Shown here piece by piece: positions 1 through 64,000 of a DNA stretch of 64,000 bases. The stretch comes from Escherichia coli. Its GTDB lineage: Bacteria > Pseudomonadota > Gammaproteobacteria > Enterobacterales > Enterobacteriaceae. A model generated the notes under the pieces. That model was not told the origin of the DNA. It did no database searches and saw only the letters and a list, made by a program, of their open reading frames with translations. The translations under genes were made by a program, and so were the position numbers. How positions within the stretch are numbered: position 1 is the stretch's first letter; every line of letters starts with the position of its first letter. Location of the stretch: assembly GCF_003334355.1 (NCBI RefSeq), contig NZ_QOWP01000018.1. One strand, given 5' to 3'.

Positions 1-149
1 TGAATCTGAGGCAGCACCTGGCACGGCTGGGACGGAAGTCGCTGTCGTTCTCAAAATCGGTGGAGCTGCATGACAAAGTCATCGGGCATTATCTGAACAT
101 AAAACACTATCAATAAGTTGGAGTCATTACCCCATCCATGAATTACCTT

Positions 150-896
150 TTATTTATTCCCCATAATGATATTAAGCGTTTTCTGATCGGGCAACCCCAC
201 GGCCTGTTGTAGCGTATTTTCCTTACTCATGTAATAGATAGCCGGCGTGACATTTGCCCCCAGATCGTCCATCAGTTTCTCATTGTCACTTAACACTTTC
301 ATTTGCTCTGTACTTACGTTTGCAGGCACGTTTAGCTTAAGCTTGCCACCAGAGGCTTCATATTGTTGCCAGGTTTTTGCGGGATCTTTGGAGGCAAGAA
401 TTGCCGCTGCTGTCGCCGGGCTTTCTGGCTTGATAACCCCAACCAACAATGTTCTTAATTGCACTTTGCCAGAATCTACCCACGGGCGCGCCTGCTGCCA
501 GAACTGTTTACAATATGGGCAGAACGGATCGGCGAAGACGTAGACAATGACCGGCGCATCTTTTTTACCGTCGAGGAGCCAGTGGGATTGTTCCATCCGT
601 TGCCACATTTCGCGTCCGGCTGGTGCGTAAATTTCTTTTTCGATAAGTGTGTTACTCAGGTTTTCACCTTTCTCGTTGTACATGTAACCAGAGATAGCGT
701 GCTTACCATCTGGAGTCAGGTAGATGGTGACGCCCATATCCTGATACTTTCCGAGATAACCTTTCATTCCTCCGGGGGCATCGAATGTTTTGATGATTGT
801 AATGCCCTGTTTTTCAATCGCTTTTACTGGAGCAGGAAGTTCCTCTGCGAAGGCGATTGCAGGAAGCAGAGCCAGTAAAAGTATCTTTTTTAACAT
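150..896 (-). CDS. dsbG: Periplasmic thiol:disulfide interchange protein DsbG
   Basis: ORF 150..956 trimmed to internal Met ([17 protein letters not shown] signal peptide); 248 aa with CPYC thioredoxin-fold motif; start codon verified as cat on plus strand at 894-896. Confidence 0.9.
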
Positions 897-1139
897 TAAT
901 TTGTCCTTTTCAGTCAGTGCAAAAGTCGAGTAAAAGGCATAACCTATCACTGTCATAGGTAAGAGCTTAGATCAGGTGATTGCCCTTTGTTTATGAGGGT
1001 GTTGTAATCCATGTCGTTGTTGCATTTGTAAGGGCAACACCTCAGCCTGCAGGCAGGCACTGAAGATACCAAAGGGTAGTTCAGATTACACGGTCACCTG
1101 GAAAGGGGGCCATTTTACTTTTTATCGCCGCTGGCGGTG

Positions 1140-1260
1140 CAAAGTTCACAAAGTTGTCTTACGAAGGTTGTAAGGTAAAACTTATCGATTTGATAATGGA
1201 AACGCATTAGCCGAATCGGCAAAAATTGGTTACCTTACATCTCATCGAAAACACGGAGGA
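1140..1260 (+). promoter_or_regulatory. ahpC promoter region (OxyR-regulated in E. coli)
   Basis: Position upstream of ahpC within the dsbG-ahpC divergent spacer; OxyR tetranucleotide spacing not verified by eye. Confidence 0.35.
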
Positions 1261-1267
1261 AGTATAG

Positions 1268-1831
1268 ATGTCCTTGATTAACACCAAAATTAAACCTTTT
1301 AAAAACCAGGCATTCAAAAACGGCGAATTCATCGAAATCACCGAAAAAGATACCGAAGGCCGCTGGAGCGTCTTCTTCTTCTACCCGGCTGACTTTACTT
1401 TCGTATGCCCGACCGAACTGGGTGACGTTGCTGACCACTACGAAGAACTGCAGAAACTGGGCGTAGACGTATACGCAGTATCTACCGATACTCACTTCAC
1501 CCACAAAGCATGGCACAGCAGCTCTGAAACCATCGCTAAAATCAAATATGCGATGATCGGCGACCCGACTGGCGCCCTGACCCGTAACTTCGACAACATG
1601 CGTGAAGATGAAGGTCTGGCTGACCGTGCGACCTTCGTTGTTGACCCGCAGGGTATCATCCAGGCAATCGAAGTTACCGCTGAAGGCATTGGCCGTGACG
1701 CGTCTGACCTGCTGCGTAAAATCAAAGCAGCACAGTACGTAGCTTCTCACCCAGGTGAAGTTTGCCCGGCTAAATGGAAAGAAGGTGAAGCAACTCTGGC
1801 TCCGTCTCTGGACCTGGTTGGTAAAATCTAA
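1268..1831 (+). CDS. ahpC: Alkyl hydroperoxide reductase, peroxiredoxin subunit C
   Basis: 187-aa ORF recognised as AhpC (FVCPTEL peroxidatic Cys motif, C-terminal resolving Cys); GGAGGA Shine-Dalgarno upstream. Confidence 0.97.
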
Positions 1832-1969
1832 ATTTCCTTCGTCTTTCACGCCATAGCGGCGTTGGCGTCGCCCGCTCACCCCGGTCACTTACTTGTGTAA
1901 GCTCCCGGGGATTCACAGGCTAGCCGCCTTGCTCTGACGCGAAATACTTCGGAAATTCACCTAATTCTT

Positions 1970-1996
1970 CGGGTGCTGCGGCACCCGATTTTCTTC
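1970..1996 (+). terminator. Candidate partial intrinsic terminator/attenuator between ahpC and ahpF
   Basis: 7-bp GC-rich stem cgggtgc/gcacccg with 4-nt loop, followed by attttcttcc. Confidence 0.35.
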
Positions 1997-2075
1997 CCCG
2001 CACCATGATGCAAGCTGCATCCAGGTAGCCGCAGAGGCCGCTTGCATGATGATGTTTAAAGCCCAGGAGATAAAC

Positions 2076-3641
2076 ATGCTCGACACAAATATGAAAACTC
2101 AACTCAAGGCTTACCTTGAGAAATTGACCAAGCCTGTTGAGTTAATTGCCACGCTGGATGACAGCGCTAAATCGGCAGAAATCAAGGAACTGTTGGCTGA
2201 AATCGCAGAACTGTCAGACAAAGTCACCTTTAAAGAAGATAACAGCTTGCCGGTGCGTAAGCCGTCTTTCCTGATCACCAACCCAGGTTCCAACCAGGGG
2301 CCACGTTTTGCAGGCTCCCCGCTGGGCCACGAGTTCACCTCGCTGGTACTGGCGTTGCTGTGGACCGGTGGTCATCCGTCGAAAGAAGCGCAGTCTCTGC
2401 TGGAGCAGATTCGCCATATTGACGGTGATTTTGAATTCGAAACCTATTACTCGCTCTCTTGCCACAACTGCCCGGACGTGGTGCAGGCGCTGAACCTGAT
2501 GAGCGTACTGAACCCGCGCATCAAGCACACTGCAATTGACGGCGGCACCTTCCAGAACGAAATCACCGATCGCAACGTGATGGGCGTTCCGGCAGTGTTC
2601 GTAAACGGGAAAGAGTTTGGTCAGGGCCGCATGACGTTGACTGAAATCGTTGCCAAAATTGATACTGGCGCGGAAAAACGTGCGGCAGAAGAGCTGAACA
2701 AGCGTGATGCTTATGACGTATTAATCGTCGGTTCCGGCCCGGCGGGTGCAGCGGCAGCAATTTACTCCGCACGTAAAGGCATCCGTACCGGTCTGATGGG
2801 CGAACGTTTTGGTGGTCAGATCCTCGATACCGTTGATATCGAAAACTACATTTCTGTACCGAAGACTGAAGGGCAGAAGCTGGCAGGCGCACTGAAAGTT
2901 CACGTTGATGAATACGACGTTGATGTGATCGACAGCCAGAGCGCCAGCAAACTGATCCCAGCAGCAGTTGAAGGTGGTCTGCATCAGATTGAAACAGCTT
3001 CTGGCGCGGTACTGAAAGCACGCAGCATTATCGTGGCGACCGGTGCAAAATGGCGCAACATGAACGTTCCGGGCGAAGATCAGTATCGCACCAAAGGCGT
3101 GACCTACTGCCCGCACTGCGACGGCCCGCTGTTTAAAGGCAAACGCGTAGCGGTTATCGGCGGCGGTAACTCCGGCGTGGAAGCGGCAATCGACCTGGCG
3201 GGTATCGTTGAGCACGTAACTCTGCTGGAATTTGCGCCAGAAATGAAAGCCGACCAGGTGCTGCAGGACAAACTGCGCAGCCTGAAAAACGTCGACATTA
3301 TTCTGAATGCGCAAACCACGGAAGTGAAAGGCGACGGCAGCAAAGTCGTTGGTCTGGAATATCGAGATCGTGTCAGCGGCGATATTCACAACATCGAACT
3401 GGCCGGTATTTTCGTCCAGATTGGTCTGCTGCCGAACACCAACTGGCTGGAAGGCGCAGTCGAACGTAACCGCATGGGTGAGATTATCATTGATGCGAAA
3501 TGCGAAACCAACGTCAAAGGCGTATTCGCAGCGGGTGACTGTACGACGGTTCCGTACAAGCAGATCATCATCGCCACTGGCGAAGGTGCCAAAGCCTCTC
3601 TGAGTGCTTTTGACTACCTGATTCGCACCAAAACTGCATAA
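2076..3641 (+). CDS. ahpF: Alkyl hydroperoxide reductase, flavoprotein subunit F
   Basis: ORF 2046..3641 trimmed to Met11 ([10 protein letters not shown]), giving 521 aa; CHNC and CPHC redox motifs and GxGxxG FAD/NAD motifs; AGGAGA Shine-Dalgarno at about 2064. Confidence 0.95.
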
Positions 3642-3671
3642 GAAGAAGTAAGATTCACCTGCAATTGCTTA

Positions 3672-3703
3672 GCCGCCGGGGTCAAACCTGGCGGCTTTTT
3701 TAT
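3672..3703 (+). terminator. Intrinsic terminator downstream of ahpF
   Basis: Stem agccgcc/ggcggct followed by tttttta. Confidence 0.55.
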
Positions 3704-3706
3704 GGC

Positions 3707-3742
3707 ATTAAAAAGCCCTGCCGGGATGGCTCCGGGCAGGGC
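3707..3742 (-). terminator. Intrinsic terminator downstream of uspG
   Basis: 11-bp GC stem gccctgccggg/ccgggcagggc with U-run on the minus strand (plus-strand ttaaaaa at 3708-3714). Confidence 0.55.
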
Positions 3743-3761
3743 GGGATATTTATTCTGGCAA

Positions 3762-4190
3762 TTAACGCACAACCAGCACCGGCAGATTGGCATGGCGGAT
3801 CACGCTCGAGGCGTTAGAACCTAACAGATGGGTCGAAATCGATGGGTTGCGAGAACCAATAACTACAACATCAGCCCCCAGTTCTTCTGCCAACTCATTG
3901 ACTTCATCCCGCACGCTACCAAAACGGACATGTTGTTTAATGCGGGAAGGATCGATGGTGAAGTGGCTGACCATCGTTTGCAGACGTTCTTCTGCTTCAT
4001 GTTGCAGATGCTCTTCAAAACGACGCACATCAGCGGCAAAACGGTGCAGGCTCAGGCTGGCTGACCCGGGTAGTACGTGAAGTAGATGAATAACTCCGTC
4101 ATCCTGGGCGAGGAATTCAGCGTGGCGAACAGCTTTGTCGCTCAATTCCATTTCAAATACATCAACTGGCATAATGATTGTCTTATACAT
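3762..4190 (-). CDS. uspG: Universal stress protein G
   Basis: 142-aa ORF recognised as UspG/YbdQ (UspA-family fold). Confidence 0.9.
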
Positions 4191-4410
4191 AACCCTTTCT
4201 CCCTGTTAATCATGAACAAATCATTCGCCATGATTATAATATTTATCCCTGATATTTGTCTGGTTCTTTTTCCTTACGAACGGTTTCTGTGATTAATATA
4301 TTCTCACTGAACACCAGGAATTCTCCCAAAACCTGCGGTACCGCCCGTTTTCCCGCTGTGATAGCTACCCTTAAAGACTGACTCTTTTTTGAACTGTCTC
4401 TGGAGGTTGC

Positions 4411-5649
4411 ATGAAAGCATTGACTTATCACGGCCCACATCACGTTCAGGTAGAAAATGTTCCCGATCCGGGCGTTGAACAGGCAGATGATATTATTCTG
4501 CGTATTACGGCAACGGCGATCTGTGGCTCTGACCTCCATCTTTATCGAGGCAAAATACCTCAGGTTAAACATGGCGATATTTTTGGTCATGAATTTATGG
4601 GGGAAGTAGTTGAAACCGGAAAGGACGTAAAAAATTTGCAAAAAGGCGACCGAGTGGTAATTCCGTTCGTCATTGCTTGTGGCGACTGTTTTTTCTGTCG
4701 ATTGCAACAATATGCCGCCTGCGAAAATACCAATGCGGGTAAAGGCGCTGCGCTCAATAAAAAACAGATACCAGCTCCAGCGGCATTGTTTGGTTATAGT
4801 CACCTGTATGGCGGCGTTCCTGGTGGGCAGGCGGAATATGTCCGCGTCCCTAAAGGGAATGTGGGGCCGTTTAAAGTACCGCCTTTGCTTTCAGATGATA
4901 AAGCCCTTTTCCTTTCTGATATTCTGCCAACGGCATGGCAGGCAGCAAAAAATGCGCAGATCCAACAAGGTTCAAGCGTTGCAGTCTATGGTGCTGGTCC
5001 TGTGGGATTGTTGACAATCGCCTGTGCACGGTTGCTCGGTGCGGAACAGATTTTTGTTGTTGATCATCATCCCTACCGCTTGCATTTCGCCGCCGACCGC
5101 TACGGCGCGATCCCGATTAATTTTGATGAAGACAGCGATCCGGCACAGTCAATTATTGAACAAACGGCAGGTCACCGGGGCGTGGATGCAGTAATAGACG
5201 CCGTCGGTTTTGAAGCGAAAGGCAGCACCACGGAAACGGTGCTGACTAACCTGAAACTGGAGGGCAGCAGCGGTAAAGCGTTGCGCCAGTGTATTGCGGC
5301 GGTCAGGCGTGGCGGCATTGTTAGCGTACCCGGCGTCTACGCTGGATTTATTCACGGTTTCCTGTTTGGCGACGCCTTTGATAAAGGGTTGACGTTTAAA
5401 ATGGGACAGACCCACGTTCACGCATGGCTGGGAGAATTATTACCGTTAATTGAGAAAGGATTACTGAAACCAGAAGAAATTGTTACCCACTATATGCCGT
5501 TTGAAGAGGCCGCCCGGGGATATGAGATTTTCGAAAAACGTGAAGAGGAGTGCCGTAAGGTGATTCTGGTACCCGGTGCACAAAGCGCAGAGGCGGCGCA
5601 GAAGGCGGTTTCAGGTCTGGTGAATGCGATGCCGGGGGGAACAATATGA
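4411..5649 (+). CDS. ybdR: Zn-dependent alcohol dehydrogenase-family oxidoreductase
   Basis: 412-aa ORF with the MDR-family zinc site (GHEFMGEV), structural-zinc Cys cluster and GAGPVG Rossmann motif; position matches K-12 ybdR. Confidence 0.85.
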
Positions 5650-5879
5650 TCGTCAGGAGTGGTTTTCGAGGTAAAGGACAGCCATGACGATAATCGCCGC
5701 CATAATCAGAAATCCTATCAGGATGTAAAATGCTTCTGCCATGGTTATTCCCACAAACGAAACGGAATAATTTTGCAGCAAAAGTGAACAGTGAGAACCA
5801 GGAAAAATTGCTGATTTTGCGTAAAGAGGATGCGAGTGCATCCTCTGGGCAAAGCGAGTTATCGCTTGTGCAGATGGGA

Positions 5880-6290
5880 TTAAAGCAGGTAGTCGCCAGC
5901 AGCTTCTGGCTGGTATTCGAGTTCCAGCACTTCAAGGTGGGTTGCAACGCCGCCCGGAAGTTCCCAGTGAATGGAATCGCCAACGCGCAGCCCCAGCAGT
6001 GCGGCACCTACCGGAGCCATAACGGAAAGCTGAGTATTGCTATCGGTCATTTTTGCCGGATACACCAGCGTGCGCACACGCACTTCGCCATCGCTAAGAT
6101 TGCGGAATTTAACCCGGCTGTTCATTGTCACCACGTCGTGTGGCATCTCTTCTGGCGAACACATTTGGGCGCGATCCAACTCTGCGTTTAACGCGTCGGC
6201 GATTGGCAAACCAGCATAGGCGGGTTGCTCCAGCAGAATATCGATGCGTTCGGCATCCAGGTCGTTAATGATGATAGTTGGTCTGGACAT
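5880..6290 (-). CDS. rnk: Regulator of nucleoside diphosphate kinase (GreA/GreB-like)
   Basis: 136-aa ORF recognised as Rnk. Confidence 0.9.
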
Positions 6291-6519
6291 TTTTACTCCA
6301 TGTCGTCGGTGCTGCGAGTGTCGCAGATAAACATACCCAAAAGAAAACCCTCACCGTCAGGCGGCGAGGGTTTAACTCACATGATGATACTGACTGTTGC
6401 TCACTCTTTGAAGTGATTTGCGTCACATTCAGGGAATTCCTCAATGCAGCGCATTATGTATAAATCTTAATCGCCTTGGTTTATGGAAGACGAATTAGCG
6501 TGTTTTGTAAATCAGATGA

Positions 6520-7326
6520 TTAATAACCCGCTTTATCAATCACAAAGGTTTTGCCACAGTTACCTGGGTGAGGTTGTGGCAAGAATGAGTTTGCAGAAAG
6601 CGGAGCGTTGATGGCGTCAGCTTTGATCGAGATCTGAATTTCAGTCAAATACGCAGGGTTACCCTGGCACGTTAGCTTAACTGCTTTCACGTTCTCTTTT
6701 CCCCAGCTTTTGGCAAAGGCGGCGTCAAAGTCACGGCGGCTCACTGTTTTACCGTAATTATCCGCAAGGAATTTTCCGGCTTCGCTCTCTTTAATTTCTT
6801 GATTCAGGCGTACCATCGTACCGAAGTATGCGTCCGGATCAAAACCAAAGCAGGCACCGTGTTTGGCATATTCGTAGCGTTCCAGGCAGGAACGTCCGCC
6901 AGCTCCTGGCATGACTTCACTTAGTTTAGCGGCCGTTTCCAGTGATAATCCGGTTTCCGGCGATGAACACATTCGGCTGGCGCGCGCTTCTGGTAGATTC
7001 GGGATTGGGCGAGTAGCGCAACCGAAGCGCATCCAGCGGCGTTCATCAACACCACGGGCAGCAACCGATTTAGGCAATCCTGGCCACAGACCATGTACGG
7101 TCAGAAAATCAGCTTTGTTGGTCGTTTCGGTTTGCAGGCGACATTCATCTCGTTCGTTACGATTTCGATCGTGTTGACTCTGGCAAAATCCGGTTTGCCA
7201 GGAGAGGGCCAGGACATAGCGATCAAAATCGCCATACTGTTTTGCCTGCAACGCTAAGGCGTTGGCAGAAGAGAAGGGAAGCAGAGAAACCGCGAGCAAC
7301 GCGGCGTTACGCCAGAATGCTTTCAT
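6520..7326 (-). CDS. rna: Ribonuclease I (periplasmic RNase T2 family)
   Basis: ORF 6520..7344 trimmed to Met7 (MKAFWRNAALLAVSLL signal peptide), giving 268 aa; HGLWP catalytic motif. Confidence 0.9.
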   Translation of the reverse strand: MKAFWRNAALLAVSLLPFSSANALALQAKQYGDFDRYVLALSWQTGFCQSQHDRNRNERDECRLQTETTNKADFLTVHGLWPGLPKSVAARGVDERRWMRFGCATRPIPNLPEARASRMCSSPETGLSLETAAKLSEVMPGAGGRSCLERYEYAKHGACFGFDPDAYFGTMVRLNQEIKESEAGKFLADNYGKTVSRRDFDAAFAKSWGKENVKAVKLTCQGNPAYLTEIQISIKADAINAPLSANSFLPQPHPGNCGKTFVIDKAGY

Positions 7327-7372
7327 AATGGGTGTGGAACTCATACATACACTGAATACTATCTATTAAATC

Positions 7373-7408
7373 ATAAAAAAGCCCGCCAGGTGGGCTTACC
7401 TGGCGGGC
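7373..7408 (-). terminator. Intrinsic terminator downstream of citT
   Basis: 10-bp stem gcccgccagg/cctggcgggc; plus-strand aaaaaa at 7375-7380 gives the U-run on the minus strand. Confidence 0.6.
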
Positions 7409-7439
7409 GTGATGATTTATTCAGCGTTTGGCGAACGTA

Positions 7440-8903
7440 TTAGTTCCACATGGCGAGAATCGGCCAGCCAACCAACAGCAACATAGAGATGTAAATCACC
7501 CCGAAGATTGCGCCAAGACGCCAGTAATCTTTTGATTTCACATAGCCACAGCCGTAAATAATCACCCCAGGACCGGTTGCATACGGCGTCAGACAGCCCA
7601 TGATACCGATAGACAGCACCAGCAGGATACACAGTTGTTCCATTGGTACGCCCGGAATACCTTTACCGACGGCCAGAATAACCGGCAGCATGGTTGCGGT
7701 GTGCGCAGACAGGCTGGCAAACAGGTAGTGTGCAAAGTAGAACACCAGAACCAGTACAATCACCGTTGCGTTTGGTGAGAATCCTTCCAGGTGCGTACTC
7801 ATGGTACCGGCGAACCAGTCAATAAAACCAGAACGAGTCAGGCCGTTAGCCATCACAACCAGAGTTGCCAGGTTGACCAGCGTGTTCCATGCGCTGTTAT
7901 AGCGGGTAATGTCTTTCCACGGCACAACGTGCAGAGCCAGCATTAGCGAAACTGCCAGCAGACCAACCGCAGTAGCATTAATGACTTCACTGCCAAATAC
8001 CCACAAACCTAAGCTGAGCAATACAAGGCCAATCAGCGTCCACTCTCTGCGTGTCAGCGCACCCATGGTTTTTAGTTCATCACCCGCCCAGGTTGCCACT
8101 TCTTCACTGTGTGTGATTTCCGGTTTGTACAGCACGTAGGAAAGCCACGGCGCAATGATAAGCAAGATAACCCCAACCGGCAGGAAGCAGAGGAACCACT
8201 GCAACCAGCTAATCTGGATACCGGCAATTTTGCTGACGAACTCCAGACCCAGCACGTTTGGTGCCGCACCGGTGACAAACATGGACGAACTCAGACTGGT
8301 ACTAATGACCATCATCCACATCAAATAGCCGCCAATACGACGCGCGGACGGATCGTTGGGGAATGATTTAAACAGCGGCGGCAGGTTTTTAATGACCGGA
8401 AAAACCGTACCCCCGGTACGCGCGGTGTTGGACGGTGTAAACGGTGCCAGCAGAATGTCGATAATGACAATCGCATAACCCAACGTCAGCGTGCGTTTGC
8501 CCATGAATTTCACCAGGAAAAGGGCAATGCGACGACCTAACCCGGAAACTTCATACCCTAATGCAAAAATAAATGCGCCAAATACCAGCCATACCGTGGT
8601 GCTGGAAAAACCAGCCAGACCCCATTTCAGCGCCTGTTTTTGCGCATTAAACGCTGGGTCAGCTAATTCTTTGGCATCAAAGAGCAGGTAATTACTGCCA
8701 ATAACGCAAATAGTAACCGCAATAAAACTGATCGCTGTTGCCGGAATTGGCTCGAGGATCATGCCGACAATCATTGCCACAAACACAGCGAAGTAATGCC
8801 ATGCCTGTGGTGGCATACCGTCGGGGACAGGGATAAGAAACATGACACCCATCACCACCAGTGGGGCCAATAGTTTCCATATATTATCTTTTGCTAAAGA
8901 CAT
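7440..8903 (-). CDS. citT: Citrate:succinate antiporter
   Basis: 487-aa polytopic membrane ORF recognised as CitT; first downstream gene of the cit cluster. Confidence 0.9.
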   Translation of the reverse strand: MSLAKDNIWKLLAPLVVMGVMFLIPVPDGMPPQAWHYFAVFVAMIVGMILEPIPATAISFIAVTICVIGSNYLLFDAKELADPAFNAQKQALKWGLAGFSSTTVWLVFGAFIFALGYEVSGLGRRIALFLVKFMGKRTLTLGYAIVIIDILLAPFTPSNTARTGGTVFPVIKNLPPLFKSFPNDPSARRIGGYLMWMMVISTSLSSSMFVTGAAPNVLGLEFVSKIAGIQISWLQWFLCFLPVGVILLIIAPWLSYVLYKPEITHSEEVATWAGDELKTMGALTRREWTLIGLVLLSLGLWVFGSEVINATAVGLLAVSLMLALHVVPWKDITRYNSAWNTLVNLATLVVMANGLTRSGFIDWFAGTMSTHLEGFSPNATVIVLVLVFYFAHYLFASLSAHTATMLPVILAVGKGIPGVPMEQLCILLVLSIGIMGCLTPYATGPGVIIYGCGYVKSKDYWRLGAIFGVIYISMLLLVGWPILAMWN

Positions 8904-8953
8904 ACGGGTTCTCCGAAAATTAATATTTCCAAATTTATCAAGTGCTTAAATAA

Positions 8954-10358
<1,405 letters not shown>

Positions 10359-10361
10359 GGC

Positions 10362-11894
10362 TTATTCCTTCACCTGATGCACAACATCGATCACCGAGCC
10401 ATCGCGGTAACGCACAACGGCAACGACGCGGTCGGTGAATTCAATCGGCTGTGGTTCACCGGTCAGCAGACGCGCACGTTCGCGCAGCCACTCAATGGAA
10501 ACCACTTTAATGCCCGCTTCCTGCAGACGTTCTGCCAGTTCCGGACGTGCCGGGTTAACTGCGATACCGTGGTCTGTGACCAGAATATCGACACTGGAGC
10601 CCGGGGTGATGCAGGTCAGCACGTTATCCACCAGAGTCGGAATACGACCGCGTACCAGCGGCGCGACGATGATGGAAAGCGCAGAGGCAATTGCGGTATC
10701 GCAGTGACCACCGGAAGCACCACGCAGTACGCCGTCAGAGCCGGTCAGCACGTTAACGTTGAACTGGGTGTCAATTTCCAGCGCGCTCAGTACCACCACG
10801 TCGAGACGATCAACCGATGCGCCTTTCGAACCCCAGTTAGCGTACTGGTTGGCGCTGATTTCGATGTGATTGGGGTTACGGGCCAGCGATTGCGCAGCAT
10901 GGCTGTCAAAGCTCTGCACATCCAGCAGTTTGCGGATCAGACCTTTTTCGTGCAGGTCAACCATCGTCGCGGTAATACCGCCAAGGGCGAAGTCGGCGCG
11001 AATATCGCGGCTACGCATTTTGTCTTCCAGGAAACGGGTTACCGCCAGCGATGCGCCGCCGGTGCCGGTTTGCATGGAGAAACCTTCTTTGAAGTAGCCA
11101 GAGTTGACAATCACATCCGCAGCGCTACGGGCAATAAGCAGTTCGCGCGGGTTAGTGGTCATACGGGTAGCGCCAGCGCCGATTTTTGCAGCATCGCCAA
11201 CGCGATCAACTTTGACGATCAGATCAACCTGATCTTGCTCAATGCTTGCCGGATTATGCGGATAAGGCAGCAGTTCTTCGGTAAGCATCACAACCTGTTT
11301 TGCGTTGTCGGCATCAACCATTGCATAGCCGAGGGAGCCGCAGCAGGCTTTACCGGTGTAGCCGTTGGCATTACCGAATTCATCACAGGACGGGACGCCG
11401 AGGAAAGCCACGTCGATATTCAGTTCGCCGCTCTGTACCAGATGCACACGTCCGCCGTGAGAGTGGATCTGCACCGGTTCCGCCAGCAGACCACGGGAGA
11501 TCTCTTCCGCCAGTGGACCACGCAGGCCGGAGGTATAAATGCGGGTAACCACGCCCTGGCGAATGTGTTCTACCAGCGGCGCATGGCAATCACTCAGGGA
11601 GCTGGACGCCAGGGTCAGGTTTTTAAAGCCCATCTTCGCGATGACGTCCATCACCATATTGACGGTCAGGTCACCGCCACGGAAAGCGTGATGGAAGGAA
11701 ACCGTCATGCCGTCCTGTAAACCAGAGCGACGAATCGCTTCTTCCAGGTTGGCGCACAGTTTGCGATCGCGCGCTTTTTCAGCCTGGTAGGTTTGCTTTG
11801 GTGAGTTCTGGAAAGCGGCAAGATCGCATTCAGCGCGACGATTCCAGGCCGCTACCCGTTCTTGTCGTTGAGATTGTTCAATTTTCTGCGTCAT
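10362..11894 (-). CDS. citF: Citrate lyase alpha subunit (citrate CoA-transferase)
   Basis: ORF 10362..11936 trimmed to Met15 (MTQKIEQSQRQ), giving 510 aa. Confidence 0.9.
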   Translation of the reverse strand: MTQKIEQSQRQERVAAWNRRAECDLAAFQNSPKQTYQAEKARDRKLCANLEEAIRRSGLQDGMTVSFHHAFRGGDLTVNMVMDVIAKMGFKNLTLASSSLSDCHAPLVEHIRQGVVTRIYTSGLRGPLAEEISRGLLAEPVQIHSHGGRVHLVQSGELNIDVAFLGVPSCDEFGNANGYTGKACCGSLGYAMVDADNAKQVVMLTEELLPYPHNPASIEQDQVDLIVKVDRVGDAAKIGAGATRMTTNPRELLIARSAADVIVNSGYFKEGFSMQTGTGGASLAVTRFLEDKMRSRDIRADFALGGITATMVDLHEKGLIRKLLDVQSFDSHAAQSLARNPNHIEISANQYANWGSKGASVDRLDVVVLSALEIDTQFNVNVLTGSDGVLRGASGGHCDTAIASALSIIVAPLVRGRIPTLVDNVLTCITPGSSVDILVTDHGIAVNPARPELAERLQEAGIKVVSIEWLRERARLLTGEPQPIEFTDRVVAVVRYRDGSVIDVVHQVKE

Positions 11895-11904
11895 TTTGAT
11901 TGCC

Positions 11905-12813
11905 TTATTCTTCGCGGATGCCGGAAAGTTCTGCACGGGAGAGCACCAGACGGGCGCGATCGATAACCGGACCGTCCACCATCTTGCCGTTCAGGGAAAC
12001 CACGCCGAGGCCTTCGCGAGCGGCGGCTTCAGCGGCTTCTACGACGCGGCGGGCGTGATCCACTTCTTTCTGGGTCGGTGCGTAGAGGTTGTGCAGCAGA
12101 TCAATCTGACGCGGGTTGATCAGCGATTTGCCGTCAAAGCCCAGCTGTTTGATGTGGGCGGCTTCTTGCAGGAATCCAGCTTCGTTGTTAGCGTCGGAAT
12201 AGACGGTATCGAACGCCTGAATACCCGCAGAGCGCGCGGCCTGCAAAATGGAGCAGCGAGCGAACAGCAGTTCAGTTCCTTCCGGGGAGCGTTCTGTACG
12301 CAGGTTGCGCACATAGTCTTCTGCACCGAGGGCGATACCGATCAAACGCTCGGAAGCGTGAGCGATTTCCACTGCGCGGGTAATGCCCAGCGGAGATTCA
12401 ATCGCCGCCAGCAGGCCGGTGCTGCCGGGTTCACGACCACAGGCTTTTTCGATACGCAGGATCTCTTTTTCGATATCCAGAACATCCTGAGCGGTATCGG
12501 TTTTCGGCAGACGCACAACGTCCGCACCACCGCGAACGACGGCTTCCAGGTCGTTGACACCCCATTCGGAATCCAGCGCGTTGACACGCACAATGGTTTC
12601 AATATCGCGATACAGCGGATGTTGCAGCGCGTGGTAAACCATGCGGCGGGCGGTGTCTTTTTCACGCAATGCTACGGAGTCTTCGAGGTCAAACATCAGG
12701 GCATCAGCCGGGTAGATGAAGGAGTTGCTGACCATCGCGGCATTGGCACCAGGCACAAACAACATGCTGCGGCGGGTGCGAGTTTTACGTTGTTGCAGCG
12801 AAGCGGAAATCAT
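11905..12813 (-). CDS. citE: Citrate lyase beta subunit (citryl-CoA lyase)
   Basis: ORF trimmed to Met6 ([10 protein letters not shown]), giving 302 aa; HpcH/HpaI aldolase-type fold. Confidence 0.9.
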
Positions 12814-13106
12814 TGGCAATCCTCCCATGGCAGAGCCGGGATACCGCTGGCGCGTGCCAGCAGGGCTTCCAGTCGTGCACGTAAAATGCAGTCCAGTGCG
12901 CCTTTGTCATCGACATTCAGCTGTACGCCGCGCACGTTGTAGCGGGCGAGAACGTCCAGAATGGTGGTGCGAATTGCATCGCCAAACTGTTTCTCAACGC
13001 TGCTGTTGATTTGCAGGTCGATATCCTGCGTATCGAGTGGGGCGATGCGTATCATCACATCCCCAGACTCAAGGGTGCCTGCAACGGCGGGCTGGTTTAT
13101 TTTCAT
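12810..13106 (-). CDS. citD: Citrate lyase acyl carrier protein (gamma subunit)
   Basis: 98-aa ORF, 4-nt overlap with citE start; recognised as CitD. Confidence 0.9.
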
Positions 13107-13120
13107 TTTTCACCTGTTTC

Positions 13121-14179
13121 TCATGCGGGGGTCTTTTGACGAGCTGCCGCGTCCTGGCGGGAGTGCTCAAGCAGGTTCTGCAAATAATGCAGCGTGACTG
13201 CAGGGACCAGCGGCGCGATAGCCGTGAGATCGTTTTTCGCCAGCAGTTGACGTACCCGGGAAGCGGATATCGGCATCTCCTGGTAACGCAGCCGCTCAAT
13301 TTCAACCAGTTCGATGGGCGGTGCGGAGATAGTCGGCGTTTCCAGCCAGTAGCGCATATCCTGGTTGTACTGGGCGGTAACGCGACAAAAGGGTTCAGTA
13401 CCGACAAAGCGGTGAGTTACACCCAGTGCGGGAGCGAGGTACTGACGGAAAATCTTCAGATCAATTTCGGTGTAACAATGGTTAATGACGCTCTGTTCTT
13501 TAATGAAGTAGCAAGGGAACGTAGCGCGGGAGATGATGTATTCGGAGCCGCGATGCACAGTCAGGCGTGGAATATCGGCGGTGCCTTTTAACACCAGATC
13601 CAGCCGGTCTTCATAGGGGAAGCGTGAAGAATCTTCTTTGACTAAAAACAGATGCAACCAGTCGCACTGTGCCGCAGCCTGTTGAATCAGATAACGGTGA
13701 CCATTCGTAAAGGGATTGGCGTTCATCACAATGCAGCCAATCTTGTTCCCTGGATGACGAAATTTTTTCAGCGATTCGGCATAGCGTTTCAGTCGCGTGG
13801 CGCTGTTTTCCATCAGCACCATCACGCCGGGTACGCAGGTCAGCGTGGAAAAACCGCACTGGCGGAACAGCGCCTCGTATTCGGTTTTGGTATAAATAAA
13901 CAGATGCGTGCTGTGCCGCTCATAGGCGAGGTTTATCAGTTCAGTGGCTAATGTCAGCGCCAGTCCTTCACCGCGAACGGATTCACTGATAGCAACGCAT
14001 TTAATAATATTTCCGGCAATTCCACCGCACGCGATAAGCTTTTCATCGCGGGTTACGGTAATAAATACTTCGACTGTGGTGTCAACGCTCAAATCATTTT
14101 CATGCAGGAATTGGGCGATTTCCGCCATTTTTTTATTTTCTGAACGTTTTACGCGGGTGAAAATATCATTGCCGAACAT
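13121..14179 (-). CDS. citC: [Citrate (pro-3S)-lyase] ligase
   Basis: ORF 13121..14266 trimmed to Met30 (MFGNDIFTRVKRSENKK), giving 352 aa; first gene of the citCDEFXGT operon. Confidence 0.9.
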   Translation of the reverse strand: MFGNDIFTRVKRSENKKMAEIAQFLHENDLSVDTTVEVFITVTRDEKLIACGGIAGNIIKCVAISESVRGEGLALTLATELINLAYERHSTHLFIYTKTEYEALFRQCGFSTLTCVPGVMVLMENSATRLKRYAESLKKFRHPGNKIGCIVMNANPFTNGHRYLIQQAAAQCDWLHLFLVKEDSSRFPYEDRLDLVLKGTADIPRLTVHRGSEYIISRATFPCYFIKEQSVINHCYTEIDLKIFRQYLAPALGVTHRFVGTEPFCRVTAQYNQDMRYWLETPTISAPPIELVEIERLRYQEMPISASRVRQLLAKNDLTAIAPLVPAVTLHYLQNLLEHSRQDAAARQKTPA

Positions 14180-14558
14180 AATAAATAGTATCCTGAAGGT
14201 GCATGTTGTTATCGATTTGCAACGAATGTTGTTTAATGTTGCAAACTGATAACTTTTTATTTTCACTTGGGAGAAAGGTGGGTGATCGAGGTATATCTTT
14301 TTCTCCTTTCGCTATACATCCTAAGGAGTATTTCGGCGTGAAATTTTGATTTATTTCACATAGAGTTAGTGGTTTTTTATTTATTTAATGGTTTTAAGTT
14401 TTTTAATTAATGTAATTACGAAATGACTCGCAGGTTTAAGTGATTTAATTGATTTAATGAATAAAATTTGCCACGATCATAATTAATATCTATGTATTTT
14501 GATTCAACATTTTAATTACATCCGTCAAAGAGGCTCGGGACAACCCGCAAGGAAAACA
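14180..14558. promoter_or_regulatory. Divergent citC / dpiB control region
   Basis: 379-bp very AT-rich spacer with reiterated TTAAT/ATTTAAT motifs between divergent citC and dpiB; expected site of DpiA binding. Confidence 0.4.
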
Positions 14559-16217
14559 ATGTTGCAGCTTAACGAGAATAAACAGTTTGCATTTTTCCAA
14601 AGACTGGCATTTCCGCTGCGTATCTTTTTGCTGATTCTGGTGTTCTCAATATTTGTCATTGCAGCCCTGGCGCAATATTTTACGGCCAGTTTTGAGGACT
14701 ATTTAACGCTTCATGTACGCGACATGGCAATGAATCAGGCGAAAATTATTGCCTCCAATGACAGTGTCATCTCTGCGGTGAAAACGCGTGACTACAAACG
14801 GCTGGCGACCATCGCTAACAAATTACAAAGAGATACCGATTTTGATTATGTGGTGATTGGGGACCGGCACTCGATCCGCCTTTACCATCCTAATCCGGAG
14901 AAAATTGGTTATCCTATGCAGTTCACCAAACAGGGCGCGCTGGAGAAAGGGGAGAGCTACTTCATTACCGGGAAAGGGTCAATGGGGATGGCGATGCGCG
15001 CCAAAACGCCAATCTTTGATGACGATGGAAAAGTCATCGGCGTGGTGTCGATTGGCTACCTGGTGAGTAAAATCGATAGCTGGCGGGCTGAGTTTTTATT
15101 ACCGATGGCAGGTGTGTTTGTCGTGCTGTTAGGGATTCTGATGTTGCTGTCGTGGTTCCTGGCCGCGCATATCCGTCGGCAGATGATGGGCATGGAGCCA
15201 AAGCAAATCGCACGCGTGGTCCGTCAGCAAGAGGCGCTGTTTAGTTCGGTTTATGAAGGGCTGATTGCGGTGGATCCGCATGGTTACATTACCGCCATCA
15301 ATCGTAACGCAAGAAAGATGCTGGGGCTGAGTTCCCCCGGACGGCAATGGTTGGGTAAACCCATTGTTGAAGTGGTCAGGCCCGCCGATTTCTTTACCGA
15401 ACAGATTGATGAAAAACGTCAGGATGTGGTGGCGAACTTTAACGGTCTGAGCGTTATTGCCAACCGGGAAGCTATTCGTTCAGGTGATGATTTGCTGGGG
15501 GCCATTATCAGCTTTCGTAGTAAAGACGAAATTTCCACCCTCAATGCGCAACTGACGCAAATAAAACAATACGTTGAGAGCCTTCGTACATTGCGACACG
15601 AGCATCTCAATTGGATGTCGACGCTCAATGGTCTGTTGCAGATGAAAGAGTATGATCGCGTGCTGGCGATGGTGCAGGGGGAGTCTCAGGCTCAGCAACA
15701 GCTTATTGACAGCCTGCGCGAGGCGTTTGCCGATCGCCAGGTGGCGGGGCTGCTTTTTGGTAAAGTGCAGCGCGCCCGGGAACTGGGGCTAAAAATGATC
15801 ATTGTCCCCGGTAGCCAGCTTTCGCAACTGCCGCCAGGACTGGATAGCACCGAGTTTGCAGCCATTGTGGGCAATTTACTTGATAACGCCTTCGAAGCCA
15901 GCCTGCGTAGCGATGAAGGAAACAAGATCGTTGAATTATTCCTCAGCGATGAAGGCGATGATGTGGTGATTGAAGTCGCCGATCAGGGCTGCGGCGTTCC
16001 AGAGTCTCTACGAGACAAAATATTTGAGCAGGGGGTCAGTACGCGTGCTGACGAGCCCGGTGAACATGGCATTGGGTTGTACTTGATTGCCAGCTACGTA
16101 ACGCGCTGCGGTGGTGTTATCACTCTCGAAGATAATGATCCCTGCGGTACCTTATTTTCAATCTATATTCCGAAAGTGAAACCTAATGACAGCTCCATTA
16201 ACCCTATTGATCGTTGA
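14559..16217 (+). CDS. dpiB: Sensor histidine kinase DpiB/CitA (citrate-responsive)
   Basis: ORF trimmed to Met21 (MLQLNENKQ), giving 552 aa; two TM segments flanking a periplasmic PAS-like domain, C-terminal HATPase; divergent from citC. Confidence 0.9.
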   Translation: MLQLNENKQFAFFQRLAFPLRIFLLILVFSIFVIAALAQYFTASFEDYLTLHVRDMAMNQAKIIASNDSVISAVKTRDYKRLATIANKLQRDTDFDYVVIGDRHSIRLYHPNPEKIGYPMQFTKQGALEKGESYFITGKGSMGMAMRAKTPIFDDDGKVIGVVSIGYLVSKIDSWRAEFLLPMAGVFVVLLGILMLLSWFLAAHIRRQMMGMEPKQIARVVRQQEALFSSVYEGLIAVDPHGYITAINRNARKMLGLSSPGRQWLGKPIVEVVRPADFFTEQIDEKRQDVVANFNGLSVIANREAIRSGDDLLGAIISFRSKDEISTLNAQLTQIKQYVESLRTLRHEHLNWMSTLNGLLQMKEYDRVLAMVQGESQAQQQLIDSLREAFADRQVAGLLFGKVQRARELGLKMIIVPGSQLSQLPPGLDSTEFAAIVGNLLDNAFEASLRSDEGNKIVELFLSDEGDDVVIEVADQGCGVPESLRDKIFEQGVSTRADEPGEHGIGLYLIASYVTRCGGVITLEDNDPCGTLFSIYIPKVKPNDSSINPIDR

Positions 16218-16866
16218 GGACGAAACGCCGCTGGCAGAGATGCATGCGGAATATATTCGTCACATTCCCGGATTCAGTCAGATATTACTGGCGGGAAATC
16301 TGGCGCAGGCCCGAATGATGATCGAGCGTTTTAAGCCGGGGCTAATCTTGCTCGATAACTATCTTCCTGACGGTAGAGGGATTAATTTACTGCATGAACT
16401 GGTGCAGGCGCATTATCCCGGCGACGTGGTGTTTACCACTGCAGCCAGCGATATGGAAACGGTGTCTGAAGCCGTACGTTGTGGTGTATTTGATTATCTC
16501 ATTAAGCCCATTGCCTATGAACGGCTGGGGCAAACGCTAACCCGTTTCCGCCAGCGTAAACATATGCTGGAAAGTATTGATAGCGCCAGCCAGAAGCAAA
16601 TTGATGAGATGTTTAATGCTTATGCTCGCGGTGAACCTAAGGACGAGCTACCGACCGGCATTGACCCCTTGACGCTAAACGCGGTGCGAAAACTGTTTAA
16701 AGAGCCTGGTGTGCAACATACGGCAGAAACGGTGGCGCAGGCACTGACCATCAGCCGCACCACTGCCAGGCGTTATCTTGAATATTGCGCCAGCCGCCAT
16801 CTGATTATTGCTGAAATTGTTCACGGCAAAGTTGGCAGACCACAACGCATATACCACAGTGGGTGA
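16186..16866 (+). CDS. dpiA: Response regulator DpiA/CitB
   Basis: 226-aa ORF with receiver domain (LIVEDE...D) and C-terminal HTH; overlaps dpiB end by 32 nt. Confidence 0.9.
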   Translation: MTAPLTLLIVEDETPLAEMHAEYIRHIPGFSQILLAGNLAQARMMIERFKPGLILLDNYLPDGRGINLLHELVQAHYPGDVVFTTAASDMETVSEAVRCGVFDYLIKPIAYERLGQTLTRFRQRKHMLESIDSASQKQIDEMFNAYARGEPKDELPTGIDPLTLNAVRKLFKEPGVQHTAETVAQALTISRTTARRYLEYCASRHLIIAEIVHGKVGRPQRIYHSG

Positions 16867-16872
16867 CATGAT

Positions 16873-16906
16873 AAAGCCGGAGGAAACTTGCCTCCGGCAT
16901 TACTAT
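16873..16906. terminator. Hairpin terminator between convergent dpiA and dcuC
   Basis: 8-bp stem gccggagg/cctccggc flanked by A-rich and T-rich runs. Confidence 0.5.
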
Positions 16907-18292
16907 TTACTTGCCTGTGACCGCTGCTGCCGTTCCTGGCACCATCAGCTCTGTAGCAACGATAACAATCACCAAACCAACAAGCACCGGTACCGAGGTG
17001 CGTTTTACGACTTCAAACGGCGAGATCTTCGCCATCCCGGCAACCGCAACGACTACGCCAGAAACGGGCGAAAGGGTACGGCCAAGGTTTGACGCCTGCA
17101 GCATCGGGATAGTCAAATACGCCGGGTTAATGCCGGAAGAGTGCGCCAGTTTCGGGATCATCTCAACAAACGCATAAAACGGCGCATTGCCTGAACCGGT
17201 CGTGACTGCCGCCAGCATTGTCAGAATCACCAATACCAGCATCAGGATGATACTCGCCGAACCAAACGAGGTAGCGATAGAAATCAGACTTTGAATAAAG
17301 CCGATGGTGCTAAGCCCCTGAGCGAATACCCCAGCGGCAACCAGCAGCATCACCACGTTAGCAAACGCATCTGCCATCCCGCGATAAGCCACTTCCAGAC
17401 CAGAGAAAACTTTCTGGGTATTAAAGCTGCGGAGGAACTCCAGAATGGAGGCAATCAGCATACAAATCACCAGAATAGTGATGATGTGTAATTGCGGACC
17501 CCATTTACCGTCAAAAATCAGTACACCGATGATCGGCGTGAACGGCAAAATGGCATAAAACGCAGGAGCAGTGGTGGTGATTTCACTGACATCTAACATT
17601 TCATGAGAGATGTGCTCTTTTTTATCCAGATAACGTTGCCAGAAGAAGTGGGCGATCGCCATGCCGATAATTGCAGCAATTGAGATAGGCAGCGTCGTTT
17701 TGAAGGCGAAGTCAATCAGCGACATTTCGGAAGCTTGCGCCGCCAGCACCACATCCCCTGAAGTCGGTGCGAGAATAATCGCCGCCGGGGAGGCACAAAT
17801 GGCAGCAGCTGCGCCACGACTGATACCAACGTTTACCATCACCGGAAATAGGGTTGCCATCAGCAAAACACCCAGACCGGTTGCGGAAGAGACGGCCAGA
17901 GACATCAGACAGGCGACAAAATAGGCGGCAATCATCAGCAGGTAAGGGGAGTTAATATACTGCAATGGTTTTGACGCCAGCTTGACCACCATATCATTCG
18001 CGCCGATATGGGTCATGTAAGCGGCAAATCCACACAGCATCATAATCATCATGCCGAGGTCGCCGCCGCGGCTCATTAGTAATATTTTAACGTATTCAAC
18101 GATATCCGTGGCGCTGTAGCCTGTTGAAGCCTGGCTGGACGGTAACACTTTGTGCCCCATAATGGCACTGATAATCAGCAATAACAGGCCACCGACAAAT
18201 AACACACCAGTGGCGGAATACCCTTTAATGATGTAGCGAGCTACACCCACAATAACCACAACCCCAATAAGGAGCTCAATGAATGTCAGCAT
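16907..18292 (-). CDS. dcuC: Anaerobic C4-dicarboxylate transporter DcuC
   Basis: 461-aa polytopic membrane ORF recognised as DcuC. Confidence 0.9.
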   Translation of the reverse strand: MLTFIELLIGVVVIVGVARYIIKGYSATGVLFVGGLLLLIISAIMGHKVLPSSQASTGYSATDIVEYVKILLMSRGGDLGMMIMMLCGFAAYMTHIGANDMVVKLASKPLQYINSPYLLMIAAYFVACLMSLAVSSATGLGVLLMATLFPVMVNVGISRGAAAAICASPAAIILAPTSGDVVLAAQASEMSLIDFAFKTTLPISIAAIIGMAIAHFFWQRYLDKKEHISHEMLDVSEITTTAPAFYAILPFTPIIGVLIFDGKWGPQLHIITILVICMLIASILEFLRSFNTQKVFSGLEVAYRGMADAFANVVMLLVAAGVFAQGLSTIGFIQSLISIATSFGSASIILMLVLVILTMLAAVTTGSGNAPFYAFVEMIPKLAHSSGINPAYLTIPMLQASNLGRTLSPVSGVVVAVAGMAKISPFEVVKRTSVPVLVGLVIVIVATELMVPGTAAAVTGK

Positions 18293-18880
18293 AATTTTTC
18301 CTGTCTCCAGGCCCCAAAGTAAATAATAAAAAATTCCTAAAGCTTAAGGAAAAAATATGCCCAATAAATTGGCGATGAATGCTGATTAAAATCAAGAAAA
18401 ACTGCCATTAAGACATTGAAGTTGCTGTTTTTATACATAGATAACAAAACGCATATTTAGCGGTTGGCAATTATCACATAATAATGTGTGCAAATTGATG
18501 GTGGATTGATGCAAATTTGTTAATTGCAATGGTGTTAGCTGCGGCTGTGCGCTCAAAAAATAATCTAATATGAGCATAGGTTGACGATATATATTATATA
18601 CTTCGTTAAGATGATTGTTGTATCTCGTTAAAAAATAAAATAATTTTTCCTTGATTGCATTTTGTCATCAAAAAAGACTTGGTTTTTCTTTTTTGACTAT
18701 TCCCATCGCAGAAAACGACGCATCATCTTTAATCGATGCGCGGAAATATTTAACTTGAACAAGCGGAAATAAATAGAGCAGCTATTCAGATTATTCTTTA
18801 TGTTGGGTCTATTAAGGTTATGTTAATTGTAGCTTTGCTATGCTAGTAGTAGATTTTTGATAAATGTTTTATGGTCACAA

Positions 18881-19441
18881 ATGAACGTGAGTAAATATGT
18901 CGCTATCTTTTCCTTTGTTTTTATTCAGTTAATCAGCGTTGGTAAAGTTTTTGCTAACGCAGATGAGTGGATGACAACGTTTAGAGAAAATATTGCACAA
19001 ACCTGGCAACAGCCTGAACATTATGATTTATATATTCCTGCCATCACCTGGCATGCACGTTTCGCTTACGACAAAGAAAAAACCGATCGCTATAACGAGC
19101 GACCGTGGGGTGGCGGTTTTGGCCTGTCGCGTTGGGATGAAAAAGGAAACTGGCATGGCCTGTATGCCATGGCATTTAAGGACTCGTGGAACAAATGGGA
19201 ACCGATTGCCGGATACGGATGGGAAAGTACCTGGCGACCGCTGGCGGATGAAAATTTTCATTTAGGTCTGGGATTCACCGCTGGCGTAACGGCACGCGAT
19301 AACTGGAATTACATCCCTCTCCCGGTTCTACTGCCATTGGCCTCCGTGGGTTATGGCCCAGTGACTTTTCAGATGACCTACATTCCGGGTACCTACAACA
19401 ATGGCAATGTGTACTTTGCCTGGATGCGCTTTCAGTTTTGA
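18881..19441 (+). CDS. pagP: Lipid A palmitoyltransferase PagP (outer membrane)
   Basis: ORF trimmed to Met9 ([14 protein letters not shown]), giving 186 aa; recognised as PagP/CrcA. Confidence 0.9.
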
Positions 19442-19615
19442 GACAAATGAAGTTTTAGTAACTTCTTTAAAATCAATAGCTAAAATAAGTAACATCAAAA
19501 ATAACGCGACTTTTATCACTTTTTAGTAAAGTTACACTGGACAAAGCGTACCACAATTGGTGTACTGGTAACCGACACAGCATTTGTGTCTATTTTTCAT
19601 GTAAAGGTAATTTTG

Positions 19616-19825
19616 ATGTCTAAGATTAAAGGTAACGTTAAGTGGTTTAATGAGTCCAAAGGATTCGGTTTCATTACTCCGGAAGACGGCAGCAAAGACG
19701 TGTTCGTACACTTCTCTGCAATCCAGACTAATGGTTTTAAAACTCTTGCTGAAGGTCAGCGCGTAGAGTTCGAAATCACTAACGGTGCCAAAGGCCCTTC
19801 TGCTGCAAACGTAATCGCTCTGTAA
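19616..19825 (+). CDS. cspE: Cold-shock-domain protein CspE
   Basis: 69-aa product [20 protein letters not shown] recognised as CspE; ORF-track start is an upstream GTG. Confidence 0.9.
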
Positions 19826-19844
19826 GATACGTCAGCAAGAATTC

Positions 19845-19874
19845 AAAACCCGCTTAATCAGCGGGTTTTTTTTG
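19845..19874. terminator. Bidirectional intrinsic terminator between convergent cspE and crcB
   Basis: aaaacccgc-ttaatca-gcgggtttttttt: stem flanked by A-run and T-run. Confidence 0.7.
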
Positions 19875-19878
19875 GTCT

Positions 19879-20262
19879 TTAGTGTGCGGTTGAGGCCGAA
19901 AACAGCCAGAATGCCAGTGCGGTCATGGCAAAAGACCCCAGAAGGTTGACGAAAACGTTCAGTAATGCCCAGCCAAAGCGGCCCTCTTGTAACAAAAACA
20001 CCACTTCTGCCGAAAATGTTGAGAAGGTTGTTAGACCGCCACAAAATCCGGTGGTGATTAATACTTTCCACACTGGATCAATGTTCGTCATCCTGCTGAA
20101 CCATGCGAATCCCATTCCTATGATGAATGCCCCAATCAGGTTTGCTGTCAGCGTCCCCAACGGAATCGCCTGATGCAGTGGGTTAAATCGCATACTTAAC
20201 AGCCATCTCGCCACGCTTCCCGTACCACCGCCAATAAAAACTGCTAAAAGAAGTTGTAACAC
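19879..20262 (-). CDS. crcB: Fluoride ion channel CrcB/FluC
   Basis: 127-aa four-TM ORF with GTG start; recognised as CrcB. Confidence 0.85.
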
Positions 20263-20354
20263 TGCAAAATCCTGCTATTTGATTTGTATGAGTGATAAGT
20301 GTAACGCCGAATAATCGTCGTTGGCGAATTTTACGACTCTGACAGGAGGTGGCA

Positions 20355-21143
20355 ATGCTGGTTGCCGCAGGACAGTTTGCTGTTACATCTGTGTGGGAAA
20401 AGAACGCTGAGATTTGTGCCTCGTTGATGGCGCAGGCGGCGGAAAACGACGTATCGCTGTTTGTCCTGCCGGAAGCATTGCTGGCGCGCGATGATCATGA
20501 TGCAGATCTATCGGTTAAATCAGCACAGCTGCTGGAAGGCGAATTCCTCGGACGTTTACGGCGAGAAAGTAAACGTAACATGATGACGACAATTCTGACG
20601 ATTCATGTTCCTTCAACGCCGGGGCGCGCATGGAATATGCTGGTGGCACTTCAGGCAGGAAACATCGTCGCCCGTTATGCCAAACTGCATCTCTATGATG
20701 CATTTGCCATTCAGGAATCACGCCGTGTTGATGCTGGTAATGAAATCGCTCCGTTACTGGAGGTGGAAGGGATGAAGGTCGGTCTGATGACCTGTTATGA
20801 CTTACGCTTTCCAGAGCTGGCGCTGGCACAGGCATTACAGGGAGCTGAAATCCTGGTACTTCCTGCCGCCTGGGTTCGCGGGCCGCTCAAAGAGCATCAC
20901 TGGTCAACGTTGCTTGCCGCTCGTGCGCTGGATACCACCTGTTATATGGTGACGGCGGGGGAGTGCGGGAACAAAAATATCGGTCAAAGCCGGATTATAG
21001 ATCCCTTTGGCGTCACCATTGCGGCAGCGTCAGAAATGCCTGCACTCATTATGGCGGAAGTGACGCCCGAACGTGTGCGTCAGGTGCGCGCGCAACTGCC
21101 CGTCTTAAACAACCGTCGCTTTGCGCCGCCGCAATTATTATGA
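20355..21143 (+). CDS. ybeM: Carbon-nitrogen hydrolase (nitrilase-superfamily) protein
   Basis: 262-codon frame from the ATG at 20355 with AGGAGG Shine-Dalgarno at 20344-20349; C-N hydrolase fold, positional equivalent of K-12 ybeM. Confidence 0.8.
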
Positions 21144-21271
21144 TGTTTTTTTACTCGGCGCTTGATTCACCTTGTTACAGATTGCTATTGTGTGCGCGCG
21201 TCGAATGACCGTTAATATTCTCTGGTTTTTAAGGCGCGTTCTGTTGCCGGTTATATGTCAAGAAGGTATCT

Positions 21272-21475
21272 ATGGGTGAGATTAGTATTACCAAACTGCT
21301 GGTAGTTGCGGCGCTGGTCGTTCTGCTGTTTGGGACTAAGAAGTTACGTACGCTGGGCGGAGACCTTGGAGCGGCCATTAAAGGGTTCAAGAAGGCGATG
21401 AATGATGACGATGCTGCGGCGAAAAAAGGCGCAGACGTTGATCTTCAGGCTGAAAAGCTCTCTCATAAAGAGTGA
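21272..21475 (+). CDS. tatE: Twin-arginine translocase subunit TatE
   Basis: 67-aa ORF with TatA/E N-terminal TM helix and amphipathic helix. Confidence 0.9.
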
Positions 21476-21514
21476 CGTGGCGAGCAGGACGCTCCCTCAA
21501 TATCTTGTTCGATA

Positions 21515-21547
21515 CAAAAAACCCGCTTCAAAAAGCGGGTTTTTTAT
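21515..21547. terminator. Bidirectional intrinsic terminator between convergent tatE and lipA
   Basis: aaaaaacccgc-ttcaaaaa-gcgggtttttt. Confidence 0.7.
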
Positions 21548-21575
21548 CAGACAGATGTAAGTAATTATTACAGGA

Positions 21576-22541
21576 TTACTTAACTTCCATCCCTTTCGCC
21601 TGCAAATCGGCGTGGTAAGAAGAGCGGACAAACGGACCGCATGCAGCATGGGTAAAGCCCATCGCCAGCGCTTCGGCTTTCATTTCGTCGAACTCATCCG
21701 GGCTAACGTAACGTTGAACCGGCAGGTGATGGCGGCTTGGCTGCAAATATTGCCCCAGCGTTAACATCGTCACACCATGACGGCGCAGGTCGCGCATTAC
21801 CTCAATAATTTCTTCATTGGTTTCACCCAGTCCCACCATCAGACCAGACTTGGTCGGGATTTCCGGATGCGCTTCTTTAAAGCGTTCCAGCAGCTTCAGC
21901 GACCAGTTGTAATCTGCACCAGGCCGTACCTGACGGTAAATACGCGGTACGTTTTCCAGGTTATGGTTGAACACATCTGGTGGCGTTGCAGTCAGAATAT
22001 CCAGAGCACGATCCATACGACCACGGAAATCCGGCACCAGAGTTTCAATTTTGATTTGCGGGCTTTTTTCCCGAATGGCAGTAATGCAATCCGCAAAGTG
22101 CTGGGCACCGCCATCGCGCAGGTCATCACGGTCAACGGAGGTGATAACCACATAACGCAGCGCCATATCGGCAATGGTCTGCGCCAGTTTCACTGGTTCA
22201 TTGGCATCAGGAGCTACCGGGCGACCGTGGGCAACATCACAGAACGGACAACGGCGGGTACAAATAGCGCCGAGGATCATAAACGTTGCTGTGCCGTGGT
22301 TGAAGCATTCCGCCAGGTTAGGGCAGGAGGCTTCCTCGCAGACAGAATGCAGGCCATTTTTGCGCATTGCGGCTTTGATGCCCTGGATACGTGTAGAGTC
22401 CGCTGGAAGCTTGATTTTCATCCATTCCGGCTTGCGCAGCAGGGCTTCGCGCTCTGTTGCCACGTTTTTAACCGGGATAAGGGCCATCTTATCGGCATCG
22501 CGGTATTTAACACCGCGTTCCATCACAATGGGTTTACTCAT
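21576..22541 (-). CDS. lipA: Lipoyl synthase
   Basis: 321-aa ORF with radical-SAM CxxxCxxC and auxiliary Cys cluster; recognised as LipA. Confidence 0.95.
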
Positions 22542-22749
22542 AGCGTGCGTGTTCCAGTTGCGAATTACGAAGGAAAGCGTTTCAATTCAATAGATTGTTG
22601 TAATTATCAACTATTTTTGAATTAACGACTGGCAGTATATCATTGAAACGGACCTGAAAGCAGCCAAAGCGGTCGCGAAAATGTAAAATTGTTGTTGGAT
22701 TGTGCCATTTTATCGTTCTGCGCTGTGATCTGGCTGTAACAATACTTTT

Positions 22750-23703
22750 TCAAAATGCATTACGGATAACATCTATTACTCCGTGCAGGATGGGATCACG
22801 CAGGCTGAATTTGTTGTAGTGGATAGAGAAATCTATTTGCTCCTCATTTAAGGACGGAAAAGGCAGTTTTTCCAGCGGCCAGCAGCGGCTAAACAGGTTA
22901 TAAAAACGGCTGGGAATAATCGCTAACATGTCACTGTTGGCAACCAGTGCAGCGATTGTCAAAATGTTGTAGCTGGTGAAATTGATTTACCGGTCCGGAA
23001 ACATTTCTTGAACTCTCTGCCGCAGACCGCTGAAATTTTGCTCTTCCGGTAACAGAAGTACATGCGCAGCGTTGTCGATAGTCTCTCTGTCATCTTCTAA
23101 AGAGAGTAGTGGATTTCCCTCGCGGCAAATTAACACCATATTGTCGGTGAACAGAACATGATGTTGCACCGTACGATTGGTGCAAAACATGTTATCGATG
23201 ATGAGATCGGTTTGAAACTGACTGAGTTGGTTTTCCGCGTCGCTGATGGGCGGGTTGCGCAGTAAAAGCTGCGGATAGTGAGTTTTAATCGCCCGATAGA
23301 TGACAGGAAGGACCAGTGCTCCGACCGAGGGAGTGGTCGCAATAGTTATCGTTCGTTGCTTATCATAGCTTCCTTCGATATCCAGCGCGCCAAGAATGGA
23401 CTCAAGGCCCTGACTGATATACTCATGTAGATGCATCGCAAATGCGGTAGGAGTGACACCCTGGCCTTTGCGAATAAACAATGGGTCAGGGAATATAACG
23501 CGCAGTTTCTGAATAGACTGACTGATTGCCGAGGGGGTCAGATTAAGCACTTTCGCTGCATTAACGATCCCTTTATGTACATATACAGCTTCAAAAATAG
23601 TCAGAAGGTTAAGATCAATATTTCGTAAGGTTGTAAATATTTGTGGTTTACCTTCTGACGACTTTCTGCTTAAACAGGGTTCAATTTGATTATTACTATC
23701 CAC
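22750..23703 (-). pseudogene. ybeF: LysR-family transcriptional regulator YbeF, interrupted by an in-frame TAA stop
   Basis: ORFs 22987..23703 (HTH domain) and 22750..22962 (C-terminal effector domain) are in the same frame, separated only by a TAA at 22987-22989 (plus-strand tta); the continuous frame is 317 codons, the length I recall for K-12 YbeF. Confidence 0.6.
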
Positions 23704-23961
23704 GCACTTACTCCAATTTTATTCATGGAAAAATAATATTTAAAAAATTACAATAATCTTATGTCTAATTGGAACGGAACGCTTTTGCTCACCATAATCA
23801 ACTATTTCAATAGGTTAATCAATGGGGTGAGTTACGGAGCAAGGCGTGGCACCGCATTTCTGCAAGTGATAAAGAAAATATACAAACGCGAAGGAGATGT
23901 AAAGCATTAGCAGATATTATGAGTAATGACCCAGTGTAAATTGGGCCATTGATGTATGGAA

Positions 23962-24603
23962 TTAAGCGGTAATATATTCGAAGTCCGGATTGTTTAGTAG
24001 CGCTAAAATATTTTCCAGTAAACGTGGAGCAATATTATTAGTCGTCGCTTCGGGTTTCCATTGTGATATTTTAGCCATTTCCATTCCGGCATACCCACAA
24101 GGATTAATACGTAAAAATGGTGAAAGATCCATATTGACGTTTAATGCCAGACCGTGGAATGAACAACCGCGTCGAATACGTAAACCCAGTGAGCAAATTT
24201 TCTTTTCCCCAACATAGACACCTGGCGCGTCAGCCCGAGGATGCGCTTCTATACCCAGTTCAGCCAGGGTATTCACCACTGTTTGCTCAAGCAAGGTCAC
24301 CAGTTCACGCACACCGAGTTTACGGCGTTTCAGGTTAAGCAACACATACATCACCTGTTGCCCCGGCCCGTGATAAGTCACCTGCCCACCGCGATCGCTC
24401 TGGATCACCGGAATATCACCCGGCATTAAAATGTGCTCCGCTTTTCCTGCCTGACCTTGGGTGAATACCGGATAGTGCTCGACCAGCCAGATTTCATCAA
24501 GGGTACTATCATCGCGGGTATCGGTGAATTCATGCATAGCCTGGGAGATTGGCTCGTAAGGCTGAAGACCGAGCTGGCGGACAAGAATTTTATCCTGATA
24601 CAA
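23962..24603 (-). CDS. lipB: Octanoyltransferase LipB
   Basis: 213-aa ORF recognised as LipB. Confidence 0.9.
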
Positions 24604-24703
24604 AACGGCATCTCCGTGGAGAATGAGTAAAAGTGGGGGAAAAGTATATCACAGCGAGGAGAGGGGAGTTACCCGACCAGGAGCCGGGTAACGGAGAAGC
24701 GCG

Positions 24704-24967
24704 TTACAGAACCATGCGGACAATATCGATTTTGCCCAGTTCTTCATACAGTGTTTCAACCTGCTCGATATGAGTGGCGTTGATAGTGATAGATACCGAG
24801 TGGTAGTTGCCTTTGCTGCTTGGTTTTACCGTTGGGGTGTAGTCACCTGGCGCATGGCGCTGTACCACTTCAACCACCTGATCAACCAGCTCAGGTAACG
24901 CCTGCCCCATAACTTTGTAAGTAAAAGGAGTAGGGAATTCAAGCAGTTCGTTAAGTTTGGTTTTCAT
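24704..24967 (-). CDS. ybeD: UPF0250 protein YbeD
   Basis: 87-aa ORF recognised as YbeD. Confidence 0.9.
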
Positions 24968-25077
24968 GTCAGCTCCGGCGTAACGTAATTAAATAGCAAC
25001 TCCCGCCAGAAGGCGGGAGTTTTTTTACTGATGCTTAGTATATGGGGACGGAAATTACACTTTCAAGTGTTCAATTT

Positions 25078-26289
25078 TTAACCAAACCAGTGATGGAACA
25101 TTAATTTAATGTAATCAATGATTTTGCCGAAGAAGTTACCTTCCGGGATTTCTTGCAACACAACCAGCGGGCGTTGCTCGATCGTTTTGCCATCAAGCTG
25201 GAAGTTGATAGTTCCGACGACCTGATTCTTTTGCAGCGGCGCATGCAATTCACTGCTGTTCAGCACATAGCTGGCTTTCAGATCTTTCATGCGACCACGC
25301 GGAATGGTCAGGTACACGTCTTTATCAACCCCTAACGAAGCGCGATCAGAATCACCAAACCAAACCGGTTCAGAGGCGAACTCTTTACCTACTTTCAGTG
25401 GGTTAACGGTTTCGAAGAAACGGAAGCCCCAGGTTAGCAGTTTTTTACTTTCGGCTTCACGGCCTTTAAAAGTACGTCCGCCCATCACCGCAGAAATCAA
25501 GCGCATCTGGCCTTCAGTCGCAGAAGCAACAAGGTTGTAACCTGCTTTGTCAGTGTGTCCGGTTTTGATGCCGTCGACATTCAGGCTGTTATCCCATAAC
25601 AGGCCGTTACGGTTCAGCTGGCGAATACCGTTAAACGTAAATTCTTTTTCTTTATAGATCGAGTATTCATTCGGTACGTCACGGATCAATGCCTGGCCGA
25701 TCAGCGCCATATCTCGCGCGGAGCTGTACTGACCATCAGCATCCAGACCATGTACCGTCTGGAAGTGGGTATTTTTCAGGCCCAGTGCGTTAACGTAGCT
25801 GTTCATCAAGCCAACAAAAGCGTCCTGGCTACCAGCGGCAAAATCGGCCATGGCGACACAAGCATCGTTACCCGATTGCAGGTTAATACCGCGGATCAGC
25901 TGAGAAACCGGAACCTGCATGCCCGGTTTGAGGAACATCAGCGAAGAACCTTTAAACACCGGGTTACCGGTGGCCCATGCGTCGTTGCCGATAGTGACTA
26001 AATCAGTTTCTTTAAATTTACCGGCTTTCATTGCCTGGCCGATAACGTAACTGGTCATCATTTTGGTCAGGCTGGCAGGATCGCGGCGGACATCTGCGTT
26101 CTGTTCGGCGAGCACTTTGCCGGAGTTATAGTCAATCAGGATGTAGGACTCCGCATCGATCTGCGGTACACCCGGGATCATAGTTTTGATATTCAGGTCA
26201 TCGGCATGTGCAGCAGAGATAAAGGCTGTGCAAAGAGCCGTGGTGAGCGCCAGGCGCTTCATGATACGAGCGGAAAAAATGGTATTCAT
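25078..26289 (-). CDS. dacA: D-alanyl-D-alanine carboxypeptidase DacA (PBP5)
   Basis: ORF trimmed to Met25 ([16 protein letters not shown]), giving 403 aa; SxxK, SGN and KTG motifs. Confidence 0.9.
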
Positions 26290-26427
26290 GGTCTGAACTA
26301 CGACATCCGTGATGGAATTAAAAAAGTGCCCTACTATAGCAAATGCACTACCGGCAGGCATCTGACTTTCCGCGTTACTTTGTTAACGTCATTTACAGAA
26401 ATTGACACATCAGATGCCTGCTTTACG

Positions 26428-27516
26428 CTACTGCGCGGTAGTAATAAATGACTGTAATTGGGCTTCGGTTTGCAAACGTTGCTGCAAGGTACTGGCTTCG
26501 GCTTTGCTGGCGAATGGGCCAAGCTGGATCCGCCAGACCGCGCCATTTTGAGTTACGCGACCGGGGACGCCGAACTTCTGTCCCAGTTGCTGTTGGTACT
26601 GTTGCGCACGAGCCTGATCGCTTACGGCCCCGACTTGCACCATAAAGTTGCCGCTGGCGCTTTGCGAGGCGGCTTGCGGTGTCACCATTGCAGGCGAGGT
26701 TGCAGGCGTTGTCGACGGAGCTGTAACAACGGGCTGTGGCGCAGGCGTCGGTTCGCTGCCTTCCAGTACACCAGGCGCTAAGGTCGTTGGAGCGCCGAGG
26801 AAACCGCTACTGGTTACCGGCGCGCCGGTCGGATCTTCGCTTTTTAGCGTCGAATTACTGACCGGAAGAATGTCACCCTGCGGGCCAGACACTGAACTTG
26901 TTCCCGCGCCACCGCTTAAATCGGGAGGTGCAGGCAGGGCGTAAGTCTGTTTGGCGACTGTGGTACAAGCCATACCAGGACCAGAAAGCGAACCATCCTG
27001 GGCGACAATAATCGGATCGATACGAACTTTGGTGTTGTTTGACGTGTTAAGACGGTCAGCTGCCGCGCGAGAAAGCGAAATAACGCGGTCGTTGCCGTAA
27101 GGGCCGCGATCATTAATGCGCACCACGATCATTCGCCCGTTAGCCAGGTTAGTGATTCTGGCGTAGCTGGGGATCCGAAGCGTTGGATGGGCCGCCGTCA
27201 GCTGTGTCGGATCGAAAGCTTCGCCAGAGGCCGTCAGGTTACTGCCTGGTTCGGCATCATAGATTGCCGCCAGTCCCGCCTGGCTAAATCGAGACGGATC
27301 CTGCACGATTTTGTAGCTTTTACCGTCGCGCTGGTAATCCTGATTTGCCGTCGCGTTCAGTGGTTCGAAACGCGGGTCCGCCCCGCTAATTTCAACTATG
27401 GGGCCGTTACATACCGCAGGCTGCGGTACACTTACCGTCTGTTGCTGACCATCATCGCTTGTACATGCCGCGAGCATTCCTGCCGCGATGCAGATCCCGA
27501 GCCACTGCTTACGCAT
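26428..27516 (-). CDS. rlpA: Septal ring lytic transglycosylase / rare lipoprotein A
   Basis: 362-aa ORF with lipoprotein signal (LAACTS), Pro/Thr-rich linker and C-terminal SPOR domain. Confidence 0.9.
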   Translation of the reverse strand: MRKQWLGICIAAGMLAACTSDDGQQQTVSVPQPAVCNGPIVEISGADPRFEPLNATANQDYQRDGKSYKIVQDPSRFSQAGLAAIYDAEPGSNLTASGEAFDPTQLTAAHPTLRIPSYARITNLANGRMIVVRINDRGPYGNDRVISLSRAAADRLNTSNNTKVRIDPIIVAQDGSLSGPGMACTTVAKQTYALPAPPDLSGGAGTSSVSGPQGDILPVSNSTLKSEDPTGAPVTSSGFLGAPTTLAPGVLEGSEPTPAPQPVVTAPSTTPATSPAMVTPQAASQSASGNFMVQVGAVSDQARAQQYQQQLGQKFGVPGRVTQNGAVWRIQLGPFASKAEASTLQQRLQTEAQLQSFITTAQ

Positions 27517-27526
27517 TGCGCACCTC

Positions 27527-28639
27527 TTACACGCTTTTCGACAACATTTTCCTGTGGGTGTGGATTGACATTACAATCCCGAACCCAGCCATCAGCACAA
27601 TTAGCGCCGATCCTCCATAACTGACCAGTGGGAGCGGAACCCCTACAACCGGCAGAATACCGCTTACCATACCAATATTTACGAAGACATAAACGAATAA
27701 TATCAGCATTAAGCCACCAGCCATGACGCGACCAAAGGTGGTTTGCGCTCTGGCGGCTATCCACAGCCCGCGCATGATCAGCAGAATGTAGAGAGCGAGC
27801 AGAATCAGAATGCCCACTAATCCCAGCTCTTCCGCCAGTACCGCGAAGATAAAGTCGGTATGGCGTTCGGGGAGAAATTCAAGCTGTGACTGAGTGCCGT
27901 GCAGCCAGCCTTTGCCGCGTAATCCGCCGGAGCCAATAGCAATTTTAGACTGAATAATGTGATAGCCCGCGCCGAGTGGGTCTGATTCCGGGTCCAGGAG
28001 CATCATTACGCGCTGGCGCTGGTAATCATGCATCAGGAAGAACCACAGAATCGGAATGAACGCCGCCACCAGCACTACTGCGACGCCAATCAGACGCCAG
28101 CTAAGGCCAGAGAGGAACAGTACAAACAGACCGGAAAGCGCAACGAGGATTGATGTTCCCAGGTCAGGCTGTGCAGCCACCAGCAGCGTGGGCATAAATA
28201 TCAGCACCAGCGCGATGCCAGTGTTCTTCAACGATGGCGGGCAAACGTCGCGGTTGATAAAGCGCGCAACCATCAGTGGTACGGCTATTTTGGCAATTTC
28301 CGACGGCTGAAAACGAACAATACCGAGGTCCAGCCAGCGTTGAGCACCTTTAGAGATGGCACCGAAAGCATCTACCGCCACCAGCAAAATAATACAGATG
28401 ATATAGAGATAGGGGGCCCAGCCTTCATAAACGCGTGGAGGAATTTGCGCCATCACCACCATGATGACCAGACCCATCGCGATTTGGCCGATTTTACGCT
28501 CCATCATGCCAATATCCTGACCGCTGGCGCTCCAGATAACCAGGGCGCTGTAAACCAGCAATGCCAGTAAGATCAGCAGCATTGTGGGATCGAGATGGAC
28601 TTTATCCCAGAATGTTTTTTTATTCGGATTATCCGTCAT
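27527..28639 (-). CDS. mrdB: Peptidoglycan glycosyltransferase RodA (SEDS family)
   Basis: 370-aa polytopic ORF recognised as RodA/MrdB. Confidence 0.95.
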
Positions 28640-28641
28640 GA

Positions 28642-30543
28642 TTAATGGTCCTCCGCTGCGGCAACCGCTGGATTTTCCGCAGGCAGATCGGTGTTGTTAT
28701 CACCCAGCATAATGTGGTCGAGGATCTGGCGCATCAGTGTACCAACCGCCGGACCCGCACCACCGTTCTCCAGAATCATGGCGACAGCCACTTGCGGATT
28801 GTTGTATGGCGCAAAGGCGGTCATCAGTTTGTGGTCACGTAAACGCTCGGCAATTTTGTGCGCATTATAGGTTTCGTTCGCTTTCAGACCGAAGACCTGA
28901 GCGGTACCGGATTTCGCCGCAATTTTGTACGGTGCGCTGGCAAAGTATTTATGCGCCGTACCGTTAGGGCGGTTAGCAACACCGTACATACCGTCTTTCG
29001 CCAGCTCCCAGTAACCGGAATGAATATCGCCGACGGGCGGTTCATGCGGCTGTACCCATGGCACCTGTTTGCCGTCTTCGGCGGTGCTCATCAGCAAATG
29101 AGGAACCTTCACGATACCGTCATTAATCAGGATCATCAGTGCCTTACTCATCTGGATTGGGGTCGCTGTCCAGTAACCCTGACCGATACCAACCGGAATG
29201 GTGTCACCCTGATACCACGGTTTTTTAAAGCGTTTCTGTTTCCATTCGCGGGTAGGCATGTTGCCGGAACGTTCTTCCGCCAGGTCGATACCGGTGTAAT
29301 GACCATAACCGAATTTACCCATCCATTCGGAGAGGCGATCGATCCCCATATCGTAGGCCACCTGATAGAAGAAGGTATCCGCAGATTCTTCCAGCGATCT
29401 TGTGACATTCAGACGCCCGTGGCCCCATTTTTTCCAGTCACGATAACGTTTTTCCGAACCTGGCAGTTGCCACCAGCCTGGGTCAAACAGCGTCGTATTG
29501 CGCGTGATCACCCCGGCGCTCAATGCCGAAACCGCCACATAGGGTTTAACTGTAGACGCGGGAGGATAAACCCCCTGTGTGGCGCGGTTCACCAGCGGTG
29601 TATTCGGGTCGTTCAGCAAGGCGGAATAATCTTTGCTGGAGATACCGTCAACAAACAGGTTTGGGTCATAACTAGGCGTGGAAACCAGCGCCAGCACCCC
29701 ACCTGTACGCGGATCGGTGACAACCACAGCTGCGCGGCTACCCGCCAGCAGCGTTTCAATATATTGCTGGAGTTTGAGATCCAGCGTCAGGTAAATATCG
29801 TGTCCGGCTTGCGGTGGTACTTCTTTTAACTGGCGGATAACACGCCCACGGTTGTTAACTTCAACCTCTTCATAACCGGTCTGACCGTGCAGCACGTCTT
29901 CATAGTAACGCTCAATGCCCAGCTTACCGATATCATGCGTTGCCGCATAGTTGGCCAGTTTGCCGTCATTATTCAGGCGTTCGACGTCTTTATCGTTGAT
30001 TTTCGACACATAGCCGATGACGTGGGTCAACGCCGAACCGTAAGGATAGTAACGACGTTTATAGCCTTTAACTTCGACACCCGGAAAACGGTACTGATTG
30101 ACGGCAAAGCGAGCTACTTGTACTTCGGTCAGGTTAGTTTTCACCGGAATAGAGGTGAAACGGTGTGAACGTGCGCGCTCTTTTCGGAATGCAGCAATAT
30201 CGTCATCGGTCAGATCAACCACGCTGCGCAAAGCGTCCAGCGTTTGCTGCACGTTATCGACTTTCTCTGGCATCATTTCTATCTGGTAGATAGTGCGGTT
30301 GAGGGCCAGAGGGATACCATTACGGTCGTAGATAATGCCGCGGCTGGGCGCGATAGGCACCAGCTTAATGCGGTTTTCATTAGAGCGAGTCTGGTAGTCG
30401 GTAAAGCGAACAATTTGCAGATTATACAGGTTGGCGATAAGCACGCCGGTCAGCAGCAAAATCCCCAAAAAGGCGACCAGCGCCCGGCGCACAAACAGCG
30501 CGGACTCTGCCGTATAGTCGCGAAAAGAGTTCTGTAGTTTCAT
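28642..30543 (-). CDS. mrdA: Penicillin-binding protein 2 (elongasome transpeptidase)
   Basis: 633-aa ORF recognised as PBP2. Confidence 0.95.
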
Positions 30544-30573
30544 CCGCTGCGTTTTCTACTCAAAGCTCCCTTA

Positions 30574-31041
30574 TCACTCACGGTGATAAGGATGGTTGGT
30601 GGTGATGCTCCACGCCCGGTACAGACTCTCTGCGACCAGCACGCGAACCAGCGGATGGGGGAGGGTAAGCGCCGACAGCGACCAGCTCTGCTCCGCCGCC
30701 GCTTTACAGGCAGGCGACAACCCTTCAGGCCCGCCAATCAGTAGACTGACGTCGCGACCATCCAGCTTCCAGCGTTCCAGCTCAGCGGCTAACTGCGGCG
30801 TATCCCAGGGCTTGCCTGGAATATCGAGGGTGACAATGCGGTTTTTGCCTGCGGCCGCCAACATCTGCTCACCCTCTTTGTCGAGTATGCGCTTGATGTC
30901 CGCATTCTTGCCGCGTTTTCCGGCCGGAATTTCAATCAGCTCGAAGGGCATATCTTTCGGAAAACGACGCAGGTACTCGGTAAAACCGGTTTGTACCCAG
31001 TCCGGCATTTTCGTTCCCACGGCGACAAGTTGCAGCTTCAC
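30574..31041 (-). CDS. rlmH: 23S rRNA (pseudouridine1915-N3)-methyltransferase RlmH
   Basis: 155-aa ORF recognised as RlmH/YbeA. Confidence 0.9.
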
Positions 31042-31044
31042 GCA

Positions 31045-31380
<336 letters not shown>

Positions 31381-31621
31381 TCAAATAGATAAAAATGGTC
31401 TGTCAGTATACCTGAACCAGAGGCGATTTCGGGACAATTGTCGCCGAATCGGCTTTCGAAAGTGGGCTATCATCCCACCCCGCGCCGCAGATTGCATCGC
31501 CATTTTTGTAAAACAATTTCTACAAAGTCGTGTCTGGCGGAAAAAGTCTGGCTGCGGAGAATATCAGCCTGCCCGGGGCTGTCAATGGTCGTTGCGGCTT
31601 ACCCGTAAAAAAACAGAAAAG

Positions 31622-32233
31622 TCATGCATTCTCGACCCCGATGGCACGGCTATTGAGGACGCGTAGCGTCGCGAATTTTTGGTTGATATCAATGGCGCTC
31701 CAACACCCCTGGTCAACGCGAAAATGCCACATAGACTCGGCAGGCATGCCAATTAAACGAGCAATTAACAGACTCAGTACGCCCTGATGGCTGACGATTA
31801 AAATATTCTGATAGTGCTGATATTCACTAAGCCTTGCGATAAAGCGTTCCACACGTTGTGAAAATGCCTGAAATCCTTCACCGTTCGTGGGGATAGCATG
31901 CTGCCAGTCATTGCACCACGCGCTATAGTTTTCGGCATCTTCTTGCATGAGGTCGCGATGATGTCGCATCTCCCAGTCACCAAAAAACATTTCGTTGAGT
32001 TCAGGGATGATATGAACGGGGAGCTGGCGGTCACTGAGAACCAGTCGCGCGGTATGCTGTGCCCGTTCCAGTTCACTGCATAAAACCAGGTCAAAGGAAA
32101 CATCATGTAGCAGTGTATGCAGATTTTGCGCTTGCTCAATACCGCGTGCGGTCAGGGGTGTGGGCGCATGACCGCTGTACAGACCATCGACATTCGCTTG
32201 TGTTTCGCCATGACGAATTAACCACAGTCGCAT
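31622..32233 (-). CDS. cobC: Adenosylcobalamin/alpha-ribazole phosphatase (histidine phosphatase family)
   Basis: ORF trimmed to Met2 (MRLWLIRHGETQAN), giving 203 aa; RHGE phosphoglycerate-mutase-type motif. Confidence 0.85.
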   Translation of the reverse strand: MRLWLIRHGETQANVDGLYSGHAPTPLTARGIEQAQNLHTLLHDVSFDLVLCSELERAQHTARLVLSDRQLPVHIIPELNEMFFGDWEMRHHRDLMQEDAENYSAWCNDWQHAIPTNGEGFQAFSQRVERFIARLSEYQHYQNILIVSHQGVLSLLIARLIGMPAESMWHFRVDQGCWSAIDINQKFATLRVLNSRAIGVENA

Positions 32234-32256
32234 CATGCCCTCCGTAACGACAGGTA

Positions 32257-32898
32257 TCAGCGATACAAGCCTTGTTGGTTAATGTAAGTCAATACCGGTT
32301 CCGGCAATAAATCCTCACACGATTCACCGTTTTGCAAACGTTCGCGGATGATGGTCGCCGAGATGTTAAACCACGGTGTTTCAGCCAGATAAATTTTACC
32401 GGCAGGCTGAAGGTGAAGATCTTCCGGGTTATGTGTCAAATGATCTTCCAGCCATTGCTGGTATTGCGGTTGCGCCATTTCAAGTGGGTAACCTGGACGC
32501 CGACAGACGATCAAATGTGCATTGTCGAGTATCGTTTCGTATTCGTACCAGGTCGGAAAGGTCAGCAATGAATCCTGACCAATAATAAACGCCAGCGGCA
32601 CGTCCGGCCCTTGTTCCTGCCGCCACTCTTTCAGTGTTTGCGCAGTGTAAGAGGGGGCATTGCGCTTTAGCTCGCGTTCATCAAGAGTAAATAATGGCTT
32701 GTCGGCAATCGCCAGTTCAAGCATGTGTTTACGCTGCACGCTGTTCGCTTCCGGCTGGGGACGATGCGGAGGAACATTATTAGGGATTATTGTGACCCGC
32801 GTCAGACCAATCAAATTCGCCAGCGTTTCCACGGGTTTAAGATGACCATAGTGCACCGGATCAAAGGTGCCGCCAAACAGAGCCTGTAAAGATTTCAT
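32257..32898 (-). CDS. nadD: Nicotinate-nucleotide adenylyltransferase
   Basis: 213-aa ORF with [11 protein letters not shown] nucleotidyltransferase motif. Confidence 0.9.
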
Positions 32899-32899
32899 A

Positions 32900-33931
32900 T
32901 CAACCGTCGATAAATACGTCCGCCAGGGGTTTATGGCACAACAGAAGAGATAACCCTTCCAGCTCTGCCCACACTGACTGACCGTAATCTTGTTTGAGGG
33001 TGAGTTCCGTTCGTGTCAGGAGTTGCACAGCCTGACGTAACTGCGGCTGGCTTAAGCGATTTAACGCCTCGCCCATCATGCCCCGGCGGTTCTGCCATAC
33101 CCGATGCTTATCAAACAACGCACGCAGTGGCGTATGGGCAGACTGGCGTTTCAGGTTAACCAGTAACAACAGTTCACGTTGTAATGTGCGCAACAAAATA
33201 ACCGGCTCGCTGCCTTCCAGACGCAGTTGCTGAAGAATATGCAACGCGCGCTTACTTTTTCCCATCAACAAAGCATCAACCCAATGAAAAGGGGTGAAAT
33301 GCGCGGCATCATTCACCGCCTGTTCAACGCGCGGTAATGTCAATTTGCCGTCTGGCCAGAGCAGCGATAAACGCTCCAGTGCCTGAGCCAGCGCCAGCAG
33401 GTTACCTTCATAACAGTAGCAGAGCACCTGATTCGCCGCGTCATCCAGTTCTAAATTGAGCTGTTTTGCGCGCGCAGCAACCCAGCGGGGAAGCTGAGCC
33501 TGCTCCGGTGTCTGACAGGTCACCTGCACGCTGCGATTCGCAAGAGCAGTAAACCAGGCGGAATTTTCTTGCGCTTTGCTTAATTTATTACCGCGGACGA
33601 TCAACAGCAGGTCGTCATGCAGAAGTCCGGTGAGTGTGAGAAGTTGTTCATTGATCGCCGCATTCGGTCCGTTTTCTGGTAACAACAGCAATAGCGTTTG
33701 TCGACTGGCAAACAGACTCATGGCCTGGCATAACGAAAAGATCGCATTCCAGTCAGTGTTGGGATCAATGGAAAAAGTGTGGTGTTCTTCGAATCCTTGT
33801 GCCGCAGCTACCTGACGAACAGCGTCCTGGCTTTCCTGCAATAACAGAGGATCGTTACCAAGTAAAAGATACGCCGCGCGCAGCCCTTCATTGAGCTGCG
33901 CGCGGAGTTGTTCCGGGTACAACCGAATCAT
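32900..33931 (-). CDS. holA: DNA polymerase III delta subunit
   Basis: 343-aa ORF recognised as HolA. Confidence 0.9.
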
Positions 33932-34512
33932 CAGTTACCCAGCGTGGTGGAGACGCGTGCAGGCGTTGCCGGAGTATCCGTTGTGGTCGACGTCTGTTCT
34001 TCGTCGGAACGAATATCCGCAGCACGGATGCTTGGCAGCTTACGAATCAGCTGTTCGGCAGCACGGTCGTACATCTCTTTTACGATCATGTCTTGTTCGT
34101 TATCTTTCGCTAACGCCATTTGCGGGTTATCGAAGAACGAACGGAAGACTTTGGCGCTAATCGGGTAGATATCACGGCCGGGGATCAACACGGTCGCATT
34201 AACCGTCATGATCATCTGATACTCTGCTGTTTGACCGTTACGGAATACCGATGCGGTATCTTTCGCGATGCTCACTTTACCCAAACGCAAGGATGGAACG
34301 TCCTTACGCGTGGTTTCTTTATCAAGCAACTCGACACCATTCAGACGTAACTGGTTACGCACCGCACGGCTTAATGGCCCGTTCGGATCGCCTGAGTCCA
34401 GGATCATGACCTTCATAGTGGAAGGAACCTGCGTGGTATCACGCAGATGCCAGCCACACCCGGCGGTGATTAACACCGCCAGAGATAACAACAATGTTGC
34501 CAGATATCGCAC
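33931..34512 (-). CDS. lptE: LPS assembly lipoprotein LptE
   Basis: 193-aa ORF with lipoprotein signal (LITAGCGW); stop overlaps holA start. Confidence 0.9.
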
Positions 34513-34526
34513 GCTTCCTCCCGCGC

Positions 34527-37109
34527 TTAGCCAACGACCAGATTGAGGAGTTTACCTGGTACGTAAATCACTTTACGTACAGTAACGCCATCAAGATATT
34601 TTGCTACCAGATGTTCCTGGCCAGCACGTTCGCGAACCTGTTCTTCCGTTGCGTCCACCGGAACGGTGATTTTGGCACGGACTTTACCGTTAACCTGCAC
34701 CACGACCAGCGTGGAGTCTTCCACCATCGCTTTTTCGTCAGCAACCGGCCACGGCGCGTTGTCGATATCGCCTTCGCCTTTCAGTTCCTGCCACAGCGTG
34801 AAGCAGATGTGCGGGGTGAACGGGTTAAGCATACGGACAACGGCCAGCAGAGCTTCCTGCATCAGAGCGCGATCCTGCTCGCCATCGGTCGGTGCTTTCG
34901 CCAGTTTGTTCATCAGCTCCATAATCGCCGCAATTGCGGTGTTGAAGGTCTGACGACGGCCGATATCATCGGTCACTTTAGCGATAGTTTTATGCACATC
35001 ACGACGCAGCGCTTTCTGATCTTCAGTCAGTGCATCAACGTTCAGTGTCGCAACATCACCTTTTGCTGTATGCTCGTACACCAGTTTCCAGACACGTTTC
35101 AGGAAGCGGTTAGCCCCTTCCACACCGGATTCCTGCCATTCGAGAGTCATATCAGCCGGAGAAGCAAACATCATAAACAGACGAACGGTGTCCGCGCCGT
35201 AACGTTCAACCATCACCTGCGGGTCGATACCGTTGTTCTTCGACTTGGACATTTTGCTCATGCCGGTATAAACCAGTTCATGGCCTGCCGCATCTTTCGC
35301 TTTCACGATACGGCCTTTCTCGTCACGTTCAACGATAGCATCAACCGGGGAAACCCAGTTACGTTCGCCGTTTTCGCCAACATAGTAGAAGGCATCTGCC
35401 AGCACCATACCCTGACACAGCAACTGTTTCGCTGGTTCGTCAGAGTTCACCATGCCTGCATCACGCATCAGTTTGTGGAAGAAGCGGAAGTAGAGCAGGT
35501 GCATAATGGCGTGTTCAATACCACCAATGTAGATATCCACCGGCAGCCAGTAGTTAGCCGCTTCGGAATCCAGCATACCTTCTTTGTACTGCGGGCAAGT
35601 GTAGCGCGCATAGTACCAGGAGGACTCCATAAAGGTGTCGAAAGTGTCGGTTTCACGCAGTGCTGGCATACCGTTAACGGTAGTTTTCGCCCACTCCGGA
35701 TCTGCTTTAATCGGGCTGGTAATGCCGTCCATTACCACATCTTCCGGCAGGATCACCGGCAGCTGGTCGTCCGGGGTCGGCATTACGGTACCGTCTTCCA
35801 GCGTCACCATCGGAATCGGCGCGCCCCAGTAACGCTGACGGGAAACACCCCAGTCGCGCAGGCGGTAGTTCACTTTACGCTCGCCAACGCCCATCGCAGT
35901 CAGTTTATCGGCGATGGCGTTGAAGGCCGCTTCATGGTCAAGACCGTTGAACTCGCCAGAGTTGAACAGCACGCCTTTTTCAGTCAGGGCTTGCTGAGAA
36001 AGATCTGGCTCAGAGCCGTCAGCTGCCAGGATAACCGGTTTGATGTTCAGGCCGTATTTAGAGGCAAACTCGTAGTCGCGCTGGTCGTGCCCCGGTACCG
36101 CCATAACTGCGCCCGTGCCGTACTCCATCAATACGAAGTTTGCTGCCCAAACGGGAATTTCTTCGCCCGTTAATGGGTGAACCGCTTTAAAGCCAGTATC
36201 GACGCCTTTTTTCTCCATCGTCGCCATTTCAGCTTCGGCAACTTTGGTGTTACGGCATTCGTCAATAAAGGCCGCCAGTTCAGGATTATTTTCCGCCGCT
36301 TTCTGCGCCAGCGGATGACCCGCAGCTACCGCCAGGTAGGTACAACCCATAAAGGTGTCCGGGCGGGTAGTGTAAACGGTCAGCGTGTTGTCATAGTCGT
36401 TAACGTTGAAGGTGATCTCCACGCCTTCGGAACGACCGATCCAGTTACGCTGCATGGTTTTAACGGTGTCTGGCCAGTGATCCAGTTTATCCAGATCGTT
36501 GAGCAGCTCGTCAGCGTAAGCAGTGATTTTGATAAACCACTGCGGGATCTCTTTACGTTCAACTTTGGTATCGCAGCGCCAGCAGCAGCCGTCGATAACT
36601 TGTTCGTTCGCCAGTACGGTCTGGTCGTTCGGGCACCAGTTGACCGCAGAAGTCTTCTTATATACCAGGCCTTTTTTATACAGCTCGGTGAAGAATTTCT
36701 GTTCCCAACGGTAGTATTCCGGCGTACAGGTTGCCAGCTCGCGGCTCCAGTCATAACCAAAGCCCAGCATTTTGAGCTGGTTTTTCATATACGCGATGTT
36801 GTCGTACGTCCACGGTGCCGGAGCGGTGTTGTTTTTCACCGCCGCGCCTTCCGCAGGCAGACCAAACGCGTCCCAGCCGATCGGCTGCAGGACGTTTTTG
36901 CCCAGCATACGCTGGTAGCGGGCGATCACGTCACCGATGGTGTAGTTACGTACGTGGCCCATGTGTAGTCGACCAGAAGGATAGGGAAGCATAGACAGGC
37001 AGTAATACTTCTCTTTGCTCTCGTCTTCGGTTACTTCAAATGTGCGCTTCTCATCCCAATGAAGCTGTACTTTGGATTCTATCTCTTCCGGGCGGTATTG
37101 CTCTTGCAT
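34527..37109 (-). CDS. leuS: Leucine--tRNA ligase
   Basis: ORF 34527..37250 trimmed to Met48 ([11 protein letters not shown]), giving 860 aa; HMGH and KMSKS class-I motifs. Confidence 0.95.
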
Positions 37110-37343
37110 GGCAGCCAGTGGTCCTGTTTTCAATACGGCTACAAATGTAGCGTTGAGGTGGTTTTTCAGATCCGCATAGCATAGCCCAAACGTCCGCGTC
37201 AAAACAGCCTTTCGCGCACTCGACGTTGAAATGATGCCCGGATTATTCATACATTAATTTACAGAGTTTGTGGGCGTATTAGCAAAGCAAGGAACAAAGA
37301 ACGTCTATTATTATAGTCAGTTAACGACCCGGGAGATGAAACG

Positions 37344-64000: not shown

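Follow-up and report, generated by a model that had tools for sequence, protein, structure and literature searches.

Intra-operon partial intrinsic terminators, of which T1 of rpsU-dnaG-rpoD and the rplL-rpoB attenuator are examples, carry a GC-rich hairpin and a U-tract between co-transcribed genes, form in vivo 3' ends at the U-tract, and are associated with an upstream product that outnumbers the downstream one. Stabilisers of the REP/BIME type, such as that of malE-malF, are repeated extragenic palindromes located directly after a highly expressed upstream cistron. Among RNase III sites, the classic one in the rpsO-pnp leader has the opposite outcome to stabilisation of an upstream message. 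The Salmonella ahp locus was presumably among the earliest IRU/ERIC examples. The ahpC promoter is controlled by OxyR. The ERIC (IRU) elements are 127 bp long, possess terminal inverted repeats and form long stem-loops in transcripts (PMC2229807); Sharples & Lloyd (1990), Hulton et al. (1991) and Wilson & Sharp (2006) are cited for them in that review. The intercistronic and 3' RNase III sites of Gordon, Cameron and Pfleger (2017, PMC5371410), including those of pflB-pflA and yajQ, stabilise the upstream message and resemble the ahpC-ahpF spacer in an imperfect stem of about 22 pairs, rnc-dependent coverage and in vitro cleavage, the cut separating two cistrons and leaving a hairpin at the new 3' end.

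The window analyzed here is a stretch of 64,000 nt from Escherichia coli (contig NZ_QOWP01000018.1), which is identical to E. coli K-12 MG1655 (NC_000913.3) over the compared stretch 638,800-639,900, so that a window position plus 637,677 gives the NC_000913.3 coordinate. Its features around the ahp operon are collected in Table 1. As stated in the first-pass annotation of this DNA, a spacer of 244 nt occupies 1832-2075, between the TAA of ahpC, which ends at 1831, and the ATG of ahpF at 2076. The predicted fold of the whole spacer (-87 kcal/mol, z = -2.73) agrees with its earlier description as highly structured, but the structure consists of three modules in a row rather than a single one, and a long, imperfect inverted repeat at 1832-1957, which makes up over half of the spacer, had been overlooked. 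The spacer is probably a composite of three independent elements carried on the ahpCF transcript: an ERIC (module A), a partial terminator (module B) and an RNase III stem (module C). Of the evidence, the 3' ends, the rnc-dependent gap in coverage, the in vitro cleavage and the change in ahpC half-life were taken from published experiments, and the identity and polymorphism of the ERIC and the conservation and covariation of modules B and C come from the present analysis.

Table 1. Features of the ahpC-ahpF region in window coordinates.
Feature	Position	Strand	Evidence or remark
dsbG	150-956	-	in window
ahpC CDS, 187 aa, stop TAA 1829-1831	1268..1831	+	ORF list; identical to MG1655 b0605, 638945-639508
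Module A, ERIC/IRU repeat, about 127 bp	1832..1957	. (published consensus orientation = minus strand)	inverted repeats, ERIC primers, fold, dispersal
Module B, terminator-type hairpin and U-tract	1969..1995	+	terminator scan, fold, Term-seq 3' ends, conservation
Module C, RNase III processing stem	2000..2055	+	inverted repeat, fold, RNAalifold, published RNase III site 639695
ahpF Shine-Dalgarno AGGAG 2065-2069 and ATG 2076-2078	2065..2078	+	sequence
ahpF CDS, 521 aa	2076..3641	+	MG1655 b0606 start 639753 = window 2076
uspG		-	in window

In the divergent dsbG-ahpC region on the other side of ahpC, an Rfam match to STnc70 was observed at 1030-1123 on the plus strand (42.7 bits against a gathering score of 40). 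A Term-seq 3' end at 638,796, which is window position 1119 and lies 149 nt upstream of the ahpC ATG, has an intrinsic-terminator score of 5.17 and was recorded under each of the three growth conditions. The match and this 3' end together suggest a short terminated transcript beside the ahpC promoter region.

The hairpin followed by a U-rich tract, previously placed at 1970-1996, was recovered as a stem at 1969-1988 and the tract TTTTCTT at 1989-1995. In the terminator scan, hairpin B has an 8-bp stem (1969-1976 paired with 1981-1988) with 6 G-C pairs and a 4-nt loop (1977-1980), and the U-tract, TTTTCTTC, follows the stem directly with 6 U in 8 nt. None of 200 shuffles folded as well as the native hairpin (-16.6 kcal/mol, z = -4.76). 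Term-seq of MG1655 placed a 3' end at 639,668 in LB at OD 0.4 (17,950 reads) and in M63 (8,697 reads), and at 639,670 in LB at OD 2.0 (7,690 reads), all figures being average reads (Adams et al. 2021, PMC7815308, Supplementary file 1). These coordinates correspond to window positions 1991 and 1993, inside the U-tract, and the flanking sequence printed with them is exactly that of hairpin B; 3' ends of the kind that the first-pass annotation proposed to seek by Term-seq are thus present in the spacer. They were classed as "orphan" in PMC7815308 because of their distance of 160 nt from the end of ahpC; the 3' end at 639,668 belongs to ahpC. For nearby coordinates, the supplementary files of Adams et al. 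contain entries only in the list of Term-seq 3' ends and none in the BCM/Rho file; the TERMITe supplements contain no entry for ahpC.

The stem of hairpin B is maintained in 17 Enterobacteriaceae with compensatory changes, namely A-U to U-A in three taxa and C-G to U-A in four, the third pair varying among U-G, U-A and C-G, and it was recovered by RNAalifold without guidance. Hairpin and T-run are kept in every Enterobacterales spacer examined, including those of Pantoea, Erwinia, Providencia and Brenneria. In these four genera and Arsenophonus, the spacer is only 68-79 nt long and consists essentially of the hairpin, the T-run and then the ribosome-binding site, with 20-28 nt from hairpin to ahpF ATG and no stem C. 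Over a wider range, a terminator-like hairpin was detected in 37 of 69 proteobacterial ahpC-ahpF spacers, compared with 1.4% of shuffles. Hairpin B is therefore an ancient, conserved, 3'-end-forming element. As a candidate member of the intra-operon partial terminators, it looks constitutive rather than regulated, since no alternative antiterminator structure was found. Regulated attenuation by a riboswitch or a leader peptide was considered and rejected: the Rfam search of 1958-2075, which covers modules B and C, returned at E <= 10 only chance-level matches with no credible family, the upstream ATGs give no ORF in a conserved frame, and no exclusive antiterminator fold was found, with hairpin B intact in both the MFE and the centroid folds.

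The long imperfect palindrome downstream of hairpin B has 12-nt arms, catgatgcaagc (2004-2015) and gcttgcatgatg (2040-2051), exactly where the first-pass annotation had located them; 11 of the 12 positions are complementary, with a G-G mismatch at 2007/2048. Pairing extends beyond these arms to 21 nt on each side (2001-2021 with 2034-2054, 81%), and the full stem C is predicted to contain 22 pairs, in keeping with the roughly two helical turns of duplex of an RNase III substrate, at -23 kcal/mol (z = -2.47), a value that 3 of 200 shuffles equalled. RNAalifold predicted the same stem without guidance. The earlier figure of about 13 nt to the ahpF Shine-Dalgarno holds when counted from the end of the 12-nt 3' arm at 2051; counted from 2055, where the full predicted stem ends, the distance is 9 nt.

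Stem C is the very ahpC-ahpF site of Gordon et al. (2017), to which its phylogenetic range, its placement between an older terminator and the ribosome-binding site, and the asymmetry of its arms are added here. The published intergenic RNase III site lies at 639,695 in NC_000913.3 coordinates, where 4 reads were counted in each wild-type replicate and 3,598 in the rnc mutant; both in vitro cleavage by purified RNase III and 5' RACE confirmed it (PMC5371410). In the same study, loss of rnc shortened the half-life of ahpC from about 14 min to about 6 min and left that of ahpF unchanged (PMC5371410). Coordinate 639,695 corresponds to window position 2018, the center of the rnc-dependent coverage gap in the upper part of stem C, and this position fits excision of the apical part of the stem by a staggered double cut. 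The earlier proposal that the palindrome could act as a processing site is thereby supported, because it contains a site whose use is rnc-dependent in vivo and which is cut in vitro (PMC5371410). Gordon et al. imposed a minimum spacing of 400 bp between sites, so further RNase III cuts within the ERIC are possible.

Modules B and C together occur as a single copy with at least 95% identity in 5,422 E. coli genomes, and they do not vary among the four representatives that were aligned to cover the three E. coli spacer alleles. Three of 5,426 E. coli genomes gave no match to the B and C query, and in NZ_CP045741.1 (E. coli DH5alpha) only nucleotides 1-36 of the query matched, under a feature annotated as ahpF; the locus may have been rearranged or misassembled. 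Across 17 taxa, stem C is paired in 94.9-95.7% of cells, compared with 28-48% when the partners were slid. The lower part of the stem shows next to no variation, which makes covariation uninformative there; the few substitutions seen in the 5' arm lack compensation. Stem C is found only in the group of Escherichia, Salmonella, Citrobacter, Klebsiella, Raoultella, Enterobacter and Leclercia, where hairpin B lies at a constant 86-93 nt from the ahpF ATG rather than the 20-28 nt seen elsewhere. These distances suggest that stem C came later, as an insertion of about 65 nt that separated the terminator from the ribosome-binding site. Sequestration of the ahpF Shine-Dalgarno by the pyrimidine-rich linker after hairpin B until stem C is cut was considered and dropped as inconsistent between taxa; the mean unpaired probability of the Shine-Dalgarno was 0.44 in the uncleaved and 0.60 in the cleaved form, and in K-12 it was 0.57 versus 0.58.

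A likely course of events on the ahpCF transcript can be proposed. The ERIC, inserted directly after the ahpC stop codon, would form a long imperfect stem-loop in the ahpC 3' UTR. Hairpin B would act as a partial intrinsic terminator at which most transcripts from the ahpC promoter end, a minority reaching ahpF, and termination there would yield more ahpC than ahpF message. In the read-through transcripts, RNase III would cut stem C. The upstream product of this cut may be trimmed back to hairpin B and join the stable ahpC mRNA pool, and the downstream product would be the ahpF mRNA, whose 5' leader would be the highly conserved 3' arm of stem C; this identity of the mature leader is likewise a prediction. 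Termination at hairpin B may set the AhpC:AhpF ratio. A ratio of about 6:1 was measured by APEX in Shigella dysenteriae (PMC2716310), and termination at hairpin B combined with cleavage of stem C would give more AhpC than AhpF, in line with this value. Of the earlier suggestion that attenuation in the spacer sets the ratio, the first half agrees with the in vivo 3' ends at hairpin B (PMC7815308), and the second is kept here as a step that may follow.

Hairpin B could instead be no terminator, an explanation that is unlikely. The operon would then be transcribed throughout, RNase III would cut in stem C, 3' exonucleases would trim the upstream product to hairpin B, which would serve purely as a stabiliser, and the ratio would arise from differential mRNA stability and translation. 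Gordon et al. proposed that hairpins 3' of ahpC block exonucleases after cleavage (PMC5371410), and the drop in ahpC half-life without RNase III points in the same direction. The mapped 3' ends lie only 3-5 nt past stem B and so could have been trimmed rather than terminated, and the abundant rnc-mutant reads across 639,695 indicate that read-through is not rare. On the other hand, the T-run directly follows the stem in all Enterobacterales spacers, including those without stem C, which favors termination at hairpin B; a block to exonucleases needs no U-tract, and hairpin B scores as a canonical terminator hairpin. These features suggest that hairpin B terminates transcription rather than only blocking exonucleases, and partial termination followed by RNase III cleavage is retained as the preferred reading.

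Module A, the first of the three elements, differs in nothing material from described ERICs and is an ordinary copy of this repeat. It is an imperfect palindrome of about 127 bp, ERIC1R and ERIC2 match its conserved central inverted repeat, it is extragenic but transcribed, and it has several dispersed copies per genome. Short forms with an internal deletion occur, and strains differ in whether the element is present. The outer imperfect inverted arms (1831-1857 and 1931-1957, 27 nt, 74% complementary) enclose a central inverted repeat at 1873-1916, and the element folds at -46.1 kcal/mol (z = -3.34 against shuffles). ERIC1R and ERIC2 are the standard ERIC-PCR primers, the names and sequences of which were confirmed from the literature; ERIC2 matches at 21 of 22 positions on the minus strand (1873-1894) and ERIC1R at 20 of 22 on the plus strand (1895-1916), with no such match expected by chance in either case. 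A BoxC repeat was dropped as the identity of the module because the core matches both primers. The 128-nt segment was found at 41,233 places in 5,426 complete E. coli genomes, with a median of 8 and a maximum of 15 per genome, and a copy that spans 80% or more of the query is present in 4,214 of these genomes. At the ahp locus, the element lies between the ahpC stop codon and the 3' ends at 1991/1993, that is, within the transcribed region. Rfam at E <= 10 returned two weak minus-strand matches inside the ERIC, V_AS5 (22.8 bits against a gathering score of 96) and CssrA (19.4 bits against 93), which probably reflect ERIC-like sequence within those families.

The ERIC at this site is polymorphic. 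Among 5,423 complete E. coli genomes, the 244-nt spacer with the full-length ERIC is carried by about 1,763 (about 33%), a 170-nt spacer with the outer ERIC arms only by about 2,542 (about 47%), and a 128-nt spacer with no ERIC by about 1,112 (about 20%). The ERIC starts at the TAA stop codon, and the 128-nt "empty" allele also differs from the filled allele in its flanks, so that the insertion event is old or, instead, the empty allele arose by deletion. A full ERIC is present at the same position in Salmonella, Citrobacter werkmanii, Raoultella and Superficieibacter. A second ERIC subtype was observed at the site in Citrobacter, Raoultella and Enterobacter sp. Bisph1. REP/BIME-like palindromes, with motifs including TAGGCCGGGTAA and GCCGGATG, replace the ERIC at the same spot in Klebsiella pneumoniae, Enterobacter hormaechei, strain RIT691 and Leclercia. 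Their location, exactly where E. coli and Salmonella carry the ERIC, marks the site immediately 3' of ahpC as a hot spot for repeats. The E. coli K-12 site resembles the REP/BIME stabilisers in its position and differs from them in carrying an ERIC rather than a REP, with a stabilizing role of the repeat that is only putative.

A functional role of the ERIC as a regulator, with its stem-loop controlling ahpC decay through orientation-dependent access of RNase E or RNase III as reported for Yersinia, is highly unlikely. ERICs co-transcribed with flanking genes do change the stability of upstream transcripts in Yersinia (review PMC2229807), and the copy at this site is more similar between genera than flanking third codon positions are, with 92% identity between K-12 and Salmonella (59-78% at flanking third codon positions) and 94.5% between K-12 and Superficieibacter; third codon positions of the flanking ahpC and ahpF are 57-78% identical over the comparisons among K-12, Salmonella and Superficieibacter. 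The high identity between K-12 and Salmonella is the known strong conservation of ERICs. Against a regulatory role stand the large fractions of E. coli genomes that keep only the arms or have no ERIC, the unrelated REP-like palindromes of Klebsiella and Enterobacter at the same spot, and the position of both the mapped 3' ends and the RNase III site outside the ERIC. With about two thirds of E. coli genomes either lacking it or retaining a truncated form, the ERIC is a dispensable passenger in the ahpC 3' UTR. The length of 244 nt is accordingly a strain-specific accident of ERIC insertion, and the conserved functional core of the spacer amounts to about 118-128 nt.

That the palindrome of module C acts as DNA, as an operator or as an internal ahpF promoter from which ahpF is transcribed separately, is scarcely credible. 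In its favor, the two arms of stem C show strong sequence conservation, ATGCAAG(T/C)TGCAT forms a small palindrome of its own, and the 3' arm contains TTGCAT again. Against it, a scan of 1832-2075 found no sigma-70-like internal promoter on either strand, the rnc-dependent read gap shows that transcription continues through stem C, the RNA is an in vitro substrate of RNase III (PMC5371410), and no Rho-dependent or other 3' end is listed at stem C in the data of Adams et al.

What remains of interest is the unusual conservation of the 3' arm of stem C. This arm, GCTTGCATGATGATGTTT (window 2040-2057, alignment columns 95-110), is 97% identical across 17 genera-level taxa, compared with 88% for the 5' arm, and its identity equals that of first and second codon positions, third codon positions being at 68-72%. 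The asymmetry of the arms goes beyond what pairing alone would require. As the predicted 5' end of the mature ahpF mRNA after the RNase III cut, the 3' arm could be a translation enhancer or a standby site; alternatively, a protein or small RNA could bind it and tune AhpF independently of AhpC. As a separate possibility, ahpC mRNA stability could differ among E. coli lineages according to which of the three natural ERIC alleles they carry. The pair of proposals, a sequence-specific task of the 3' arm beyond pairing and an effect of the ERIC alleles on ahpC mRNA stability, is quite speculative and would more probably fail than hold. The small ORFs that could begin at the ATGs of the 3' arm (2046/2049/2052) or at the ATG of the 5' arm have no frame or stop that is conserved across taxa. 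The three ATGs of the 3' arm are in frame with ahpF and extend it to a 531-aa ORF. The 90% AhpF cluster is likewise represented by a protein of 531 aa, so the ahpF start is probably placed 10 codons too early in some assemblies.

The idea of attenuation or processing in this spacer is right yet not new, given that the ERIC repeats, the Term-seq 3' ends and the RNase III site were all already public. The contribution lies in joining these known pieces into an ancient terminator hairpin, what looks like a later insertion of an RNase III stem of about 65 nt, and a strain-specific ERIC. In E. coli, endogenous hydrogen peroxide is scavenged mainly by AhpCF, the two subunits of which are required in unequal amounts. 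At the strength proposed here, the spacer illustrates how unequal subunit output may be obtained from one operon, by a terminator hairpin and then an RNase III stem.

Follow-up and report, generated by a model that had tools for sequence, protein, structure and literature searches.

A 29-codon gene convergent to ybdR in Escherichia coli, very probably yldA, and its possible kinship with yoaI

The ORF downstream of rnk is very probably yldA

The open reading frame (ORF) at positions 5653 to 5742 on the minus strand of the window, by which we mean the whole 64,000-nucleotide stretch of Escherichia coli DNA analyzed here, is very probably yldA (b4734), a real and translated small membrane protein gene (probability of about 0.9). 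The ORF list and a direct reading of the sequence give a frame that opens with an ATG at 5740 to 5742 ("cat" on the plus strand) and closes, after 29 codons, with a TGA at 5653 to 5655; its 29-amino-acid product is MAEAFYILIGFLIMAAIIVMAVLYLENHS. A sequence-only reading of this DNA had picked out the same hydrophobic minus-strand ORF, which is present exactly as described there. It had also called the ORF unannotated. That proved incorrect, as RefSeq annotates the same bases as "small membrane protein YldA" in genomes with this allele (100% identical) and both NCBIfam and Pfam hold a YldA family. The NCBIfam equivalog model NF041476 matches residues 1 to 29 on profile positions 1 to 29 of 29 with 57.9 bits (E = 7e-16), above its cut-off of 45, and Pfam PF23689, "YldA-like," matches over 1 to 29 of 29 with 70.3 bits (E = 8.9e-20).

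The counterpart in K-12 MG1655 is b4734 (YP_009518757.1, WP_000796528.1) at 643330 to 643419 on the minus strand, and our peptide is identical to the YldA given for MG1655 643330 to 643419 in Table 1 of VanOrsdel et al. (2018, Proteomics 18:e1700064, PMC6001520). Compared with YldA of E. coli (b4734), the sequence, coordinates, strand, and neighbors are identical, and we found no difference. VanOrsdel et al. named the gene and demonstrated synthesis of the protein with a chromosomal SPA tag and immunoblotting of LB cultures in both exponential and stationary phases (PMC6001520). The epitope tagging that the sequence-only reading had proposed as a check had therefore been done before, with a positive result. 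The gene is thus already known: it has been on record since 2018, with a name, experimental detection, and annotation, and it has its own NCBIfam and Pfam families. As a discovery, yldA is ordinary, and the link to YoaI and the allele dimorphism described below are the only new points.

On its 3' side, yldA faces ybdR (annotated at 4411 to 5649, plus strand), whose transcript is antisense to yldA in a reported excludon. The stop codon of ybdR at 5647 to 5649 and that of yldA are convergent, with 3 nt between them. On its 5' side lies rnk (5880 to 6290, minus strand), the same-strand upstream gene, placed by annotation and by synteny in 34 species. Its stop at 5880 leaves a ybdR-rnk spacer of 230 bp, so both the spacer length and the convergence with ybdR had been read correctly from the sequence.

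The 29-codon frame is nested inside a 62-amino-acid ORF (5653 to 5841, minus strand). We rejected this extended reading from the ATG at 5839 to 5841 because the Pfam and NCBIfam models span exactly its last 29 residues; in addition, the upstream in-frame portion shows no conservation and has indels. A protein search with the 62-amino-acid ORF returned only E. coli miscalls of at least 40 amino acids, from a collection that apparently includes no shorter proteins. An entry labeled "YldA [Vibrio cholerae]," from a 564-bp contig (protein P0008), carries the E. coli K-12 sequence, extended by a read-through tail, and is probably contamination of that assembly.

Protein-level selection on yldA

Using Rnk as the anchor for orthologous loci, we compared 80 rnk loci from GTDB representative genomes, with each species represented once. 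In 34 of these 80 loci from other Enterobacteriaceae species, rnk is followed immediately, on its own strand, by a 29-codon ATG ORF; the genera concerned include Escherichia, several Citrobacter, Enterobacter, Lelliottia, Leclercia, Kosakonia, Phytobacter, and Pseudenterobacter. All 34 orthologous ORFs had the same length, with no indel and no internal stop. For the codon analysis, we used 36 distinct sequences, namely, those of the 34 species and the two E. coli alleles. Start, stop, and length were identical in all 36, and the YldA frame was open in every one; the other same-strand frames were open in 3/36 and 9/36. Disruption of the frame in close relatives, which the sequence-only reading had regarded as damaging to the ORF, was thus not seen, and the open 29-codon frame is kept across many genera.

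The third codon position was the most variable (entropies of 0.69, 0.50, and 1.22 for the three positions), the mean pN/pS was 0.39, and the median dN/dS was 0.23. M1, E3, A21, V22, and E26 were invariant (36/36), and I7, A16, V19, L23, Y24, and L25 were nearly so. The rnk-yldA spacer ranged from 126 to 310 nt among loci, with indels. yldA evolves under protein-level purifying selection.

These measurements bear on an alternative in which the peptide is translational noise and the conserved entity is RNA or DNA, such as a ybdR terminator, the rnk 3' untranslated region (UTR), or the antisense overlap. An ORF the size of yldA is by itself not beyond chance, as ORFs of 29 codons often arise by chance (the ORF list has 59 of at least 20 amino acids that overlap the 3.5 kb around yldA), and an excludon has been reported at this locus (PMC12288877). 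Conservation is what exceeds chance, however. Translational noise does not fit with the variable third positions, the dN/dS of 0.23, or a length that is fixed in 36/36 sequences while the flanking spacer takes up indels. Furthermore, the ORF stays conserved in loci that lack ybdR, 20 orthologs yielded no conserved RNA structure, and the two E. coli alleles, despite differences at 15/29 residues, have their architecture and invariant residues in common. We consider this alternative to be largely refuted already, with next to no probability left to it.

Within E. coli, either yldA allele was present in 5418/5426 complete genomes, and a 501-bp query around yldA matched 5423/5426 of them at a median of one place per genome. 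Across species, yldA was absent downstream of rnk in 46 of the 80, Salmonella among them, and is therefore dispensable.

yldA is tied to rnk and has two alleles in E. coli

Among the 80 species loci, yldA and ybdR occurred together in 12, yldA alone in 22, ybdR alone in 10 (e.g., Salmonella), and neither in 36. Because each gene occurs without the other, we rejected a ybdR-yldA functional unit; the partner to which yldA is linked is rnk rather than ybdR. The ybdR-yldA pair is one of the convergent, overlapping transcript pairs given by ExcludonFinder (PMC12288877), and in K-12-type strains yldA would be subject to this antisense overlap. Given that 22 of the 34 species with yldA, as well as B2-type E. 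coli, have no ybdR, the overlap is not a general feature of the family.

We found ybdR together with a K-12-type yldA in 3601 E. coli genomes, and in 1817 we found no ybdR and the other, B2-type allele. Genomes without ybdR, such as ATCC 11775, have an annotated yldA between uspG and rnk, with the product MSEALGITAFYIFIAAIIVAAVLYFEQRW. The B2-type and K-12-type proteins are identical at 14/29 residues and differ at 15/29, and their synonymous sites are saturated (pS of 0.81); the architecture and the invariant residues are nevertheless common to both alleles. At the DNA level, homology between the haplotypes breaks off exactly at the 3' boundary of the rnk hairpin described below (window positions 4191 to 5822 compared with L002:2707-3000). 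The non-K-12 type is common to E. albertii and other Escherichia (28/29 residues), with a Citrobacter lineage as the next nearest, and K-12-type YldA is closest to a C. amalonaticus-like sequence (22/29). Either an old polymorphism or horizontal exchange of a ybdR-yldA block would account for the split. The locus illustrates clearly how two old alleles of a 29-codon gene coexist in E. coli, and the recombination boundary between them falls at the likely rnk terminator. Both allele lineages occur in Citrobacter, too.

Two further forms of the locus were observed. In one, an IS66-family element at the 3' end of yldA (L004:3001-4723, L005, and L006; protein P0009) changes the tail from ENHS to SKRQRSTVLTLIYW and gives a 40-amino-acid product. 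This insertion parts yldA from ybdR, leaves Glu26 in place, and is found on at least 94 contigs. The other is a 67-amino-acid ORF on a 4-kb metagenome scaffold (L087:2703-2906, protein P0005) in which the 5' half of the non-K-12 allele is fused to K-12 sequence, comprising the upstream region and yldA itself; a chimera assembled from two strains is the most likely explanation.

Transcription and translation signals

Reading of the sequence upstream of the yldA ATG places a Shine-Dalgarno (SD)-like GGGA at 5749 to 5752 on the minus strand, that is, at -10 to -7 and 6 nt before the ATG. The sequence-only reading had reported this weak element at a distance of 8 to 11 nt; the element itself is there, and the distance is off by one, which is immaterial. 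Purine-rich GGGGA, GGGA, or GGAA motifs stand at the same distance from the ATG in most orthologous loci.

Farther upstream, folding of the minus strand gives a hairpin 3' of rnk at 5825 to 5846, with the form AGAGGATGC-N4-GCATCCTCT followed by TTTACG, 82 nt upstream of the yldA ATG. The hairpin has 9 bp and is followed by TTTCCG or TTTACG, and its stem is nearly invariant in 64 of the 80 rnk loci, with or without yldA. Because it is kept whether or not yldA follows, the hairpin belongs to rnk, and it is likely the rnk terminator with a poor U-tract. The weakness of this U-tract makes read-through into yldA plausible. A search for a sigma-70 promoter of yldA found none between the rnk hairpin and the ATG, and the sole hit lay inside the coding sequence. 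yldA would probably be transcribed either by RNA polymerase reading through the weak rnk terminator or from a separate promoter.

The loop of the rnk hairpin (N3 to N5) varies freely, the few top-pair changes are compensatory (C:G to T:A), and the conservation of the stem is unusually high for a plain terminator. An Rfam scan of 5300 to 6400 left the hairpin outside any Rfam family. The same scan found rnk_leader (RF01771) upstream of rnk at 6336 to 6400 on the minus strand, with 76.8 bits (gathering score, 50) and with the match cut by the edge of the searched region.

An AT-rich inverted repeat at 5743 to 5774 (TTATTCC ... GGAATAA, then TTTT on the plus strand) overlaps the SD element of yldA. 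Judging from folds of both strands, it could act as a weak ybdR terminator on the plus strand and as an SD-masking hairpin on the minus strand. The plus-strand fold was no better than those of shuffled sequences (z of -0.06), and the repeat is specific to the K-12-type allele. We rejected the SD-masking hairpin as a conserved regulator, since no consensus structure was found in 20 orthologous 5' regions; for the same reason, the inverted repeat is not a feature of the family.

YldA as a small membrane protein

Residues 4 to 25 of YldA are uncharged and have a mean Kyte-Doolittle hydropathy of 2.71. This composition predicts one transmembrane helix over residues 4 to 25, with an M-x-E N terminus and an E-[RQN]-[HR]-W tail (ENHS in K-12). 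The usual tail is E-R-H-W, and the K-12 tail, ENHS, is without the Arg and Trp of most orthologs. The orientation is probably N-out/C-in. The sequence-only reading had proposed a small membrane protein with a single predicted helix, which agrees with this hydropathy, and its synthesis is reported from the tagging in PMC6001520. With regard to expression, yldA falls within a 100-gene cluster that is induced by NaF under anaerobiosis and that includes osmotic and envelope stress genes (PMC10100675). In the searchable literature, we found no function, partner, localization, or topology for YldA and no report of its membrane fractionation, and there was no PDB match.

The sequence-only reading had also likened the ORF to type I toxins. 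On that account, YldA would be a membrane-damaging toxin checked by an antisense RNA, either the ybdR 3' UTR or an unseen small RNA (sRNA). TisB, ShoB, Ibs, and Zor are small hydrophobic single-helix toxins, and YldA is itself small, hydrophobic, and single helix; moreover, folding predicts a weak SD-masking hairpin for K-12, and the ybdR transcript is antisense to yldA in K-12-type strains (PMC12288877). Yet, for five YldA alleles, no toxin model was among the NCBIfam matches at E values of up to 1, although NCBIfam does contain such models (PepG1 was matched by a control protein). Neither an Rfam antitoxin nor an sRNA was found in 5300 to 6400, where rnk_leader was the only hit, and there was no PADLOC match. 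Type I toxin loci are patchy and multicopy, whereas yldA is single copy and keeps its place after rnk from genus to genus. Of the yldA-positive species, 22/34 lack ybdR, the source of the only known antisense transcript, as do 1817 E. coli genomes; the SD hairpin shows no conservation, and tagged YldA accumulates in normally growing LB cultures (PMC6001520). Taken as a group, TisB, ShoB, Ibs, Ldr, ZorO, DinQ, and Hok resemble YldA in size and hydrophobicity and, in K-12-type strains, in the antisense transcript over the gene. YldA is unlike them in that it has no sequence similarity to them and no known dedicated sRNA and in that it is single copy, vertically syntenic, and detectable in unstressed cells. 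The likeness to type I toxins therefore does not hold up, and we judge a toxin function to be highly improbable.

Resemblance of YldA to YoaI

YoaI (E. coli b1788, 34 amino acids), the nearest relative of YldA, is induced by PhoB and by low Mg2+; through Glu31, it binds EnvZ and activates it (PMC11429745). In YoaI, S26, V27, and E31 are invariant, and the E31A and E31Q exchanges abolish both EnvZ binding and EnvZ-OmpR activation (Vellappan et al., PMC11429745). When five YldA alleles were compared with 18,950 NCBIfam models, the YoaI model NF041475 was the second best (20.6 to 29.4 bits, E values of 6e-7 to 3e-4). K-12 YldA scored 22.5 bits, under the 45-bit cut-off of that model. The register of the match was constant, with YldA 3 to 28 of 29 on YoaI 8 to 33 of 34, and in the reverse direction YoaI matched the YldA model NF041476 in the same register (14.1 bits, E = 0.035). 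Our own YldA hidden Markov model (HMM) scored YoaI at 19.5 bits, which was reached by 0/5000 full shuffles and 0/5000 block shuffles. Nine other small hydrophobic E. coli proteins scored at most 2.8 bits on this HMM and matched neither NF041475 nor NF041476. In the alignment, A21, V22, and E26 of YldA pair with S26, V27, and E31 of YoaI, so that the Val and the Glu are kept and the Ser is replaced by Ala.

Both proteins appear to be single pass, and in both an acidic residue precedes the helix and a Glu follows it directly, at the same 22-residue spacing. They differ in that YoaI has five extra N-terminal residues, a tail of ERTG where YldA has ERHW or ENHS, and a locus (yeaK-yoaI) other than rnk-yldA. 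By these sequence comparisons, YldA is not an equivalog of YoaI but, at most, a distant paralog. The likeness spans about 25 mostly hydrophobic residues and lies below both curated cut-offs, and convergence may explain it. YoaI itself has no Pfam match, and Pfam does not connect YoaI and YldA. The 17 low-Mg2+-induced small proteins characterized in PMC11429745 do not include YldA, the text of that paper contains neither "yldA" nor any mention of a YoaI paralog, and our literature search found no paper linking YldA to YoaI.

Since 29 residues that are nearly all helix can act only by binding something larger in the membrane, YldA, which would have no room for catalysis, would dock its helix onto a larger membrane protein, like other small inner membrane proteins. 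Together with helix packing, the invariant Glu26 would then modulate a sensor kinase or a similar membrane partner. It is the position of E26, aligned with Glu31 of YoaI, that would make such a partner a likely target. The specifics of a YoaI-like kinase modulator, which are drawn by analogy, are tentative. The broader proposal, that YldA and YoaI may be ancient paralogs in one family of E-x22-E single-pass "connector" peptides and that Glu26 may tune a sensor kinase (EnvZ or another), is speculative and rather less likely than not.

YldA could instead be a structural or assembly subunit, or a stabilizer, of a transporter or respiratory complex, comparable to CydX, AcrZ, MgtS, and KdpF, with a merely convergent likeness to YoaI. 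Many characterized small inner membrane proteins bind transporters or oxidases (reviewed in PMC12648545), the YoaI similarity is subthreshold, and Pfam holds no link between the two families. The reciprocal cross-matches in the same register and the coinciding invariant positions, however, favor common ancestry, and no transporter or oxidase gene is a conserved neighbor of yldA, which is flanked by rnk and then by variable genes. We regard a subunit role as possible but rather doubtful. The kinship with YoaI, for its part, offers a specific and testable lead on the function of YldA, and if it is true, the K-12-type and B2-type alleles might tune their partner differently between phylogroups.

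yoaI and yldA also share a gene arrangement, in that both end convergently 0 to 3 nt from their neighbors and both pairs are listed as excludons (PMC12288877). In MG1655, yeaK and yoaI (L088:3575-4183) are convergent with 0 nt between the genes, compared with 3 nt for yldA and ybdR. This resemblance could be a coincidence, or it could reflect an arrangement that the two loci share.

Follow-up and report, generated by a model that had tools for sequence, protein, structure and literature searches.

The dcuC-pagP intergenic spacer of Escherichia coli as a probable bipartite divergent control region within an H-NS-bound, AT-rich tract

The intergenic spacer separating dcuC and pagP in Escherichia coli very probably represents a divergent control region of bipartite structure, situated in an AT-rich tract that is bound by H-NS. 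It was analyzed as part of a contiguous stretch of 64,000 nucleotides, referred to as the window. At the dcuC end, FNR binds an invariant box centred approximately 41.5 bp upstream of the predicted dcuC start and would recruit sigma70 RNA polymerase to this gene under anaerobiosis (class II activation). At the pagP end, a degenerate PhoP box is proposed to stand in for the -35 element and to end 12 nt before an extended -10. The pagP promoter would therefore require either phosphorylated PhoP (low Mg2+) or, in biofilms and late stationary phase, a lifting of silencing through SlyA or the RcsB pathway. The centre of the spacer (about 400 bp), together with the AT-rich 5' end of pagP, would then provide a platform for H-NS filaments holding both promoters low in aerobic, Mg-replete growth, and this central DNA would presumably matter through its composition. 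H-NS repression, its relief by SlyA/RcsB, PhoP activation and FNR control of dcuC are already published. Results obtained within this study add a sequence-level map tying the published data to coordinates (Table 1), a preference, based on conservation, for one of two candidate PhoP boxes, the class II geometry predicted at the dcuC end, and the observation that the inter-promoter DNA is a hot spot of polymorphism and insertion sequences (IS); the overall picture is unchanged. Palmitoylation of lipid A by PagP affects antimicrobial peptide resistance, innate immune recognition and biofilm survival, and silencing and induction of pagP are medically relevant for this reason.

Table 1. Features of the dcuC-pagP region in window coordinates.
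Feature	Position	Strand	Remarks
dcuC-pagP intergenic spacer	18293..18880	.	588 bp, 31.5% G+C
dcuC	16907..18292	-	anaerobic C4-dicarboxylate transporter; transcription leads away from the spacer
pagP (crcA)	18881..19441	+	lipid A palmitoyltransferase; transcription leads away from the spacer
Predicted dcuC 5' untranslated region	18293..18347	-	about 55 nt, with GGAG/AGGA ribosome-binding site; from promoter geometry
Predicted dcuC -10 hexamer CATATT	18354..18359	-	from promoter geometry
FNR box TTGATTTTAATCAG (plus strand CTGATTAAAATCAA)	18382..18395	-	one mismatch to TTGAT-N4-ATCAA
Hypervariable central block	18541..18740	.	cannot be aligned between E. coli and either other genera or cryptic Escherichia clades
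Conserved block TTCAGATTATTCTTT	18785..18799	+	immediately upstream of the candidate PhoP box
Alternative PhoP-like match TCTTTA-TGTTG-GGTCTA	18795..18811	+	2 mismatches; phase shifted by 4 bp relative to the conserved box
Best-supported candidate PhoP box TATTAA-GGTTA-TGTTAA	18810..18826	+	3 mismatches; ends 12 nt before the -10
Predicted extended -10 TGcTATGCT of pagP	18836..18844	+	predicted start near 18851
Predicted pagP 5' untranslated region	18851..18880	+	about 30 nt; from the -10 position
Published H-NS ChIP-chip region, aerobic MG1655	17151..20251	.	Myers 2013 Table S3
Published H-NS ChIP-chip regions, anaerobic MG1655	17691-18659, 18685-19384	.	Myers 2013 Table S3

The two genes form a divergent pair, and the bounds of the spacer are exact, since the minus-strand start codon of dcuC ends at position 18292 and the ATG of pagP begins at 18881. 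A sequence-only reading of this DNA had described a spacer of roughly 590 bp that is far more AT-rich than the flanking coding sequence, and this description holds: the G+C content of the 588 bp is 31.5%, as compared to 50.9% for dcuC, 46.9% for pagP and 50.9% for the window. The 588-bp stretch with the lowest G+C content of the window (31.0%) starts at 18313 and lies nearly completely within the spacer. AT-richness at the level of the spacer was observed for just 0.1% of all 588-bp segments, and all segments featuring at most 33.5% G+C overlap the spacer region. The A+T content thus clearly exceeds the neighbourhood average over several hundred base pairs, as is the case for H-NS-silenced regions. 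For comparison, intergenic regions of at least 40 bp were counted on the colinear 64 kb of strain MG1655. Within these 39 regions (median length 137 bp), the dcuC-pagP spacer is the longest, and its G+C content is located about 1.4 SD below the intergenic mean of 42.5 +/- 7.9%. Several shorter regions are equally AT-rich, such as citC-dpiB (31.2% G+C) and pagP-cspE (31.0% G+C) in MG1655, and the spacer is therefore unusual in length and composition together. The divergent citC-dpiB spacer (14181-14558 in the window, 378 bp, 31% G+C) is also situated within a published H-NS ChIP region.

The multiple A/T tracts mentioned in the sequence-only reading were recovered, and their enrichment depends on tract length. 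Runs of at least four A/T residues occur 18 times in the spacer (30.6 per kb versus 10.1 per kb across the window), which does not exceed the number in dinucleotide-preserving shuffles (P = 0.28), whereas runs of at least five are enriched (12 versus 6.4 in the shuffles, P = 0.005). Helical phasing of AA/TT steps in the spacer was not significant (P = 0.09). Annotated features within the spacer are absent from RefSeq K-12, an Rfam search of the spacer returned no match at E <= 1, and searches of the spacer for tandem and other repeats yielded nothing beyond chance. The spacer is identical base-for-base to that of MG1655, and the surrounding region is colinear with this strain (about 99.6% identity across the first 37.8 kb of the window). 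Published data for MG1655 were placed on the window by subtracting 636,899 from U00096.2 coordinates, and this offset was verified on the FNR site.

Silencing of pagP by H-NS, which the sequence-only reading had proposed along with H-NS ChIP profiles as a check, is borne out by published data. Based on the mapped coordinates, the H-NS ChIP-chip regions reported for aerobic and anaerobic growth cover the spacer as well as the AT-rich start of pagP (Myers 2013). Furthermore, Chalabaev 2014 describes an 18-fold increase of pagP-lacZ expression in an hns deletion strain that was complemented by plasmid-borne hns, and a screen for pagP derepression that yielded hns insertions. According to the same study, SlyA relieves H-NS repression of pagP in biofilms independently of PhoP and EvgA, and three SlyA sites are proposed at pagP. 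RcsB was found to act upstream of SlyA (Szczesny 2018). Matches to the SlyA consensus TTAGCAAGCTAA with three or fewer mismatches were not found in the spacer, nor was TTA-N6-TAA. Likewise, motif scans of the spacer for the H-NS high-affinity site, RcsB/RcsAB, CRP, ArcA, EvgA, IHF and sigma54 revealed nothing convincing. In genomic SELEX, binding of RpoN holoenzyme and NtrC was located at 655760 within the spacer; the GG-N10-GC sigma54 motif is absent from the spacer, so this peak has no motif to explain it.

With these properties, pagP resembles H-NS-silenced promoters that are counter-silenced by PhoP/SlyA, such as those of Salmonella pagC and ugtL and of the E. coli K5 capsule, regarding its AT-rich upstream DNA, its occupancy by H-NS, its pronounced derepression upon loss of hns and the role of SlyA as anti-silencer. 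However, pagP differs from this class in being an ancestral core gene in a conserved context and not horizontally acquired DNA. Moreover, its induction in biofilms is PhoP-independent, and SlyA consensus sites were not found in the spacer.

The spacer had previously been regarded as the upstream region of pagP. This is correct regarding regulation of pagP; however, the dcuC-proximal quarter harbors an FNR-dependent promoter that had been missed. The FNR box CTGATTAAAATCAA shows the strongest conservation anywhere in the spacer: in an alignment of 13 species, the half-sites CTGA / AAATCAA are invariant, with variation at T124, which is the fifth base of the left half-site, and in the central spacer. 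An FNR-type motif by itself is not significant (five occurrences in the window versus 2.8 expected by chance), and the assignment is therefore based on conservation and ChIP data. The identical 14-mer was both predicted and ChIP-bound as an FNR site at 655281 (U00096.2), with FNR peaks mapping to window positions 18399 and 18441 (Myers 2013). The same study reported an anaerobic sigma70 ChIP-seq peak at 655235, corresponding to window position 18336, and FNR activation of dcuC with approximately 20-fold higher expression under anaerobic conditions.

On the dcuC strand, the FNR box is followed by 22 nt and the predicted -10 hexamer CATATT (18359-18354), at which the 13-species alignment features the conserved block AATGTGCC. 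This distance would place the centre of the box at -41.5 relative to a predicted start near 18347 (+/-3). Measured from the predicted -10, the putative promoter would have the geometry of class II FNR-activated promoters, with which dcuC shares a near-consensus FNR box 22 nt upstream of a -10-like hexamer, FNR occupancy in ChIP and FNR-dependent, anaerobic expression. In contrast to this class, the dcuC promoter resides within an H-NS-enriched region in which FNR occupancy is unaffected by deletion of hns/stpA. The FNR peak at dcuC was of the same height in the hns/stpA mutant (Myers 2013), and hence H-NS does not visibly occlude FNR at this position. Since dcuC was flagged 'TSS not in peak region' in that study, a mapped dcuC start site may lie elsewhere. 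Two further sequence elements at this end were considered and discarded. The 18-bp near-palindrome TTCCTAAAGCTTAAGGAA (18334-18351) deviates from an EvgA box by three mismatches and lacks conservation within E. coli itself. The dcuC ribosome-binding site (18289-18302) is complementary over 14 nt to positions 18347-18360; this match is E. coli-specific, overlaps the predicted -10 and is probably due to chance.

PhoPQ activation of pagP, the second regulatory claim of the sequence-only reading, agrees with the literature. The E. coli literature describes pagP (crcA) as PhoP-activated with a degenerate box that has three mismatches and is located about 32 bp from the start site, and PhoP-dependent transcription and PhoP binding at the E. 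coli promoter are reported there, with Eguchi 2004 and Minagawa 2003 cited as sources. Harari 2010 gives a box-to-start distance of 32 bp for E. coli crcA and of 44 bp for Salmonella. No clear PhoP box had been recognized by eye, and a scan for the direct repeat led to the same result: close matches to (T/G)GTTTA-N5-(T/G)GTTTA are absent from the spacer, the best ones having two to three mismatches. Such matches occur at chance level, with 194 in the window and seven in the spacer, one of which is located in the dcuC leader. Because they are this common, assignment of a PhoP box is based on conservation and position, and the K-12 sequence by itself does not suffice to identify the box. Both candidates listed in Table 1 are compatible with the descriptors given in the literature (three mismatches, 32 bp from the start site), and a full-text literature search for the candidate strings retrieved no paper printing them.

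Conservation points to the box at 18810-18826. In an alignment of 83 enterobacterial sequences (roughly 20 genera) over the 140 bp upstream of pagP, the core conserved in at least 90% of the sequences consists of GTTAAG, 5 nt, ATTnA, 12 nt and TGnTA, and three positions of the TTGCTA block (G575, T577 and A578) do not vary among 13 species. The upstream half of the box (18809-18815) corresponds in the alignment to the half-site TGTTAAG of the Salmonella pagP box, which was footprinted using phosphorylated PhoP, and the E. coli extended -10 matches the position of TATTAT, the -10 of Salmonella. Divergent E. coli alleles retain or even improve the box, as for TGTTAA in the O157-like allele L083. 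Moreover, a sigma70 ChIP-seq peak at 655742 corresponds to window position 18843 and thus coincides with the predicted extended -10 (Myers 2013). Alternatively, PhoP could use the K-12-specific two-mismatch box TCTTTATGTTGGGTCTA at 18795-18811, with a -10 at about 18823-18829 and a start near 18835. This match is the closest one to (T/G)GTTTA-N5-(T/G)GTTTA on the pagP strand, and relative to a strict TGTTTA repeat it also has three mismatches, in agreement with the literature. However, this match lacks conservation between genera, and other E. coli alleles carry degraded versions of it (GGGCTG in L083; TCTTCA...GGGCTA in L082), and the invariant G, T and A of TGnTA, the sigma70 peak at 18843 and the alignment of the footprinted Salmonella half-site with 18809-18815 are better compatible with 18810-18826, which makes use of TCTTTATGTTGGGTCTA rather unlikely. 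Accordingly, the box at 18810-18826 is favoured, with moderate confidence, as the probable PhoP box of E. coli.

The favoured box can be compared with Salmonella enterica pagP ('architecture IV', Zwir 2012), an orthologous gene in the same dcuC-pagP-cspE context. The two share the TGTTAAG half-site and the TGnTA(T) -10, which align with E. coli 18809-18815 and 18836-18844. In Salmonella, however, the footprinted box CTGTTTATAGTTTGTTAAG is shifted upstream by one helical turn, to a distance of 23 nt from the -10, and E. coli K-12 has no good half-site at this position. The conserved E. coli pair TATTAA/TGTTAA, 12 nt from the -10, corresponds to architecture I/II. This shift between the two species agrees with the difference between 32 and 44 bp reported for their box-to-start distances (Harari 2010).

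Regarding activity of the pagP promoter, sigma70 occupancy increased from 37 to 366 (approximately 10-fold) under anaerobic conditions, and pagP mRNA was 3.4-fold higher (Myers 2013). This anaerobic rise coincides with shrinking of the H-NS region from 3.1 kb to two shorter blocks; the oxygen effect on pagP is not discussed in Myers 2013. Within the examined part of the Cappable-seq list (Ettwiller 2016), no plus-strand start site is located in the spacer, which is consistent with a pagP promoter that is silent in standard growth. A sigma70 consensus scan returned fewer promoter-like sites in the spacer than in shuffled sequences (1 versus 3.8). Immediately upstream of the candidate PhoP box, the TTCAGATTATTCTTT block contains the sequence TTCnGATTnTT common to Escherichia, Citrobacter and Salmonella. 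As an RcsAB-type site, this block is a weak pattern match with two mismatches, and it was not assigned. Further upstream of the pagP promoter, GCGGAAATA constitutes a direct repeat 23 bp apart (18740-18748 and 18763-18771) that is conserved among E. coli alleles and not in other Escherichia species.

In order to place the spacer in a taxonomic context, 80 loci encoding PagP relatives were taken from species-representative genomes. The gene order dcuC–pagP–cspE is found in most genera, Escherichia, Citrobacter, Salmonella, Enterobacter, Klebsiella and Raoultella among them. Spacer lengths range from about 290 bp in Klebsiella/Raoultella through 403 bp in Salmonella and about 462 bp in Citrobacter to 558-588 bp in Escherichia. 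In every genus with the simple dcuC-pagP arrangement (nothing inserted), the spacer has 29-39% G+C, though its sequence is not conserved. The 13-species alignment contains only two conserved islands, one per end, which coincide with the two promoters; the approximately 400 bp between FNR box and PhoP box are unconserved in sequence between genera. PagP of E. coli and of cryptic Escherichia clades (L002, L003) is 87-88% identical, as compared to 98% for the neighbouring DcuC; the rate of evolution of pagP and the DNA upstream of it is therefore much higher than that of dcuC.

The turnover of the centre leaves some room for a neutral explanation, in which the AT-richness of the central 400 bp or so results from AT-biased mutation of unconstrained DNA, H-NS binds there incidentally, and sites near the promoter suffice to silence pagP. 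This explanation is possible but considered the less probable one for the centre. It is in line with the failure of the centre to align between genera, with a divergence of about 52-57% even from cryptic Escherichia clades, with a within-species diversity about twice the level of third codon positions, with the compact spacer of Klebsiella/Raoultella, and with A/T tracts lacking significant helical phasing; given its fast evolution, the centre may have no function at all. However, neutral drift does not readily account for a G+C content held in the same low range in every genus despite sequence turnover, for H-NS ChIP enrichment that is continuous across the spacer (Myers 2013), or for the excess of A/T runs of at least five over dinucleotide expectation. 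Neutrality of the centre is compatible with the main explanation for both promoter ends, namely a bipartite control region within an H-NS-bound tract.

Within E. coli, the central 200 bp (18541-18740) are hypervariable. Diversity among ten alleles amounts to 0.113 in this block, whereas third codon positions in the genes on either side show 0.046-0.060, corresponding to a difference of about twofold; the alleles were chosen across the range of spacer identity, which inflates the diversity of the spacer, and the flanks originate from the same genomes. Central haplotypes are uncoupled from the flanks: one strain deviates from the window by 0.36% in dcuC and pagP and by 17% in the centre, another one by 2.7% in the flanks and 1.5% in the centre. 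At least three common haplotype families, 13-17% apart, were distinguished. At a threshold of at least 95% identity, the K-12 type is present in 3,277 of 5,426 complete genomes (about 60%), the L082 type in 1,029 (about 19%) and the O157-like L083 type in 455 (about 8%). Cryptic clades are no closer to one E. coli haplotype than to another, the centre differing by about 52-57% from E. whittamii and E1V33.

Insertion sequences were also encountered in the spacer. In the natural isolate X14-3 (L086), an IS1 is flanked by a 9-bp duplication of 18396-18404, adjoining the FNR box, and in the natural isolate MINF_8D (L085), a deletion bounded by IS1 has eliminated dpiBA and dcuC along with the spacer as far as 18730. 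In E. coli, bgl, fucAO and flhDC represent IS-activated H-NS-silenced loci, and the IS5 and IS1 insertions in the dcuC-pagP spacer may be comparable. 'Switched' intergenic alleles, i.e., horizontal regulatory transfer, likewise occur in this species. The divergent spacer haplotypes uncoupled from nearly identical flanking genes resemble such alleles; however, the switch is limited here to about 200 bp between the promoters, the promoter elements being almost untouched. For IS5, recurrent insertions in the spacer were described in MG1655 lines evolved to kanamycin resistance (Hoeksema 2018). Speculatively, the central 200 bp may act as a recombining 'silencing cassette' setting strain-specific H-NS silencing thresholds, and hence thresholds for lipid A palmitoylation and dcuC expression, with IS insertions as a second route; this idea is given a low probability. 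The hypervariable, recombining central block as such is the one mildly new point.

Escherichia spacers are 125-300 bp longer than those of Citrobacter, Salmonella and Klebsiella, the extra columns fall into the hypervariable block, and the spacer attracts IS1 and IS5. An origin of the extra DNA from a mobile-element remnant or a horizontally acquired insertion is favoured by these features but very improbable: the spacer is single-copy per genome, a homologous element with recognisable ends was not encountered elsewhere, the central block had no match in phage collections and its 'plasmid' matches were only chromosome-sized or chromosome-derived E. coli records, and neither terminal inverted repeats nor tandem repeats beyond chance were detected in the spacer.

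Very unlikely, too, is an unannotated small RNA or protein encoded in the centre, one candidate being the predicted S. flexneri sRNA Ssr31. Ssr31 (pagP/dcuC) was listed as RT-PCR positive (Wang 2016); its primers map to 18622-18641 and 18791-18810, placing Ssr31 at about 18516-18810 on the pagP strand, and a hairpin at 18716-18742 mostly retains pairing via G-U changes. However, the RT-PCR as described does not distinguish the strand, and the Ssr31 stretch spans the hypervariable block. On the plus strand, the fold of this stretch is no better than that of shuffled sequences (z = +0.49); on the minus strand, its advantage over them is only weak (z = -1.63), and a covariation term of -0.42 kcal/mol indicates essentially no covariation among alleles. 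Moreover, the lack of an Rfam match in the spacer, sigma70 peaks that number just two and lie at its ends (Myers 2013), and the lack of a plus-strand start in the examined part of the Cappable-seq list (Ettwiller 2016) render a small RNA in the spacer unlikely. Open reading frames in the spacer comprise 35-48 aa; those on the plus strand start with TTG, the single ATG-start frame lacks a Shine-Dalgarno sequence, and single-base indels among E. coli alleles break these frames.

Outside the spacer, the window differs from MG1655 at 37827-37864 and 42240-44600. An MG1655 segment of about 8 kb (ybeQ-ybeR-djlB-ybeT-ybeU-djlC-hscC) plus an IS5D copy is absent from the window, and about 2.2 kb of the window are without match in the MG1655 stretch compared. 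Downstream of pagP, an Rfam match to the cspA thermoregulator at 19431-19873 on the plus strand (124 bits; gathering score 78) extends over the leader and coding sequence of cspE, in keeping with a CspA-family gene.

Follow-up and report, generated by a model that had tools for sequence, protein, structure and literature searches.

We analysed a window of 64,000 nucleotides from Escherichia coli (assembly GCF_003334355.1, contig NZ_QOWP01000018.1), the whole of which is meant by "the window" below, and which carries on its plus strand the gene ybeM. The gene lies between crcB, which is divergent from it across a 92-nt spacer, and tatE, beyond which stands lipA; the same crcB and tatE flanks are found in K-12, PSS-12, strain B and wild isolates, so that ybeM occupies its expected E. 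coli position. An earlier note, made from the sequence of the window, had described ybeM as an uninterrupted frame of 262 codons with a strong Shine-Dalgarno sequence, and both points hold: the list of open reading frames and the raw sequence agree that there is no internal stop, and the ribosome-binding site is the full consensus, five bases 5' of the ATG (Table 1). An in-frame GTG at 20349, two codons 5' of the ATG, is where the listed open reading frame begins; the RefSeq annotation of the identical ybeM sequence in strain PSS-12 (WP_087899359.1, "deaminated glutathione amidase") starts at the ATG and not at the upstream GTG.

Judged by its distribution, ybeM is a conserved gene and no chance reading frame: all but one of the complete E. 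coli genomes (5,425 of 5,426) carry the locus, and it has orthologues of 262 residues across the Enterobacteriaceae. A promoter scan gave no sigma-70-like site on the plus strand 5' of ybeM, and the scan for promoters and terminators returned nothing exceeding the shuffled expectation. In a search of Rfam (E <= 1) neither the crcB-ybeM spacer nor ybeM itself held a fluoride riboswitch or other structured RNA, the only matches of that scan being the cspE leader and weak terminator-like matches.

Table 1. Positions in the window of ybeM, its ribosome-binding site and the codons discussed in the text.
Feature	Position	Strand	Remarks
ybeM coding sequence	20355..21143	+	789 nt; ATG at 20355, TGA at 21141-21143, 262 codons before TGA; deaminated glutathione amidase by homology, Nit1 branch, nitrilase superfamily
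Shine-Dalgarno AGGAGG	20344..20349	+	direct sequence reading
Glu40 codon, catalytic (LPEA motif)	20472..20474	+	aligned to LPE motif of NitFhit and yeast Nit2; invariant in 16-sequence alignment
Arg67 codon (CGT)	20553..20555	+	middle base G20554 absent from K-12 and ~16% of complete E. coli genomes (alignments, counts)
Lys110 codon, catalytic (YAKLHLYD motif)	20682..20684	+	aligned to catalytic position of 1EMS and 4H5U; invariant in 16-sequence alignment
Glu121 codon, second active-site Glu (QES motif)	20715..20717	+	aligned to MES motif of NitFhit; invariant in 16-sequence alignment
Cys147 codon, catalytic nucleophile (TCYDLRFPE motif)	20793..20795	+	aligned to Cys of 1EMS and 4H5U; invariant in 16-sequence alignment
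Codon 200	20952..20954	+	ACG (Thr) here, GCG (Ala) in nearly every other E. coli; G20952A, A200T, rare missense

Family membership and active site

The protein belongs to the nitrilase superfamily, matching Pfam PF00795 (CN_hydrolase) with E = 3.2e-40 over residues 3-245 and model positions 2-255 of 256. Within the superfamily it belongs to NCBIfam NF033621 (de_GSH_amidase, E. coli type; model type "exception"), against which residues 3-261 score 449.7 bits over profile positions 2-260 of 260, the curated cut-off being 355 bits. It falls outside the neighbouring families: the Yersinia-type deaminated glutathione amidase model NF043013 gives 80.5 bits and the true nitrilase model NF040852 gives 62.4 bits, each against a cut-off of 500, the YafV-type amidohydrolase model NF007757 gives 58.3 bits against 249, and the N-carbamoylputrescine amidase and aliphatic amidase models leave it far under their cut-offs. 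Its best relatives among solved structures are NitFhit (1EMS, with the Caenorhabditis elegans Nit domain; 1.1e-28), yeast Nit2 (4H5U; 1.3e-26) and mouse Nit2 (2W1V).

The database name may nonetheless over-interpret this Nit1 homology, if YbeM is an active amidase that in E. coli cells works on something other than deaminated glutathione, perhaps a different omega-amide or a compound related to nitric oxide. The "exception" type of NF033621, the low score against the Yersinia-type model and the modest identity of YbeM to eukaryotic Nit1-type proteins would speak for such a substrate, and in the literature ybeM is among the loci bound by NsrR in ChIP and has lowered expression in CFT073 stressed with nitric oxide (PMC5320621), a hint that its role in the cell may lie elsewhere. 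We consider this distinctly unlikely, since the score against the E. coli-type model for deaminated glutathione amidase lies well over its cut-off, the best solved relatives are of the Nit1 branch and not Nit2/omega-amidases, nitrilases or aliphatic amidases, and the YafV-type and nitrilase models both fail.

The catalytic triad of the superfamily is complete in the window's YbeM (Glu40, Lys110 and Cys147), and a second glutamate, Glu121, stands with it; a second glutamate of this type is the fourth catalytic residue of the nitrilase superfamily. Cys147 aligns with the engineered serine of 4HGD, at the position where 4H5U and 4HGD differ by Cys-to-Ser. All four residues are invariant in an alignment of 16 enterobacterial sequences (the window and 15 others), and the orthologues from E. 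fergusonii, Citrobacter, Salmonella, Leclercia, Kosakonia, Enterobacter and Scandinavium keep a constant length of 262 residues at 71-84% identity.

The one-base deletion of K-12 and its frequency

The earlier note held, with some hesitation, that ybeM is annotated as interrupted in K-12, and this is right: the gene is pseudogene b4581 in NC_000913.3 (658031-658818, 788 nt), and a second MG1655 assembly flags it as "frameshifted." Aligned to the window, the K-12 gene is neither intact nor equal in length, missing one G in codon 67, while the window keeps the catalytic cysteine. The K-12 product would run for 66 native and 9 missense residues before a stop, 75 residues that retain Glu40 and lack both Lys110 and Cys147. 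K-12 ybeM also carries two further T-to-C changes, V33A and V37A (window positions 20452 and 20464), which are absent from the three wild frameshift carriers that we compared and are consistent with drift following inactivation. The K-12 gene is treated as a pseudogene and serves as a neutral site for marker insertion (PMC7242477; PMC6207328). Out-of-frame ybeM fragments have been reported to cause filamentation.

Counted as exact matches to a 60-mer with the K-12 deletion at its centre, the lesion is present in 860 of ~5,424 complete E. coli genomes (~16%), and ~84% are without it. The intact 61-mer of the window matches 3,626 records exactly; the remaining records carry base substitutions, and the rows sampled among these are of undeleted length. 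Of ten exact deletion matches sampled across the ranking, eight are human, pig or environmental isolates. In the three carriers that we opened, 300709 (stool, Mozambique), JP538 (pig, Japan) and DETEC-P80 (hospital swab, China), ybeM is annotated "frameshifted" and differs from that of the window only by the missing G and at position 20952.

These counts bear on whether the K-12 difference is an error in the reference, or a mutation acquired in the laboratory, instead of a natural polymorphism. One-base deletions are typical of sequencing errors, and we found nothing else in favour of this explanation; the missing G lies outside any homopolymer run (context GGAC[G]TTTAC), and the identical deletion recurs in 860 independently assembled records whose carriers include the stool, pig and hospital isolates from three countries. 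The records and the three wild isolates refute the explanation, whose probability we regard as negligible.

From these counts and the constant 262-residue length of the orthologues we conclude that the intact gene is the majority and ancestral state in E. coli. The window allele is in essence the haplotype, still intact, that was parent to the frameshifted one. Deletion of a single G in codon 67 would have cost K-12, and with it a large natural clade of relatives, the enzyme; the window strain sits on the same haplotype as the frameshift, without the deletion. The proposal that this strain retains a potentially functional amidase that the reference has lost is thus upheld by the frame and the catalytic residues, with activity as a prediction. 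Retention is unremarkable, because most E. coli have the gene intact, as their ancestor did, and the K-12 pseudogene is well documented; an intact ybeM is common and already known.

Loss of ybeM in a large E. coli clade has been without obvious harm. The frameshift is a natural polymorphism and no peculiarity of K-12, apparently fixed in a sizeable wild clade (~16% of complete genomes). A stronger claim would be that loss of the repair enzyme is neutral or even advantageous in that clade; we think this unlikely. If it is true, the window strain, with the same haplotype and the G present, would be a near-isogenic natural comparator for the repair of deaminated glutathione in bacteria.

Other shortened versions of ybeM occur in the protein database, among them those of P0042 (215 aa), P0050 (214 aa) and P0057 (205 aa). 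In the P0042 allele, which comes from draft assemblies (GCA_020556205.1, L009 445-745), short runs near codons 16 and 51 have each gained one base; another shortened version has a frameshift in an AAAAA run at codons 207-208. These may be further independent disruptions of the gene or homopolymer errors of assembly.

A rare substitution at codon 200 and the surrounding window

The threonine at residue 200 is rare, the exact 61-mer that carries A200T occurring in 1 of 5,424 complete genomes, that of strain PSS-12. Because this independent isolate has it too, the substitution was passed on by descent and did not arise as an error of sequencing. Residue 200 lies four residues past the conserved Cys196-Tyr197 and is alanine in 14 of the 15 other aligned enterobacterial sequences. 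Both the rarity of the variant and the prevalence of alanine would suit an enzyme that is impaired or altered in spite of its intact frame, A200T disturbing the strand after Cys196-Tyr197 near the active-site region and leaving the strain functionally closer to K-12 than its frame suggests. We hold this to be very improbable: a change from alanine to threonine is conservative, the aligned residue is alanine in NitFhit but methionine in the Nit1-type yeast Nit2, indicating that the family tolerates variation there, and the catalytic residues are all untouched. To judge from the alignment, A200T is probably tolerated.

PSS-12 differs from the window by 11 substitutions over 64 kb and by the length of a tRNA cluster. 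That cluster (51682-52163, minus strand) has five genes in the window (Gln-CUG, Met, Gln-UUG, Leu, Met) and seven in K-12 and PSS-12, which have two Gln-CUG and two Gln-UUG genes; the window lacks ~221 nt relative to PSS-12 at this cluster, the outcome to be expected if duplicated tRNA-Gln genes recombined. Among the substitutions of the window is a premature stop in ybeF, a neighbouring LysR-type regulator gene (22750-23703, minus strand; 317 residues in K-12). The G that K-12 and PSS-12 share at position 22989 is replaced by A, turning the minus-strand CAG codon of Gln239 into TAG, so that only 238 residues would be translated. Among the 5,426 complete genomes of E. coli, PSS-12 included, none has the exact 61-mer with this stop, and the nonsense mutation is either private to the window strain or a sequencing error.

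Larger differences from K-12 are found elsewhere in the window. At 37827-37864 the K-12 segment 675,501-683,475 (~8 kb), which holds ybeQ, ybeR, djlB, ybeT, ybeU, djlC and hscC, is missing, and rihA comes immediately after ybeL, as in PSS-12. Between gltI and lnt a segment of 2.4 kb (42241-44600) is unalignable to K-12, which has IS5D there; the PSS-12 equivalent carries a gene for a rhomboid-family intramembrane serine protease, at about 42591-44468 of the window. At the left edge (1-131), the first ~120-130 bases are unaligned to K-12; PSS-12 has here the last part of an IS1A copy inserted beside dsbG, so that the window begins within an IS1 copy. At this site K-12 has citR, and ybdN is truncated in PSS-12.

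Proposed function and comparison with relatives

We suggest, with a probability of about 0.9, that ybeM in the window is the intact ancestral allele and encodes a cytoplasmic amidase of the Nit1 branch, 262 residues long and by homology a deaminated glutathione amidase. Transaminases occasionally replace the amino group on the glutamyl moiety of glutathione by a keto group, giving damaged (deaminated) glutathione, and YbeM would then hydrolyse the amide to 2-oxoglutarate and cysteinylglycine, which would be salvaged. The thiol of Cys147 is the predicted nucleophile on the amide carbonyl, with Glu40 as the probable general base and with Lys110 and Glu121 likely to stabilise the tetrahedral and thioester intermediates; a nucleophilic cysteine, glutamate as general base and stabilisation by lysine and glutamate are established features of catalysis in the nitrilase superfamily. 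E. coli YbeM itself has reportedly been assayed on deaminated glutathione by Peracchi et al. 2017, and we infer from the conserved family and active site that the protein of the window would be expressed and active on this compound. Nit1, which hydrolyses deaminated glutathione, is conserved in many bacteria, and its substrate is a by-product of transaminase side reactions from which 2-oxoglutarate and cysteinylglycine are recovered (review PMC7041631).

The finding itself matters little. Standard annotation already lists ybeM as a pseudogene in K-12 and gives the intact gene its assigned function. K-12 is unrepresentative for ybeM, and work on the repair of glutathione damage in E. coli is better done in strains with an intact gene (B/BL21 and most wild isolates). 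The population figure, ~16% of complete genomes with the K-12 lesion and wild isolates among them, is a small useful addition.

The closest of the named relatives is YbeM of E. coli B/BL21 (WP_000959109.1, annotated as deaminated glutathione amidase), which is identical at 261 of 262 residues and shares the length, the crcB and tatE neighbours and the catalytic residues; it has Ala200 where the window has Thr200, and the two genes differ at seven nucleotides in total. K-12 b4581 occupies the same locus in the same haplotype family, with 99.6% nucleotide identity to the window gene, but is without G20554, carries V33A and V37A, and has alanine at 200 against threonine in the window. At a greater distance, the Nit1-type amidases (mammalian Nit1, yeast Nit2 YJL126W 4H5U and NitFhit 1EMS) fall in the same branch by best matches (E = 1e-28 to 1e-26) and share with YbeM the Glu-Lys-Glu-Cys active site and the proposed reaction on deaminated glutathione. 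Their sequence similarity to YbeM is only moderate, and YbeM is the more compact, with 262 residues against 341 in yeast Nit2, having neither the insertions of the yeast protein nor a Fhit fusion. E. coli YafV (NF007757), an omega-amidase of the Nit2 type, shares the CN_hydrolase fold family and the genome with YbeM, and is a paralogue but a different enzyme, as the low score of YbeM against its model indicates.

Follow-up and report, generated by a model that had tools for sequence, protein, structure and literature searches.

Q239*, a rare and probably null nonsense allele of the LysR-type regulator gene ybeF in Escherichia coli

Introduction

In a 64,000-nucleotide stretch of an Escherichia coli genome (NCBI RefSeq assembly GCF_003334355.1, contig NZ_QOWP01000018.1; the whole stretch is referred to here as the window), the LysR-type regulator gene ybeF is represented by two open reading frames (ORFs) that lie in the same frame on the minus strand and are separated by a stop codon. 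This arrangement raises the question of whether the stop codon is a true mutation or an error in the sequence and, if it is a true mutation, whether the gene can still yield a working regulator. In E. coli, Salmonella, Klebsiella, and Enterobacter, ybeF is flanked by lipB and lipA, and no role in lipoate synthesis has been demonstrated for it (PMC4398509).

Results

The interrupted ybeF frame

The minus-strand frame that runs from 23703 to 22750 contains 238 sense codons, a stop codon, eight further codons (INFTSYNI), a TTG, 69 more codons, and the natural stop codon. In the ORF listing it appears as two pieces, 22987..23703 (238 aa, GTG start) and 22750..22962 (70 aa, TTG start), and the tally of the joined pieces, 238+1+8+70, is 317 codons. 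The plus strand reads TTA at 22987-22989, i.e., TAA on the coding (minus) strand. A sequence-only reading of the window had described ybeF as split by an in-frame TAA at these positions, and re-translation returned every coordinate and count that it had given. The same reading had taken the joined frame of 317 codons to be of normal LysR length, in agreement with the NCBIfam model of the YbeF family, NF008554, which has 317 positions. The features of the locus are as follows:

22750..23703, minus strand: whole ybeF frame, broken at codon 239 (317 codons and the natural stop codon, by translation; collinear with K-12 b0629 / WP_000378026.1)
22987..22989, minus strand: premature ochre stop TAA, codon 239 (causal SNP at 22989)
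22990..23703, minus strand: coding part of the truncated YbeF, 238 aa, GTG start (ORF listing)
23437..23613, minus strand: LysR-family winged helix-turn-helix (HTH), Pfam HTH_1, residues 31-89, retained (coordinates computed from residue numbers)
22756..23358, minus strand: LysR_substrate effector domain, PF03466, residues 116-316, of which the product keeps 116-238 only
22753..22986, minus strand: codons 240-317, 78 sense codons, outside the truncated YbeF
22750..22962, minus strand: leftover 70-aa ORF, from TTG codon 248 to the natural stop (ORF listing)
21576..22541, minus strand: lipA, intact, downstream neighbor, 208 bp after ybeF
23962..24603, minus strand: lipB, intact, upstream neighbor

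The order lipB-ybeF-lipA on the minus strand is the same in K-12, PSS-12, and E41. An early stop codon in ybeF may have a mild polar effect on any transcription that reads through into lipA; a scan of the 208-bp minus-strand spacer between ybeF and lipA found no promoter-like or intrinsic-terminator-like sites and lends this suggestion no support. The 70-aa ORF was considered as a gene of its own, or as a re-initiation product, and was rejected, because no AGGAGG-like Shine-Dalgarno motif was visible by inspection in the 20 bases before its TTG and because its similarity to the YbeF model is confined to the C-terminal end of the profile (positions 248-317 of NF008554). It is a by-product of mechanical ORF listing and not a separate gene, and the locus should be annotated as one ybeF pseudogene with an internal stop codon, not as two genes, a 238-aa regulator and a 70-aa ORF.

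The base change at codon 239

A base-by-base comparison of the window with K-12 MG1655 found one difference in 1,061 bp, located at 22989, where the window has A in place of G on the plus strand and hence T in place of C on the coding strand, so that codon 239 is changed from CAA (Gln) to TAA. The sequence-only reading had offered this very substitution as an example of a single change that would account for the split. It had also recommended comparing codon 239 with K-12 and other strains; K-12, PigCaeca_1, PSS-12, and E41 all carry CAA at this codon in a 954-nt ybeF that encodes the 317-aa protein WP_000378026.1. Codon 239 is thus an in-frame stop codon here and a sense codon in intact orthologs, including those of the closest relatives. 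The repaired frame of the window is 100% identical at the protein level to K-12 YbeF (NP_415162.4 / WP_000378026.1), and the references end at residue 317, not at 238, which disposes of the idea that the 238-aa form is the normal protein. A Dcm-methylation hot spot was also considered as the source of the mutation and was rejected: the sequence context of codon 239, ACCGG-CAA-ATC, contains no CCWGG (Dcm) site and hence gives no evidence of a 5-methylcytosine hot spot.

Close relatives and the polarity of the change

The window and MG1655 are 99.57% identical over 37.7 kb. A K-12 origin of the window was rejected on the grounds of this value, of the absence of a block of about 8 kb from ybeQ to hscC, and of the greater closeness of PSS-12, an isolate from human feces in Ecuador. 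PSS-12 is the closest complete genome; it has CAA at codon 239, and over 48 kb it is separated from the window by 10 SNPs and by no indels. When the 10 SNPs were polarized with MG1655, 7 were private to PSS-12 and 3 were derived in the lineage of the window, namely, the synonymous change A378A in dpiB (15692), Q239* in ybeF, and P114R in rlpA. Because Q239* is derived relative to both PSS-12 and MG1655, it is a recent change specific to this lineage, and the assembly is otherwise clean. The rlpA change (minus strand, 27176; Pro114 to Arg, CCG to CGG) is a second nonsynonymous change that is private to the lineage of the window.

Other carriers of the stop codon

Carriers of the allele were sought by exact-sequence look-up of the 238-aa product in public assemblies, which gave 24 to 30 matches, with ten places shown. 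In 4 of the ten places shown (L008-L011), the 238-aa ORF is a called gene that ends in a true TAA, followed by the rest of ybeF and then by lipA. Two of these four are identical to the window, L008 (ERR4578542) over 6.7 kb and L011 (SRR3823860) over 4.4 kb, while the other two differ from it in the flanking sequence: L010 (ERR9384453) shows 13 differences in 6.7 kb, and L009 (GCA_961210425.1) shows 24 differences in 6.7 kb, one of which is a synonymous SNP in ybeF. Besides the window, the Q239* TAA is therefore carried by four independent accessions, and three flanking haplotypes are represented in all. The 24 to 30 matches cannot all be counted as carriers, because at the other six places shown (L012-L017) a wild-type gene runs off the end of its contig; the contigs of L012 and L013 end in CGG-CA, and those of L014-L017 stop at the position corresponding to window 22990, before the variant base. 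The same contig-end artifact occurred at every product length tested, so contig breaks at codon 239 carry no meaning.

The sequence-only reading had left a sequencing error as a fallback, in which the real genome would have CAA and the TAA would be a miscall. A single substitution is the smallest possible error, and the allele is missing from the complete RefSeq genomes (see below), both of which would suit such an error. Against it, four other public assemblies or sequencing runs have exactly this TAA, two of them on other, distinguishable flanking haplotypes (L009 and L010), and its presence in independently sequenced isolates makes a one-off error very unlikely. The assembly also appears accurate: over 48 kb, no indels and just 10 SNPs separate it from PSS-12, and 7 of these SNPs are private to that genome. 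The error reading thus deserves very little credence, and Q239* is a genuine base change, not an assembly artifact.

Frequency and origin of the allele

When 5,426 complete E. coli genomes were searched by megablast with 1,061 bp around ybeF, the locus was present in 5,424, and the best matches to the region, including that of K-12 MG1655, had 99.9% identity. A 61-mer centered on the variant matched 3,205 complete genomes, all with exactly one mismatch and none perfectly, and a 33-mer, in which every 28-base seed includes the T, had no match in the complete genomes at an E-value limit of 10. The Q239* TAA therefore occurs in 0 of the 5,426 complete RefSeq E. coli genomes and in only a few public runs. 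For every TAA haplotype there is a close counterpart with CAA: PSS-12 for the window, L012 for L010, and L013 and L015 for L009. The presence of TAA on three backgrounds fits independent mutations, as judged from the flanking sequence. The 1.3 to 2.5 kb around the SNP are identical or nearly so among the TAA haplotypes, and because of this near-invariance, transfer of a single mutation by short-tract recombination is also possible.

What the stop codon removes from YbeF

Against NF008554 (YbeF family transcriptional regulator, an equivalog model with a curated cut-off of 277 bits), the repaired frame scored 609.8 bits and covered positions 1-317 of 317. The 238-aa product scored 456.5 bits, above the cut-off, and covered positions 1-238 only. 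The score is thus reached and end-to-end coverage is not, which identifies the locus as the ybeF gene and its product as something other than an intact YbeF. The model for CitR, NF047710, was the second-best match, at 182.6 bits, below its cut-off of 400, and CitR is a different gene.

In the Pfam analysis, HTH_1 (PF00126) was found at residues 31-89 (E=2.5e-14), upstream of the stop codon, and PF03466 was found in the repaired frame at residues 116-316, spanning model positions 5-207 of 209. Whereas K-12 YbeF (b0629) has 317 aa, the product here has 238 aa and is without the C-terminal 79 residues of the effector domain, counting Q239. The stop codon at 239 removes residues 239-316 of PF03466, about the last 40% of the domain, and a complete effector domain is absent from the product. 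The proposal in the sequence-only reading that the HTH would be kept and the effector domain left incomplete is thus upheld by the Pfam boundaries.

The best solved homolog, DntR (PDB 1uth/1utb), shares the two-domain architecture of LysR-type regulators (LTTRs) and aligns to YbeF residues 24-284 (E=7e-19). It is a distant homolog of YbeF and served solely to place the truncation point; in this alignment, Q239 lies opposite about DntR residue 229 of 1uth, inside the effector domain. In LTTR folds such as those of CbnR, BenM, and DntR, the C-terminal effector part completes both Rossmann-like subdomains and carries oligomerization contacts. The truncated YbeF would most likely be misfolded or unable to assemble or to respond to ligand.

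Some truncated LTTRs still bind DNA, and it is conceivable that the 238-aa protein is functional, either by effector-independent binding of DNA or as a dominant-negative form acting on paralogous LTTRs, in which case the mutation would alter function instead of abolishing it. The product still has the HTH (31-89), the linker, and roughly 60% of the effector domain, and it retains its 456.5-bit match to the YbeF model. The cut falls mid-domain in the DntR alignment, however, so that instability is likelier, and the stop codons at 222, 229, 232, 275, and 289 and the large deletions described below fit a loss, not a specific gain. A retained or altered function is accordingly regarded as quite improbable, and a null allele is favored.

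Other features of the window and the tRNA cluster

Several other differences from K-12 were observed in the window. At 37827-37864, the K-12 block of about 8 kb that contains ybeQ-ybeR-djlB-ybeT-ybeU-djlC-hscC (MG1655 locus positions 38502-46476) is absent, and rihA comes immediately after ybeL, an arrangement shared with PSS-12 and E41. An intact ORF of 262 to 264 aa represents ybeM (20349-21143, plus strand), a gene that K-12 MG1655 carries as a pseudogene (b4581); the PSS-12 and E41 annotations give it as deaminated glutathione amidase. Between gltI and lnt, there is a 625-aa ORF (42591-44468, plus strand) that the PSS-12 and E41 annotations name a rhomboid-family intramembrane serine protease; in K-12, this interval presumably holds IS5.

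A tRNA cluster at 51682-52163 (minus strand), upstream of asnB, contains five genes, for Gln-CTG, Met, Gln-TTG, Leu-TAG, and Met. Its K-12 counterpart is a cluster of seven genes, glnX-glnV-metU-glnW-glnU-leuW-metT, and in comparison with this cluster, the window appears to lack one Gln-CTG copy and one Gln-TTG copy, a pattern that recombination between duplicated genes could produce.

The tRNA genes bear on the possibility that the premature stop codon is bypassed, by an ochre-suppressor tRNA or by programmed read-through, and that full-length YbeF is made. A supB-type tRNA-Gln with a UUA anticodon is an ochre suppressor that inserts glutamine, and such a suppressor would restore wild-type YbeF exactly; a cluster with tRNA-Gln genes lies in the same window. 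Both tRNA-Gln anticodons in the window are normal (CTG and TTG), however, and none of the five tRNAs in the window has a TTA anticodon, so an ochre-suppressor tRNA-Gln in this cluster was rejected for the window. To our knowledge, no recoding signal is known for ybeF. A suppressor tRNA may be encoded elsewhere in the genome; overall, bypass of the stop codon is considered extremely improbable.

Other natural null alleles of ybeF and comparison with lipA

The ybeF gene offers 21 transition routes to a stop codon. Exact look-ups of truncated products in public data revealed true single-base stop alleles at all five of the other ybeF codons tested, as follows:

Q222*: TAA, natural stop allele
Q229*: TAG, 141 index blocks, many on long contigs
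Q232*: TAA, natural stop allele
W275*: TAG and TGA, 50 index blocks, including a 5.1-Mb chromosome
Q289*: TAA, natural stop allele

The neighboring gene lipA, whose protein is identical in K-12, PSS-12, and O157, was used as a control, for which 73 contigs were read in all. Look-ups for lipA W213*, Q264*, and Q276* gave no true stop codons, and all 28 places shown were wild-type codons at contig ends. Sites with a true stop allele thus numbered 6 of 6 in ybeF versus 0 of 3 in lipA (Fisher p=0.012), a comparison that is small (6 versus 3 codons, with at most 24 index blocks read per look-up) and that sets ybeF against a strongly constrained gene, not against an average nonessential one.

Larger lesions were found among the complete genomes, of which 1,056 of 5,424 (about 20%) cover less than 80% of the ybeF query in the megablast search. 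One class (L004) has an internal ybeF deletion of 392 bp at K-12 locus positions 2082-2473, about codons 175-305 and including codon 239; its remnant is annotated, for example in NZ_AP022044.1, as a frameshifted, partial pseudogene. Another class, with a larger deletion, is visible as a group with 43% coverage and in loci (L057-L060) where only about 820 bp separate lipB from lipA. In addition, one genome, NZ_CM172482.1, has an IS1 element (IS1X2) inside ybeF. These alleles inactivate the same gene as Q239* does, and they do so mostly within the effector domain. They differ from it in abundance: the ybeF deletions are fixed in large lineages that make up about 20% of complete genomes, and the stop alleles Q229* and W275* also occur more widely, whereas Q239* is a rare point allele. 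E. coli loses ybeF often, and among the many kinds of null allele of the gene, Q239* is a rare one.

YbeF, its paralog CitR, and the possible consequence of the loss

YbeF is an LTTR with a poorly defined function. BW25113 survives the deletion of ybeF, with altered expression of only 67 genes; lrhA is about 3.5-fold lower and the FlhDC iModulon is up, and YbeF has three ChIP-exo sites and no defined direct target (PMC9068703). CitR (YbdO) is an LTTR paralog that shares about 30% identity with YbeF and, like it, is encoded close to the cit operon; deletion of either citR or ybeF lowers lrhA and raises FlhDC-regulated genes (PMC9068703). On this basis, the phenotype of the strain is most likely that of a ybeF null, possibly with a modest derepression of flagellar genes.

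At the start of the window, positions 1-131 lie inside an IS1 element, the end of which abuts dsbG, and the alignment with MG1655 begins at window position 132. In PSS-12 (locus L081), the gene after IS1A is ybdN, truncated at its N terminus, and citR (ybdO) is missing, an IS1-associated deletion. By analogy with PSS-12, the strain of the window may lack both of the paralogous regulators YbeF and CitR; citR lies outside the window.

These relationships suggest a reading in which the loss is adaptive. Inactivation of ybeF would be positively selected in some niches, Q239* would be one parallel beneficial knockout, and the route would be a lowering of lrhA and derepression of FlhDC motility, perhaps jointly with the loss of citR here. 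Such selection would suit the occurrence of one nonsense allele on three or more flanking haplotypes, all of which have a closely related wild-type version, and the stop alleles at every ybeF codon tested, by both routes at W275. The two deletion classes and the IS1 insertion in complete genomes point the same way, as do the 3.5-fold decrease in lrhA and the rise of the FlhDC iModulon upon deletion of ybeF (PMC9068703), and the nearest relative, PSS-12, is also without the paralog citR. However, recurrent mutations are expected at any neutral site among very many E. coli runs, and relaxed selection gives the same pattern without a benefit. Furthermore, the TAA is very rare (0 of 5,426 complete genomes), and short-tract recombination could have spread one mutation, since ybeF is nearly invariant among these strains. 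An adaptive loss by this route is judged unlikely, and neutral inactivation of a dispensable gene is preferred to it.

Discussion

The explanation in which we place considerable, though not complete, confidence is that Q239* is a genuine mutation that makes ybeF a null allele, or pseudogene, which is kept because the gene is dispensable and only weakly selected. A spontaneous C-to-T transition at 22989 on the coding strand converted the Gln239 codon CAA to an ochre stop codon. Translation would then end after residue 238, leaving the N-terminal winged HTH and the linker and removing the last 79 residues of the effector domain, and ybeF would be effectively null in this strain. The allele has probably been kept because E. 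coli can do without ybeF and purifying selection on the gene is weak, and Q239* would be one of many independent natural inactivations of the gene. The sequence data themselves establish the base change, its polarity, its occurrence in other assemblies, the limits of the domains, and the wealth of other null alleles. From the domain boundaries, we infer that YbeF function is lost, and the allele is probably close to neutral.

Q239* makes an ordinary strain-specific pseudogene of an often-lost gene. It adds one rare allele to a repeatedly inactivated gene and, taken alone, would not surprise a specialist. Its wider value is as a data point on the loss of YbeF, and possibly of CitR with it, in weighing neutral decay against adaptive rewiring of the lrhA/FlhDC motility circuit.
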